Positions 1-64,000 of a DNA stretch of 64,000 bases are shown piece after piece. The notes under the pieces were generated by a model. The model saw only the letters and a program-made list of their open reading frames with translations, had not been told where the DNA came from and ran no database searches. The DNA is from Paraphysomonas bandaiensis. Lineage: Eukaryota; Protista; Chrysophyceae. Position 1 is the stretch's first letter, and every line of letters begins with the position of its first letter. The stretch lies in assembly GCA_965644295.1 (NCBI GenBank), contig CBFFRP010000215.1:62001-126000 (forward strand), in the 5' to 3' direction. The position numbers and the translations under genes are program-made.

Positions 1-417
1 GTTCAGTAACTAGCGAATTGTTAGGTGCTACTTTTAGTGTTTCACATTGCTACGTATACTTAGTTTGCAGCCTATATTGGATTAATTTAAATCCTATATT
101 TTTGGTGTTTTCGCACGATTTTATGGCTTCAATATCAGTCATGGCTTCCGACGACATTGAGCAATACCAGTAGAAAGAGTCTTGAAACGTGTTCGCATTG
201 ATGAGGGAACGCTAGTGGGCCTTGCGTTTGCGTTTTACATAAACTTTATGTTCTGCCTCATATCAGCCGTTTCTATCCATGTATCCATGTTGATGCTAAC
301 ACCGACACAGTCTCCCACATACAGGTCGCCTTGATTTTTTTGGGGCAGGAGACATGACAATGTAGAATAATAATCTAGAATAATTAAGCACTGGTTGTGT
401 CTTCTCTACTCTCTCTT

Positions 418-738
418 TATTGACTAAAGACCATTTTCAGATGATTAAGATCGTTGTAAGAGAAGTTTAAGTTAGTCAAACTAGATAGATTACTTTATTA
501 TGATTGTATACACAATTGTGTGTGTTGTCATGTAGCACATGTCAACAACATGATAAATTATTTCGTTCATGTTAACCACTGCTCAACTTCCGTATCTTGA
601 ATCGTCATGATATAATACTTCAGTTTCACAGTTATAGCTATATAGCACCTTTTGACTATTGACTACGTATTACTGTTTTTCACATTGTATTTAACGTATT
701 CTACAGTACTATCTTAGAGAACCATACGTATTCCAACA
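418..738 (-). repeat. 3' LTR of copia element (minus strand TGTTGG...TCAATA)
   Basis: Direct repeat of 5607-5927, bounded by the TSD on the left and the PPT on the right. Confidence 0.95.
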
Positions 739-747
739 CTCCTCCTC
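739..747 (-). other. Polypurine tract GAGGAGGAG
   Basis: Purine run immediately 5' of the 3' LTR on the minus strand. Confidence 0.85.
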
Positions 748-904
748 AATGTAGAAACGAGTAATCGTCATTATACTGCAGCTATATATATCATCTAGTC
801 ATCTTAGGATAAAACGGATGTGAAAATCTTCATAAAGATACTGTGAACATCACACTTCGCTGTAACACAGTTATGTGGGATTCTTACCCACTAAAAACAC
901 ACCC

Positions 905-3900
905 TTAACCTTTCTTGAACCGCTTCTTCTGATTCTTCTCAACTTCATTTGAAATGCTCCTCTTTTCCCCTGTGATAGTTTCTTCATGGAGTTTAAAGAG
1001 CTTTGTAGATAACGCTTTTGTAAATATGTCGGCCGCCATATCCTTAGTCGATACATGAATCAATCTGGCTGTAGGAAACCTTCCATTTACGTGTTCCCGA
1101 ACCCAGTGGTACTTTATCTGAATATGTTTTGATCTTTTGTGATAGACTGGATTTTCTGACAGATCTTTTGCACTCTTGCTGTCCATGAAGAATGGGGTTG
1201 GCTTCGTCAATGCGAGTCCTAGCTCTCGTAACACCCCCGTAGCCACACCAGTTCTTGCATGGCCGCATATTCAGCCATATACTCGGACTCCATACTGGAA
1301 GTTGCAACTGTAGTCTGCAGTTTGGACTGCCATGCGATTGCTCCAGCACATAAGAATACAATATAACCGGTAGTTGAACGTCTCGTTAGTATATCACCTG
1401 CCCAGTCCGCATCACTAAATACATGTAAATCAAACTTACTCCCACTGAATTTGATTCCTTTGCTGGTGGTGCCTCTCAAATATTTCAATAAATGAATAGC
1501 TAAACGACACGATGCGTATGTAGGATTACTGCTGTATCTCGATAGTAATCCGATTGCATAGGCGAGATCTGGTCTTGTGTGGAGTGCGAGATACAGGATT
1601 GCTCCAATAATACTACGATACGGAAATTTTGAGACCCAGTCCTCCTGTTCTGATGTAAGTTCCCGTTCTGCAGCTAGTAGTTCTTGTGCATTTGATGGCA
1701 ACGGAGCTTCCTTATTCTTTCTACTGTTTCCCATGACATGGTTGAATTTCTGAATCACTTTCTCCGCATACTGTGATTGATCTAGTTTGAACCAGTCTTC
1801 GCCTCTCGTGATTCGAATATTTAGGAAACTTTGGCACTCTCCCATGTCCCTCATTTCAAACGTTTGGCAGAACTTGTTCTTGACAAAAACAAGGAATTCA
1901 AAATCCACAGATGCGATTATGATGTCATCTACATACAGGAGTAATAACGTAAGTTTGCCTTGGTGCCAACGATAATATAAGCAGGTATCTAACACGCATG
2001 ATCTAAACTGCATTGACTTTATGAATTTATCGATGTGGCGATTCCACTGACGCGGTGAGGCTCGTAAACCATATAGTGCTTTGATGAGTTTAAAACACCA
2101 TCCATTGCTGAGCTCCTCATCTGGAGGTGGGTACATGTAGACATCTTCATCTAAATTTGCATAACAAAATGCAGAACTGACATCAAGCTGGTGTACATGC
2201 ATATGGAACATAAAAGCAATTGCAATCACGAGCCTGATAGTTATCCCTTTGACAACCGGTGCAAATGTAGATGGCTCCTCCTCAGTTTTCTCCTGAAGAT
2301 TTCCTAGTGCGACTAGTCGAGCTTTATACTTCTGTATGTTGCCTAGTATGTCACGCTTGAGTTTGTGAACATACTTACATCTGATTAATTTGACCCCAGA
2401 TGGTCGACGTACTATCTTCAAAACGCCTCTTCGTAAAAGAGCTTTCTTCTCTATTCGTCTGGCTGTTCTCCATTCTTCCGCTTGAGGGGACCTCTCCGCC
2501 TCTAGAAAAACTGTTCGGTTCATGGACGTGTTTATTCTCAGTACTCTCCTCTGAATCCATGACATTTACATCGGCATCCATTACCTCTATCATGTTAATT
2601 TCTCCTAACACTGAAGCATTAGCTAGCCTCCTCCGTAAACGCTTACGTTTCTCTGCATCCCTTTTAGATACTCTCTGTAGGGTATTAGTACTGTTAGAAT
2701 TTATAGTATCAGTATATTCAGGTACTCCCTGTTTTACTGCTCGATCAGGTTCTCCCTGAGCTGCATCTGCATCAAGTACTCCTTGAGTCATATCTTCATC
2801 AGGTGCTCCCTGACTAATACCATGGTTAACTAGCTGCTCCTGATGGCTCTCAGGTGCTGGGATAGTGGACGTACTCCGTCCATCAGTGGTACTAGAAGCG
2901 TCCCTCGTTCCCGTATATCCCGTGTATCCAGGCGTATTCCTTGTCATTACCTGAACATCTTCTATATGTATGGGTACCTTCTGCTCAATGTGGGTTCTCC
3001 CCGCAGTTACAAGTGACCGATAACCAACAATGACACCCTTTCTTTCTACCACTCTGGTGGTCTTGTACAACAGCCCGTCTTCATCGTCTATGTGAAAAGT
3101 CTTCACGAGATGCTGATAATCATTCACCGTCTTTGGTCTAGGTGCTGTTCGTACTCGAAGAGCGTCGATTTCTGCGTAATATTCTTCGGTGCGGGAAGGT
3201 ATACTCTCATCTGTGAGTATGTGTACACACGTAATTACCTTATCGGTTGCTGGGAGATACACCTGGTATCCAACTTTATCTTCCGAATATCCCACTAGGT
3301 ATCCAATCTTTGATTTATCGTCCCAGTCCTTTCGCCTGTCCGCCTTAGGTGTCAATATATAAGTTTTGCACCCCCATACTCTAAAATATTTCAAACTGGG
3401 TGGCTGACCCGTGACATACTCATATGGGGACATGTATCCTCTGTCCGTCCTTGTAGGGAGTCTGATCAGTGTATAGCGAGCAGCATGATACGCGTCTAAC
3501 CAGAATGGAACCGGTAGGCCTGACTGCAACAACATCGCCAACGCCATCTCTGATGCAGTCCTGAATTTTCGCTCCTCTACTGCATTCATTTCCGGACTAT
3601 CTGTTGAAGACCAAGTATGTTTGTAGCAGCCTTGTGATCTCAAATAGCTCCTAAGTTCTTGATTTATGAGTTCTCCAGCTCCATCAGCGTGGTAGTGGTC
3701 CACTCTCAGCTTATATTGCCTAATCTCTCCTTCGAACACCTCTCTAAAAAACTGAATCACTTCTTCTTTAGTACGCTGGTTTACGCCTTTTACCCAGAAC
3801 ATCCTACTCGGGTGATGAGTTAGTTTGATCACGTAGCGCTCATCACCTCGAGCGGGAGTATTCAGAAATACTTGCACATCAGCCGATATGTCCGGCTTGA

Positions 3901-5623
3901 CATCCGTATCCTCCTTTGTGTGAAACGAAACTCTCGTAATCTTTGATCTGGCACATATGCTACAGAGACAAGATTTTTTTAATGCAGTCTTCGATAGGTG
4001 CTTCCTCTGCAGATTTGAGCCCGTGAACAACATCCTTCTATGTGCCTCCGTTAGAGCCCCTTTGTTGAAATGGCCCATTCTCCTATGCAGCAGTTCCAGC
4101 TCGTCCTCACCAGTCCTATCGCTAAGATTTACTTCACAATTACTCGGTGTAGACACATCTGGAAGCTCCAACAGCTGCTGAGTTGGAACTGCAGTCATTC
4201 CATTTTTCATGGGTCCCTCCAGTACCAGCTCACCGGTATTACAGTCATAAATTTGGATCCCATACCACACCGTGAATCGATAGCCCATTTCGTTCAGCTT
4301 ACGTCCGGAGCACAGGCATCGATTGATCTGATCTGAAATTTCTATGTCTCTCCATGCTCCACGGGAACCCACACTTGTGATATGAATCTCTGATCCCTTC
4401 TTAGATCCGTTTATCACCTTTGATGTATTCATATGAGTGTCAAGCATGGTCACATCATTCATCAAGAACATTGATGATGAACAGCATGTATCTATGTATG
4501 TATAGTGTTCAGCAGTACCAATCATACAACATGTGTCACTTTTATCATATATATCAACAGCACAGTCATAAAGCATATTCGCTTCGGACTCCGAGTCAGA
4601 CTCGGTTCCTCCTCTGCGGATATTCTCGAATGTGAAAACCTTCCCAGATTTCTGGGGTTTCTTGGTCTTTCCAGTCGAATTTCGGGGACATTCGTTCGCG
4701 CGATGGTTTTTGGATTTGCATACTCTGCATCCTGTATATTCCTTACTGCCCGGTCTTTGTCCCTTCGTTTCCCCCTTTTTCTTCCTACATTGTTCTGTAT
4801 TATGATTGTGTATTATACCTTTCTTCGAGCAATAAGTGCACTTCCTCTTTGTAGATACTCTCTCTTTCTTTCGAGGCTTTTCAATATGATTCAGCTCCTC
4901 CGTGCTCTTGCGCTTCTTCTCTATGATTTTCCTCCCATACTTGGTGTCGTCGAACTGTTCGATACGTTTGGATAGCAATTCATATGGTACATCATCGGGC
5001 ATTAAATACAGGGCATAATTCAAACCGTCATATTCATCACTGATAATTCCCTCCTTCAGCCTACTAATTTTTGATTCTTCCGTTACCGTTTGGTTATGCG
5101 CCTGAAGTTCACGAAGAAGCAGCTCAAAACGCAGTACATACTCTTTCGCGGTCTCCCCTGGCTTCATCTCGAATGATCCAAACTGAGCAAGCAGAGCACT
5201 AATCTTGTTTTGTGTTCCCCCTTCAAAACACGATTTAAGAGTGCTAACCATCTCTCTGGCGCTGAACTTATTAACTCTTCCTTCAGCTGCCTTGAACTCC
5301 TTGTGCTTCAGATGAAACTTCTGCAGCGCCTTCGGAGATCGCTTCACCGCCTCTCTGCAGTATGAGTAGGCAATTGCATTCGCCTTCCAATACTTGTCCA
5401 CCGCTTCTTTGTAGGACTTGGTCTCAAGACTATTCAGGGGTTGAATTCCGAAATCCTCTTCCTCTGGTGGCCTTTCTAGAGCCACCTCACTCTGCTCCTT
5501 TCTCATAAGGAACGTCTCAAAGTCTTCGATCCATTGTTCAACGTTGCTCTCGTCGAACCATGGAACATCAGCTCTATCCTCCTTCTCTCCTCCGCATTCG
5601 CTACCATATTGACTAAAGACCAT
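905..5623 (-). CDS. Copia gag-pol polyprotein, interrupted by two single-base homopolymer frameshifts (about 2506-2510 and 1234-1238)
   Basis: ATG at 5623 lies inside the 5' LTR. Motifs: zinc knuckle CRVCKSKNHRANEC; protease YIDTCCS; LHRRMGH and CSIC; integrase ADV / ADGAGE / NAVEER; RT YKARLVA, LYGLRASPRQW and YVDD; RNase H FSDADWAG and KRSKHI. Spread over ORFs 2375-5668, 1219-2565 and 905-1246. Confidence 0.93.
5595..5606 (-). other. Primer-binding site TGGTAGCGAATG, probably for initiator Met tRNA
   Basis: Abuts the 5' LTR end with no spacer. TGGTAGCG matches the start of the Ty1-type iMet PBS; tRNA identity is inferred. Confidence 0.75.
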
Positions 5624-5927
5624 TTTCAGATGATTAAGATCGTTGTAAGAGAAGTTTAAGTTAGTCAAACTAGATAGATTACTTTATTATGATTGTATAC
5701 ACAATTGTGTGTGTTGTCATGTAGCACATGTCAACAACATGATAAATTATTTCGTTCATGTTAACCACTGCTCAACTTCCGTATCTTGAATCGTCATGAT
5801 ATAATACTTCAGTTTCACAGTTATAGCTATATAGCACCTTTTGACTATTGACTACGTATTACTGTTTTTCACATTGTATTTAACGTATTCTACAGTACTA
5901 TCTTAGAGAACCATACGTATTCCAACA
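5607..5927 (-). repeat. 5' LTR of copia element
   Basis: Direct repeat of 418-738, followed on the + strand by TSD CTCTT. Confidence 0.95.
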
Positions 5928-7498
5928 CTCTTCTCTACCATCCTTGTAGCGGATAGTGTATATACCGTCGCGTCGACAAGCGGTTACGCCACTACTGTAG
6001 CTGCATCTCCAAGTTGACAAACACCGCCCATGGTAGATTCTTCTGAGTGGCAATTATCGCTCTCCTTGCATTGCTGTTGTTAGGGAAAAGGCCACCAGAT
6101 TGTCAATCTCAGAAGGGTACTTTGTACGTTGTACTTTGCTTCTTCCCCTGGTACCTGCCGTGAGGCACATAATGCATATAATGCGGTCCCCGATGAAAAT
6201 TGCATAACATATATGTGTAGTCGTAAAAATTCCAATGTGGCAATAGACTTAGATCACTGCTTTTACTTGTCATGACGTACAACGTCCCCTACATATCTAT
6301 CAATATATAGCGAGAATGGTAGAACTTTGGTGCTAGTAGCGACGCACACATTATTCTCGTAGCGTCAAAAAGTAGGAAATTAACATCAATATTAGATTAC
6401 TTTTAATTTAGTATCGATACTTACACGCCTATTGCTAATAATTAGACATTCTATATATTACCGTTGTTACCATAGTTATCGTTGCGGCTATGACTGTCAT
6501 CTTGTTTGATCTTTCTTTGCTTGCTCTAAGCGCCGTCAAAAACAGATATGCAGCCACCGTTAGTGCGACGAACATGTGCAGTATTACTTGCTTTCCTCGA
6601 CAACAACTGAAAGCTATATTCTTGAATTCGAGTTACCAGTATCATCGCTCGTGTTATATATGCTGGCTATATATTCAGCTCACGTTAGTTTCCCGGGGAA
6701 ATATCTCCGGTTCTTATACCCCAGAACACCACAAAAAGGTGCGAATCCGACTTTTTTTAGGGACTCACAACTTTATCTTCTGACGACCCTTGACTATTAA
6801 GGTCCATAGATAGCTGCAGGCACATAGTGACCTCAGCGTGCTGAGACTTCATACCGAACCTCAACATACACCACACAATAGAGAGTGCACACAGAGCTCA
6901 AGCAACCAATCAATCGCCTACAGTTGTGATTCATAAACTAGCGCACACGCCCGTGAGATAGCTGTATCACAATAAGCTAAAGTAATGAATAAAGTACACA
7001 AGAAGTTTACAATATTTTGCTCTCAATGATATCTCCATAAGGTGGGTACTGAAGATTCTAAGAACTAAGAAAAGCGTCATGGAATCTGACTCTTTATTGA
7101 TAAGACTGGGTGGAGCTGCTCCTGATTTCGTAGTATCGATTAAAAGCGTCTGCTCGAATTTGAATGGCAGTAGGTGCAACTACCCTTCTTTTCTTCATGC
7201 TTAGTCAGATGATATTGTGGTGCAAGTTAGTGAGAAAAAATAAAACTACGATTATATTATTAGTGGAGGAAGGCGCAATATGATAAACCAGAATCATATT
7301 CTCCGTGTACTCATTGATTCTATTTGCCCTAGAGAACATAAATTTCATTACATTTGCGGCCAGATATCCCCTACCAACTTATACATGAAAATATCTAATA
7401 CCGGCTAATAAGTAAAACACTGTGTGTGCTTTACACACAACTACACACACAACTTTTTGAAAACCAAAACTGGATGGAGCACCGCAACACAATCACAA

Positions 7499-10400
7499 CT
7501 ATATACCACTCACACCAGCGCTGTCATGAGTAACACTAACATATCTGCAGTATTCCGTCCCCAATTTTCCGAGATCAGGGTCATATTGGACTAATATGCG
7601 GGACAAAGAGTTTTCAATTTCCATACACTTTTCGAAAGATCTGTCATTTACAGCACGTGCACTATCCTCATCGAATTTGTTTGGCCTCCCAATGCAATGC
7701 AAGCAGTCCTCGATTTGATTCAAAATCGAAACGAGAAGTGCCTCAAACGAGACAATTCTCTCCAAAAGCTGCCCGTCAATATCATCCTTTGACAAAAGAG
7801 ATTTAGGACCTGCACGCTGTTTATCCAGGTAACTCTGGTGGACTTCCCAAAATGTAGATGCCGCAACCGTAAGTGGCATAGATAAATACATCGCACCGAA
7901 AAGCATGAGAAATATGCTCATTGCTTGGCCAATATTCGTTACCGGTACGATATCTCCATATCCAACAGAGGTTAATGTGACAATGGAAAACCACAGGGCA
8001 TCTATGACAGAGGAAAACATACTAGGGTCACCATTCTTATCAACTGCAATTTGCTGACCAGTCTTGACTGTATCCGATATTTCGTCAGGAACTTTACAGC
8101 CGCTATCTCCAACATAGCAGAAAATCCCTTTTTCTACCTCATAGAGAAGTAAGGCGAATACTATTACAATGAAAAATAGAAGAGAGAGAATCCCCCCTAA
8201 CTGGCGGCCCGCTCGATTCGCTGTGGTAACGAGTACCTGCGATGCACTGAAGTGTCTCGTCATCTTGAACAGTCGAAATACCTGTAGAAATAGGTTGATA
8301 TCAAACACATACACTTAATACTCAAAGCAGGCAGACAAAACAGCAGTATGAAACCGAGTGCATACTTACGCTCATGGATTTCATGGCCACAAGTAACATA
8401 GGCCTCGGCGACGACGCTAAAATGGAGAAGTCCAACGCAAAACCACTACCTCTGAATGCCCTTATGATATCTGTGTAGAAGGGAACTACGGAAAGAATAT
8501 CAAATATATTCATGAAGTCTCGAGCAAACCCATAAAGCGAACTAGACACCAATATCCGGAGAAATATTTCTACAGTGAAGAAAAAATTTACAAATATTTC
8601 TACAGGAACCCAACCCCTGTTGCCATCTGCTATCTGCGAATGGTCATGGCGGCACTCGATTCGTGTGCAGATACCGTGCAGCTGGTGCATACGCTTTCTG
8701 GAGACAAAAAACTCCGGATTCCGAAAATTATAGACTAACTCGTCGCTAGTTTGGAATGGGAGATTTTCGCTATTGGCGCATGTCATATTCGTGTATCTTG
8801 CACCATAATTGATGCCATGGGCAAAACAGTCATTGTCATTGCAAAAATATCTCAGTTTTTTTGACGTTGGGCCGTCATTATCTTGAACAAAACAACCAGG
8901 GTCAAGGCTAGAGTCATGTTTGTCTGTACAATAAGCTTTTAGTACCCAACCACACATATTCGTTCCTTCCCCATAGTCATACATTGATGGCAGAGTTTGG
9001 GTGTAAAGCATTAACACACTGATCAAAATCAAAATAATCAAAAATATCTGCAGCGCTTTGGCACCTGGGGAGGAATGAGGAAACTCCAGTAGCATCCACA
9101 CTTTCGTCCGGATTGCGGATGGATTTTTCAAAGCACGGTCGAAATTCCGCACAAATTCTGTCCCATCTCCCCTCATTTTGGCGATGTCGGGGGCTGCTTT
9201 TGCCATTTTTATAATAAACGTAGACGACTCCTCCCGCTTAATCCGTCGCGGAGACCTGTTTGCAGGTTTCGATACGTCAGAGGGGTTTATTTTAAATCGG
9301 TCCTTTACACCAGATATACGTCGCGGACTGATAACTTCTGTCGCAGATGCTTGACGTCGTTTGGAATACTGTCCGCTACCGTCTACACTCGAAGGGCCTC
9401 GAACAGAGAGTGACTTCGAATTAACCACACTACTTTCTCCGTTCATTATAGACGAGTACAAATCGGTCGGAGTCGATTCGGTGTAACTCCTTTCCAACTC
9501 TACCTTGTTTTTGTTCGTCGGAAGGTTTGATATGGTTATGTCTGGTTTCTCGTCCGAACATTCCTCTGGATTATCCTCCTCTGGTGGTTCAAATGTTTCC
9601 ACAGTGGTGAGACCTTCCGCTGAGACTTGTGTTGTAGGAATAATATCTGCATCATCTTTCACACTATCAGCTGGGGCAACAGCACCCGATCTAGTCGTAT
9701 CAGAAGTCAAGAAGCGATTCACATAGGCTGGTGCTATACGCAGAACAGATCCGAATATATTGGAAGATCTCGGATTTTCGACCGACTCGCTTTTACTATC
9801 CTCTCTTGGGCTCTGTTCTCTAGCAATGTCACTTTCATCTTCTTCAACCAAGCTATCCAACTGTCTCAGTGTTTTAAATCGTTCTCTGACCCCGTCACTT
9901 AACTGACTATGAATTTCTGAACCCCTGTCAAGAGAAGATACAGATGACACGTTTGATGGTACACTTGCTATACTAGATTTACGAGGAGGTACACTAGTCA
10001 AGCTAGATTTCCGCATAAAGCTTATTCTTCGAAGGTCCGACTTCACTTTCGCATCCGTAAGGGCGCATATGGCAATACGAATATTTGACAACAGAGGGGT
10101 AAGCCAACCTCGCACTTCACAGAACGCTATAACTAAGGCGGGACTCATGCCACTGTCTTCTTGCATTGTAAGCTCTTGAAGCTTTTCTAGTGCCTTTCCC
10201 AGCCCCACTCTGCTATCCTTCATAGGTGCTGTTACAGCCTGGGAGAAAGTACCGCTAGACTGGGCGGTTAACGTTTGATGAACTATACTCATTCCGGATC
10301 GGCGTTGACTGGAAGTTTCATCTGAGGCAGTTGGAGTTACAGCACTACTCTCCGACTCCAACACCATATTCTCCCATGCGTTGGCATACTCGTTTCCGAT

Positions 10401-11429
10401 AATAGCGAGAGGCATGGACATAAAGAGAGATCCAAATAGCATTATAATCACCGAGACCACCCTAGATGGCAGGTACGACGGGACCTGGTTACCATATCCC
10501 GCTGAAATATAAAAGTAAGCTTGTTGTCATAATAGCATTGCACTTCACGGATGATATATGTATACATATATATAAAATGCGATACGCAAACACTCACTTG
10601 TTGTCATTGTCACGACAGAAAAGAAACTTGCATCAAAAAGGTTTTCCCACGCACACGACTCGTAGTTATAGCAAGGCTCCATAAAATACACAGCGACACC
10701 GAAAAACACATTAAAAACTAAGAAAAAGAAAAAAGGGAGGACTAAATGCCGCATTGATCGACCCAGTGCAATGCGGATCGCACGAATTGATAGTATATCT
10801 TTCGAGACTCGCAGCACCTTTGCGCTAGACAAAACGTCTAGTACTTTCAGTATGAGCCTGCTTACGGCTGTGAGGTCTTTGTCACGAGGATATAAATACG
10901 AGTAACGTAAAACAAATGGTATAATGCTAAGGACGTCGAATATAAACAATGCAAACTTGAACTTATCCTCCAAATACTCCTCCATGAGGTCTGGTTCACT
11001 TATGCATACAGATGAAGTCATTATTATTCGGATTACCGCATCTATACTCATGGGAATCCACAAAATCAGTTGAATAACCCTGTATGTCTACAAAAACATG
11101 AAAACAAGAGAGAAAAATAGGTATCGACATACATTTTCTGCCGGCATATTGGGATAAGTGGACATATCCTTACGACCTTCATAATTGTTTTTACCGTCGA
11201 TGGACTCCAGTACCAATATAACCACGTTGAAAACAACACAACATAACATAAATACAGCCCATCTCAACGCCCCTCGAGAAGAATTCGGTTCCGTAAGAAA
11301 ATAATATGCTCTCGATACTAATGATGTATTCCCACCACTGGATTTAGATGACTCTACTTTCTGAGGGTAGATATTAAGTGGTTTGACCGAATCACGGGCT
11401 ATAGGTGCCCTGAAAGATAATCCCTTCAT
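7499..11429 (-). CDS. Voltage-gated K+ channel family protein with two tandem 6TM-pore modules (4 exons)
   Basis: GT-AG introns 11088-11132, 10502-10597 and 8282-8369 join four ORFs in frame. Pore 1 SVVTMTTTGYGNQVP spans an intron; pore 2 is SIVTLTSVGYGDIVP. Two pre-S1 motifs (FLTEPNSS, LLEFPHSS); S3 motifs FDVLSIIPF and FDILSVVPF. Confidence 0.88.
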
Positions 11430-11724
11430 AGTGATAACTAGATATCTACGAGTAGCACGTCCTGGTCATATGATCTAATACAGAACAACTTCTCAATACA
11501 CAAATGGTCTAAGAGAGAGATATGTCTGTCTTGTAACTATCTAAGCTACACAGTTGATGATATGAAGATGTTTATATTCTACTTGTAGTTATGTTATAGA
11601 GACATATGTATGTATATACAGCCAATACACCTCCACAATTATGTTGGGGGGAAGTATACGGTACACTCTGCCTGCAATATCAACTACTTCTTGTATGTAT
11701 TCTAATCTGTATTCTCCCTATATA

Positions 11725-11935
11725 CAGTACTGGCCAAAATCGGGCAGAAGAGAGGGGAGTAAAACTGCTCCATGTTCTTGGAAAAATATCCAACAAATAC
11801 CCCACTTTTACGAATATTTGGATACAATAATGTTCGGAAAATCGGATTATATTGACCATATCCTCTAGAATATTACGATTTTACGAACACACTACTGTAT
11901 AATTTCGGCATTTTTTTACCGTTTGGCCACTATCG
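11725..11935. mobile_element. Possible degenerate Tc1/mariner-like MITE
   Basis: TA|CAGTACTGGCCAAAATCGG at the left end. Imperfect inverted copies CACTACTG|TA (11890-11899) and CCGTTTGGCCACTA (11919-11932). Confidence 0.35.
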
Positions 11936-13163
11936 CCATTCTTCAAACCATGTCACACTAATGTCCATCAACTGCAAGAACAAACAATGGATATTATTAG
12001 AGAGCAAAGTGAGTTCAGAGATGAGATTCCATGAGACGGTGGTTTTATGATGATTTTACGACGTGAGAAAAATTAAAATGTCTATATGTTGTATCTTCAT
12101 ATGCTGTCAATATCTTGATCGACCTGAAGTACGTTAGTTACAGTATATTTAATGGAATGATGCATTACAAGCCCCCATTACTGCCCCACGAAGGCATGAA
12201 TTATATCTAATTAAATTTTATGAAGACTTGCGACGGCACTGGGAAATCCCTCCCTTATATATATTTTATATATTCAGTACGTGATAATCGGCAGTGATGT
12301 CAGTCAGAAGCATACCATCGTTTGATAGTATGGTATCTTTTAATATACTTGAGTACTACACAATTTTTGAAGGTCGTCTGTACTTCCAACTTGCATGGTA
12401 CAGTGTAGCTCACGCTGTTTTTAGTATTTGCTGCAGTATACGTCGTTGTCTGGATTATTAATATGCTAGTGTAGTAACTTGCACTTTAGTAGAACTTATA
12501 CGCGTTACTGCAACGCGAAATCGTACAATAGCATGTTGAAATTTGCATGTGGTGGCTTCAAACTTTGATATGAAGTTGTAGTTATTAATACAACCCCTAC
12601 TTTTCTAAAGTATATTGTGATCGTCTGTCTTTGCTTCTCAAATTTGTCATGACACGAATTTTTACAATATGCTGATCATCATATATATGAAATATACAGT
12701 CATGCTACTTTGAAATACACCTTATCCAAATGGAAAAATGATACAGAAGGTCGTGCACATAGTTCACTTTTTTACTCTTTAAGTTATCCGAAGTGCTTCC
12801 GGAAGTTACTTACTATCTATTCTTGATATAAAACGTTGAAGAACCAATGCCATTCTGCTTCTCTAATACTCAAATAGAAATGACAGCCGCAGAGCACATG
12901 ATATCAACATGTTACTTAGTGCTGCCCTTAAAAACAAGGACTAGCCTATCCACTTTAGCACTTACATACTTGGCCGATGTTAAACAACAGTCGTATCGAA
13001 GTGCAGCATGCTCTACAACTACTTAGGAATTCTATTCACTACTCTTCGCTTGATTAATTATATACTGATGCAACAAACACACCTTTTAAGACTTCTTAGG
13101 CGATTCTGTTATTCCACTTCGATGTGATAACTCTAGATAGGACTACTTTAATATACTACCATG

Positions 13164-14231
13164 CTAAGCTTTTTCCGCCGTATATATAGCGCGAATAATA
13201 TCAGTATATGATACAACACCAACAATGGGTCCTTCAGCAGATGGTGCTACCCATAATCTATGTACCCCATTTTGTAACATAATAGATGCGGCTTCACGTA
13301 CTGAAGTATTTGTGGGAACTAGGAGGGCTGGGTTGAGGTTGCCACCGAATTTTTCACGTAAAAACTGCTCTACAGTTTGCTCAGTCGTGAATGCTGACGA
13401 AGTACTCTGTAGACCACGTAAATCAGAAGCGGAGAAAGTGCTAATTGCTCGCCCTAAAAGAAACCGTGTCACGTAAGACTGAAAATGGGTTCATTTACCT
13501 TCACTGTCAATTACAGGCATTGCATAATGCTTTAGGAGTAGATTTAGAGCAGATGTTAGAGACGTATCACAACTTATGCAATTCGGTTGAGGGGTGGCAA
13601 TATTAACTACCGGCATATCCAATGTGTTCTATTCAGCGTAAGCAACCCAAATACAATATATATATTTTGCTGACCTGTAGATGAGGTAGCACCGCGAAAT
13701 CTGCATGCATTAAGTATTTGACAACATCTGTCTGTGACAAGAATTTTACAGACCCAGTGTCGCAACTGCTATCAAACACAAGTGCTCTATGGACACCTAA
13801 ATGGCTACTATTAAGCTGTAAACATGTAAAAGCTTCGCGAATTTACCTTTACAAAATTGCTCCATTGCAAAATATAGCGGCCGATCCGTTGGTTCTACCC
13901 AAAGTGATAGCGACTCATTAGTAGATCCTATTGCCTCTGCTACACGACTTCCAAGTTGCTTTGAAACGTTTCCATTCAAAACAAAAGCCATCAAATCTAG
14001 TATAGACACTACACCGATGTATTGCCTTCCGTGCGCTATAACATTAACCCCTCCAGAACCTATCCAGCTTCCGGGTGTCCCATACACACCAATCGACACT
14101 AAATTCTCGCGTTTTAAAATTTCTATTACATCGGACACTAACGTATTAGCGTCTACTGCAACAACTTCTCGTTTCGAAGCTACGAGATCCCCAACTTTTA
14201 CTGTACACACCTCTTGAAGCCACGATGACAT
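13164..14231 (-). CDS. CBS-domain protein (AMPK gamma / SDS23-like), 4 exons
   Basis: Introns 13797-13846, 13629-13674 and 13454-13498 restore the frame. CBS motifs IGVVSILDL, GVHRALV...LSQTDV, FSASDLRG and GVHRLWV...GVVSYTDII. Confidence 0.88.
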
Positions 14232-15262
14232 TTGTGGTAAACTCAATAGAACACTATCAATAGCGATAACTTTACACTGTGTACAGATGTTAACTCCTTC
14301 TATTAATAGTGAAGGAATGCCTGTGAATTGTGTATACAGTAGTTCGATAATTGAATGATGTAAGTCTCATCTTCAACTAAATAGAAAAGGTCAAACTCAA
14401 GAGAAGATGACTTTCGAGGCATCTTATCCAATAAACACTCTTCTCAGAGGTGCAACTTCAACTTCTTTCCATCACAACAATGAAGGTGAAAAAAAACAAG
14501 TGTAAAAAGCTAAAATTAATGGTTTTTTCAAGGAATACGCATTTTTTAGAACAGAAAACCACTAAATCCAACGTATTCAGCATTTTGGACATGGACGTCC
14601 ATATCATCCAATCAACACAATGCATCCATTCTTACTGCGTTCTAACATGCATGACTTATTGCTCCGTTAAAATGAGAACGAACAGCGAAGCGACTGTAAC
14701 TCTGCATGTAGCAATAGGTAGTGTGTATCATTATCAGGTTGACCCAGAAATACGACTTCGACAATGAATTCTCCTTAAGGACTAATATGTTATGAATTAT
14801 GAACTGATATGCTATATTTTGAGTGAACTTCATGGTGGTATTTCAGCTCTACAAGACCACTACTTCAAGATGGGTTTGTCTCATATATCAACTTGTTTTC
14901 TAGATTCCGGAAGTTGTTCGTAATGCAGATGAATCCTAATATTCGTTTAATTAAGTCTCTTGCGAATGCAATTGTTGGACAAGATCCCAGACTGTTACAA
15001 TGGGCGATATCGATTCATCTAGGTAAATTGAAGAGTTTGGGGGTTGCAGGTTGCAATGACGAATATCATCACAATTCACAATGTATATGTACTTCGCATT
15101 CGAAGTTAAATTTCTAAGCTCTAAAGATAGTTTCAATTTATTCCACATGAAAGTGATCTTGAGAATATACGGTGTGAATTAATTAGGTGTGAATTAATGA
15201 AGTGCCAATTTTATCAATTAGATACAGCAATGGGCAACAATTCTATCAAGGCAACATTCGCA

Positions 15263-16828
15263 CTATACAGATTCACACTGATAATTTGCTAGACTTTGAA
15301 ACCACGCCAGTGCACCAGCAAACCCAATACTCATAAAAAAGAACATAAAAAAACTTATAAACCCTAATACTTTCAAATTCATTCGAACAAACTCTTTAAT
15401 GGCATCACGTGACCATTCGGGACATACCTGAAGTAATATATAGTGTCAATATATACACGCTATGGACAATGCAAGATATAGCATACATAGTTTTACTATT
15501 TTGAATATATCTCATGCTTGAGAAGATCACCTCATCAATGTCATCGTTTCCACAGCAGCAACATCCATCAAAATTCGCATCACAAGGAATTTTCTGCAGA
15601 TCCTCCTCCGACATATCTTTGAATTCATCGTCAAGTTCACCTGTAAGTACCCAACATGCCGTACAAACAAGGACACATCCGGATAGTACTACCACGAGGC
15701 TGACCAAATATATGCCCAAACCGGTGCGGTGTTTGTGTGCCCCAGCGTATGTTCCTAAGACGGCGAGAAACGCACACGAAATTCCAATGGCAATGAACAC
15801 CCATGCTATCCAGTCCAGTCCTGCTACAAAAAAACTACAAAGAAAATTACCATCAAATATAGACATCCCACAGACATATCGCAATAGAAATATTAATATA
15901 TGTGACATTCAATGACATAAGGCGAATACGCACTCGTGGTTTAGACTGTAGACGCCAGCCGCTATTGACAAGCCAACGGGCAAGAATGATTCGCAGTTAA
16001 CAACAGTAAGAAGTCGCTTCATGATAATCGGAACCGTAATTAACCTTGAGAAAGACATCACTGTGGAAGAATATAAAAAATATCATTAAAGTATACCTTA
16101 TAGCAAAGCCAATTCCCATAACAAGTAGAGTTGCAATCACCACGCAGTTTGCTCCGAGGAGTTTGAAGCAGTCTTGAAGCCAGTCATGCGCATCGTGTTG
16201 AGCATCACTCACAATCTCTTCACATCCAGATGAGTTCACTGCACAGAGTTGTGTACTATTTGCTTTTCCGTGCAATGGGCACCCAGCCATACACCATTCC
16301 TCTGTGGTGTTGTAGTCTCTCCCTGGTCAACGTTTTACTGGATCGTGATGTATCGCGTATAACTCAACACTCACCTCCACGTACAGGAGCTCTGCACTCC
16401 GACTCTGCAGTATGGGATTCGCAGAACATATTACGAAGCTCAATTGTGCTTGCTCTATCCCACGAATGTTTTACAAAACCACTCAGTGTGTCGTGGAAGG
16501 AGAAACACGTGACAGCTGCCAGCAAAATGATCGGAGTCATAAATATAACACCGTAAACATATGCATACAGCAGACTATAATTCTCTGTACGGCCCGCACA
16601 AACACCAATAACTCCTAATGCAGTTAATAAAATCCCAATAACAGATAGTAATATCGACGCTTCTTGTAAGTGATATGTTACCCATGCCACATATCCAGAA
16701 AAGATGCATAAAATGAAACCAAATGTCGCCGCAATAACACTAAGCCAAGTAAGAATTTCCTTATCTTTTATTCTCTTGTTTTCCTCAGGAGAACTACGAC
16801 GACCAGTGATGAGACTGACTTTAGCCAT
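15263..16828 (-). CDS. Tetraspanin-like membrane protein with two tandem 4TM units (multi-exon)
   Basis: Two similar blocks: TM2-TM3 GVIGVCAGRTENYSLLYAY and AVLGTYAGAHKHRTGLGIY, each followed by a Cys-rich loop (second has GCCCCG) and a TM4. Last exon reads CPEWSRDAIKEFVRMNLKVLG...YQCESV*. Internal splice sites are partly uncertain. Confidence 0.72.
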
Positions 16829-17268
16829 ACTTTATAAGTATATTCTTGGGACACTATAACAGGAACAATTAAAAGGGTCTGACTCTTATTCTAAACAGTT
16901 TCAGCTAAAACTATTCAATCAGCAATTGAAAACTGAAGGGACTCTCATTAATTTAGATCAAATTCCTTCAAACAGCAATGTATATGCCACATGCACAGCG
17001 TGTTTAACAAGAAACCATGTAGCCATATGTACTTAGGTTAGTTTCCAGTATATTAGTATAAAATGTATAAAAAAAGCAAGTTTTAAAGTAATAATACGGT
17101 TTCGATGCACAAAACATGGTAATTTATACAGCGTTTTTTGTGTAAATTGTACGCTGCTGTATACAGCAGAAGTAAGTATTGTACTGCTAACCACACCAGA
17201 GTCCAACTCCCCATATAGTGTACTGCTGTGTAGGTGTACTGCTGTACATGATATGAACTTAACTTTAT

Positions 17269-19145
17269 ATGGAGCAGTTGAGTTGACTTGTTGTTTATTC
17301 ATCTCTTATACATAGCAAAGAGCGTGTATTGGCCCATGGTTGATAATTTTGGATTCCGCACCCCTCATCCGGATAATAATAACTCAGATTCAAGCTACTT
17401 GACATGGCTGAAGGGTAAAGCACAGACAGACTCTGCAGAGGGATATTGGCGCATACACGACTCATACTATGACTTGTCAGAGTTTGCATCTAATCATCCT
17501 GGTGGAGCTGAATGGATTCAGTTTACTCAAGGACATGATATAACAGAACTGTTTGAGTCTCATCATCCCAATATGAGAAAAGTTAAACAGCTATTGAACA
17601 AATTTTTAATAGATACCAAACCAGAAAAAAAGAGAAATACATGTGGGTTTACCTTTGATGAGAATGGTTTCTACTGTACTTTGAGAAACCGTGCATGGGA
17701 GGTATTAGAGAAGTGTGGAACTGGCCCCACCACTGGAATGCTTGTTTTACATAGTTCGCTATTGGCGTTATTTCTTGTGTTCATTGTTGTTTCTGTGCTG
17801 CCTTTGAGTGGAAAATTGTGGTGGTTGTGTTCAGTGGCTTCAGGATTTTTTCTTTCTCTTTTGGCGATGTGTTCCCATAACTTTTACCACCAGAAGAACA
17901 GCTGGAGAAATTATTGTTTCGACTTAAGTATTCCAAGCTCTCACGAATGGCGAGTGACGCACTGTTATTCCCACCATACTTACCCGAATACAGCTTACGA
18001 CTTTGAGGTATCTTCTGCAGTCAACGTAATGAACTTTTACCCCGTAGAACACTTGACTAAGGTCCCGGGATTGCGCTCCATTATCACGATGCAGATTGTG
18101 TTCTTACTCGGATTTATTAGTATGGTAAGTCTGTGAACTGTGTATTTGGCTTACTACTGTGGTTTCGATAACTTTGTGCCTTTCAGCTGATCAGGCGGCA
18201 TTTCTTATTGCTGAGAGGATCCATACCATTCCGCTTGGAATATCTGCTTCCTCATATTACTTATCTTATATTGGTGGGGATATACAGTTTTGCTGGGTCC
18301 AAGTATCATGAGGTACAAATGTACTGTCCGCAACGTGAATGAATATTGTAAATAGCGTGTGACGAATGAATATATCGAACAGTATCATTTGATTCAACTT
18401 ATTGGCAGGATACTTCGTCGGTTTTTATTTTCCCGCTCACGTCCCTATTGCTGGTGTATATGACATCATCCTATTTCTTTTTGTCCATATCACTTGCTGC
18501 TGGACACCACCACCCAGATATTTGGCATGACGGTGACTTACAATTAGGAGAAAAAATTGATTGGGGCATACTTCAGGTACACCTATTTACGTGCCGTTTT
18601 ATGCGTGCACTCTCTGTTTGATTCACACATGTAACATCACTCACTATTTGCTTAATAGCTGTGTGCTGTGGGCGAAAAACCTGATATTGATCATAGCATG
18701 GTTTTATCATCTGTTTCGTTTGGTCGACATGTACTTCATCATTTATTTCCAACTGTTGACAATTCAAAGCTTTATCTATTGCAGCCTGTGTTAGAAAGAA
18801 CATGTGCCGATTTTAACATCAAGTGAGTAAGAATTATTCTTATGCTGCCGTGTATTTATTCTGCGAAACTTTTGGGCTTGTACATGCATCACATGTGTGA
18901 GTTGTGACTATAAATTTGTTCTCATTGATGATATTATTACCATGTTCATAGTTGTTTTTGTTGTAATGAGTTTCAATCATAAATAGCTGCTAATCGATAA
19001 AAATTAACTTCCTTTTCTCAGGTACTTCGATATCGGCAAAAATAAGGAGGCCCAGAAACTTCCAATTAAATCTACCCGCCAACTCTCTGCGTATGAAGGA
19101 TGGATAGGCATGTGGCGCCAGGTACTGTCAGACTTAAAGTATTAG
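17269..19145 (+). CDS. Cytochrome b5 domain fused to a fatty-acid desaturase-like domain (cytochrome b5-related protein type), multi-exon
   Basis: Heme-binding HPGG and DITELFESHH; His boxes SHNFYH, HCYSHH, later GHHHP and HVLHHLFP. Start codon uncertain (17269 via a short first exon, or 17336). Confidence 0.85.
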
Positions 19146-19785
19146 AACTTGTATTATATGAATACGATATTTCTCGATAATACGAAATAACCTAAGTCAC
19201 AGCTATGGCGGAGTGCCACATCGAGCAAGAATTTTGTGACTTACAGTTCTCTAAATGTGAAGAGAAGCTCACAAAGAAGCAAAAAGGTAGATTAACTGTA
19301 TAGAAACTGCGTAGATTATAAATTAGATGTGTAAGTGTTCATGATTTTCTATTTGACTAGCATGATTAAGTAAATACTGATGACTTGTTGGTGATGCTAC
19401 AACCTAAAACTTATGCTGAAGGCATGAGAAGTGTCGAAGTAATTTCGTAAGAAGTATTTCGAGAAACTGGTTTTCTCAACGGAGCACATAAGGAATATGG
19501 AATCACTCTTTTTTTGGTGTGTAGAGTATACGTATATACTTATCATTGAAAGCCATTAGCAAACTACTTCAGTACCAGTAAATTTCTGAGCTATTAGGCT
19601 GAATGTTTCTTCATATCACGGCACGGAAGCACATCAAGTAAATATTATGTTATACAACAGTTTTGTCCCGCGACTATCTGTACTCAAATCGAATACGACT
19701 ACAAAGTATTAACGTGCATTAATATCATATTTATACAATGTCTAAAAAGACGTCACAAGCCTCTGTCAACCTTTTGAATCTCTGA

Positions 19786-20746
19786 TCAGTTCTTGTTGTG
19801 CATTGCCTCATGGAGAAGTTTCTTATGAAACTCCTGAATGGCCTCCTTTTTAGGTGCGTATCGAAAGCGTCGGAATGATGGATGATTGGGAATAAAAGTG
19901 TCACCCTCCCATATTCCATCAGGATAGAATCCACGGTGCAAAGCCAGGGAAATAGATCGCACCTCTGCATTTCCTGCCAACCGGTGCATAACGGATTTAT
20001 CTTTCTCGTGCACAGTTTGCCCAAAGGCTCGAAAGAGGTGCTTCAGCCACGATGAGTGTGTAACAATAGCAATTTCAGTTTCTGGTCGACTAGCCAACCA
20101 CTGCATCATTGAAATCCCCCTGGCAGTACAGTCTGCATCAGGTTCACGAGTTTCAAGCCAGTCTTCATCTTCCTCTGTAGAGTATCTGCATAGTTTAATC
20201 AAATACCAAAAAAGTTAATAAAATAGAGACTTACCCAAAACTATCAAAATCAATGATGTCGTTAGTAGCTGAATAAATAGGCGCCATGTCATTGACAATA
20301 TCAGTCTTGCTGCGCCTTTTGTCACATGTGAATTTTCCCCAGCGCTCTCGACATGTCTCGTGAACTATGAAGGGGTACCCTTGACCTCCAAACATGATAT
20401 GCGCCGTTTGTAATGTTCTCGTGAAAGGACTAACAACTACTAGTTGTGGTTTTATATCTTGTAGCAAAGTGTCTTTTGCAGTGATACATTGATTAATTCC
20501 TCTCTCGGTCAAACGGGCATCAATATATCTCCAGGAGTTTTCCGTTGAAAAAGTGCATGGTGTATCGTCTCCATAAGCATGATTTGCTTCATTGTGTGTA
20601 CCTTCTGCATGCCTAACAAAGTGAATCGTTTTGGTTCGATTGGCAAGAAAGAGAGAGAACCCATGCTCCGGAATATGAGAGAAAGCCACAGTATCCTTTC
20701 CTATGGCTGGCATAGCAGCATCTTCATTATCCGTGCTTGACGACAT
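19786..20746 (-). CDS. Histidine phosphatase / phosphoglycerate mutase family protein (2 exons)
   Basis: FVRHAEGTHN, VSPFTRTLQTA and EIAIVTHSSWL; one intron near 20175-20234. Confidence 0.92.
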
Positions 20747-21155
20747 ATTAACTTATAGCACCAGTAAAGAAACAGTTCACAAGATGCTTCTAGCTATATT
20801 CGAAGCAGCTATTGTATCCTGCTGTTGTATCCACTGCCTGCACGCGAGCTGTGACGGTCTGGATACAAGATCCACACACAGTCCAGTCGAACCATTGAAG
20901 GTGCGGTACGTACAGTTCCTTACTAAATACAAAATCGATACTTCTGATGCTTTACTCGCATTTTTGTTATATAAACCTCACCTTTTTATTAAAAAACTAG
21001 GATTTGCGGGCCATATCTGGATATCTGATCTCTATACTGTTGCAGTATGTGCGTGCTGCTGCTGGTGGTGCTTTATAGGGCTCTGAGCGAGTAGCTTGTC
21101 AGCATCCATATGAGTGACTTCAAGGAATGTACATTGCATTAATCCCAGGACAACT

Positions 21156-22619
21156 ATGAGGTTATTTCTAACCCTGGTGTTGTGTCCATATCTCTTGTAT
21201 GCAGACAAATTGCCAGGGTCGGATATACAGAGCGATGTGAGATATGAGTGGATAGAGACCGCCCCATATGGCAGTAAACTATACAATATTGTAGCAGATA
21301 CTGTTTATGACGATCCAGTTCAGTTAATTGATTTAATTGCCCCGACTTCTTTTCAACTGGGATATGACTATGGATATCTTCTAGGAGAACAGACTGTTAC
21401 GAATTATAATGCAGTGCTGAAGTATCTGCTGGGAGATGAGTGGTATGAGCCAATCGTAGCTGAAGTCGTGAATAAATTCTTGGATTGGCAGTGGGATAAT
21501 TACTTATCTGTACAACTAACTGAGGAATACTTAGATGAAATCAGAGGTTTAACGCAAGGTGGACATAGAGGAGGAACGGCGCATGATATTGGGAAGATTG
21601 TGTCTAGGTGCACTGTAATAGCAAATTTTCCGGGTTCGCTGGAGAACCTTGCTATTATATTCAAGGATGAAGCAGCACACCCTCCGAACTCAATACAATC
21701 TGCTCAAGTAGCAGATGTGATTAAAAAATTATCGAAGCGGTGGTCAAGTTTGTCGTGTTCAATGTTTGGTGTGTGGGGGGCACGAACAAGAGATGGGCAT
21801 TTGTACACTGGCCGCAACTTGGATTGGATACCACAGATGGGGATCAGCAAATATAAACTTATTGCTGTCTTCCATCCATCTGACGGGTATGCTCATGCGA
21901 CAGTAGGCTGGGCTGGTATCTGGGGAAGCATAACGGGTATGTCTAGTGAGGGCCTGACTGTCCACGAAGCAAATCTCGAGAGTGATGATATTACTTTTCG
22001 AGGATTTCCATGGGTCCTTCGACTGAGGTATATAATGACTTATTCAAGTACTATTGAAGAGGCCCTTTCCCTTTGGAATAGCACCAACAACACTGTTGGA
22101 TTCAATCATGGTGTCGGGTCGCGTAAGGATTCTACTGCTGTCGTTATGGAGACAATGATGGGAAATACCGCAGTTTTTGCTGATAATGATCCGAGGGAAA
22201 TGGACTTCGTTTATGATGACCAGCAGATTGGTGCTCCACGCGAAAATACGGTTTATCGAACCAATCATGGATATGATCCCTATACCATTCAACACTTCCT
22301 GTGGAATGGAACTAACAGCTATGAGTATTCGATACAACGGTATTTGTTGTTCCCAGAATTGTTCGATTCCTACGAAGCATCAGGAGTTAAAATTGGAGCA
22401 GAGGAAGCCGTTAATATTACCGCCATTGTGGCGGACAAGGATGATGATCATGTATACGACTGTGGAGGTGGCACGGACGGATGGAATATCCTCAGTGTGA
22501 CTTTCGATACTCACGACCTGGTCATGTACACTGCGTGGGAAAATGGATACGATGGCCAATACATGTGTGCAGCGTGCAATACATACTTAAGGATTGACAT
22601 GACCCAGTGGTTCACGTAA
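21156..22619 (+). CDS. Secreted/lysosomal Ntn-hydrolase (peptidase C45 / acid ceramidase-NAAA-like), intronless
   Basis: Signal peptide MRLFLTLVLCPYLLYA; autoprocessing site LS-CSMFGVWG; GRNLDW; GSITGMSSEGL; RTNH. Confidence 0.85.
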   Translation: MRLFLTLVLCPYLLYADKLPGSDIQSDVRYEWIETAPYGSKLYNIVADTVYDDPVQLIDLIAPTSFQLGYDYGYLLGEQTVTNYNAVLKYLLGDEWYEPIVAEVVNKFLDWQWDNYLSVQLTEEYLDEIRGLTQGGHRGGTAHDIGKIVSRCTVIANFPGSLENLAIIFKDEAAHPPNSIQSAQVADVIKKLSKRWSSLSCSMFGVWGARTRDGHLYTGRNLDWIPQMGISKYKLIAVFHPSDGYAHATVGWAGIWGSITGMSSEGLTVHEANLESDDITFRGFPWVLRLRYIMTYSSTIEEALSLWNSTNNTVGFNHGVGSRKDSTAVVMETMMGNTAVFADNDPREMDFVYDDQQIGAPRENTVYRTNHGYDPYTIQHFLWNGTNSYEYSIQRYLLFPELFDSYEASGVKIGAEEAVNITAIVADKDDDHVYDCGGGTDGWNILSVTFDTHDLVMYTAWENGYDGQYMCAACNTYLRIDMTQWFT

Positions 22620-22824
22620 GCCGTCTCTGAGTATGATATATTTTTTGTATGGGGTTCTAGAACTGCTTTCATTTAATGAATGTAATAACACATATGTTTA
22701 ATTAATCGAATGGGCACGCTGAAGTTTTATTTGTGTTAGTCAATATCATATAATAATATATGTGTAGCAAATAAAACAATCGTTGATATTCACTGTTTAC
22801 TACGTCTATATTATTCCTGTATAC

Positions 22825-23748
22825 CAGGGCTGCGTACAAATTGTTTGTCAATTAATTGACGCAGGTTGTAGTCAATTATAATTGCAATTATTACTTGCTG
22901 TCCAATTAATTGAATTTTCAATTAATTGATACTAAAAACTACGAATTCGAATGGCCATACATTAGGTGCCAACATAGCTTGCTCAAACGTAATTTCTTTC
23001 CAGAGGCGACGATCCATGCGTATATTTATAAGTAGCTCTAAATGCCGAGGATTCATACTATTACGCAAATCAATCATATATCATATCAATATATCAGTCT
23101 TAGCTGTACTGAATAATCTTTCAACCTCATTGGCTGTGGCATGCAAGTGCTTCATGCTGCGGTATCGTGTGTGGAGGTTAATACTTACTCGCTTCAGCTG
23201 CCTGTTACCACCAGTCGTTGCTCTGTGTTTTCATAATACATAATAGCAGACCCAGATGACGAGTGCCTTGTACAAACGTCGTGGAGATCGAGTTGATGTT
23301 TACCTTCCTTCTCTAGTTCGATTAGGAGATATTTTACAATGCAACCAAACCTTCCTAAATATCATGTTTGATGGCATGCTGCGAGAGGTTGCCCCATCCA
23401 TAACCTTTCTTTTGCCTCAGAATACTTTTACCACAGGACACTCCAGGCATTGCCAAGTCTCTAATGCTCTAATGCAACGTTTTCGTTGTTTTTATTTATT
23501 TTTTTGAAGAACACTCGAGCAGTGACTTCCAAGGCTGCGTATCAATTAATTGTCAATTAATGAAATTGCAATAATTGAAATTGGGACATCAAGAAATAGT
23601 CGCAATTATAATTAATTGACAATTAATTGATTGCAGCAAGCTGGAGTCAGTTATTATGCATTTTTGATTTGCCGTCACAACTTCAATAATTGAGAATCTC
23701 TTGCAATTTGTAATTAATAGAAAATCAATGATTTGATATGCAGCCCTG
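22825..23748 (-). mobile_element. Internally deleted non-autonomous hAT DNA transposon
   Basis: TIRs CAGGGCTGC...GCAGCCCTG; perfect 8-bp TSD CTGTATAC (22817-22824, 23749-23756); subterminal CAATTAATTG motifs. Minus-strand transposase remnants: WQCLECP...NLSQHAIKH (Zn-finger-like) and HATANEVERLFSTAK (hAT dimerisation motif), with stops. Confidence 0.9.
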
Positions 23749-24160
23749 CTGTATACTAGACGGCTAAGCGAACCACACAACTTTTTTTCATGCTAGCCGT
23801 ATAGGTGTATAGTAAGTTGATGAATCAATATGAGTGAATTTCGTCGTCAGCATGCCCACACACCACACAGAGGCCTGAGACTACTGCTTTCTCATTTCTG
23901 TGAGAATTTTGACTATACTACATACAATTATTCGCAGAGTGACTTTAGAGATACCAGCACCCTCATGCTGGAGTGTATTCACTGGACTGTCGTCAGTATT
24001 GGTATTTATTTCATTGCTTACGGAATATCCATGCACTCTGTATTCGTCAATGTGTCAAATACGCAGTCACAAGAAAAGATATATCAATTAATTGAGTCAA
24101 AAGACACTGTTTTGTTAATATCCACCCCATTCACGTTTTCATTCAAATGATTACTACAGC

Positions 24161-24797
24161 TTAATCTTCCTTGACGGAACTCAATTGGTTCATTTGATCA
24201 AACATAGAGCCAACCCCTTTTGGTGTTCCATTCCCAATCATTTTCTGCAAGTTGGCTCGAATTGCAAAAGTGCTCAGTCCATAAATGCAGCCCTATTAAA
24301 AATATTACTATATATGAATATGTACACTGAAGCGTTTAATACTTACAAAGCTGCAATCTGTCATATCAAGTGAAGTTAATCCGGAATGAGTCATTTTAGT
24401 GAATAAGCTCAACGGTTCGAATGGCAACTTCGCTACAACAACATCACTGTAGGTTTTCCGCATGACTTGATACAGCACAAACATGACAATAGAGAGAAAG
24501 ATTAAGCTGTACATTTTCATTCCTGATAATTGAGTGTTGTCTCGCTTCATGTCTTTCTCCATCTTAGCTAAAGTCTTCTCGTCCCCACCATCTCGCTTCA
24601 TTCGTTGCACAGAATAGTAGGTTTTCTCTATCTTCTCTTTAAGTCTCTGGTAAGGTGCTTTTCTATATATAAAATACCACGAAATTCCTAATATATACAT
24701 ATATGAAAAGAGCTGTAATGGCTGTGATGTGCTTACCCTCTGATAACAATGTCACTGCCGCACTCACTGTGCATATAAACACTGCGTCCTGCCACAT
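24161..24797 (-). CDS. TMCO1: TMCO1 (EMC3/TMCO1, DUF106 family) ER membrane protein, 3 exons
   Basis: LLSEGISWYFIYR..YQRLK, VVAKLPFEPL...HSGL...DMTDCSF and IRANLQKMIG match the TMCO1 pattern. Confidence 0.88.
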
Positions 24798-25123
24798 TAT
24801 TTTGGGAGTTGGTATGATAACAGGAAGGAGCTATTGGATTGTTAATGATTGTGGTTACTGCCTGAGTTGCAATCACTTCTCAGTGTGTCAGCCAGTACTA
24901 TATGTCAACATGCTAGATGCTGCTGTATGTACAGGATGTAGGTATGCAATGTATACCAGGTATACCCCGTATTCCTTATCTTTTATCCAGGGTGTAGGTG
25001 TAGATGTCTCCATATATCACCAGCCCATCTGGTGTCCACATAATTCGAAATCAGAGTGAATATATATAGAAGATTTATCTATCTTTCTGATTATCGTTAT
25101 AGAGATTCTGGATAAACCCAAGT

Positions 25124-25501
25124 ATGAGTAACGACCCATATGTTGTACTTAGCATTAATGAGGTGATCACTAATAGTGCCTTACATGGTCAGAAAGCTAA
25201 GATTTTTGGTACACTTCAGTGTCCGGAACAATTTTCTGATTTGGCTACTCTATCATGGAATAATGACACATTGAAAGTGGACTTACGGCTCGCTTCACTT
25301 GTGGGGCTAGAGTTCCCTGTACAGTGTCACGTTATGGGTGTGCTACAATATATGACTCAAAATGAATTTCAATATGATATATCATCTGCATCTAAAGAAT
25401 TTTATGTGTTGAATGCAAAATTGGTTGTAGCAGCGAATGGCATGGATTATGCTCTATATGAGAAGTGTGTGCAAAAAAGGAAGATTGGATTTGGCATATA
25501 G
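25124..25501 (+). CDS. TEN1: TEN1-like OB-fold subunit of the CST telomere complex
   Basis: 125-aa single exon. KIFGTL, LKVDL, VMGVL and VLNAKLVVAANGMDYALYEKCVQKR follow the plant/animal TEN1 pattern. Confidence 0.7.
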   Translation: MSNDPYVVLSINEVITNSALHGQKAKIFGTLQCPEQFSDLATLSWNNDTLKVDLRLASLVGLEFPVQCHVMGVLQYMTQNEFQYDISSASKEFYVLNAKLVVAANGMDYALYEKCVQKRKIGFGI

Positions 25502-26502
25502 TTTATAGTTGCTGCTGTGACAATTGTCCGTATGTATTAGTGTGATTTGTATTTGCTATACAAATGCGCCCCCTATATTCAGGAAAGATTTTCATATCTA
25601 CTTGCTGCAGTGACGCCTAGCACACGTCAATAGAACTTTTGCACCTACATATTATAGCGTGCCTTTGCTACCATGGGGCGTTCGTGTATATATCGTATAT
25701 CCTGTATATTAAAGAAAATGAATACTTTTGTTTGTGATAAATATATATGCGGTTCTCTTTAGATGTCTACTTCATCCTTGTCGTAGACGATAGTCGCATT
25801 TGTGCATCGATAAGAGGAAGGTATTCAATGTATTACTATTTTCTGTAGTTAGTCGTGTGTATCGTGTGTATAAAACAATTGATGAATTTTTATAAATTCT
25901 TAACATAATAGAATAATCACGGCGTCTGGAAATTGATTAGTTTTCGCCGAAAATTGTCATTGCAGCAAGATCATTATTGTTTTAACGTCTTCACTATTCT
26001 CAAGATTGATCTCCCGTTCTAAACTTTTAGAAAACCTCCGTACTCCGTACACACCACAGCACTTATTCTTTGCAACATGATACTTTCATTTTCTGCACTT
26101 TAAATATTGGTTATGACGAAATGACGTCATATAAAATTGTGTTGTCAGCATTGAAAATGTTGGGAATATTCTCAACTAGCAGCACGCTGAAACTAAATAC
26201 TCTCTGTATGAAACTTATCACCTATATCCTATATTGTTTATCTACTGTAAGTATAATGTACAATGTACTAAGTATAAACATATACAATATACACTATCTA
26301 TAACCTACTTATTTAACATTGAAAACTAGCATCTATATGCTTGTTGATCCCATTTAAGACCCGCCACAGCTGCGACTGATGTGACAAAATACACAATTTC
26401 CAGTGGAAACGACAAACATAATACATTCTTGCAAAAAAATAAATTACATTTAACACACAACAGCAAACGCGTGGCTTCGATTTCAAGGACGACTAGTTTC
26501 AT

Positions 26503-26849
26503 CTAGTCAAACAACCCATCTGCTTCCCAAAAGTCTATCAATATATCAATCATTTGCGATAATGGTAGTGGCTCTGGGAGTTTTCCCCCGCCGCTGGTGG
26601 AATAAACGCGTTGAATGACTTCGTCGACGTCAACATTCTTAGCCCTATATTAAGGAGAGTTATAAAAAAGAATAGCAGAAAATCGGCTTACCGAACATCT
26701 GGTCTTGGGTTGCGTTGAGTGCCACCACGCCATGCGGCACGCATCTCCTCCCACCGCAACAATCCTGCACGAGACACTAATTAAACCCTCAACGAGACCA
26801 ATTAATATAAACCTTCATTAACAAATGTCTCGGATTTTGAACCAGACAT
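26503..26849 (-). CDS. Small DUF4050 (Gag1-like clamp) family protein, 3 exons, absent from the ORF track
   Basis: Spliced by eye: MSGSKSETFVNEG|LLRWEEMRAAWRGGTQRNPRPDVR|AKNVDVDEVIQRVYSTSGGGKLPEPLPLSQMIDILIDFWEADGLFD*. Two GT-AG introns of about 47-48 nt. The C-terminal PxPLxxMxDxLxDxWExxGLxD signature is typical of DUF4050. Confidence 0.85.
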
Positions 26850-26920
26850 TGGAGCAAACAAGACTCCCTCTTTGTATAACGATTAGCAGGTAGTTAAATT
26901 TATTAAATCACACACAATGT

Positions 26921-27897
26921 GTATGTATGTATGTATGTAGGTATGTACGTAGGTATGTATGTATGTATGTATGTATGCATGTATGTATGTATGTATGTAT
27001 GTATGTATGTATGTATGTATGTATGTATGTATGTATGTATGTATGTATGTATGTATGTATGTATGTATGTATGTATGTATGTATGTATGTATGTATGTAT
27101 GTATGTATGTATGTATGTATGTATGTATGTATGTATGTATGTATGTATGTATGTATGTATGTATGTATGTATGTATGTATGTATGTATGTATGTATGTAT
27201 GTATGTATGTATGTATGTATGTATGTATGTATGTATGTATGTATGTATGTATGTATGTTGTATGTATGTTGTATGTATGTTGTATGTATGTTGTATGTAT
27301 GTATGTATGTATGTATGTATGTATGTATGTATGTATGTATGTATGTATGTATGTATGTATGTATGTATGTATGTATGTATGTATGTATGTATGTATGTAT
27401 GTATGTATGTATGTACGTAGGTATGTATGTATGTATGTATATGTATGTATGTATGTTTGTAGGTATGTATGTATGTATGTATGTATGTATGTATGTATGT
27501 ATGTATGTATGTATGTATGTATGTATGTATGTATGTATGTATGTAGGTATGTATGTATGTATGTATGTAGGTATGTATGTATGTATGCATGTATGTATGT
27601 ATGTATGTATGTATGTATGTATGTATGTATGTATGTATGTATGTATGTATGTATGTATGTATGTATGTATGTATGTATGTATGTATGTATGTATGTATGT
27701 ATGTATGTATGTATGTATGTATGTATGTATGTATGTATGTATGTATGTATGTACGTGGGTATGTATGTATGTATGTATATGTATGTATGTATGTTTGTAG
27801 GTATGTATGTATGTATGTATGTATGTATGTATGTATGTATGTATGTATGTATGTATGTATGTATGTATGTATGTATGTATGTATGTATGTATGTATG
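26921..27897. repeat. (TATG)n tetranucleotide array, about 980 bp, with scattered variant units
   Basis: Directly visible. The MYVC/HTYI ORFs are translation artefacts. Confidence 0.99.
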
Positions 27898-28342
27898 CCG
27901 TATGAGCAAAAATCAGTATAGTACAGCATCCGGATATTATCTTTACATGTCTAGATGTCTAAATCCTCTACCCGGTATATAAACCAATGTAGCTCCTTTT
28001 GCGAAAACACTTTCTACCAATCTCACAGAGATTTCAGGAATCCTATGATTGGACATTTCGTCTCCCACTCTTTTTGAGTCCAACTCTCTGCCCCAACCCA
28101 ATAATCAACTGGGTGAACACAATATACTATCAGACTCTACTCAGTGAAACTCTATCTGTATTGTGGGGATTCACACTATAGCTGAGAATGTTGAAGTATT
28201 GCTCAGCTGAAATTGTAATGTTCGATTTTCGTTATAGTATCTAGTATCGAAGTCCTATCCATTTAGAACTTCTTATTGTTTGATGAAATAGAATCATTGA
28301 CATGAAATAATAGTTGGAAGACATTGTAGACCACTGCTTACG

Positions 28343-28471
28343 CAAGGTGTAGCTTGTTGTTAATAGTCAATGAATTGCTATTACTATAATTGAATAGCTG
28401 CAATATAATTAATGATTCTGGAAATTGGGACATGCGGTCCGAATTATTTATGGATTAATTATGCGCAGTCT
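28343..28471. mobile_element. Degraded short copy related to the hAT/MITE sequence at 23530-23748
   Basis: Shares GAAATTGGGACAT and AATT-rich subterminal motifs, and ends in ATGCGCAGTCTG, resembling ATGCAGCCCTG. Confidence 0.35.
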
Positions 28472-28885
28472 GACCATTAAGTGTGCGACACTTATATCAC
28501 TAATACTATTGGCTTGCGGTAGTGCTATAGGCAGCAGGGATGGATAGCAAATAGTTGCATCTGAACTACAATTGCTCGCACTCTAGCTAGTATTTTTGTC
28601 ATTCCCGAAGAATGTCTTAATGTATTACACGCACTGATATAATACTAATCTACTTTTAGGTATAGTACTAAAGAAAGCAATAAAACGGACGTTTGCATGT
28701 AAGTTGTCTTACACACTACATACTACTTCCAAAGAGCATCAACGAAGTCATCAAATTCTTACGATTATAAGCATTCAACAAAAAGCTTGATATAGCAATC
28801 TTTCCTGTCATCTATGCTTAAGAAAAATGAAAATACCAAAACATGGATTCATATACAGTGCAAAACATCTTCACTTCCGTCATGA

Positions 28886-30183
28886 CTACTTCCTCTCTAA
28901 AGTTATCTGTGTAAGTCGAAATCAGATAACAAATGAGATCTATTATGAAATTTACCGTATCAGCCAAGCCACATCGAAAGTCATGCTTGTCAACCAGAGA
29001 GTCTGCGTATATATCAAAACTATTACCCCAATTTCTGAATATAGTGAACAAAAATAAATTACAACCTGCGAACACTTCATCCCCTTCTTTTTTTCCTCTG
29101 ACAGCATCAAGTAGTTGAGAGCCTCTCATGGAGGCACTTGTGTTTTGATATCCCTTAAACAAAATTACTCTGATGAAACAAAGTAGTAAGAAACTTACAG
29201 GACGCTTCTGCCACAAAGCAGACGGCTTTACGGACATTTCTGGGCGCAACCTGCTCTCTAGAAAGTGTGCATGCTCCATATCTTTCTGGTGATTTTTAAC
29301 CCTCTGCTCCTCTCTACGCCAAAAACTATTATGAACCAGAAATAGAACAGCAAAAGGATTTACCTCGCATAATCACTCTCCCTTCGACGTTTGTCTTTCC
29401 ACATCAGGGCTTTTATTTTTTCTTCCAGTCGAGCCTCATCTTCTATATGTGCCTTTCGCAACATCTCTCGCTGCAGTTGGTTCTTTCTCTCAAATACTTT
29501 GTCATTTGCTTTCACCTCACCCGGAAGTATCTTGTCTATCATGTTCCGCACCTTGCGGGCTTCCTCGTATTCACACAGCTTGATAAGCCTAACTCCAAAG
29601 GTAAAACATATGGCGATACAACTTACTGAAATGCTTACCCAGATTCAGCCTTCAAAAGCTCGATTAAACGCTTTGAGTACTTCGTGTGCGGTTTATGTGT
29701 CCTAGCTATTTTCTTTTCCAAATTTTCAATTTCTATCTCATGAGTTTTAGCTAAGTCCTGCCTCAGCTGGTTACATATTTCTAACACCTCACGTTCTTCA
29801 ATGGAATGCCTTTTCTTTGCTTCTTGCAAAAGTGAGGAAGAAGCTTTTTCGAAATGCTGACATTGGTCGGAACGAACCAAGCGAGCACCATTAGTTTGTA
29901 GTCCACTAAACTCATCCTTTAGACTGTTGAGTCGTGTTCTCATTTCTTTGGCCTCATCGTAAGCACTGTCATGAGCTAAAGTGTGAATTTCTTGTTCCAT
30001 TTCCCCTTTAATTGAGGAATACATAAGAACCAACTCCCTTCGCTCAATACGATCATCTTCAGTATAACCGAATCTGTTGAGAGATTCGCCTAAGCTCTTC
30101 ACCGTGCTTAAATTACTTGCGGCTTGTTTAAATACAACAGATGCGTCGATTTCATCTTCAATTACGCAGTCGTTGTAGTCCAT
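28886..30183 (-). CDS. Uncharacterised coiled-coil protein (multi-exon)
   Basis: ORFs 29635-30183, 29360-29551 and parts of 28818-29279 join through GT-AG introns (KYSKRLIELLKAESG|LIKLCEYEEARKVR...). Charged heptad composition. Predicted end ADT|ITLERK*. Confidence 0.7.
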
Positions 30184-30738
30184 CTGCGCAGTTAAAGGCG
30201 CAAATCTATACAGTTCTACAAATCAATGAGAATTACAGGTGAATATAATAAGAGGTGAGCGGAGTACTACGATTTCTAGACCACCGCCAAATTATTTAAT
30301 TCATATAAGTGTGAAAAGCGACAGTTGTTTGCTACTACGATCAATAACCAGCGACTGAACAAACATGTAACGGCACGATATCCCGAATTTCAAGCCCTTT
30401 TATCTACTAAAATGTACATATTTTCTAGCAGTGTAAATTTTAGAGGATATTAGAGTCAAAACTCCAATTTCTATGCACCAATATAAAGGTGGCTGTATTA
30501 CGAAGCAGTTGCATTGCCTTTTTAATACAATACATGCTTCTATACACATCATAATAGAATAAAGTGCTATGAAGTCGAAGTGTAATGGTGAAGTGAAGGG
30601 TTTTTAACCAATGATATCTTTCCAGTAAAACTTTTAGCGTGTTTATATATCGAACAGACTTCCATCCCTTATATTCCATATATACATGTATATCCCTGTG
30701 GTGTTCACTATTCTCCTCTAGTTGTAGATATAAAGGAT

Positions 30739-33700
30739 ATGGAGAACAACCACTCACAGTTTGACGCTCACAGTGATGTCACTGATAACAGTGAAGGCAA
30801 GAGCAAAGATGAACTTCAATGTTCATCGTATTCTTTGCTCTCTCTTGCACCTGAATCGTGTACTTTGAAATGGGAAACTTTCGACACTGATATCACGTTT
30901 ACTGTGACGCCTATTGATGCTCCTAAGTCAGTCGCAGTCAATTGTCTCTTCCGTTCGAATGAAGAGGCATATATTACTGCATGTCGTGAGAAAGTGTTCC
31001 GGCTGCATTTGTATCCGGCAGACCCCTCTGTTGTTCGCCACTTTCCTCATCTAATTCCTGTACACGAGGAACTTGGACTTGCATTTGAGCCTTCACAAGG
31101 GATTTCGTTCCGATATGAATTTTTCCATCTTTCTCGACTCGTCAAAGGCATACGGGTTCGGAAGATTGTGCTAAGGGATCAATTAAATAAATTGAATACT
31201 AAAATAGATAAAGTTGCTACATTTTTGGATATGTGTGAGAGGAAAATGGATGCTCATTTGAAGCGACTTAGTATGTTGGAGAATGAGCTTCTCCTGTTCG
31301 AGCCGTACGATAGCTTTCAATGTAGTACTTTATTTGGGTCGTTTCTCTCGCACTCTTCTGGTTGGGGAAGTGTGACCAATGCTCTTCTAAAGGAGTATAA
31401 ATACCTTCAGCAAATAGCAGAAGAAAAAGAAAACAATGCCGAGGAAGAGTCGGATGAGCTGTCTATTGGAACTCGCTTGGAAAGACTTCTAGTTCGTCAA
31501 GGTTTAGGTATAGACAGCGAAGAGATCGATAAGGCATGGACACTATTGCGGTACTGGCAAGTGATATTCTCGGCTGCACTTCGGGCACACCTAGAGAGTG
31601 ATGGTGCCTACCGAGTACATGGAACGCCATCCAAGAATCAAAGACAAACCCCTTTATCGCCACAAAAAAATAAGGGTGCTGCAGATGGCGTGAAGGCGCA
31701 AAAGGAAATGAGACGAACAATTATTAGCAGTCTATCTAAGGGGGGCATCAAATCACCAAAGCAGGGTGAGAATGCGTCGAGTGGATATAAAACTGAGGGT
31801 CATATCGACTCAGAAAAGCTGCAAGAGGATGGCACTTCTGGCAGAGAGACTGGTAAAGGTAAGAAGCGCGGCCGTGATAAAAGTCGCGTGGCAATTGAAT
31901 TAACCGCAAAGATGCAACCGCCATTACCCTGTGGGCCTGCTGGTGTTGCCTCTTGGGATGCTGTCTGCGGTTTTTTATCCGTACGCCCCCCTTCATCGTA
32001 TATGGAAGAGAGGGTTATTATTCGACAAGAATCATCCGGTAATTCTAATCTGGCTGCGAAGCGTAATCAACAAGTAACAGAGGAAGAGGAATCAGTGGTG
32101 GAGGTGGCGAAGGAGATTTCAAAGTTAGTAACTGATGAGGGTGGATATGCTGCGCAGAGACACACGAAAGCCTCTTTAATGGTGGTACCTCATGTCTCCC
32201 GTATTTCTATCTCCAATCTTCAATATACTCTTAACGAAGAAAGTGACTCGCATCGCGCCATAGGGAAGTGCCTTCTCGCCGTGGCAGACGATATTGCGCA
32301 GGCATTGGAAGAACTCCTTGTGGAGCCGTTTCGTCGATTGAATGTGTGGTCTTCGTGTTTGGAAGGAATGCGCAGGGAAAGGGTAAAGCGTGAAGGAGGG
32401 CAGATGGCAATGAGAGACAATGCGGAGGTATATATTAGTTACGTACCTTTGTAGTTGAATGTTGTTTGAGTATATTTTCACTGCGTAGTTAGAACGGAAG
32501 CATAACTTATCGCAACTTATTCTATGGGCTGTTTGTTCAGGTTGAAATAGATGAGCAGGGACAAATTAGAGTTATCCCAAACGCGGACGAGATTGTAGAC
32601 ACGGACATACTGCATAGTAGCATGCAGCGGACTAGAATTCATGTGAGAATTTAAATATCAGTTGTATAACTTGGAAAAGTTTTTATTAATATTGCTAGGT
32701 GGCAATTCCTAAAGCGAAGGCACGCCTTAAACTTTTGAATGATAGTAAGTTTGACACTGAGGGGGAGTTGGCTTGCGTGACACAACTGGGCTTTGCGACA
32801 TGCGTGCCATACCTCCAGAGAGCTTTTCGTGGGTGTATAGTACGACACCGGGTGGAAAATCACCTTAGAGCAAGTCTAGTATTGTATTCTATGCATGCTG
32901 CTGCTACTGTAATTCAGAGCTGCTACCGAGCGAAATTGGGACGTGCTCGGTTTAATATGTTTGCGACAGAAAGAAGACGCCAATGCGCGACAACAATACA
33001 GCGAATAATTAGGGGGTGGGCATATATGTTTGTCCAATGGTGATGTTGATGTTTTATCACTTAGGTACCTTGCAAGGCGGGTAGGCGACATGCTGGCCGA
33101 AATCAAACTGCAACGACTTCTCTGTAATGGTGCAATTCAAATGCAGCGAATTGTTCGTGGGTATTACACTATAAGTATCTGTATGATATATATTTAAATA
33201 TTATTCAGGTTTTTGGCCAGGCGCAAGGTTGCAGATATATTGGCATCAGCAGCTGAGGAAAAAGATAGGGACAACAGAGCTTGGGCGATAGTAATGATGC
33301 AGAAAGTAGCGAGAGGTTATATAGCCAGAAATTCCATCGTCAGGTAGAGCTGCAAGAGTTTGTTTAATGTGGTAATTGTTTGACGTGGTATTAGGTCGCG
33401 ACATATTCGGAACAATCTTAGTCCTGAAGTGCTCAAACTTGCTGAGCGGTACATGTGCGATACTGGAGGTGATCTGTGGGGGTTTCTGAAGGAAGTTGAT
33501 GAGACTCTGAAACGATATAGTAAGAACATTGAAGAGTCACAGCAACGGTGAGTGAAATTTCTAAATGGTGTTCTTTCAACGAAGTAAATTACTGTTAGGG
33601 AGGACGAATGGGCGGAAACCTTCGTGCAGAGAGTTATTGCAGCCCGACAAGACAATTTCGATAGTGCTTGGAGCAGTTTCGCAAGTGTGCAAGCAAGCAA

Positions 33701-36668
33701 AGTCCCAACACTTGGAATGGAACCCGTTTCCAGTGGAACTGCCGCTAGCAGTGCTACAAGACGAGATAAATTGAGAAGTGGTACCGTAGGCGAAGAGAAT
33801 TTTCAGGATTCTATGCTTTCAATTGTTGTTGAAGATGCGGGCGGAAGCTTTTATGGAGAAAGTGTCAACGGTATTAATACACCCTTTCCTCCGCCAGGCC
33901 CTTTGCTACGCCGCGCTGTTTCCTCGACTGTTAGGCGAAATACATCTCAGCCCCCACTTTCCCAAACACATTTTTCTAAGAAAGAAAAGAGTCTTTCTCC
34001 TGCCAAAGTAGAACGCCTTCAGAATATAAAAGCCGTCTATGGCCAACCTTCTTCAAAGAATTCCAGTGTTCGGGCCAGTAGGAGGAAAGTACCGACGCAA
34101 AACAAATCTTTAAATGCAACACCGGGCCCTGGGTCGCTCAAGAAGAAAAGTTCTATATTTACTTCACAATCCAAGTTCAAAGTTGAAGAAACGAAACATA
34201 GTAACTTATCTCAGGCGTATTTAAATGAAGAGTGGATGGGTTCTGCCGAGTTGACTAATTCCGTTTTAAGGGCTAAGTCAAATGGATCTGCTGGATCTCC
34301 ACAGAAATGTGCATTTTTGGGATCAGAGAGTAATGGCGGGCCGCAGATGATTCATAAGCATGGTAAGCCTGATCCGGGAGAGTCATTACTACTCGATGTA
34401 CCACTCGGAATAGAAGATAAAATGGACAGATTAATAAATGCTGCTGCAATGAGATGCTATGTCCCGGAGATTTTCTCCCAATCGCGCTCTCTAGATGGGA
34501 GGGCGCCTATTACTGCTCAGGAGGCGTATGCGATGTACCAAACCCTTCCATCCAACAGTTTGGCAAAGATGCGCTACGAACAGAAAGTGGAAGCCTGGTG
34601 TATGCCCACTGTAAACAGGCTTCGACTTAAAGGATTGAATTTCATCAAAGATGCACTTCCAGTATCTAAGTTGAGCATGTTCTTGAGAGGTGTCGAGGCA
34701 CAACCAATTTTAATTCGGACGGTTGTTGAGTTAGCTAGAAAACTTGAACAACTAAATGCTGTTCCCTCAGGCTATATGCGAAAGGAAATGAAAGAAGAAT
34801 ATCAAGATATCGTGGATGGAAAAGGAAAAATAACGCGTGCTATTCATGCTGCTGTTGAAAGTATAAAACCAAGTAAAGACGCAGATAATAAGGATGGAAC
34901 TAAGTGTAATGAGGAGGAAGATGTAGATGCCGAAGCGGCGAAGTTAGTTGCTGCGGAGGAGAGGTCGCGACTGAATGCTCTGGCTCAACGACTTCTTGAA
35001 CGTATGATTACGAAAGGAGAATGGGCCCGAATGGATGCTCCTATGGATGCACTGCTGCAAAATGCCGCATTTCTTATATGCCCATTCCAAAGACCGGATG
35101 GTAGTGGTGCTAAGTCTTATGATAACTGCTTTGAAAATAAAATGTCTCTTTTTGGACTATTTGGAAAAGAAGATGAAACCTCTGAAGAATTGCGGATGGG
35201 ACAATTAGAGTTCACAGAGTTTGCTAATGCATTAGTCCAACTTCCATCAGAAGATGCCATGAAGAGTTTGATCCGGGACCGCTTTCGTGCCGCTGTCATA
35301 TTGTCAACACCGTATGAATTACGTTTGAAGAAGTTAGGAGTAATGACTGTTAAAGACCTGGCAACTCTGAGCGGCGAGAGCACTGGCAGAAGCTCCGATG
35401 TAGCAGCGGTATGTAGTTATTTGGGTGGTAAGTGTTTAATTCTTTTGCAGATTTTGAAGTCAATGCCGAAGCCGTTTCTTCATCAAGTGGAGGCATTACT
35501 GAGTATGGCTATTTCGGTGACTTCTGAGGCAAAAGTACTTCCAGCCTCCAAGGGCGGTGCTGCTATGGCTAAGTCAACAGCGATTACGAAGGACCCTATT
35601 GATAAGACCGGGCGGACACTTATTGGACCACTATCGGAAAATCCGCGGTTGATACAAGTCCCTCTTGCTTTTGATTCAAAGTTTCAACGAGGTCCACTTG
35701 ATCCCTACGGTCGACCGTCGAGGTTGATCGGACAGCTTCCAGCTCTGCGAGTTCCTAGTCAAGACTCTCAGCGAAGTCGGAGTTTATATGCGAATAAAGG
35801 AAGTGTAATGCCAGAGGTTGGACCGGCGAGCACAACTAGCCTGTCTATACAACAGGCAGCTAATCGGCAACGCTTGATATCTACCGAACTTGCTGCAATG
35901 GGCAAGTATGTCTCCCTTGACCAGCAGGATATGTATTCACATATTCCTCATAATCTATGGGAAGTAGGAGACCACATTCATTCCACTGACGAAAATGATA
36001 TTGCTACTGGTGGCGATCCCAGTGTGGAAATGTGGTCATTTGAACCATCTCTCTCACACAAATCGGCACGGAAGGATAGTAGTGGCCAGTTAAATGAAGA
36101 TCGGTCGGATTCATTGTGTGATGGGCAGTCTACTGTCGATTATAAACCACGAAGGGATAATTCTGTGAACACAAGTGGACACGCTCCGCAAGATAGAGAT
36201 GAATCTGATGTCGGGGAACAGTTGGAGGCCATTCGCGACCAGCTGAACAGTCATTCTTCCACAAGGGGTGCTGTCCCTAGCCGTTCGAATATGGGCACAA
36301 GGCAGACCTCACAAAAGCAATCACGGTCATCGAATAGGCGTCAAAGATCTTCTGTTTCACAGCCGTATGATACGGAGACGCGTTTTGAACGACCCCACAA
36401 ATGTTCGTTTGAAGGGTGTAACCAGGCATTCTCAAGGGTGTACACACTTAAACTGCATGAGAAGTCACACCTTATGTTTCCAGAGTACCATAAATATCGG
36501 CGTGATCCTATGCTTTCGTTTGACGCTGATGCAGAAAAGATGGTCCAGGAATCGCGACAAAGGTTGTGTACAAGAGAGAGCATGCCTTTGTTACGAGATA
36601 TCGAGCTTGAAAGAACACTTCTGAGGTCATCTTATAGCAGTAATTGCTCTTTAAATAGTGGTGACTAG
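30739..36668 (+). CDS. Large protein with several IQ calmodulin-binding motifs and a C-terminal C2H2 zinc finger (multi-exon)
   Basis: In-frame splicing links ORFs 30739, 32699 and 33624. IQ motifs IQSCYRAKLGR, IQRIIRG|YLAR, MQRIVRG|FLAR and MQKVARGYIAR. C2H2 finger CSFEGCNQAFSRVYTLKLHEKSH. Confidence 0.75.
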
Positions 36669-37075
36669 GAGCCCGCTAACTGTTTGTTTAATGTCGTAAT
36701 ATGTGTCCATACGTGTGTAATAAACTGATGAGTGTATTATGTATTTGAATATTATAATTTTGTCTTTTCGTGTGGATTTTTACGCGTACCGCTGACTGGG
36801 AGACTGCTTCTTAAGTTTATACATGCACATCTAGGTACAAAATACTTTGATATATAAGAGGATGCTATAAACTATAAAGCTCAATCGTAAATCATCCTAC
36901 CACTTTCCATACTAGGGCTAGGAAAATGTATAACTTGAGTATATTGAGATATTGCATCGCCATAATCGAAGATAGGTCGATACTTTAGCAATCTAGTGCA
37001 ACCAATAATTTTTAGGACGTTCAAAAGTCGTCTTTTTTGCTAGGAATGATTCACTTATCCGAATCCTATGTGTAG

Positions 37076-37630
37076 CAGGGCCTGGTAACCGATAGCAATA
37101 TACCATTATAATTTCCAGTCATTTTGCATTAATGGCATAAAAAATGCCGGGAACTGGGCATCCATTAATGGCATTTACTGGTGCTCGATATATGCAAAAT
37201 AGAGAACTTAGTGTCTCTATACTCCGAAAAAACTCTATACAATATTAAGCAATGCTCATGCAGCTCTACAGCTACTTTGTTGCAACTTTGTTCATTATCA
37301 ACAGCAAACTTAATGATATAAGAGTTAGAGAGCAGTTTCCTGAGGGACAACATACAACTGCATCCTTCTTGGCGAATACAATTTCCCAACCACCTTGGAA
37401 TATAAAATTCTTACTACAGCTAACTTTCGAGCGCTGAAACAATACTTATGCAACTTGAAAAATTACAGAGTGTTACGCTTGCCTTTCAAGGAGACGGAAC
37501 CGATTCGAATCAAGCCCCGCCAGTAGTTATTGTTACAAAAATTCAGGGTTGCATCCATACCTTTCCCGAATGAAAGCATTGCTGCCATTGCAAATTTTGA
37601 GAAGGCACTGGCTAAATTCAAGGGAACGAC
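37076..37630 (+). mobile_element. Truncated hAT transposon remnant (second family, terminus CAGGGCCTGG)
   Basis: Left end CAGGGCCTGGTAACC, ATTAATGG subterminal motifs, and frameshifted transposase-like text (LQSVTLAFQG; ESIAAIANFEKALAK). No right TIR seen. Confidence 0.55.
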
Positions 37631-38347
37631 GAAAGACAGTTGACAGACAATGTAACACCCTCCATGAAGACCTGCAAGATGATCCTGATGTACCAGAGGA
37701 GAGCTAAATGAATGATGATGTTGACAGCCACATCATTTTATTGTGTACTAGTTTTTCCTACAATATAAAAAACTTCCACGATTTCATATTTTTTGCTTCA
37801 ATGATAAGCTGAGTAGAAATATAGGTATGGTAGCTCATATTAAAAGGAGGCAAAGAGTGACGAATCTATGTAGAAAAGGCGAATGTCCCCTCTAAAAGAG
37901 ACCGCGCTTAGAGGAATATCCCTTTAGAAGTGGTAGACCAGCGTTAATATATCAGCTCATATCCATTAAAGCATGAGTTTCTCATGAAGAATTCCAGATA
38001 ACTGTGCTATATTCAACTCGTAGATCAGCGCTATGATTGTGTAGTAGCGCAGGTAACAATATACGCCTTTGCTTCCTAGAGTCAAGCATGACAGGACTGT
38101 GTTCGTCACAGAACCTTATGAGGAGTTTGGGAAGAAGTGTCTGAGAGTCAGACAGCTCCGGATGGTTGCCAATGTGTTGACAAAACCTCTACAAATACCA
38201 TACGAAGCTCTATCTATAACTATCCAGCCATATCTAGAGATGCATCTCCATAGCCCACATACACACATAATAAATGTCAGTACATACATATACTGTACAC
38301 TGTATTCCTGTATTCTGTGGACATATGCCATACCATTCCATGTGCCT

Positions 38348-38505
38348 CTGGGGGTGGTTGTGCATATCGATATCATCGATTTGTTCATCGTTTATTTCAT
38401 CGAAAAATCATCGTTTTTTCAATGAAAAATGAAAAAAGTGACTTTTTAATGAGGAAACGATTATTTTTCGATGAAATAAAAATCGATATGCACAACCACC
38501 CCCTG
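38348..38505. mobile_element. Fold-back MITE, about 158 bp
   Basis: Perfect 22-bp inverted repeat GGGGGTGGTTGTGCATATCGAT / ATCGATATGCACAACCACCCCC, plus inner arms TTTATTTCATCGAAAAAT / ATTTTTCGATGAAATAAA. No clear TSD. Confidence 0.8.
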
Positions 38506-38766
38506 TCGGGAATACGTAGATATGAGAAATCAGAAATTAGGGACTTCAATAATCGCACTTGTAGTCCTTTGTCAACTGTATACCTACAGCATACTGCTGT
38601 TTTTTCAACAGATTCCTCCAGTCACTCCAAGTAGTTAGTACAGCAGCAGTATATCCTAACACCGTATCTCCCATGCTTCAACAGACAGAAGGGACAGGGG
38701 AATCCTAGCTATCTTCCCAACTCCAATACCACGTCATAGAAGACCTCAACGCTTTCATATTCTAAC

Positions 38767-39910
38767 ATGTCAAAATTGGAAGTGGTAAACTGGGTAGTGA
38801 TCGGTCATGTCAGAAGAGGATAAAGTTTCGACTGAAGGCGATTCTCACGGTATTGATGACTGTAATGAATACGTCTATGAGGTAACTGTCCTGCCTATGT
38901 CCACGCTTATGTCTCAATCGGATGTATAGGTGTACTTCAAGTGCCACTTAAATACTTATTTATCTTGTGATCCAGAGCTTGTAGAAGGAGATGTGGTTAC
39001 TGTACAAGCGCAGTCGCACAGAGGTTTCGATGTGGGCGTAGTTAGCCGGAGTGTCCCGAGGAATTCTCCCTACTTCGCTGTAGCGCATCGCACATCAACC
39101 TTGAAAATTACTTCTAAGTGCACAGAATCAGAAGTGCTCGAACTGAAGAAGAAACTCTCTATCGAAGAGGCGGCAGTGAACGTTTGTCGCAAAATATGTG
39201 CTGGCGCTGGCTTGCAGGATGATATTGTGATACTTAATTCAGAGATTCAGTTTGATTCCCGTCAAATCACATTCTATTATCAGAATTGCAGTGATTCTTC
39301 TTTAGCTACGGCTCCGAGTTTAAATTTAGACCGTGAACATGAAATTTTAGAGCTGCTATTCAAGAAACTGAAGACTGACGTGAGTTTGAAATATATATCG
39401 AAGACTGATCAACGCACGCGAGAACTTGAGTGTATAGAGAGACGATATCTCGAACTTTCATCTATTTACTCGCCAGATAGCATTGATGAGAGTCACACTG
39501 TACCACAGCTACAGGAACATATACCACCACCTGTGGGAGTGACAACACGTGTTCCTGAACTGAGCTGTGCTGGACTTGATTGCCCTGTCCTTCGCCGTGC
39601 TCCAGACATGCGGACACCACAATCCCATCGTAGCCATGCTTCATTCTTGTATTCGCACAATGCTGCAATTTCGAATGCTTATTCAGTTCAAAACCCCTGT
39701 TATCGAGTGCAGGCTCGGCATATCCAACTATTGTCTCCCCCTTCCGCTTGCAACCAAGCGTTTCATGTTCCTGTTTTTCATGCGAACCCTACTTCAAGGC
39801 TAGTCCACATAGCTCGGGAACCTGCGTATCGTTTGCCCGTAGGGGGGCTGGTACCATTGGTGTGGCCCGATCACTGCACGTCTCACTCCGATATTGTGGC
39901 CAAGTTATGA
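38767..39910 (+). CDS. PSP1 C-terminal domain protein (YaaT/RicT-like domain), 3 exons
   Basis: YE|VYFK, GDVVTVQAQSHRGFDVGVV, EEAAVNVCR and EIQFDSRQITFYY match the PSP1 pattern; low-complexity tail. Confidence 0.8.
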
Positions 39911-41439
39911 TTTTTTATTTGATATGTCGATTGACATAAGTGACGCAAGCATTTTATTTCTGATACGTGGTTCTGATGTCATTCCCATGCACATAGCTTC
40001 TCGTTATAGACTACTTTTGTTTCAACTGCCTTCATTTATAGATTTGATTATGGCATATTGTATTCACATTTAATTGTTTTATTCTCGTCATACTTCCAGA
40101 CAGAATTTCTGTTTATTAGTGCGTTTTGTAATAGCTGTACACAGGCAAATGTTGAGATCCAAGAATTTCTCACAGTGTGGATGCATAAACCGAATTGTTG
40201 CATTACCAAGGTGGCGAGATTACCTTGATACGATATTAAAATCGTCAAGTGTGACACTCTTTCATTGCCAAACTATCGTGACAATCGTTTGACTAACTAC
40301 TTTAATAATTTTGCTTCAGTATGTAACCTGTGTGACTGCAACAGCACTATAGTTATAGTTATGTGTAAAAGAAACAATGTATCATCTAAGGAGATGAAGA
40401 TCTCTCCCACCTCAGCAATTTTTCACCAAATTTGGAGCAGAATATTTTGTAAGGATTTTAGTGTTGAAGTCAAGTGAGCTTATGATGCTACTTTCTTCGG
40501 TATGCAGCTCTATATGCGCATATGTATAGAGTAGTCAAGTATTCAGCACTGCATTGATTCCGGTTAAGCAACTACTCCTTACATAGCGTACACTATACAT
40601 AGAAATGGCAACTATCTATACTCGAACAAATAAAAAAACAGTTTTCCTATTTACATATTCACATATCGTTAAGCCTGCCTAATATTTCATGTACACGTTG
40701 ACAAATACATTTCTCCTCTGTACATACATTTTTTTCTATTGTGTTGCAAAATGCTGTTGACCCACTTAAGGTACGTGATAGTTATCCGTCTGACACCCTA
40801 TGCTGCTATGCTTGAGTAGATTTGAGTAGATTCAATGTAGCACTATTCTGGTAATAACTGATTCGAGTGGTGGGAGTAATCAACCATCGCAAATATGCCT
40901 GTCCGATATCTGATTAACACTATTGAGAATATATTCCGATATTGACGATATGTAGATATTCACAGTAAACACTGTGCATAAGTTGTGCTATACATATAGA
41001 TACTATGCATCAATACACTGCTAGGAGTGCTCTCTGCGCTGCAAAGATACACTGCCAGAATATCTAGCTAGATCAATACCCGCCCAAAGATATCCCACTT
41101 ACGGTATTTTCGAAAAAAATAGCAATTTTCGACACCCCAGGTGCAGTAGTTTTTAGGAGATAGGTGATATTTTCCAGGATTTCCCAGGATTCGCGACAGG
41201 AAGTGTGAAGTAGAGTGAAGTGTTCATAATATAGCCAATAGTTAAGTTGCATCAGTCCACTTCGTGTTGACGAGTTGAAGTGAAGTTTTATATTCATATT
41301 TGGACTGAGTCATATATATGAGTATGAGCAGTGTGCACATTACTCATTTCGGGCTCTGCTATCTCCTGTGGCTAAGAAATGCCATCGAATGTTGGGATTG
41401 CAACACTTGAGCTCTCAACACCGTTGACGTGGAGGTACA

Positions 41440-44400
41440 ATGCGCAGTGGTGGTCATTTTAATCCTGAGTATATAGTAGAGCTATGGCGATGCTATTCAA
41501 GGGTACGTGTATTATCTCTATTCTCTCTCTCTCTTACTGTGAACACAGATGCGGAGTGCTGTGCACAGGCGATGGAGGTTGAATTGAAAGAGCAGTTGAG
41601 GCGATATCTTGTGACGGATTTCTCTGTGCATGTTAAAAACAGCGGGAAATGTGATGTATTGGAAGCGTACAATGATGCCTTAAGTAGTGAGAAATTAATT
41701 GATGGACTGTATGGAAAGTTGAAAACTCTTGCTGTGAGTGATAAACAGCTCTGGGAGTTTTCGAAGCATTTCAAACTTCCAATTGGATTAAGTCATAGAC
41801 TCGTACGAGATGCAAGTACTTTTTTGTATTCATTAAAGAAAGGGCACTTGCTTGTGGATTCTATCTGTATTGTTGAAATATACGAACAGAGCTCTCATTT
41901 CAAAGTAATTCACGCTGACTGGAACTGCTTTCTGGTCGCAAGGGTCTGCAGTATTACTAATATTGCTCAATGTAGACCTAGAAGTGACACTTGGATATCT
42001 TTGGGCTTCCATTCTCATATTGTAACCGCTTATTTTTACCGGATACACCGAGAAAATGATAGGTTTTGCTTGTTTGTTCAACACATAGATGGTGCTCTAT
42101 CGCTGAAACACTTCTTAGATATTCAATCGGGTACAGAGGGGACTGATGTATCCAGTATAGTACGGTCATCGTTTCGCACAATGATATCACTTTGTCGCGC
42201 TATAGATCACTGTCATGTACGAGGATGTCCTCATCTGTGCATATGTCCGGAAAATGTATTAATGGTAAGTGATAACCAATCGGTTAGTGCTGACTGGAAC
42301 GTGATGATAACGGGGTTTGAGCTATCATCGACTGAGCGTGACTGTGGTGAGTACTTTCTACTTTGCTGCCAAGTTATGTGATTTTTGTGTGCTGTTTAAT
42401 TCATGAACCGTATTCATTGTAAATCATCTTGATCATTTTACCTCATAGATAAGTACGATAGACTTATCACTATGTTTCTTATAGCATTTTACTTATTTGA
42501 CTTTAATTGTGCACAGATTCAATATATGTTGCTCCAGAGCTCGCATACTCTGACGAAGCTCTGCCAGTTGCTGATGTATATTCTTTAAGTATGGTGTTTC
42601 TAGATATCATCCGGGGTCGTACCCTTTATCCCAAGGAGATAGAAGCGTATTTAAGATGTGATGATGGGACGAAACATGAAAATGGAGCAGATTATGACCT
42701 TCCTCCGCATATTTCAGCAATGGTAGATGCTGCATTTGCTGAGTCTTGCCTGCCAACACGTAGAATTTACCCTCTCCTCCCAGTTATAGAGAGCGGCCTG
42801 CGTGCCAACCCTGACCTTCGTCCCTCTGTGCGAGAGATGCTGGAGCAGCTTCATGACGCACATAAGTACACTACACTGGCCCCTACCCTTCCTCCTCCCC
42901 CGCCTGCAGTTGCGTCAGAATCTCCTGAAAATATGAGTAATCTCGCTTGGGGGGAAATGGAGGTGGGGTGTCTGGAGAGCGCCAGGGAACATTGGATTGG
43001 GGCACTAGCCAGCAACCCAGCTGATCTTGTAGTACTTTGGAACTTGACTTTGTGTAGGTGGAGATGTGGAGAAATTGGTCCTGCGGAGGCAGTCGGCATA
43101 ATACGCAGGCACCAAATGCAGTTTGTATCTCCTTTCAGTGTACAGGTACACGCAAGCAGTGACTCTGCTGACCATGATGCTCTATGTTCAACGATATGCA
43201 GTGAATCACTTCTCTCTCCCATCTCTGGGATTGGTCCGTTGCTACCAACTTCAGAGATGGCAACTTCATGCGCATATATATGGTGCTCAGGATTTACACC
43301 CGCAGAAGCACTTATGTACAGAAAAATGCAGATGTTCTGTGCGGATGACACATCTCTGGTATTGAGCAGTCATCTGACCAGGTGTAGGTTAGAGTACGAT
43401 GCATCTTTGGAATGTCTCGTTGAACATGTTCGAGAGAGACCAGGTGTGTATCATTCATCTCACTGTGCAGTGGGAAGCGGGATGGTGTGGCTGAATCTCG
43501 ATCCTGACATCGAGACAATAGAAGTTGGGTCGTATGACGACCCACACGACGGTATTGTGCTCTTGGTGGGCGAGGTGATGCAGTATAATGGGATGTGTCT
43601 ATTTGTTGAGCGGGCAGTCGATGGGGTATGCAGTGTTCCTGGTCTGGGTGAAACTGTGCTGTGTGTGACTGTTTACGTTCTCTTGGAAGGACGCTGGGCA
43701 TATGATGAATTTGGAAATGAAGGTGGGGAGAATATGGATGACCTTCCGAGTGTGGTAGGATATGACGAGGATTCTTATTCTTCTCCTTCATCACAGAGTG
43801 AAACGGACACGAATCTTACTCCTGCCCCTCCCCGTCGACATTATTTTCTTGCAGTTGGAAATTTACGCGAAAGTTGCTTTTACCTCGAGGGAATATGTGC
43901 GGTGTGGGGAATAAACCCCGATCAACGTCCAGTAAGGCTGCAGTTAATCTCTCCTGAATTGCTGCTTGTCTCGGGATCGGGAGGTTTGCTAGCTCATGCT
44001 AGCCCGCCGCATGAAATCCGTGGAGTTCCCTCAATACGCATAGTGCATATGAGCTCTGACCCCATGTTACAACCGCATATTCATCCAGACAGGCTCTCAG
44101 CAAGTCATAGTGTTAGCAGCACTGTAGTGGACTCCAGTTATTCCCCTGGAAGCCGAACTCTTATATCCGGCGATTCACAGGGTACATTGTGTCTCTGGAA
44201 GAAAGACTCTGAAGAATCGGACGTGTTCACCCTGGTGGGTAAACCTCTGTCTTTGTGCGGGAGGATATACCGCATTGTCCAGTCTGAACAGAGTGTGCAT
44301 GCCCTTGTTAGTCTTGATATGCAATTACTGTTGGTTTCTGCATCGGTTGGTGGTGTGACTTGTAATTTGCACGTTCGATCTATTTTGGATGCTGTCCCTC

Positions 44401-47400
44401 CTGGTAAAGGCTTGAGTCCACAATACGTCGCGCGTTTTACTGGGAAGACTGTTAGCGTGTGGCGTGTGTCCACACAGACTCGTCAGTCGACGGTCAATAC
44501 CACATCGAAGTATAGCTTAAAGGTTGAGTTCATGTCAGTCCCTAACGCAGAATATTTCTCACATTCTAAGGAGCGGTGCACATTCAGGTAATAAAATGTT
44601 GCTGAAGCGGTAGTTTTATATTGAGTGCAGGTTTATGCCTGTGGAGTCATATCGCAACATCATGAGCAAGAAAGCGACTCTGCGAACCCTCAACGAGAGA
44701 TTGTTTCACCTAGTCAACACTGATGACTTTGAATATGCTCTTGACGACATAATGGATTGCAGGAAATGCATGCCATCTTTACGATTCAATAGCGAGGTAT
44801 TGACGTGGTACATGTCCATCAGCGAGAAGTCAGCTTTGAGCGTTGGATGTGATAGTCAGAATAGAACAGTGAAATTTATCCCGACAGACAGTCTTGACTC
44901 GTGTCGCTCTCCCACCGTCACGTCTGATATTGAAATGCTATCTGCAATAAGTGCGAGCATGCAGATATCTGTTTCAGGACCGGTATTTCCGTTTGCTGTG
45001 TCCAGTAACGGGTTTCTCATTGCAACATCAGCCCGATCTAAAATAGCTGAAGCAACAGGGGATACCTGGAAGGCAAGAAATAACCACTGTAATGAAGCAC
45101 ATGTGTTATTGTTGGCGGTGCGTATTTATTGCCTTTCCAACCGAAAGCTCCTCTATACTATGGACTTCAATGACTTGTTTCTTGGGTTTGATGCATGCTA
45201 CCCGTGCTGTCGATCTTATAAACGGCTCGAAAGTATTTATATAGTCTCAGCCTTGAGTTTTTCATGTAATGGAAAGGTATTGCTTGTTGCTGTGGATCGG
45301 CAGAATTGTAAGGTATCTTCCTTGATACTCTGGTGTTGCCAAGAGCGGAAATGCATTGGCCGCATGGACCACACAGATGGATCAGTCATAGAGGCCAAAT
45401 GGAGTCATTCGGACACTCTACTTACTGTATTCTTCTCGGATGAAAAGTTTTTGACTTATTTCTTGGATTGGCCAGTAGTAAAAATATCCCACACGACAGC
45501 CCCTGCGAATAGATGGCTCACATTGCGAGGCATATGTGCTACCTCTGATAGCATGACAGATGAAGAAACATGTACATCTGGGGGAAGTCCCAACGATATA
45601 TACGTGAATAACATGTCGAACAGCGATGTGGATACGTATCAAAGAGATACAATTCTGCGGAGTGGAGAGTATTTTGACTCACTATGTATGACCAGCATGG
45701 ACGCAAGCACTGCTCTCCCTACACCAGCTTCATCTATGCTGAACAAATATGCTGACATGAAACAGTGGGCCGTGCGTTCTATCGAGGCGTGGGTGCGGGC
45801 ATGTGACGATGATGTCACTGGTGGTACACTATACGTTCCCCGGTCAGTTCATTCTGTCCGAGCTTCTCGTGTGTGTATTGTACATGGAGCGCCTTTTAGC
45901 GGCAAGTCTGTGATATTATCCCGCGCAGCTTTGGAATGCTCCCCTAATGTGCTCGCAAGTGTTTTTATTCCTCGACATCGATTTAAAAGCTCCTCACCTA
46001 ACAGCATCGCGTTTGATATGATATGTGCAATATCCCAGCAGTTACGAATTGCGTACGGCTCCCGGTATACTATCCCTATGCTACATGAGCTATCGAATGA
46101 AGTTCAACGTCTTTCAGAAGTAAGCGGTGGCGCTCTAAGAAACACCAATATATGTCGTGGGGCCTCGCGCCACTCCAGAAACTTCTCAGTCGCCAGCAGC
46201 CTTGGGTCCTTAGAGAGCAACACTTTCGTGGAGGAAGATATAACGTATGATAACCTACTACTCTGCACATGCAGGGCTCTCCGACTGACGACTGATGAGG
46301 CGACCGCACTCATGACACCTATTGCAATTATTCCTGACATCAAGCGTCTCTCCCTTAGAACACTGTTCGTTGCATTAATAAGTAAACCTCTCTCCGAGCT
46401 CCCAGCTCCAAGAGGCAATGCAGCCATATTTGTAGATGGATTGGATATATGTGACAGTTCTTCAACATATACGCATGCTCAATGTGTAGTAGACCTTCTT
46501 ATTCATAGCACGCCTCCGTGGTGCAGAATTGTTCTCTCATCCAGACACTCGCCGATTCAAATACCTGTTGTACAGGACGTAGAGAGCTTTGGTGTACATT
46601 TGGACAGAGAGGGTACAAACGCTGCAGATATGTTTTCACTCTGTAAAGAGCTTTTACGAGAAAAAGGTCTCAAAGGCGATGTTTTGAGCTCTGCGAGGAC
46701 CATCTTTTCTGCCGCCGAAATGTCATTGCGTCAGGTGGAGCTCTTGCACTCTGTACTTCCTGATTCTCTGACCCCTGGTACTTTGCGCCGCACACTTTGC
46801 GTACTTGACCTTCGTGATATCGCTCTTGATGAGTTGTTTTCTTTTCCCTCTTCGGAAGTAAGTGTCAACTTTTCCTGTGATATTTTGATTGCCAATGAGT
46901 GTATGCGTGCAGAAATTTCAGCGTGCACAACGGGTATTGCAGGTCCTATGTGCGGCATTCGAGAGTCCCACTGTGCAATATATTGCGGACGCCCTTCAAG
47001 ATATGACTGAAGCGCAGGTAAATTGTTACCCTGAAGCGAGTCAGATATATGTGAATTAAAATTGATATCTTGTGAATTTTTGGGCGTATGCTGATTGATT
47101 TTGTTTTGCATGTTTGAGATTTTTTGCAGGTCGGACATATCATTGAGGCTGACTTATATTCGTTCTTTGAGGTTATGGACTGCAATAATACATGCACAGT
47201 GGTCCCGCGCTCTAGTACCTTCGTATCTTGGGTGCGATCGGGTGACAGACTTGGACATGCGTACTACATTAACCCACAGGAGGGACACAATTACCTCTGT
47301 GCATTGTATCTAAAACACTGCAGCAACAAGTCTATAGCAATGGATCACCCATGGCAGGCATACCTGAAGACCTATGGACCGTCACACTTGCACAGGTGTG

Positions 47401-49031
47401 TTTTTGTACTAAAGGCGGTGGTTACTTTCAGTTCATAAGTGCCTATAATAATGATTTTTTCCACTTTTAAACCTTGTGGTGCAGGTCATCGAGGGGATTG
47501 TGCAAACTTACCCGTGGAGTTCGGAAACTGGATGAAACTAGTGGCATTAAGGGCCCCCTCCCACATCAAATCGGGTATCTAGAGAATATACAGGAGATAT
47601 ACGCACGAAGAGTAGGTATATATGGGCCTATACCGAAGGTAGGAAGTAATGTTGTTGCAGTGCCAGTGTTGGTATAACGTATGTGTATTTTTTCTTGATT
47701 CTGTGTATACTAAATATGTACGATTAGGAGTTCGGGTGCTTGAGAAATATGCGAGTGCTCTCCATGGGAAATAATAGGATTTCGGGGCATATACCATCCA
47801 CTTTGGGTAACCTTCGTAATTTACAGCGCATTGTTCTCCATCAGAACAAACTATCTGGTCCCGTCCCACCATGTCTCTGGGAGCTTGGATGTATCGTAAA
47901 TCTTGCCGGAAATTCGGGGTTGCAGCATGGACCTGATGTGCCCCCCGAAGAACGTGGGGCACTGGAAGCTATTTATCGATCCACAGATGGAGGACACTGG
48001 GCATGCAGCTCAGGATGGTGCGAAGAGGGGGTACCGGTGTGCAAATGGTATAAAGTAGGTGTGCTTGGTTCTCGAGTGCATAGCATAGTGATGTCTTCGA
48101 ATAATATGGTGGGCACACTCCCGACAGAAATATCTCGTCTGTCACATTTAAGAATGGTTGAACTCGCTACCATGCCAGGTACGCTATTACTACCGTATTA
48201 TACATCAGGGGTCATTAATTGAAAGTATTAAACATACGTGAAGGTATGCTATGTCTCCTGTTCTGATGGTGTTGCATTTGTAGGTTTATGTGGGCAAATT
48301 GGTCCTGCTGTATGCGCTTTGACTGGGCTTAGACGCCTTTGCATTTGCCGGTGCTGATATTTTGAATAAACTTTGAAAAAATCATAAACCTTTATGTAGG
48401 TGCTCCTTGACTGGACGAATTCCCCATGAAATTGGTAACTTGACTCATTTGGAAGAGTTGCAGGTAGTTCGACCTGTGAATTATAGTTTTGTGGTTGATA
48501 TCTATATTCAGCTCTTTGGAAATAATCTAAACGGTAGAATTCCTGATTCCGTATCTAATCTAACGTCGCTTCGACTCCTCAGTCTTGGAGAATACACTGG
48601 GTGAGACGATTGCCTTTGTAACAGTTGTTATCTCATATAAGTGTCTGTATATCAGTGGTAACAGTTTTACCCCTAGCCATATTCCTTCATGTCTGTCAAG
48701 TTTGGTGCGTTTGGAAGCACTCTTTATGGCAAATTGCCACCTTCGTGGACCTCTTCCGGACTGGATCGGAGGACTTGTCGAGTTGCGACAGTTAGATCTC
48801 CAGCGCAACAACCTTCGGGGGGTTTTACCTCACTCCATAGGAATGTTAACAAACATTCTCTATTTGAATCTTAAAGACAATGCAGATCTTCAGGGGCCAC
48901 TGCCTATTCAGCAATTAACAAGACTGACGAAGCTAAACCGACTGTCGCTGGTGCATTGTCGGTTCACGGTGTCAGAGGAAGAGGCTGCGGAACTGCAGAC
49001 CAGGCTCCCAAGATGCCGACTTTGGATTTGA
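41440..49031 (+). CDS. Multidomain NLR-like protein: pseudokinase - TPR - WD40-like - NACHT/STAND NTPase - winged helix - LRR (one spliced gene, over 2000 aa)
   Basis: Frame-preserving GT-AG introns at 42347-42516, 44588-44630, 46858-46912, 47018-47129, 47396-47483 and within the LRR exons. Kinase motifs YVAPE, DVYSL and LRPS; Walker A GAPFSGKS; Walker B IFVDGLD; LSSR; LxxLxLxxNxLxGxIP repeats. 5' end uncertain. Confidence 0.82.
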
Positions 49032-50126
49032 ATGAATGATATTGCGTGAAAGTCATGTATTGCGGTTGTACATTTTTCGGTGTAATATCCATGATATCGT
49101 TGATTTGAACTCGAAAATATTTTGTAATAATATTTCTACTGATACAATGCTTGATTTCGAAATTTTGCTTTAATATTATTTTTCTGAAATAAGGAAATTG
49201 CAACCGTTGCAGAATATTCGGTTATGATTATCTCTTCTAATACTGCAATGATTCCATTAATAATAAAAACTCAAATTGAATTTCAAAACTTAGCTTCCTT
49301 AATGCTTTGTTACATTTGCTTGATACTGGATACCGTGTACGTATTATGATATCGTACCTATACATCACACCAGAATAACTGACTTATAGTCACCCGGCTG
49401 ATTACCTGGACAGTATATTGTATATTGTATATTCTTGATTTTTGAAACACTTGAAGGTACAGTAAGATTACATAATTCCTAAAATTTACGTTTGATGTTC
49501 TAGAAAGTATCGTTTCAGGCCCTCTCAAACGTAAGTTTTAGCAGCAAATACTTTAGCGTTTGACAAGACGGATTCATATTTTTCGGGACAACTTTTAGGA
49601 ACACATAGAATGGACCGCTATCTGAATATCTGCAAAACCGAGTTTCTCATCATAAATGTTTTTTCAATGGCAAGCATCTTAATACATGCATACAACACTA
49701 CACAGCTACCTGTGTTATAAACGAGACCCTCAGTAAATATATCAAGAATAATATATAGTTAGTGCTTTCCAAAGCTGTCACATTAAGGTACAGTGATAGC
49801 TACGTTTCTTGTTCGGTGATGAGTTCAGTCATATTGAGTATGATAAAGATGCAATAAATTACATTCATTTTCTTAACTATATTTGCAATTGCAACTGTGG
49901 TAATAGAGTGTGACTAAGATCATTGATACCTGAAATTTATGTCGTTAACGCAATATTGTAGTTATCACTAGCAATAATCAATTATCTTTTCTGACGGCAC
50001 TTACACGATTCAAGATAAAATAGGATGAAATCAAGTCGTTTTCCCCATAATAATTCACAAAATGAATACTTCAATAGTATAAATAATATACATATATAAA
50101 AAACTTCAAGAGAATTGAACTAAATA

Positions 50127-52156
50127 CTATATTGAATCACCGTTATGTGCATTCGCCCTGAGAGTCGTGTGATGCAACACCGTATCATAAAATGTTTTGA
50201 ACTGTTGAAAATCAATTCGACCAGACTTCTCAGTGTCCATGGCTTCAAAGAGTGCCTCTATGTCCGGTATGCTCGTTTTATTCTCGGATATACCGAGGAC
50301 ATCGCGTGGCGCAGCTTCGACGGGGCTAGCCTGGAGTAGGCATGCAACAACCATTTTAAGCTCCTCCAAGTCAATATAGCCCGTATCGTTTATATCTATT
50401 GAAAGTCAAGACATCAGTAAATAAATCAAGTATGGATATAGCAACTACCAAATATTTGAAAATACAGTCTCGCATTTGAGTCTTCCAGTGGGTCACAAGT
50501 GATTGGCTTGAAAGCTAGCATTGCAAGCAAAAACTCTTTTATATTTATTGTACCGGAGTTGCCGATATCAAATATAGTAAACACAGCAGGATTGGCTAGT
50601 TCAGGTAGTCCGCACTGTAGAAGAATTTCCACAAATGTCGCATAGTTAATTTCACCCTCGGCCGTGTCCATGTCTTCATGGATGCCATTCCGCTCGCTTT
50701 TACTCTTCTCACCTAGCCCACGTCGTACCTGCTCGTGCTTTCCTACATTAGTCCGCACTTCTTCTTGGGACCACCTGCGTGAGAATAAGTTCCCTTTTCT
50801 GGCTTCGCGTATGTTGCTGTGACTATTCTTTGCAGGGTGGTGGGGTGATGACTTCGAGTGAAAAGGTGTCGGAGAAGACATCTGGGGGCGAGACACGGTC
50901 TTTACGATCATTTGCTTCAAATTATGAAGCTTAAAATTGAATGACTGTTCGACATTTACATCACCATCTAAGCTACTATCCCCTCGCTCACGCAAAAAAG
51001 GCAAAACTTTGTGCAGATTTTCTCGTCTGTTCAGGTTGTCCGATGCGATTTTGTGGTCCAAGAAAAATGTTCGTAGCTTTTGACGCAAAGCCAGCTGCTT
51101 TATTCTTGTTACGTATTCCTCGCCAAGATCATCATCAGGTGCTTGATCCACCAACCAAGGATGATGTAGAATTTCATCTATTGTGGCTCTTTGGGATGGA
51201 TCTTTCGTCAGAATGCGGCGCACCAAGTCCTTTGCGGCATCAGATATATTGTCCCACCCAATGCCTGTCATGTCAAAGTATGTGCCATGAGTAATCTGAT
51301 GCATGGCACTGGGATCATATGGTGCCAGTCCGCTCAGCATGCTGTACAGCGTGCAACCAGCCTGCCATATGTCCGTTTTCTCGCTGTATATCGATGAAAT
51401 TATTGACTCAGGTGCAAAACAGCCATTAGTTCCCTTAAGGGTGTAGCACAAGTGTTCAGATGAACCTTCCGGTAATTGCACCATGAGACCAAAATCAATA
51501 AACTTGACAGGAGAATCTTCTTCATACCCCACGAGCATTATGTTTTCTAATTTGATATCACGGTGGATACATCGGCGCTTGTGTAGACATTCCATTGCAC
51601 GAATGACTCTTTTGAACATTTTAGCCAGATAACTCTCTGACACACACTTCCGGTTATATATCCTGTCAGACAGCTCGCCACCCTCTACCAGCTCCATCAC
51701 TATCACCGGATGAGGCTCCTTGAAGTGTTTCCCATCTATGTATCCCTCAGACGTGTCCATGAACACCCCATAGAGCTGTACAATCCCATCTGTACCAGCA
51801 AGTAAGCTCATAACTTGTATTTCATTGATAATATCGTTCTCTGTGGGGGTCTGTAGTGTATATCCGAAGAACTTCAGAGCCACTCGATTACCAGTCGATC
51901 GACACATACCCGAGTAGACCTTCCCCATCCCTCCCTCCTGCAGATAACTCTTAATGATATAATCATCGGGGTCTAGAAATATCACTGTGTTCTGTAGCTG
52001 ATCGTATATAGAGGGTGTGTGTGTGTCTGTGTGTGTGGAGAGAGCCCCTATAGAGCCCTCTGTGTGTTGGGGTGTATTGAGAGGGGTTGTATGGATATCT
52101 GTGTGATGAGGAGAGGATGGAGGGGTAGGATTACTATGTGAGGTTGTGCAACCCAT
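50127..52156 (-). CDS. Calcium-regulated Ser/Thr kinase with C-terminal EF-hands (CCaMK/CDPK-like), 2 exons
   Basis: N-terminal MGC acylation motif. Kinase motifs GGMGKV, VALK, HRDIKLEN, DFG and APE are intact. EF loops DIGNSGTINIKEF, DINDTGYIDLEEL and DTEKSGRIDFQQF. Intron near 50397-50448. Confidence 0.92.
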
Positions 52157-52831
52157 GGGTCTCTATGAGTATATGCTCATGAAGCGATAGATGCCTTCTA
52201 GAGAACTCACTGACACTGTCTCTCTTCTATATATAGCTACATATGGAATTATTTTTACAATTGTAATTAATATTTTTACAAGATATAAAGTAGGAGATAT
52301 GGTGGATAATAGAAGGTAATTTTACAATTACATTTTTTTCATCAGGACATTTTACTTACATATGGAATATGTGGTTCGTATAGGATACATGGATAGATGC
52401 TTCTATTTTAGCGATTATTCAACTTTACTGATTTTGATCCTCTGAAAATCCCATATTTTGACATGTGAAAAATTTACATACCCATGCCTGTAGATATCCC
52501 ATTATACGTACGACAGCAACAGCAGTGGAGGGCTGTATAACACATACACTGTATACCATATCTATACATAGGGTTGTGCAAGTGATGTCGACCGCACACA
52601 GTCCCAACCCATACATACATATGTGCACACCTACATACATAACTAGAGTGTGATAACTGCAACTCGACCAAACGATACCCCTCAAATTTAGATATCAATC
52701 ACGTTCTATACATCTCCTCTATACTTACTATATTTCACCACTATACAGTGGCGATAACCTCTTAATTAAGGACTGGAGCAGGCGATCTCACTGGCTGATA
52801 TGTACGAGTAGAGCACTTGGAGAGATATACA

Positions 52832-53780
52832 ATGACCGAGACTGTATCTTCCCCCCGGAAAAACTCCATCGCCACCCACAGCTTTTTAGGTACTACTGTG
52901 TCACATTCCTTTATCGCTGTTATTCATTAGCTCCAATCAGATACTTTAGCGGAAATAGCATGCCGCAAGAGTCCTCTTCGCTCTGTTGATTCTACGTCTG
53001 ATGGCAACTCCACCGCTCAATCACATGAGCTCCCTGTCCGGGTAATTTTATGAATATTTGTTCGTTATGAATGCGCTAACTTTACTGCTATGTGTGAAGC
53101 GCCCACGAGCTAACTCTGAGCCATGGATAAGAAACAACTTTTCTGGTATCAATGCACTGACAATGAGCACATTACCAATAATCAAAAAGGATAGCCCAAC
53201 ATCCATCGCGTTACCACAAATGTTGGAAAAATATTCATCTATATACAATAAAAATGGGCGGATTGGGATATATACCAGAGAGGTATGCTCTCCCTGTCTC
53301 TCTGTGTACCTATAAATATGTGTAAACTGTGTACAGGAAAGGGATAATATCATTACACGATTTCACCAAAAGAGAAAGCGGCGCGTTTGGAAGAAAAAGA
53401 TTCGATATCACTGTCGCAAAAATCTTGCGGACAGTCGCGTTCGTGTAAAGGGGAGATTTGTCAAGAGTATGAAGCTGGAGGATATAGCTGAGGAGAGTGA
53501 GCCGCAGGATGAAGGAACAACTAATAGGATGAATGCTCTGCTGATGGCATCACTTCAATCAGAGAATGAAAAGGAGAAAGGATCTGTAGATGCTACTGAT
53601 ACGGATCAGAAGCCATCATCTGAGGGCAGTGCTGATACGGATACACTCACCGCCCAGGATAAGCACAGCGATGATGAGGGTGAGGATGAAGTGGACGACG
53701 ATGAATACGATGACAGTGTGATGCCTTCAATTCCTGCGCAGCCTCGTAAGCGCATGCGAAGACACAGCATTGCTTATTGA
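52832..53780 (+). CDS. CCT-domain protein (multi-exon)
   Basis: Spliced RIGIYTRE|ERDNIITRFHQKRKRRVWKKKIRYHCRKNLADSRVRVKGRFVK is a CCT motif; acidic tail. First exon boundary is tentative. Confidence 0.87.
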
Positions 53781-55499
53781 CCTCTAGTCTCCCAATTTGT
53801 ACATTATATTCTCGGCTATTTAGCTTGAACTGTTTGTATAATGACTGTATGTGTACATTGAGGTAGAATATGGTACCGTTCAGTTAGATCTAATATATCT
53901 GCTTTTGTTTAATATTCACGATGCTGCTGTGTGAATTTCTTGTAGATTTAGTAGTTTTGTTTTATTTTTAGGGCGTAAGTTCATATTGAATGAAGTCAAA
54001 AATTCATACGTAAAGTGTCCCTTATAAACATGAAACGTGAACATTGTAGTATACTCACCAAACACTTGTCTCGAAATATGCCAAATATTATTTCACGAAA
54101 AAGTATTCACTATGAGACTCTTCTGTATACCTCAATACATCTTGTTTCATTACACTAATGACGTAAATTCATTTTGGCTTCTTGCACTAGGTACTAGACT
54201 AAGACATCTACCATCAAAAACACAAACAGAATGCAATCTGTAAATTCCTGTGCTTTTGTAGTTGATAATTAGTAGTGGAGTGTATAAGCTCAAGTGTAGA
54301 ACAGATAAGATAAAGAATCATGGGATACCTTATCCGGAACCGAACCCTGCTGGTGTAGTAATTTCGTATTCGACACGGTGACTTATTTATATTGTTTGTC
54401 AAAAAGTGTGTAGTTCTCATATTTTCCATGAGATTTTGGGTACTTTCAAAAGTAGTGAAATGGCTTTATGAGAACTGAGCGGAATGACGTATCTATGAAT
54501 GTGGCAGCGCCATTCGGCCCTAGCGAAATTCTTTCATGATTTGCTCCGCACAATACGATACCGAACCGTATTACAATGACAAGAAGGAACGAATTTTTCC
54601 ATGTGTGTATATGTTATCTATAGTTAACAATATATTAGGAATGAAAGATATCTATAAGCAGTACAGCTTGATATTATCACAGTATAAAATTACAAAATTC
54701 ATAATGAAACGTCATGTCAGAATAAAATATATCTAAATTGAAAAGAGATACTGCCATTGCAAATATTTTATATTATACTAAAATATTCTTGATTGGAAGT
54801 TTACGATCGTTATCGTGCTATAACTTATGCGTTCTGACTCAAGGATGTTTTGTATAGTGAAGCAGGATTCAACGAGCATGAAGAATAAAAGTACTTCAGT
54901 ACACGAGTGTATGGAGCGGTATGATCCTGACTAGTGCATGTTATATTGATCATGCATCTAGTCGCGGTATTGAGCTTTGCTTTCAATGGTTACAACTTGA
55001 CCTGATGTGCTGTATATATACAGCCCCCTGCAACACATGACAAAGACTCAAACAACAGGAATGCTACACTGATAACTAGTAACAGAAGCAAAGTGAATTA
55101 TATCCTTTATACTGTCAATGTGATGTGCAGCTACTTCTAACACGCTGTCATGCTATGCACTTGATGGATATGCCAGTGGTTGGATATGCATGATATCCAG
55201 TCGACAGCAGCAGATATACATACATGTATACTGTATATACACTGCTGTATACTATGAAGTGAAAGTTAAGTTGAAAGAGTATTATGTTATCCAATGAGAG
55301 GATAGTATTCTGGAATGTTTGGATGATAATAATCAGTACGTGAATTAGACACACCACCTCAGATGCAGCTCTATCATCATGTACATACATACATCCATAT
55401 GAACATACAGACATACAGGCATATAGACTATGATTCACTGTATCATTATCTCACTAAACCCATTGATGTGTCTATAATCCAGATACTTCAACATAACTG

Positions 55500-56330
55500 T
55501 TTCAGGGAATGAATCCAGCAGACCGCATTAAGAAGATGGATATCTTCATCATGCAGATAGGGCTGGTAGGTGCTGTATACGTATATATATAGTCACATAG
55601 ACAACAGGCTCTTGCTGTTATACGTAAACACGGCTCTGTAGAAGATCGATCATACCATACCCCCTCAGAGAGTATAGACGTCACGAGACTCTGCAGTGAT
55701 ATCGCCCGACAGCCCACAGCCACTGCACTGTCATCAGCGCATACACTCATACGAGTCATATCTTATGCTGATCTCACACAAATATACGATTTGAGTTGTG
55801 TGAAGACATTTGTGTCCAGTATATGCGAAATGGACGACGTATCGTATGCAGCATTTACTCTAGAGTATTCCTCGTTCATTGTTGATCATTTATATTGCCA
55901 AAATGTATTCTTCTTCGACAGAATAATGCGCTCTCTCTATTTGCTTCCCTCTCACCCACTGAGCTCCGAGAAACTGCGCAATATGCCCATCGAGGTTTTG
56001 ATTGGAGCCATTGCATTGGTCTGCCAGAGTGGGCTCCCTGTTCAGCCTCGTGTGTACGAACAACTTGCAAAGGTGTGTGTCGTGCTGAAGTGTGCATGCG
56101 ATGCATATGTGCATGGAGATGGAGAGAAGACAGTTGAGAGTAGACGAGTGAGAGTCATGACACAACTAGGTATTGCAAATTACAAGTGTATGGTTGTTTT
56201 CCGTGGTAATATTCTTGTCATATGAGTCAGCTTCGGTGATTGATATCTCTACCTCACTTCCCCTTGTCAGAGCATGCTTGATGGACATAATCGCAGGAGT
56301 AGTTGAATAATACTTCTTACGCGAGTTTCT
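55500..56330 (+). CDS. Probable exons of an uncharacterised protein; boundaries unresolved
   Basis: Open frame of about 190 codons from about 55600 through ORF 55791-56170 with plausible composition and flanking splice-like sites. No motif recognised. Confidence 0.35.
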
Positions 56331-56613
56331 ACACTGTGTTCTGTTGGGTATATACGTCTTATACGTCTAATTTTTCGATTTATAGTGATATGCTTTGAAT
56401 TGTCGTCTAAATAAAGTTGTGAGGCACTAATAAATCGTTAAATGAGCTTCAGACCAGAGTAAATATCGACCCACTTTGAAGGCATAGTCCAGTGTATTTC
56501 TTGTGTGTATCGCCAAGTAAGCTCAAGCTAGATTTTCACAATACTTGCGTGAGCTCTACATATTCCGAGAAACCAGCAAACATGGGAGAAAGCAAACTAT
56601 ATTGTTAGTCGAG

Positions 56614-57520
56614 ATGGTTGAGGGAGGGCATAGGCAGGTAGCCATCTTGTACGTACTGACCTTACGTTTAATGTGTACTGGCGGATCTATACGGCTATAC
56701 TGTCGAAATAAGGCTAATATCTCTAATCTTTAACGTTTTGAATGTTCGAACATATATGCTTCTCTAAGATAAAACATAATACTATACATTAAATACAATG
56801 TAGGAAACTGTAATACTCTATAGCTCTAACTGTGAAAATAACGTATCATGATGTTTAAGATACGGAATTTATTCAGTGATCAGTGGTTGACGTGAAAGTA
56901 ATAGAATATTATGTTGTTGATATGTTTACATAACAACGCACAATTGCCTATGCAATAATAATCTATCTAGTCATAACTTTCCTTTAATGATCTATACCAA
57001 CAAAAAATGGTAGAGGAAAATTATTTGTAGCTAATATTGAAGAGCTACAATTACGTGAGCAACAAGTATCAGAAGCTCAGCGTTTGAGGTCTGTTAGTCT
57101 GTTATATATACACATTACTGTAGTGAATGTCTGATTATTTAGCAATAGGCGTTGAGACCTTGCATATTACTGTATATAGTATTCTAATATTATGTATATT
57201 TATTATATAATAGAGCTCAACGTCGAGCGGAATCAGATGACGAAGATAGTGATGATGTGGATATGGGAGAGAATATTGACGAATTAGTTGAATTCGAGAG
57301 AGCCACACGATTAGAAGCCAAAAAGGTAATACACTCATTAGTATGACATTCTATATTTTATATGAAAGTTTTATATGTACTGTATATTACACTGTTATAG
57401 ATATGCCTAATATTTTGTCATGTTTGGTACAGCAAGCAGAGGAGGAGCCAGTAGTTAGCCAATATCACAGCAGTGAAATATACGTTTACTCTATAACACT
57501 ATTCGACATTCCGCAGTAAA
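56614..57520 (+). pseudogene. Possible N-terminal fragment of a PDAP1-like (28-kDa heat/acid-stable phosphoprotein) gene
   Basis: Short exon-like pieces GKLFVANIEELQLREQQVSEAQRLR, AQRRAESDDEDSDDVD...EAKK and QAEEE separated by GT-AG introns. No clean start; conserved C-terminal part not seen. Confidence 0.3.
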
Positions 57521-57730
57521 TATTATTAGTCTACTTCTCTAAACAAATACATCGTTCCGTAGAAGACATCGATTGACATACTGAATATGATTATAATTGA
57601 ATTTTTAAACTTACAAATGAACGGGCAATTTGTTACATCGCACGACAAGCCTACAAATTCCCACTGAACACTATGATAACGTTAAAACACGAAGGAAAGA
57701 GCCTAATAAACGGGATCCATCTTCATTTTT

Positions 57731-59652
57731 CTATACGCAATGTTTTAAAGATTCTTGCGCGAAGTACTTAACATCTTTATCCTTGTCGTTCTCCAATTCC
57801 GACAGCACTGGCTTAATCTGCGCAATAACTGCAGCACTAGTTTCGCCGGTGATGCGTTTGCAGGCCTCCCCGAGAATGATCGCCACCGCCAAGCGCACAT
57901 TCGCCACCACATCAGATGCTGCACCGAGAAGGAGGCCTACTATCTGGCCCTGAAATCGTTCTGAGAGATCCGCAGCGAGTAGGCTGCGAAGAGCCGTGAG
58001 CATGGTAAGACGGAAAAGGTACTCCTCCTCGGCCATGCTATTGACAGTTGGGAATATTTTTTCGAATACCCAAGCAGCAGTCCCAGCCTCACACATTTGA
58101 GGAAGAGTCGTAGCAGTCGCTAGGCGCACTTCCGCTACACCATCCTTGAATGTGTCAAGGAAGGGAGCTCGAAAGTTATCATCAAAGAATTCGGTGCCCA
58201 TGTGTTTTATCACCGAAGGCATCGCTAGAGTGATCTGGCGTCTCACACGCCAGTTTTCGTCACTGTAGAGGTTCTTGATGCAAGGTGTTAGACGCTGAAA
58301 GAGAGTTGGTACCTCAGAAGCGAGGACTCCAACTTTAAGAAGAACTCTGAGTTTCACAGATGGATCCTCGTCCTCCAAGCATTTTACCACGATGTCACTC
58401 ATATGTTGTGCTACCGCTTCGGGGCCGACCTTGGCTGCAACATCCACACACATGTCCGCCAGAGCCTTTCTGACGGCTACGCAAACATAATATCAGCACA
58501 ATGTGCCGCACAGATGAATTACATACCTGGAGTTGCATCCTGCGACAACTGAACTGCAGTTGGGACAACTTCTGTAAGGAATGCATCGGCTCCGACAATT
58601 TCAATGAAAGCCAGTGCAGATTCACAGGCTAGAGAACGCACATCCGCTTCCGAATCCTGCAAGAGATGCACAAAGCTCGGGAATATTTCAGCTGTAACGT
58701 ATTCAGCTGGGAAACATGAGGCAAACACACCGTACTCATTAACGATGGCGAGTCGAACCTTCCACGAGTTATCATCAACAGCGGCTTTCACAAGTGGTCC
58801 AACCTCTCCTACTACAGGAGCCATTACATTACTCTCTGTTAGGGTCTTGCAGTAGCTAACGTAGCTCTGCACGGCAAGGATGCGTACAGTCTGATGCTCA
58901 TCAGGGCTGCTTAAACTCTTTAGGAGTTCCAAGAACTCGGCTGACTGCGCGCTGGGCTCAGCCAGCTTCACCACCTTAGGGAAGGCAAGTGCAGCAGCTC
59001 GGCGCACAATTGCCATATCATCACGGCAGAGACCAAAATATATGTCTTGCACAGCAGCCCGGTCCCCCGAATTTACAGCAACGCGATAGATCTCGTCAAT
59101 CATTTGACAGGCCGATACACGTGGGTAAAACACCTCCCCTGCCTCCTCACCACATAGACGCTTAAGCATACTTATAAACGCTTGGGCACTAGTACTATGT
59201 GCATTTGGATCTATCTGGGCCAGTATTCTACATGCAGAGGCAGAGGCGGCTGATCGCACAACCGTTTCTTCTATACAACACAGTGCCTCGATGATAGGGA
59301 CTACCAAATGAGCATATTCTGGGCCACCAATAAACGAAAGTATATCGCCAATCTTTCTGCCCAAGGCAAGGATCACTTGGTCCATATCCATTAACTTTGC
59401 TGTAGTACAAAAACATTATGTCTGAGAGAGGGTATATGAGCATACATACTCTGTAAATAAGGCAGCATGTCGCTTCGAACTTTCTCCGGAGTCATGAGGG
59501 CTGCCACTAGACATAAATTAGACATAGCTTCAGTGCGTATAACAATTTCGGCATGTGAGGTTTCTTGCTTGAAGAACTCGAATGTGGACTGGTCGCCTAT
59601 ATATCAATGAATAAGCCACACACTCGAGTCATATATCAGCCCACGTACCCAT
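57731..59652 (-). CDS. PPP2R1A: Protein phosphatase 2A 65-kDa scaffold subunit A (HEAT repeats), 4 exons
   Basis: FIGGPEYAHL, EETVVR, DDMAIVRRAAA, DNSWKVR, LLQDSEADVR, DENWRVR, ASDVVANVR and DKDKDVKYFA follow the PP2A-A repeat series. Confidence 0.9.
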
Positions 59653-60173
59653 ACTAAATAGATTATTATTGCTTTCCAAAGCGTAATATTATTGAATAGA
59701 AAGTTTCTCTGCAACCTTCACAGTCTGGAGTCCAAGTGAGAGCAATGAGACAGATAGACCGATCGCTGGAGAGGTGGTTAAGTTATACCTGCATATGTCA
59801 TCTCTACGGACTAGATCTGCATACACATATACACAACTCACACAAAAAAAAAACATATCGACTGAACCTGAAAAATAGTATCTCAAAGGGTCGGCAAACG
59901 GTTTCACACCGAACCATATATAGTACAGCTCATGATATGTAGTACTGCTGTATGTCTGTGTACTGCTCTACATACAGAAGTAGGTACGTATATACATATA
60001 CCTCTAGGTACGTATTCATCGTACCTTTTTTCTATCTCAAACTGAAAAGTGTCGCCTGAAGATATAGCGTTTACTTGGCTGGCAAAACGAAACATAGTAT
60101 CAGTAAGAGGAGGAGAGCAGGATAAGGCCAGCAAATTAATTACCTATTAAGGTTGCATTAAATTGGCTGTATT

Positions 60174-61049
60174 ATGGAGTTCCGTGAGACCGACCAGGTT
60201 TGAGTGTCATGTAGTCTTTTTTGTCATTGTGTTATTATTGTTTGCGTGTGTTAGACCGAGAAGGCCTACCAGAAGCAGGATGCCATTTTCATTGGCAGAA
60301 AGCGCGCTTTGGGCAAGAAGACCCGCAAGGTATTAATTTATGTACCGTTACATTAATTAATGTCTGATGCAACGTATTTAATATTTCAGGGTATGAGATA
60401 CTTCAAGTCCATTGGGCTTGGGTTCAAGACCCCTAAGTCTGCCATTGAGGGCACCTACGTTGACAAGAAATGCCCCTTCACTGGAAATGTGTCTATCCGT
60501 GGCCGTATCCTTAAGGGAATTGTTATTTCCAACAAAATGAAGAGAACCATTGTTATCCGCCGTGATTACCTTCAATACGTCAAGAAATACAGAAGGTGTG
60601 TATATGTGTGTGGCTACTTGTTGTGGAACAGAAGGGGTTCAAGCTCTTAGTATGTATTCCCCAGAGAGAACTATATAGCGCTTGTTTCATGATTGCACAT
60701 TTTTCATTGTGTTTCTTTTTGTTCTTTGTTTATTGCGATTGAAAATATTAGTCACCATTCCGCAAATTTTTCGTATTAGTTTGATCGTGTCTTACATATA
60801 ATGTGTATTTAGATTCGAGAAGAGGCACTCTAACATGTCCGTTCACTGCTCTCCTTGCTTCCAGAACGTCACTGAGGGAGATGTTGTGACTGTCGGTCAG
60901 TGCAGACCTCTTGCGAAGACAGTTAAGTTCAACGTCCTCGACCACCAGCCTACTGCCAACAAGGTTAGTGAAACACCTCAAACAGCTTTAACAATTAACT
61001 GTATATTTTGCAGTCTCAGAACGTTAAGAAAATCTTCCGTGTGTTTTAA
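60174..61049 (+). CDS. RPS11: 40S ribosomal protein S11 (uS17), 5 exons
   Basis: Q|[42 protein letters not shown]|FEKRHSN and [14 protein letters not shown]. Confidence 0.97.
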
Positions 61050-61344
61050 TTGTACACAATGCCAAATTCATCGGCGGTCAACTCAGCGACTAATAAATAG
61101 CCAATTTACTTCCTATATTATATCTTTTTTTATACCGTTGCAGCTTTGTGAACGGTAGTGTTTTAGTAATCCCCCCCCCACATCATGGCTATGCTTGGTT
61201 TAATGTACGAACAACATGTTATATAATTTTAACCGGAGCGTGTAAAGCGTATGCATATATAACCCTATATAGTACTGATTACTGATGCTAGAGCTAATAT
61301 TACGACTGTGAAATGAATACTATGTAACAATAACTATTACAAAC

Positions 61345-61995
61345 CAGGGCCTGGCAATCATTAATGGTAAGGCCATTATTCTATTAATGATTAAAGGCCA
61401 TTCGGCATTGGTAATTAAGTATAGAGAATTAAAATGCCAGTTTGCCCTCATCCGACAGAAGTGCTGGAACTGAGTTTGCACATCTGGACAACGCTGAGGT
61501 CACCACGAGAGGTCGACTTCGTACTTGGTACCTAGGAGTCCAACTACCGCTGCTTGCAAAGTTGATTAAGAAATCTAAGCGTAAAAACATGTATCCATAT
61601 CATCTGGAACCATTGTTATTCCTACTAGCCAGTTACATGTTGTTGTGGGATGCCCTCCATGAAGCCCTGTAAGTAGATCCTGATGTTCCAGTGGAGAGCG
61701 AGAAGCAAGTAGTTACCATTCCTAGTTTGTTATTACATTGGTTTAGTAATTAAGGGAGCACCACAATATCTACTTAGGTATTAATGGACCATTAATGGGA
61801 CATTTTTAATTATTTCAAACATTACGAATCAGGTATTTCAATTCTCCAGTATGTTTTATTTTTCTGGCTCTAAGTTTCTGCTGATAACAAGCAAAGTTGC
61901 CACAATTATCCTGAAAACTGAAAACCAGGGCTTGGTAACCAATAATGTCCCACTAATGGTATTCCAGTTCCCGGCAATTATAATGGCATTCAGCA
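61345..61995 (+). mobile_element. Two fragments of the CAGGGC(C/T)TGG hAT-like family
   Basis: CAGGGCCTGG at 61345 and CAGGGCTTGGTAACC at 61926 match the terminus at 37076. CCAGTTCCCGGCA (about 61963) is the reverse complement of TGCCGGGAACTGG (about 37145). ATTAATGG motifs recur. Confidence 0.55.
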
Positions 61996-62853
61996 CTTAT
62001 GTACTACGCCATATATATATAGTTCACAACACAACCAATATATAACGGCAAAAGGCAACACAAACTCTGATGTAATCTTTCAAATTTCACATTTTTATAT
62101 ACTTATACCAACATAATCTGAATTGTCTGTCGAAGTGCACGGCGAATACTCCACGCGACAATTATCAATAATCATAACTAGAAATAAATCTGGATACTCT
62201 TATATATTGTATATTCAAATCATATCATGAATAAGGGCCATTTCTTGTACAGAAAATCGTTTAGAAATTCCAAATGTTATAATGACATCTTCTGAAGACG
62301 CTACGCTACATTCCTTAAATTGACCATGCCATATAACATGGTCTTTGGAATGTATCCACTTGATATAACAACTATACCGTGAGTGCAGTATATGTTGAAC
62401 CTAGTATCGAACTTGATTTTAAAAGTTTCACGTTAAACGCAAGTGTGAGTTGCATAGAAGTACGAATGAATGCAAGCAATGTTACTGAAATATACCATCT
62501 CGTGCGAGAATCACCCAAGTAAAAACAATTGTACATTTATCTTCCTCTCTTCCGCCACTGATACATAGGTTTCCACTGATACAAAGACACGACAGCACTA
62601 ACTGCTCACATAAAGATAGAAGCGAACAAAAATAGGATCATTAGCACTGAAGAAACACCCCCACTATCCCTTACCAGTAATGCCTTCTGTAAAACATTAG
62701 AAGACAGAGGCTCATATATATCGGCCACATTATCATATGTTCGGTTTAATCATGTCTAACAACATCTAGCTGCTTCAGAACACTATGAACTATTGAGTGA
62801 TCTGCAAAATCCAGCCATATCCTCCGTCGAAATCTTTTTTGTACTCTTTTAGG

Positions 62854-63575
62854 GTATGTATGTACATGTACAGTATATGTTGTATGTATGTATGTACATG
62901 TATGTATGTATGTATGTATGTATGTATGTATGTATGTATGTATGTATGTATGTATGTATGTATGTATGTATGTATGTATGTATGTATGTATGTATGTATG
63001 TATGTATGTATGTATGTATGTATGTATGTATGTATGTATGTATGTATGTATGTATGTATGTATGTATGTATGTATGTATGTATGTATGTACATGTATGTA
63101 CATGTATGTATGTATGTATGTATGTATGTATGTATGTATGTATGTATGTATGTATGTATGTATGTATGTATGTATGTATGTATGTATGTATGTTTGTTTG
63201 TTTGTATGTATGTATGTATGTATGTATGTATGTATGTATGTATGTATGTATGTATGTATGTATGTATGTATGTATGTATGTATGTATGTATGTATGTATG
63301 TATGTATGTATGTATGTATGTATGTATGTATGTATGTATGTATGTACATGTATGTATGTATGTATGTATGTATGTATGTATGTATGTATGTATGTATGTA
63401 TGTATGTATGTATGTATATATGTATGCATGTATGTATGTATGTATGTATGTATGTATGTATGTATGTATGTATGTATGTATGTATGTATGTATGTATGTA
63501 TGTATGTATGTATGTATGTATGTATGTATGTATGTATGTATGTATGTATGTATGTATGTATGTATGTATGTATGT
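62854..63575. repeat. (TATG)n tetranucleotide array, about 720 bp
   Basis: Directly visible. Confidence 0.99.
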
Positions 63576-63656
63576 GTAGTTTCAGTTTCATGGCATGGAG
63601 GGAGTATTAAAGAAGTCGGGAGTCTTTCTACTATACTATCAATATAGGGGCTCAAC

Positions 63657-64000
63657 ATGGCTAGCGTAAGTACAGAGGTATGGCAGTTTGTGGTCGAATG
63701 GTACGACCCCATGCCACAACTCAAGAAAAAGTTTATATTAAAATATTTCGTTGAGAAGCATTTGGTTGAAATGATCGATATAAAAAACAAGAAGGTATTC
63801 CTTAAGAAGTCTCCATGTCCGCCTGAAATAACCCCAAATGATCTATTCATTGGCTCTAAAGTATTAATATTATCTAGAGAGTTAGATATTGTCGACTATG
63901 CGGACTCGTATACTAAATCTGTACTATGCAAACAATTACAGCCATCTGTTGCCATTCTCTCATCTTCCTGTGCTTCGTATTGGGGTCGATTTTGTGATAA
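63657..64000 (+). CDS. NME7: Nucleoside diphosphate kinase 7-like, N-terminal DM10 domain (runs off the window)
   Basis: MASVSTEVWQFVVEWYDPMPQLKKKFILKYFVEKHLVEMIDIKNKKVFLKK...DLFIGSKVLILSRELDIVDYADSYTK matches the NME7 DM10 pattern. Confidence 0.85.
   Translation, partial: MASVSTEVWQFVVEWYDPMPQLKKKFILKYFVEKHLVEMIDIKNKKVFLKKSPCPPEITPNDLFIGSKVLILSRELDIVDYADSYTKSVLCKQLQPSVAILSSSCASYWGRFCD

Follow-up and report, generated by a model that had tools for sequence, protein, structure and literature searches.

The region between positions 41440 and 49031 of the window (the whole analysed stretch of 64,000 nucleotides from Paraphysomonas bandaiensis) contains several separate open reading frames, which a preliminary description read as one gene for an NLR-like receptor, and it raises the question of whether these frames belong together and, if so, what kind of protein they encode. 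We show below that the region is a single gene, giving a single spliced mRNA for a pseudokinase-propeller-NACHT-LRR protein. As to its role, a conserved large cytosolic STAND signalling switch, and not a receptor engaged in an arms race, appears to us the more probable explanation, although with a considerable margin of doubt. The gene structure is summarized in the following lines.

41440..49031, + strand: whole coding region (11 exons, 2,258 amino acids), based on nine RNA joints, the open spliced frame and orthologs aligned to the last residue
41440-42346, 42517-44587, 44631-46857, 46913-47017, 47130-47395 and 47485-47638, + strand: exons 1 to 6
47728-48178, 48284-48350, 48400-48463, 48512-48600 and 48656-49031, + strand: exons 7 to 11
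42347-42516, + strand: the tenth intron, which splits the kinase (G/AT DSIYVAPE), predicted from the frame, the profile and the relative P0011
44588-44630, + strand: intron at AG/G RFMP, RNA joint in X1 and X3, in part in X4
46858-46912, + strand: intron at SE/KFQR, RNA joint in X1 and X3, in part in X4
47018-47129, + strand: intron at AQ/VGHI, RNA joint in X1 and X3, in part in X4
47396-47484, + strand: intron at HR/SSRG, RNA joint in X1 and X3, in part in X4
47639-47727, 48179-48283, 48351-48399, 48464-48511 and 48601-48655, + strand: five introns within the LRR part, from RNA contigs

A spliced RNA contig of 6,959 nt (record 3 of run X3) spans positions 43150-49065 and crosses nine GT-AG introns, including those at four of the junctions named in the preliminary description. 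Since this contig carries an extra 1,688 nt upstream of 43150, its start lies near 41247-41293, before the ATG at 41440. The GT..AG joints of four introns were found in the RNA-derived contigs of two runs (X1 and X3) and partly in X4, and none of these four joints was present in the DNA run X7; over 5.9 kb, the RNA runs departed from the assembly at only two bases and X7 at three. Across the tenth intron the frame stays open, the Pkinase profile runs on (profile positions 57-145 in exon 1 and 163-259 in exon 2), and P0011 has the kinase region in one open frame, with residues 100-1735 aligned in a single BLAST match. Thus, all five junctions named in the preliminary description keep the frame and four of them are seen in RNA contigs, and the spliced coding sequence has its sole stop at the end (49029-49031). 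The start codon is possibly either the ATG at 41440 or that at 41484, the latter with a 46-nt intron (41503-41548) and a product of 2,228 amino acids. No hydrophobic stretch of the 2,258-residue protein scored as a membrane span.

These data also bear on the reading that the assembly or read-through misjoined what are really separate adjacent genes, two or three in number (kinase-WD40, NTPase and LRR). It is true that one RNA contig over two genes is by itself no proof of a single transcript; however, the frame is open over all ten junctions, the parts are bridged in relatives by uninterrupted open frames in three independent cases (P0011 from the kinase to the NACHT; P0013 and P0028 from the middle region through the NACHT to the LRR), and the order of the parts is identical on every related contig. 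We consider such an artefact highly improbable and already close to refuted.

The N-terminal half of the protein contains the following elements.

42007..42839, + strand: pseudokinase, residues about 190-410, split by the intron 42347-42516 (Pkinase profile, alignments)
42921..43205, + strand: TPR-like helical stretch, residues about 438-532 (AF2 helices, pattern among orthologs)
43317..44549, + strand: beta-propeller 1, residues about 570-980 (all-beta AF2 model, Foldseek, invariant columns)
44959..45480, + strand: second, partial WD40-like beta domain, residues about 1103-1276 (structure alignment)

The N-terminal kinase fold proposed earlier was recognized by the Pkinase profile, which scored 21.9 bits on exon 1 and 15.4 bits on exon 2, in neither case reaching the cut-off of 31.7. 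When the region was aligned with the neighbouring active kinase and the orthologs, the Asp of the HRD motif was found to be replaced by Cys in the catalytic loop (HLCICPEN) and the DFG position read TGF, while APE was retained. The catalytic loop of the orthologs is HLN or HLD, the DFG position across the alignment as a whole reads TGF, SSL or TNF, and the DFG Asp is missing from all three orthologs compared. Because both Asp residues are lost and the profile match stays below the cut-off, the domain is regarded as a pseudokinase. Downstream of it, the helices of the TPR-like stretch appear in the AF2 model (residues 136-230 of exon 2) and a W/N/L pattern is conserved among orthologs, but Pfam TPR had no match on the exons of the gene and the Atlas language-model score to PknG_TPR clusters (0.81) is below the reliable range; TPR-like helices, as in the suggested pair, are retained here, and their placement in the TPR family is tentative. 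We also considered a bacterial source for the kinase-TPR-WD40 half and found no support for it: a word-indexed search with exon 2 gave no match at E 1e-3 (proteins of 379-1,206 amino acids), the Atlas score of 0.81 to the bacterial PknG_TPR clusters lies within the range of shuffled proteins, and the PADLOC and NCBIfam models gave generic kinase matches only.

As to the propellers, Pfam WD40 matched the gene only weakly (E 0.26), whereas residues 271-675 of exon 2 were all-beta in the AF2 model, and Foldseek matched this region with the propellers of DDB1, Nup, RACK1, Bub3 and WDR91 (E 3.5e-6 to 1e-4); the two AF2 models are both mediocre, with mean pLDDT of 62 and 55. Propeller 1 has an invariant blade motif SGD..G...W (LISGDSQGTLCLWK). 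VIA-align superposed 110-125 residues of the second beta domain on blades of WDR61, Ski8 and WDR5, with an rmsd of about 2.2 A and Z of 14-16. Foldseek and VIA-align thus both match WD40 propellers, in agreement with the WD40 propeller fold and with the WD40-like strands noticed initially.

The nucleotide-binding part lies in exon 3 and has the following features.

45754..46857, + strand: NACHT/NPHP3_N NTPase (nucleotide-binding domain and helical domain 1), residues about 1368-1735 (profile, Atlas, Foldseek)
45886-45909, + strand: Walker A, GAPFSGKS
46426-46446, + strand: Walker B, IFVDGLD
46528-46545, + strand: sensor 1, IVLSSR

The P-loop, Walker B and sensor-like motifs of the preliminary description were all confirmed; some 175 residues, partly disordered, are inserted between the two Walker motifs. 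The relatives keep the motifs: Walker A follows the G.P..GKS pattern in P0001-P0005 and is GKT in P0008, Walker B is DG[LMIV]D and sensor 1 is [LM]TSR (this alignment comprises P0001-P0005 and P0008, with P0013 unaligned at Walker A). The NPHP3_N profile matched the gene marginally, its 28.7 bits exceeding the cut-off of 24.8; among the relatives, P0002 (26.6), P0005 (29.5) and P0006 (28.8) pass and P0001 and P0003 are just below. The ten best matches by Atlas features (0.96) were all NPHP3_N/NACHT, as were all ten clusters of the Atlas shape search (278-308 residues aligned, rmsd 4.2-4.9), and Foldseek matched the model of this part (pLDDT 75-90) with MalT, Apaf-1 and CED-4 at E of about 1e-4, so that the P-loop region indeed models as a STAND NTPase. 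From its Walker A, Walker B and sensor 1 motifs, its profile match and its modelled fold, the domain is assigned to the STAND NTPases of the NACHT clade. Since the three motifs are kept in the aligned relatives, it is probably an active nucleotide switch. NB-ARC did not match the gene, NPHP3_N matching instead, and the bacterial defence NACHT models showed no similarity. With phmmer and a family-profile search of all PDB sequences, no solved NLR was found at E up to 10; the PDB matches were only P-loop proteins such as adenylate kinase, NSF and p97, which were rejected as solved relatives. Exon 3, which contains the second WD40-like domain and the NACHT, had only 10 matches among 1.84 billion representative proteins, and a profile search with the exon-3 alignment recovered P0002 and P0003 again and nothing further.

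The C-terminal part consists of four regions.

46913..47395, + strand: winged-helix-like region and a family-specific, near-invariant linker (motif SNKSIA), residues 1736-1859, exons 4 and 5 (sequence identity)
47485..47922, + strand: LRR block 1, residues about 1860-1975 (LRR_1, LRR_8 and LRR_4 above cut-off)
47923..48087, + strand: Cys/Trp-rich cap separating the LRR blocks, residues about 1976-2030 (sequence reading)
48088..49028, + strand: LRR block 2, residues about 2031-2258, with four short introns within (LRR_1, LRR_8, LRR_14; RNA joints)

The C-terminal LRRs seen at first inspection were established as two blocks. Block 1 has 24-residue repeats of the L..L..L.L..N.L.G.IP type and is 57-79% identical to the relatives, block 2 is 62-75% identical to L002-L005, and the cap between them, on which Pfam LRRNT had no match, is 53-65% identical in the relatives. 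The winged helix proposed for the region before the LRRs is more tentative: HTH_TANC1 matched the corresponding region of one relative, P0028, below the cut-off (E 0.0018, 18.5 bits against 27), but no winged-helix profile matched P0013, P0016 or the exons of the gene itself, and the region with its linker had no informative Atlas neighbour. The region is 50-60% identical across the relatives.

The gene is single-copy in the 62.5-Mb genome, without a paralog. Collinear relatives occur on at least seven environmental contigs from several lineages, with orthologs that stay collinear up to the final residue on L002, L004 and L005, whereas those on L003, L006 and L007/8 are partial, and intron positions are shared with L005 and L006. 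The named relatives of the protein are chrysophytes only. A diatom host, suggested at first by silicon-transporter loci, was rejected: no light-harvesting gene (Chloroa_b-bind) turned up, and the SIT matches were weak, each extending over half of the profile; a colourless stramenopile flagellate that uses silicon is the probable host. The gene belongs to a small, unnamed protist family, which from these searches appears almost absent from annotated proteomes. Identity to the relatives is 38-60% in the winged-helix region (50-60% in five of the six loci), 42-79% and mostly 57-79% in the LRRs, 32-47% in the NACHT nucleotide-binding domain, and about 29-40% in the propellers and the pseudokinase (about 35% over the N-terminal half). 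Judged by these identities, the C-terminal winged-helix-LRR module is the best conserved part of the family, and the near-invariant linker is its signature. In sister proteins, two of which come from the chrysophytes Dinobryon and Epipyxis, the propeller and the winged-helix-LRR module are retained and the NACHT is absent; a tree built from the C-terminal module unites them in a single supported group (95/92). We considered whether the gap in these short relatives might hide a degenerate NACHT and rejected this (hhalign probability 0.1%; the gap is about 130 residues in one relative).

These results do not support the suggestion of an immune or non-self sensor with diversifying LRR/WD40 surfaces: the copy-number check gave a single copy without expansion, the relatives are collinear, the LRR and winged-helix regions are the most conserved, and NACHT-less sisters occur. 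That the protein is a genuine innate immune or non-self receptor of the NLR type, independently assembled, whose LRRs and/or propellers sense a ligand of a microbe or virus and whose pseudokinase is a signalling domain or an integrated decoy, is to us a rather unlikely explanation, although a single chain here combines a NACHT with a C-terminal LRR and carries an accessory domain at its N-terminus. Also in its favour, N-terminal kinase domains are found in fungal NLRs (PMC4986451), and haptophyte cells that resist viruses show induction of NACHT, LRR and TIR genes (PMC12489294). However, it accords poorly with the lack of paralogs and of lineage-specific expansion among the collinear orthologs, with an LRR that is the most conserved part, with the unmatched bacterial defence NACHT models and the NACHT-less relatives, and with the searches for executioner domains, in which neither a death-fold nor a TIR nor any other known type was found. 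The LRR of receptors for invariant microbial ligands, such as NOD1 and NOD2, could look equally conserved, and a conserved LRR could thus be compatible with immunity if the ligand were an invariant microbial one. It is also possible that the propellers and LRRs act as two repeat sensor modules. A more specific version, in which the NLR architecture arose once more in a stramenopile lineage, the protein senses an invariant ligand of microbes or viruses in the cytosol with a pseudokinase-propeller output, and the chrysophytes later lost the NTPase, seems unlikely.

The NACHT-less relatives raise another alternative, since they imply that the switch is dispensable for the working of the conserved module, and hence the NTPase may not be central to the function of the family. 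Other large proteins of the LRR/WD40 or NPHP3/TANC type have known scaffold roles, and the NACHT might be a passenger in a non-switching scaffold of propeller and winged-helix-LRR module for trafficking, cytoskeleton or flagellar biology. The supported group of NACHT-less proteins and a family signature that lies in the linker would fit this view. On the other hand, the aligned orthologs with a NACHT have all kept Walker A, Walker B and sensor 1 although their overall identity is no more than about 30-40%, suggesting selection on nucleotide handling, and we judge the passenger explanation improbable.

We therefore return to the conserved STAND switch as the preferred reading. In the order pseudokinase, TPR-like helices, propeller(s), NACHT of the NPHP3_N/TANC type, winged-helix-like linker and two LRR blocks, the winged-helix-LRR module would keep the NACHT closed in the ADP state, by analogy with Apaf-1, NLRC4 and MalT. 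When a conserved ligand or partner binds the LRR, the propellers or both, nucleotide exchange and oligomerisation might follow, and the N-terminal pseudokinase-propeller platforms would cluster into a scaffold on which downstream proteins dock. Given a single copy with conserved repeats, the protein is more likely to be a conserved hub of stress, cell-fate or cell-biological signalling, or a sensor of one invariant ligand, than a receptor that is polymorphic and directed at pathogens.

In the prevailing view, plants and animals each assembled their NLR-type receptors on their own, and a further NACHT-LRR assembly in a protist, if true, would help to show how readily this architecture arises. 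The dead kinase and propellers in front, together with the NACHT-less sisters, may also show what a nucleotide switch contributes to a repeat scaffold. As a single-copy gene in a culturable marine flagellate, it is a clean knock-out target.

The architecture was described as unrecognised, and in the literature searched we found no published description of the pseudokinase-propeller-NACHT-LRR combination; the combination appears new, while single elements such as NACHT-LRR and kinase N-termini are already known elsewhere. The closest known proteins are the NPHP3_N/TANC-type NACHT NTPases (NPHP3, TANC1/2, NWD1 and fungal NLRs), among which WD40 or TPR partners are common. The P-loop domain passes the NPHP3_N cut-off, its best language-model and shape neighbours are all NPHP3_N/NACHT, and it shares the DG.D Walker B and a TSR-like sensor 1, with weak matches to the TANC1-type lid and winged helix. 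In contrast to them, the protein has C-terminal, plant-like 24-residue LRRs, repeats flanking the NTPase on both sides, an N-terminal pseudokinase and the Walker A-Walker B insert, and its identity to the named members is too low for phmmer.

Animal NLRs (NOD1/2, NLRC4 and NLRPs) have in common with it the order of NACHT, helical and winged-helix-like region and C-terminal LRR, and presumably the logic of an autoinhibited ATP switch. However, the N-terminus here is a pseudokinase with no CARD, PYD, DD or BIR match, the NTPase is preceded by a pseudokinase and propellers, about 1,350 residues in all, the LRRs are of another class, there is no sequence match to solved NLRs, and the gene is single-copy and conserved. 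The NLR-like architecture is probably independent of animal NLRs in origin. Animal and plant NLR repertoires are multi-copy with variable LRRs, whereas here a single copy has the LRR as its most conserved part; plant NLRs have NB-ARC, in place of which NPHP3_N is found here. ROCO/LRRK proteins, which are conserved and low-copy, combine LRR, Roc GTPase, COR, kinase and WD40 in a giant cytosolic chain, and the likeness is that here, too, one chain joins a nucleotide switch and a WD40 propeller to LRRs and a kinase fold; unlike them, our protein has a STAND NACHT ATPase as the switch, a reversed order and an inactive kinase, and no exon matched Roc, Ras or COR.

In fungal NLRs, kinase domains occur as N-terminal modules ahead of NACHT or NB-ARC and repeats (PMC4986451), and fungal NLR-like proteins end in ANK, WD40 or TPR, not in LRRs (PMC2939053). 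In the present protein, by contrast, the kinase has lost its catalytic residues, propellers separate it from the NTPase, and the end is an LRR. A NACHT combined with LRRs has a precedent outside animals, as the two are reported together, with no death-fold domain, in choanoflagellates, which are non-animal protists (10.1101/211789). The relatives found here include chrysophyte stramenopiles, and the likeness to the choanoflagellate proteins is one of domain content.

Same-strand open reading frames lie in a chain over 41440-49031 (ORF table), which the preliminary description had taken for one NLR-like gene with frame-keeping GT-AG junctions. We compared four public sequencing runs with the region 43150-49100 (5,951 letters). 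Contigs from two RNA runs of organism A (X1 and X3) skip nine GT..AG segments within this region, and in the DNA run X7 the region was present as one unspliced piece. Run X4, which is labelled as another organism, gave fragments at least 99% identical with five identical joints. The nine segments and a tenth intron, located outside the compared stretch, are as follows.

Introns of the gene
42347-42516, +, tenth intron, interrupting the kinase fold (three supports)
44588-44630, +, spliced-out GT..AG segment (X1/X3 contigs)
46858-46912, +, spliced-out GT..AG segment (X1/X3 contigs)
47018-47129, +, spliced-out GT..AG segment (X1/X3 contigs)
47396-47484, +, spliced-out GT..AG segment (X1/X3 contigs)
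47639-47727, +, spliced-out GT..AG segment (X1/X3 contigs)
48179-48283, +, spliced-out GT..AG segment (X1/X3 contigs)
48351-48399, +, spliced-out GT..AG segment (X1/X3 contigs)
48464-48511, +, spliced-out GT..AG segment (X1/X3 contigs)
48601-48655, +, spliced-out GT..AG segment (X1/X3 contigs)

For the tenth intron, the reading frame is open across the junction, the Pkinase profile match runs on from exon 1 into exon 2, and the related protein P0011 has the entire region in a single open frame. After removal of the ten introns, the coding sequence has one stop only (49029-49031) and encodes 2,258 amino acids; together with the nine joints in the RNA contigs, this open frame bears out the single gene. 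Record 3 of X3 (6,959 nt) spans 43150-49065 plus 1,688 nt further upstream, and thus starts at about 41247-41293, before the first ATG. A start at 41484 (2,228 amino acids) is possible if a candidate 46-nt intron, 41503-41548, is spliced. In the 5' leader (41300-41440, within the RNA contig), a short upstream reading frame precedes the main start; it is opened by two ATGs, at about 41318 and 41324. Over 5.9 kb, two bases in X1 and X3 and three in X7 differ from the assembly (44064 A>T, the intronic 47095 T>A and 48773 A>T); the differences at 44064 and 48773 occur in every run covering them, including X7. All three probably reflect the strain or the assembly rather than RNA editing.

The N-terminal kinase fold (residues about 190-410) gave Pkinase matches on both sides of intron 42347-42516 (21.9 and 15.4 bits, neither reaching the cut-off). 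In an alignment with orthologs and with the kinase of the adjacent gene (50426-52156, -), the catalytic loop is HLC in the window protein, HLN in P0011 and HLD in the relative encoded at locus L004, and these proteins have TGF, SSL and TNF, respectively, in place of DFG. None of the three has the Mg-binding Asp, and judging from these residues the fold is a pseudokinase. The adjacent gene, which is convergent to the NACHT-LRR gene, is a 576-amino-acid open frame for a Ser/Thr kinase that looks active (HRDIK, DFG and APE present) and has an EF-hand-like tail at its C-terminus.

In the AF2 model of exon 2 (mean pLDDT 55, 70-84 in the beta part), residues 136-230 contain helices and the roughly 400 residues after them are built of beta-strands, which Foldseek matched to the propellers of DDB1, a nucleoporin, RACK1, Bub3 and WDR91. 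The stretch LISGDSQGTLCLWK, previously described as WD40-like strands, proved to be an invariant blade motif within the family. The exon 3 model (mean pLDDT 62) contains three to four WD40 blades at residues 110-283 (VIA-align Z about 15). The P-loop domain was modelled at pLDDT 75-90 except for a disordered insert, and matched NPHP3_N of Pfam at 28.7 bits (cut-off 24.8). The best ten hits of the Atlas language-model search (score 0.96) were all NPHP3_N/NACHT, the shape search gave NPHP3_N clusters in 10 of 10 cases (query residues 340-742), and Foldseek with the NTPase model matched MalT, Apaf-1 and CED-4. Walker A, Walker B (DG.D) and a TSR-type sensor 1 are conserved in those NACHT-bearing orthologs that were aligned. 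Profile, model and motif evidence thus points to a NACHT-type STAND NTPase. Its insert between Walker A and Walker B (about 175 residues, 45910-46425, residues about 1420-1590) is unusually long for NACHT, partly Ser-rich and disordered (pLDDT <35), and is found in the orthologs too.

Exons 4-5 encode a segment with a winged-helix-type helix pattern, the one statistical support being a sub-threshold HTH_TANC1 match on the relative P0028. Between this region and the first LRR, a segment with the motif SNKSIA (47250-47520, residues about 1810-1870) matched no Pfam family and is near-invariant across all relatives, NACHT-less ones included; it is a family signature. The last 400 residues form two blocks of 24-residue LRRs separated by a Cys/Trp-rich cap. 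No hydrophobic stretch in the protein reaches the score of a membrane span.

A search with exon 3 among 1.84 billion representatives found only ten proteins (E up to 1e-3), none carrying an NCBI or UniRef name. The order of parts is identical on the contigs encoding these relatives, collinear through the last residue at L002, L004 and L005 and over part of the protein at L003, L006 and L007/8; intron positions at L005 and L006 equal those of the window gene. Querying with the C-terminal module of the relative P0013 brought in further members, among them two proteins predicted on the NCBI assemblies GCA_014466315.1 and GCA_014466275.1 and a pair of chrysophyte proteins in EukProt (Dinobryon divergens and Epipyxis sp.); the only named relatives are chrysophytes. 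The member on JACLAD010005126.1 of the former assembly (L009, 3133-9042; 1,969 amino acids) and that on JACKZZ010008245.1 of the latter (L010, 5817-11054; 1,745 amino acids) are intron-free single open frames, with NACHT detectable in the first and not detected in the second.

Using HMMs made from our own alignments, we divided the family into proteins with NACHT (P0016/P0127, P0019/P0125, P0028 and P0033) and seven in which the NACHT HMM found no match (P0034, P0035, P0037, P0038, P0040, P0041 and P0042). All seven keep the WHD-LRR module, five (P0034, P0035, P0037, P0038 and P0041) match the propeller profile, and the gap of the short forms has no profile similarity to NACHT. In a maximum likelihood tree of the C-terminal module, built without the highly incomplete rows P0044 and P0069, all NACHT-less rows form one group, set off by a branch of 95/92 support. 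Midpoint rooting of this tree, which has no established root, nests them among NACHT-bearing rows, suggesting a single loss of NACHT.

Queried with the NACHT region or with the WHD exon, the 62.5-Mb genome matches at this locus only. The same genome has at least seven silicon-transporter (Silic_transp) loci (e.g. C348:104740-105963, C406:324812-326035 and C298:538687-540096), and no light-harvesting chlorophyll a/b/c-binding gene was detected genome-wide; from this gene content and the chrysophyte relatives, the host, which comes from marine samples, looks like a non-photosynthetic, silicon-using protist, perhaps a colourless stramenopile flagellate of chrysophyte-like type. Identity to relatives is 34-39% in the pseudokinase, 29-40% in the propellers, 32-47% in the nucleotide-binding domain of NACHT, 38-60% in the WHD-like segment (50-60% at five of six loci) and 42-79%, mostly 57-79%, in the LRR blocks. 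This pattern is the reverse of that of a diversifying receptor. The preliminary reading as an NLR-like immune sensor holds for the architecture, namely the domains and their union in one gene, but an immune receptor is a possible, less likely function given the single locus and the conserved LRR blocks. We favour a conserved STAND protein that would work as a nucleotide switch by analogy with known STAND proteins; the WHD-LRR module may bind a conserved ligand or partner, and the pseudokinase-propeller end could serve as a docking platform.

Our literature search found no description of a pseudokinase-propeller-NACHT-LRR protein; the architecture is real, conserved and, as far as that search found, undescribed. 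As for its parts, diatoms are known to have NACHT and NB-ARC genes (PMC5599023), fungi are without NACHT-LRR (PMC2939053), the combination of NACHT with LRR has been reported from choanoflagellates (10.1101/211789), and kinase N-termini are known among fungal NLRs (PMC4986451).
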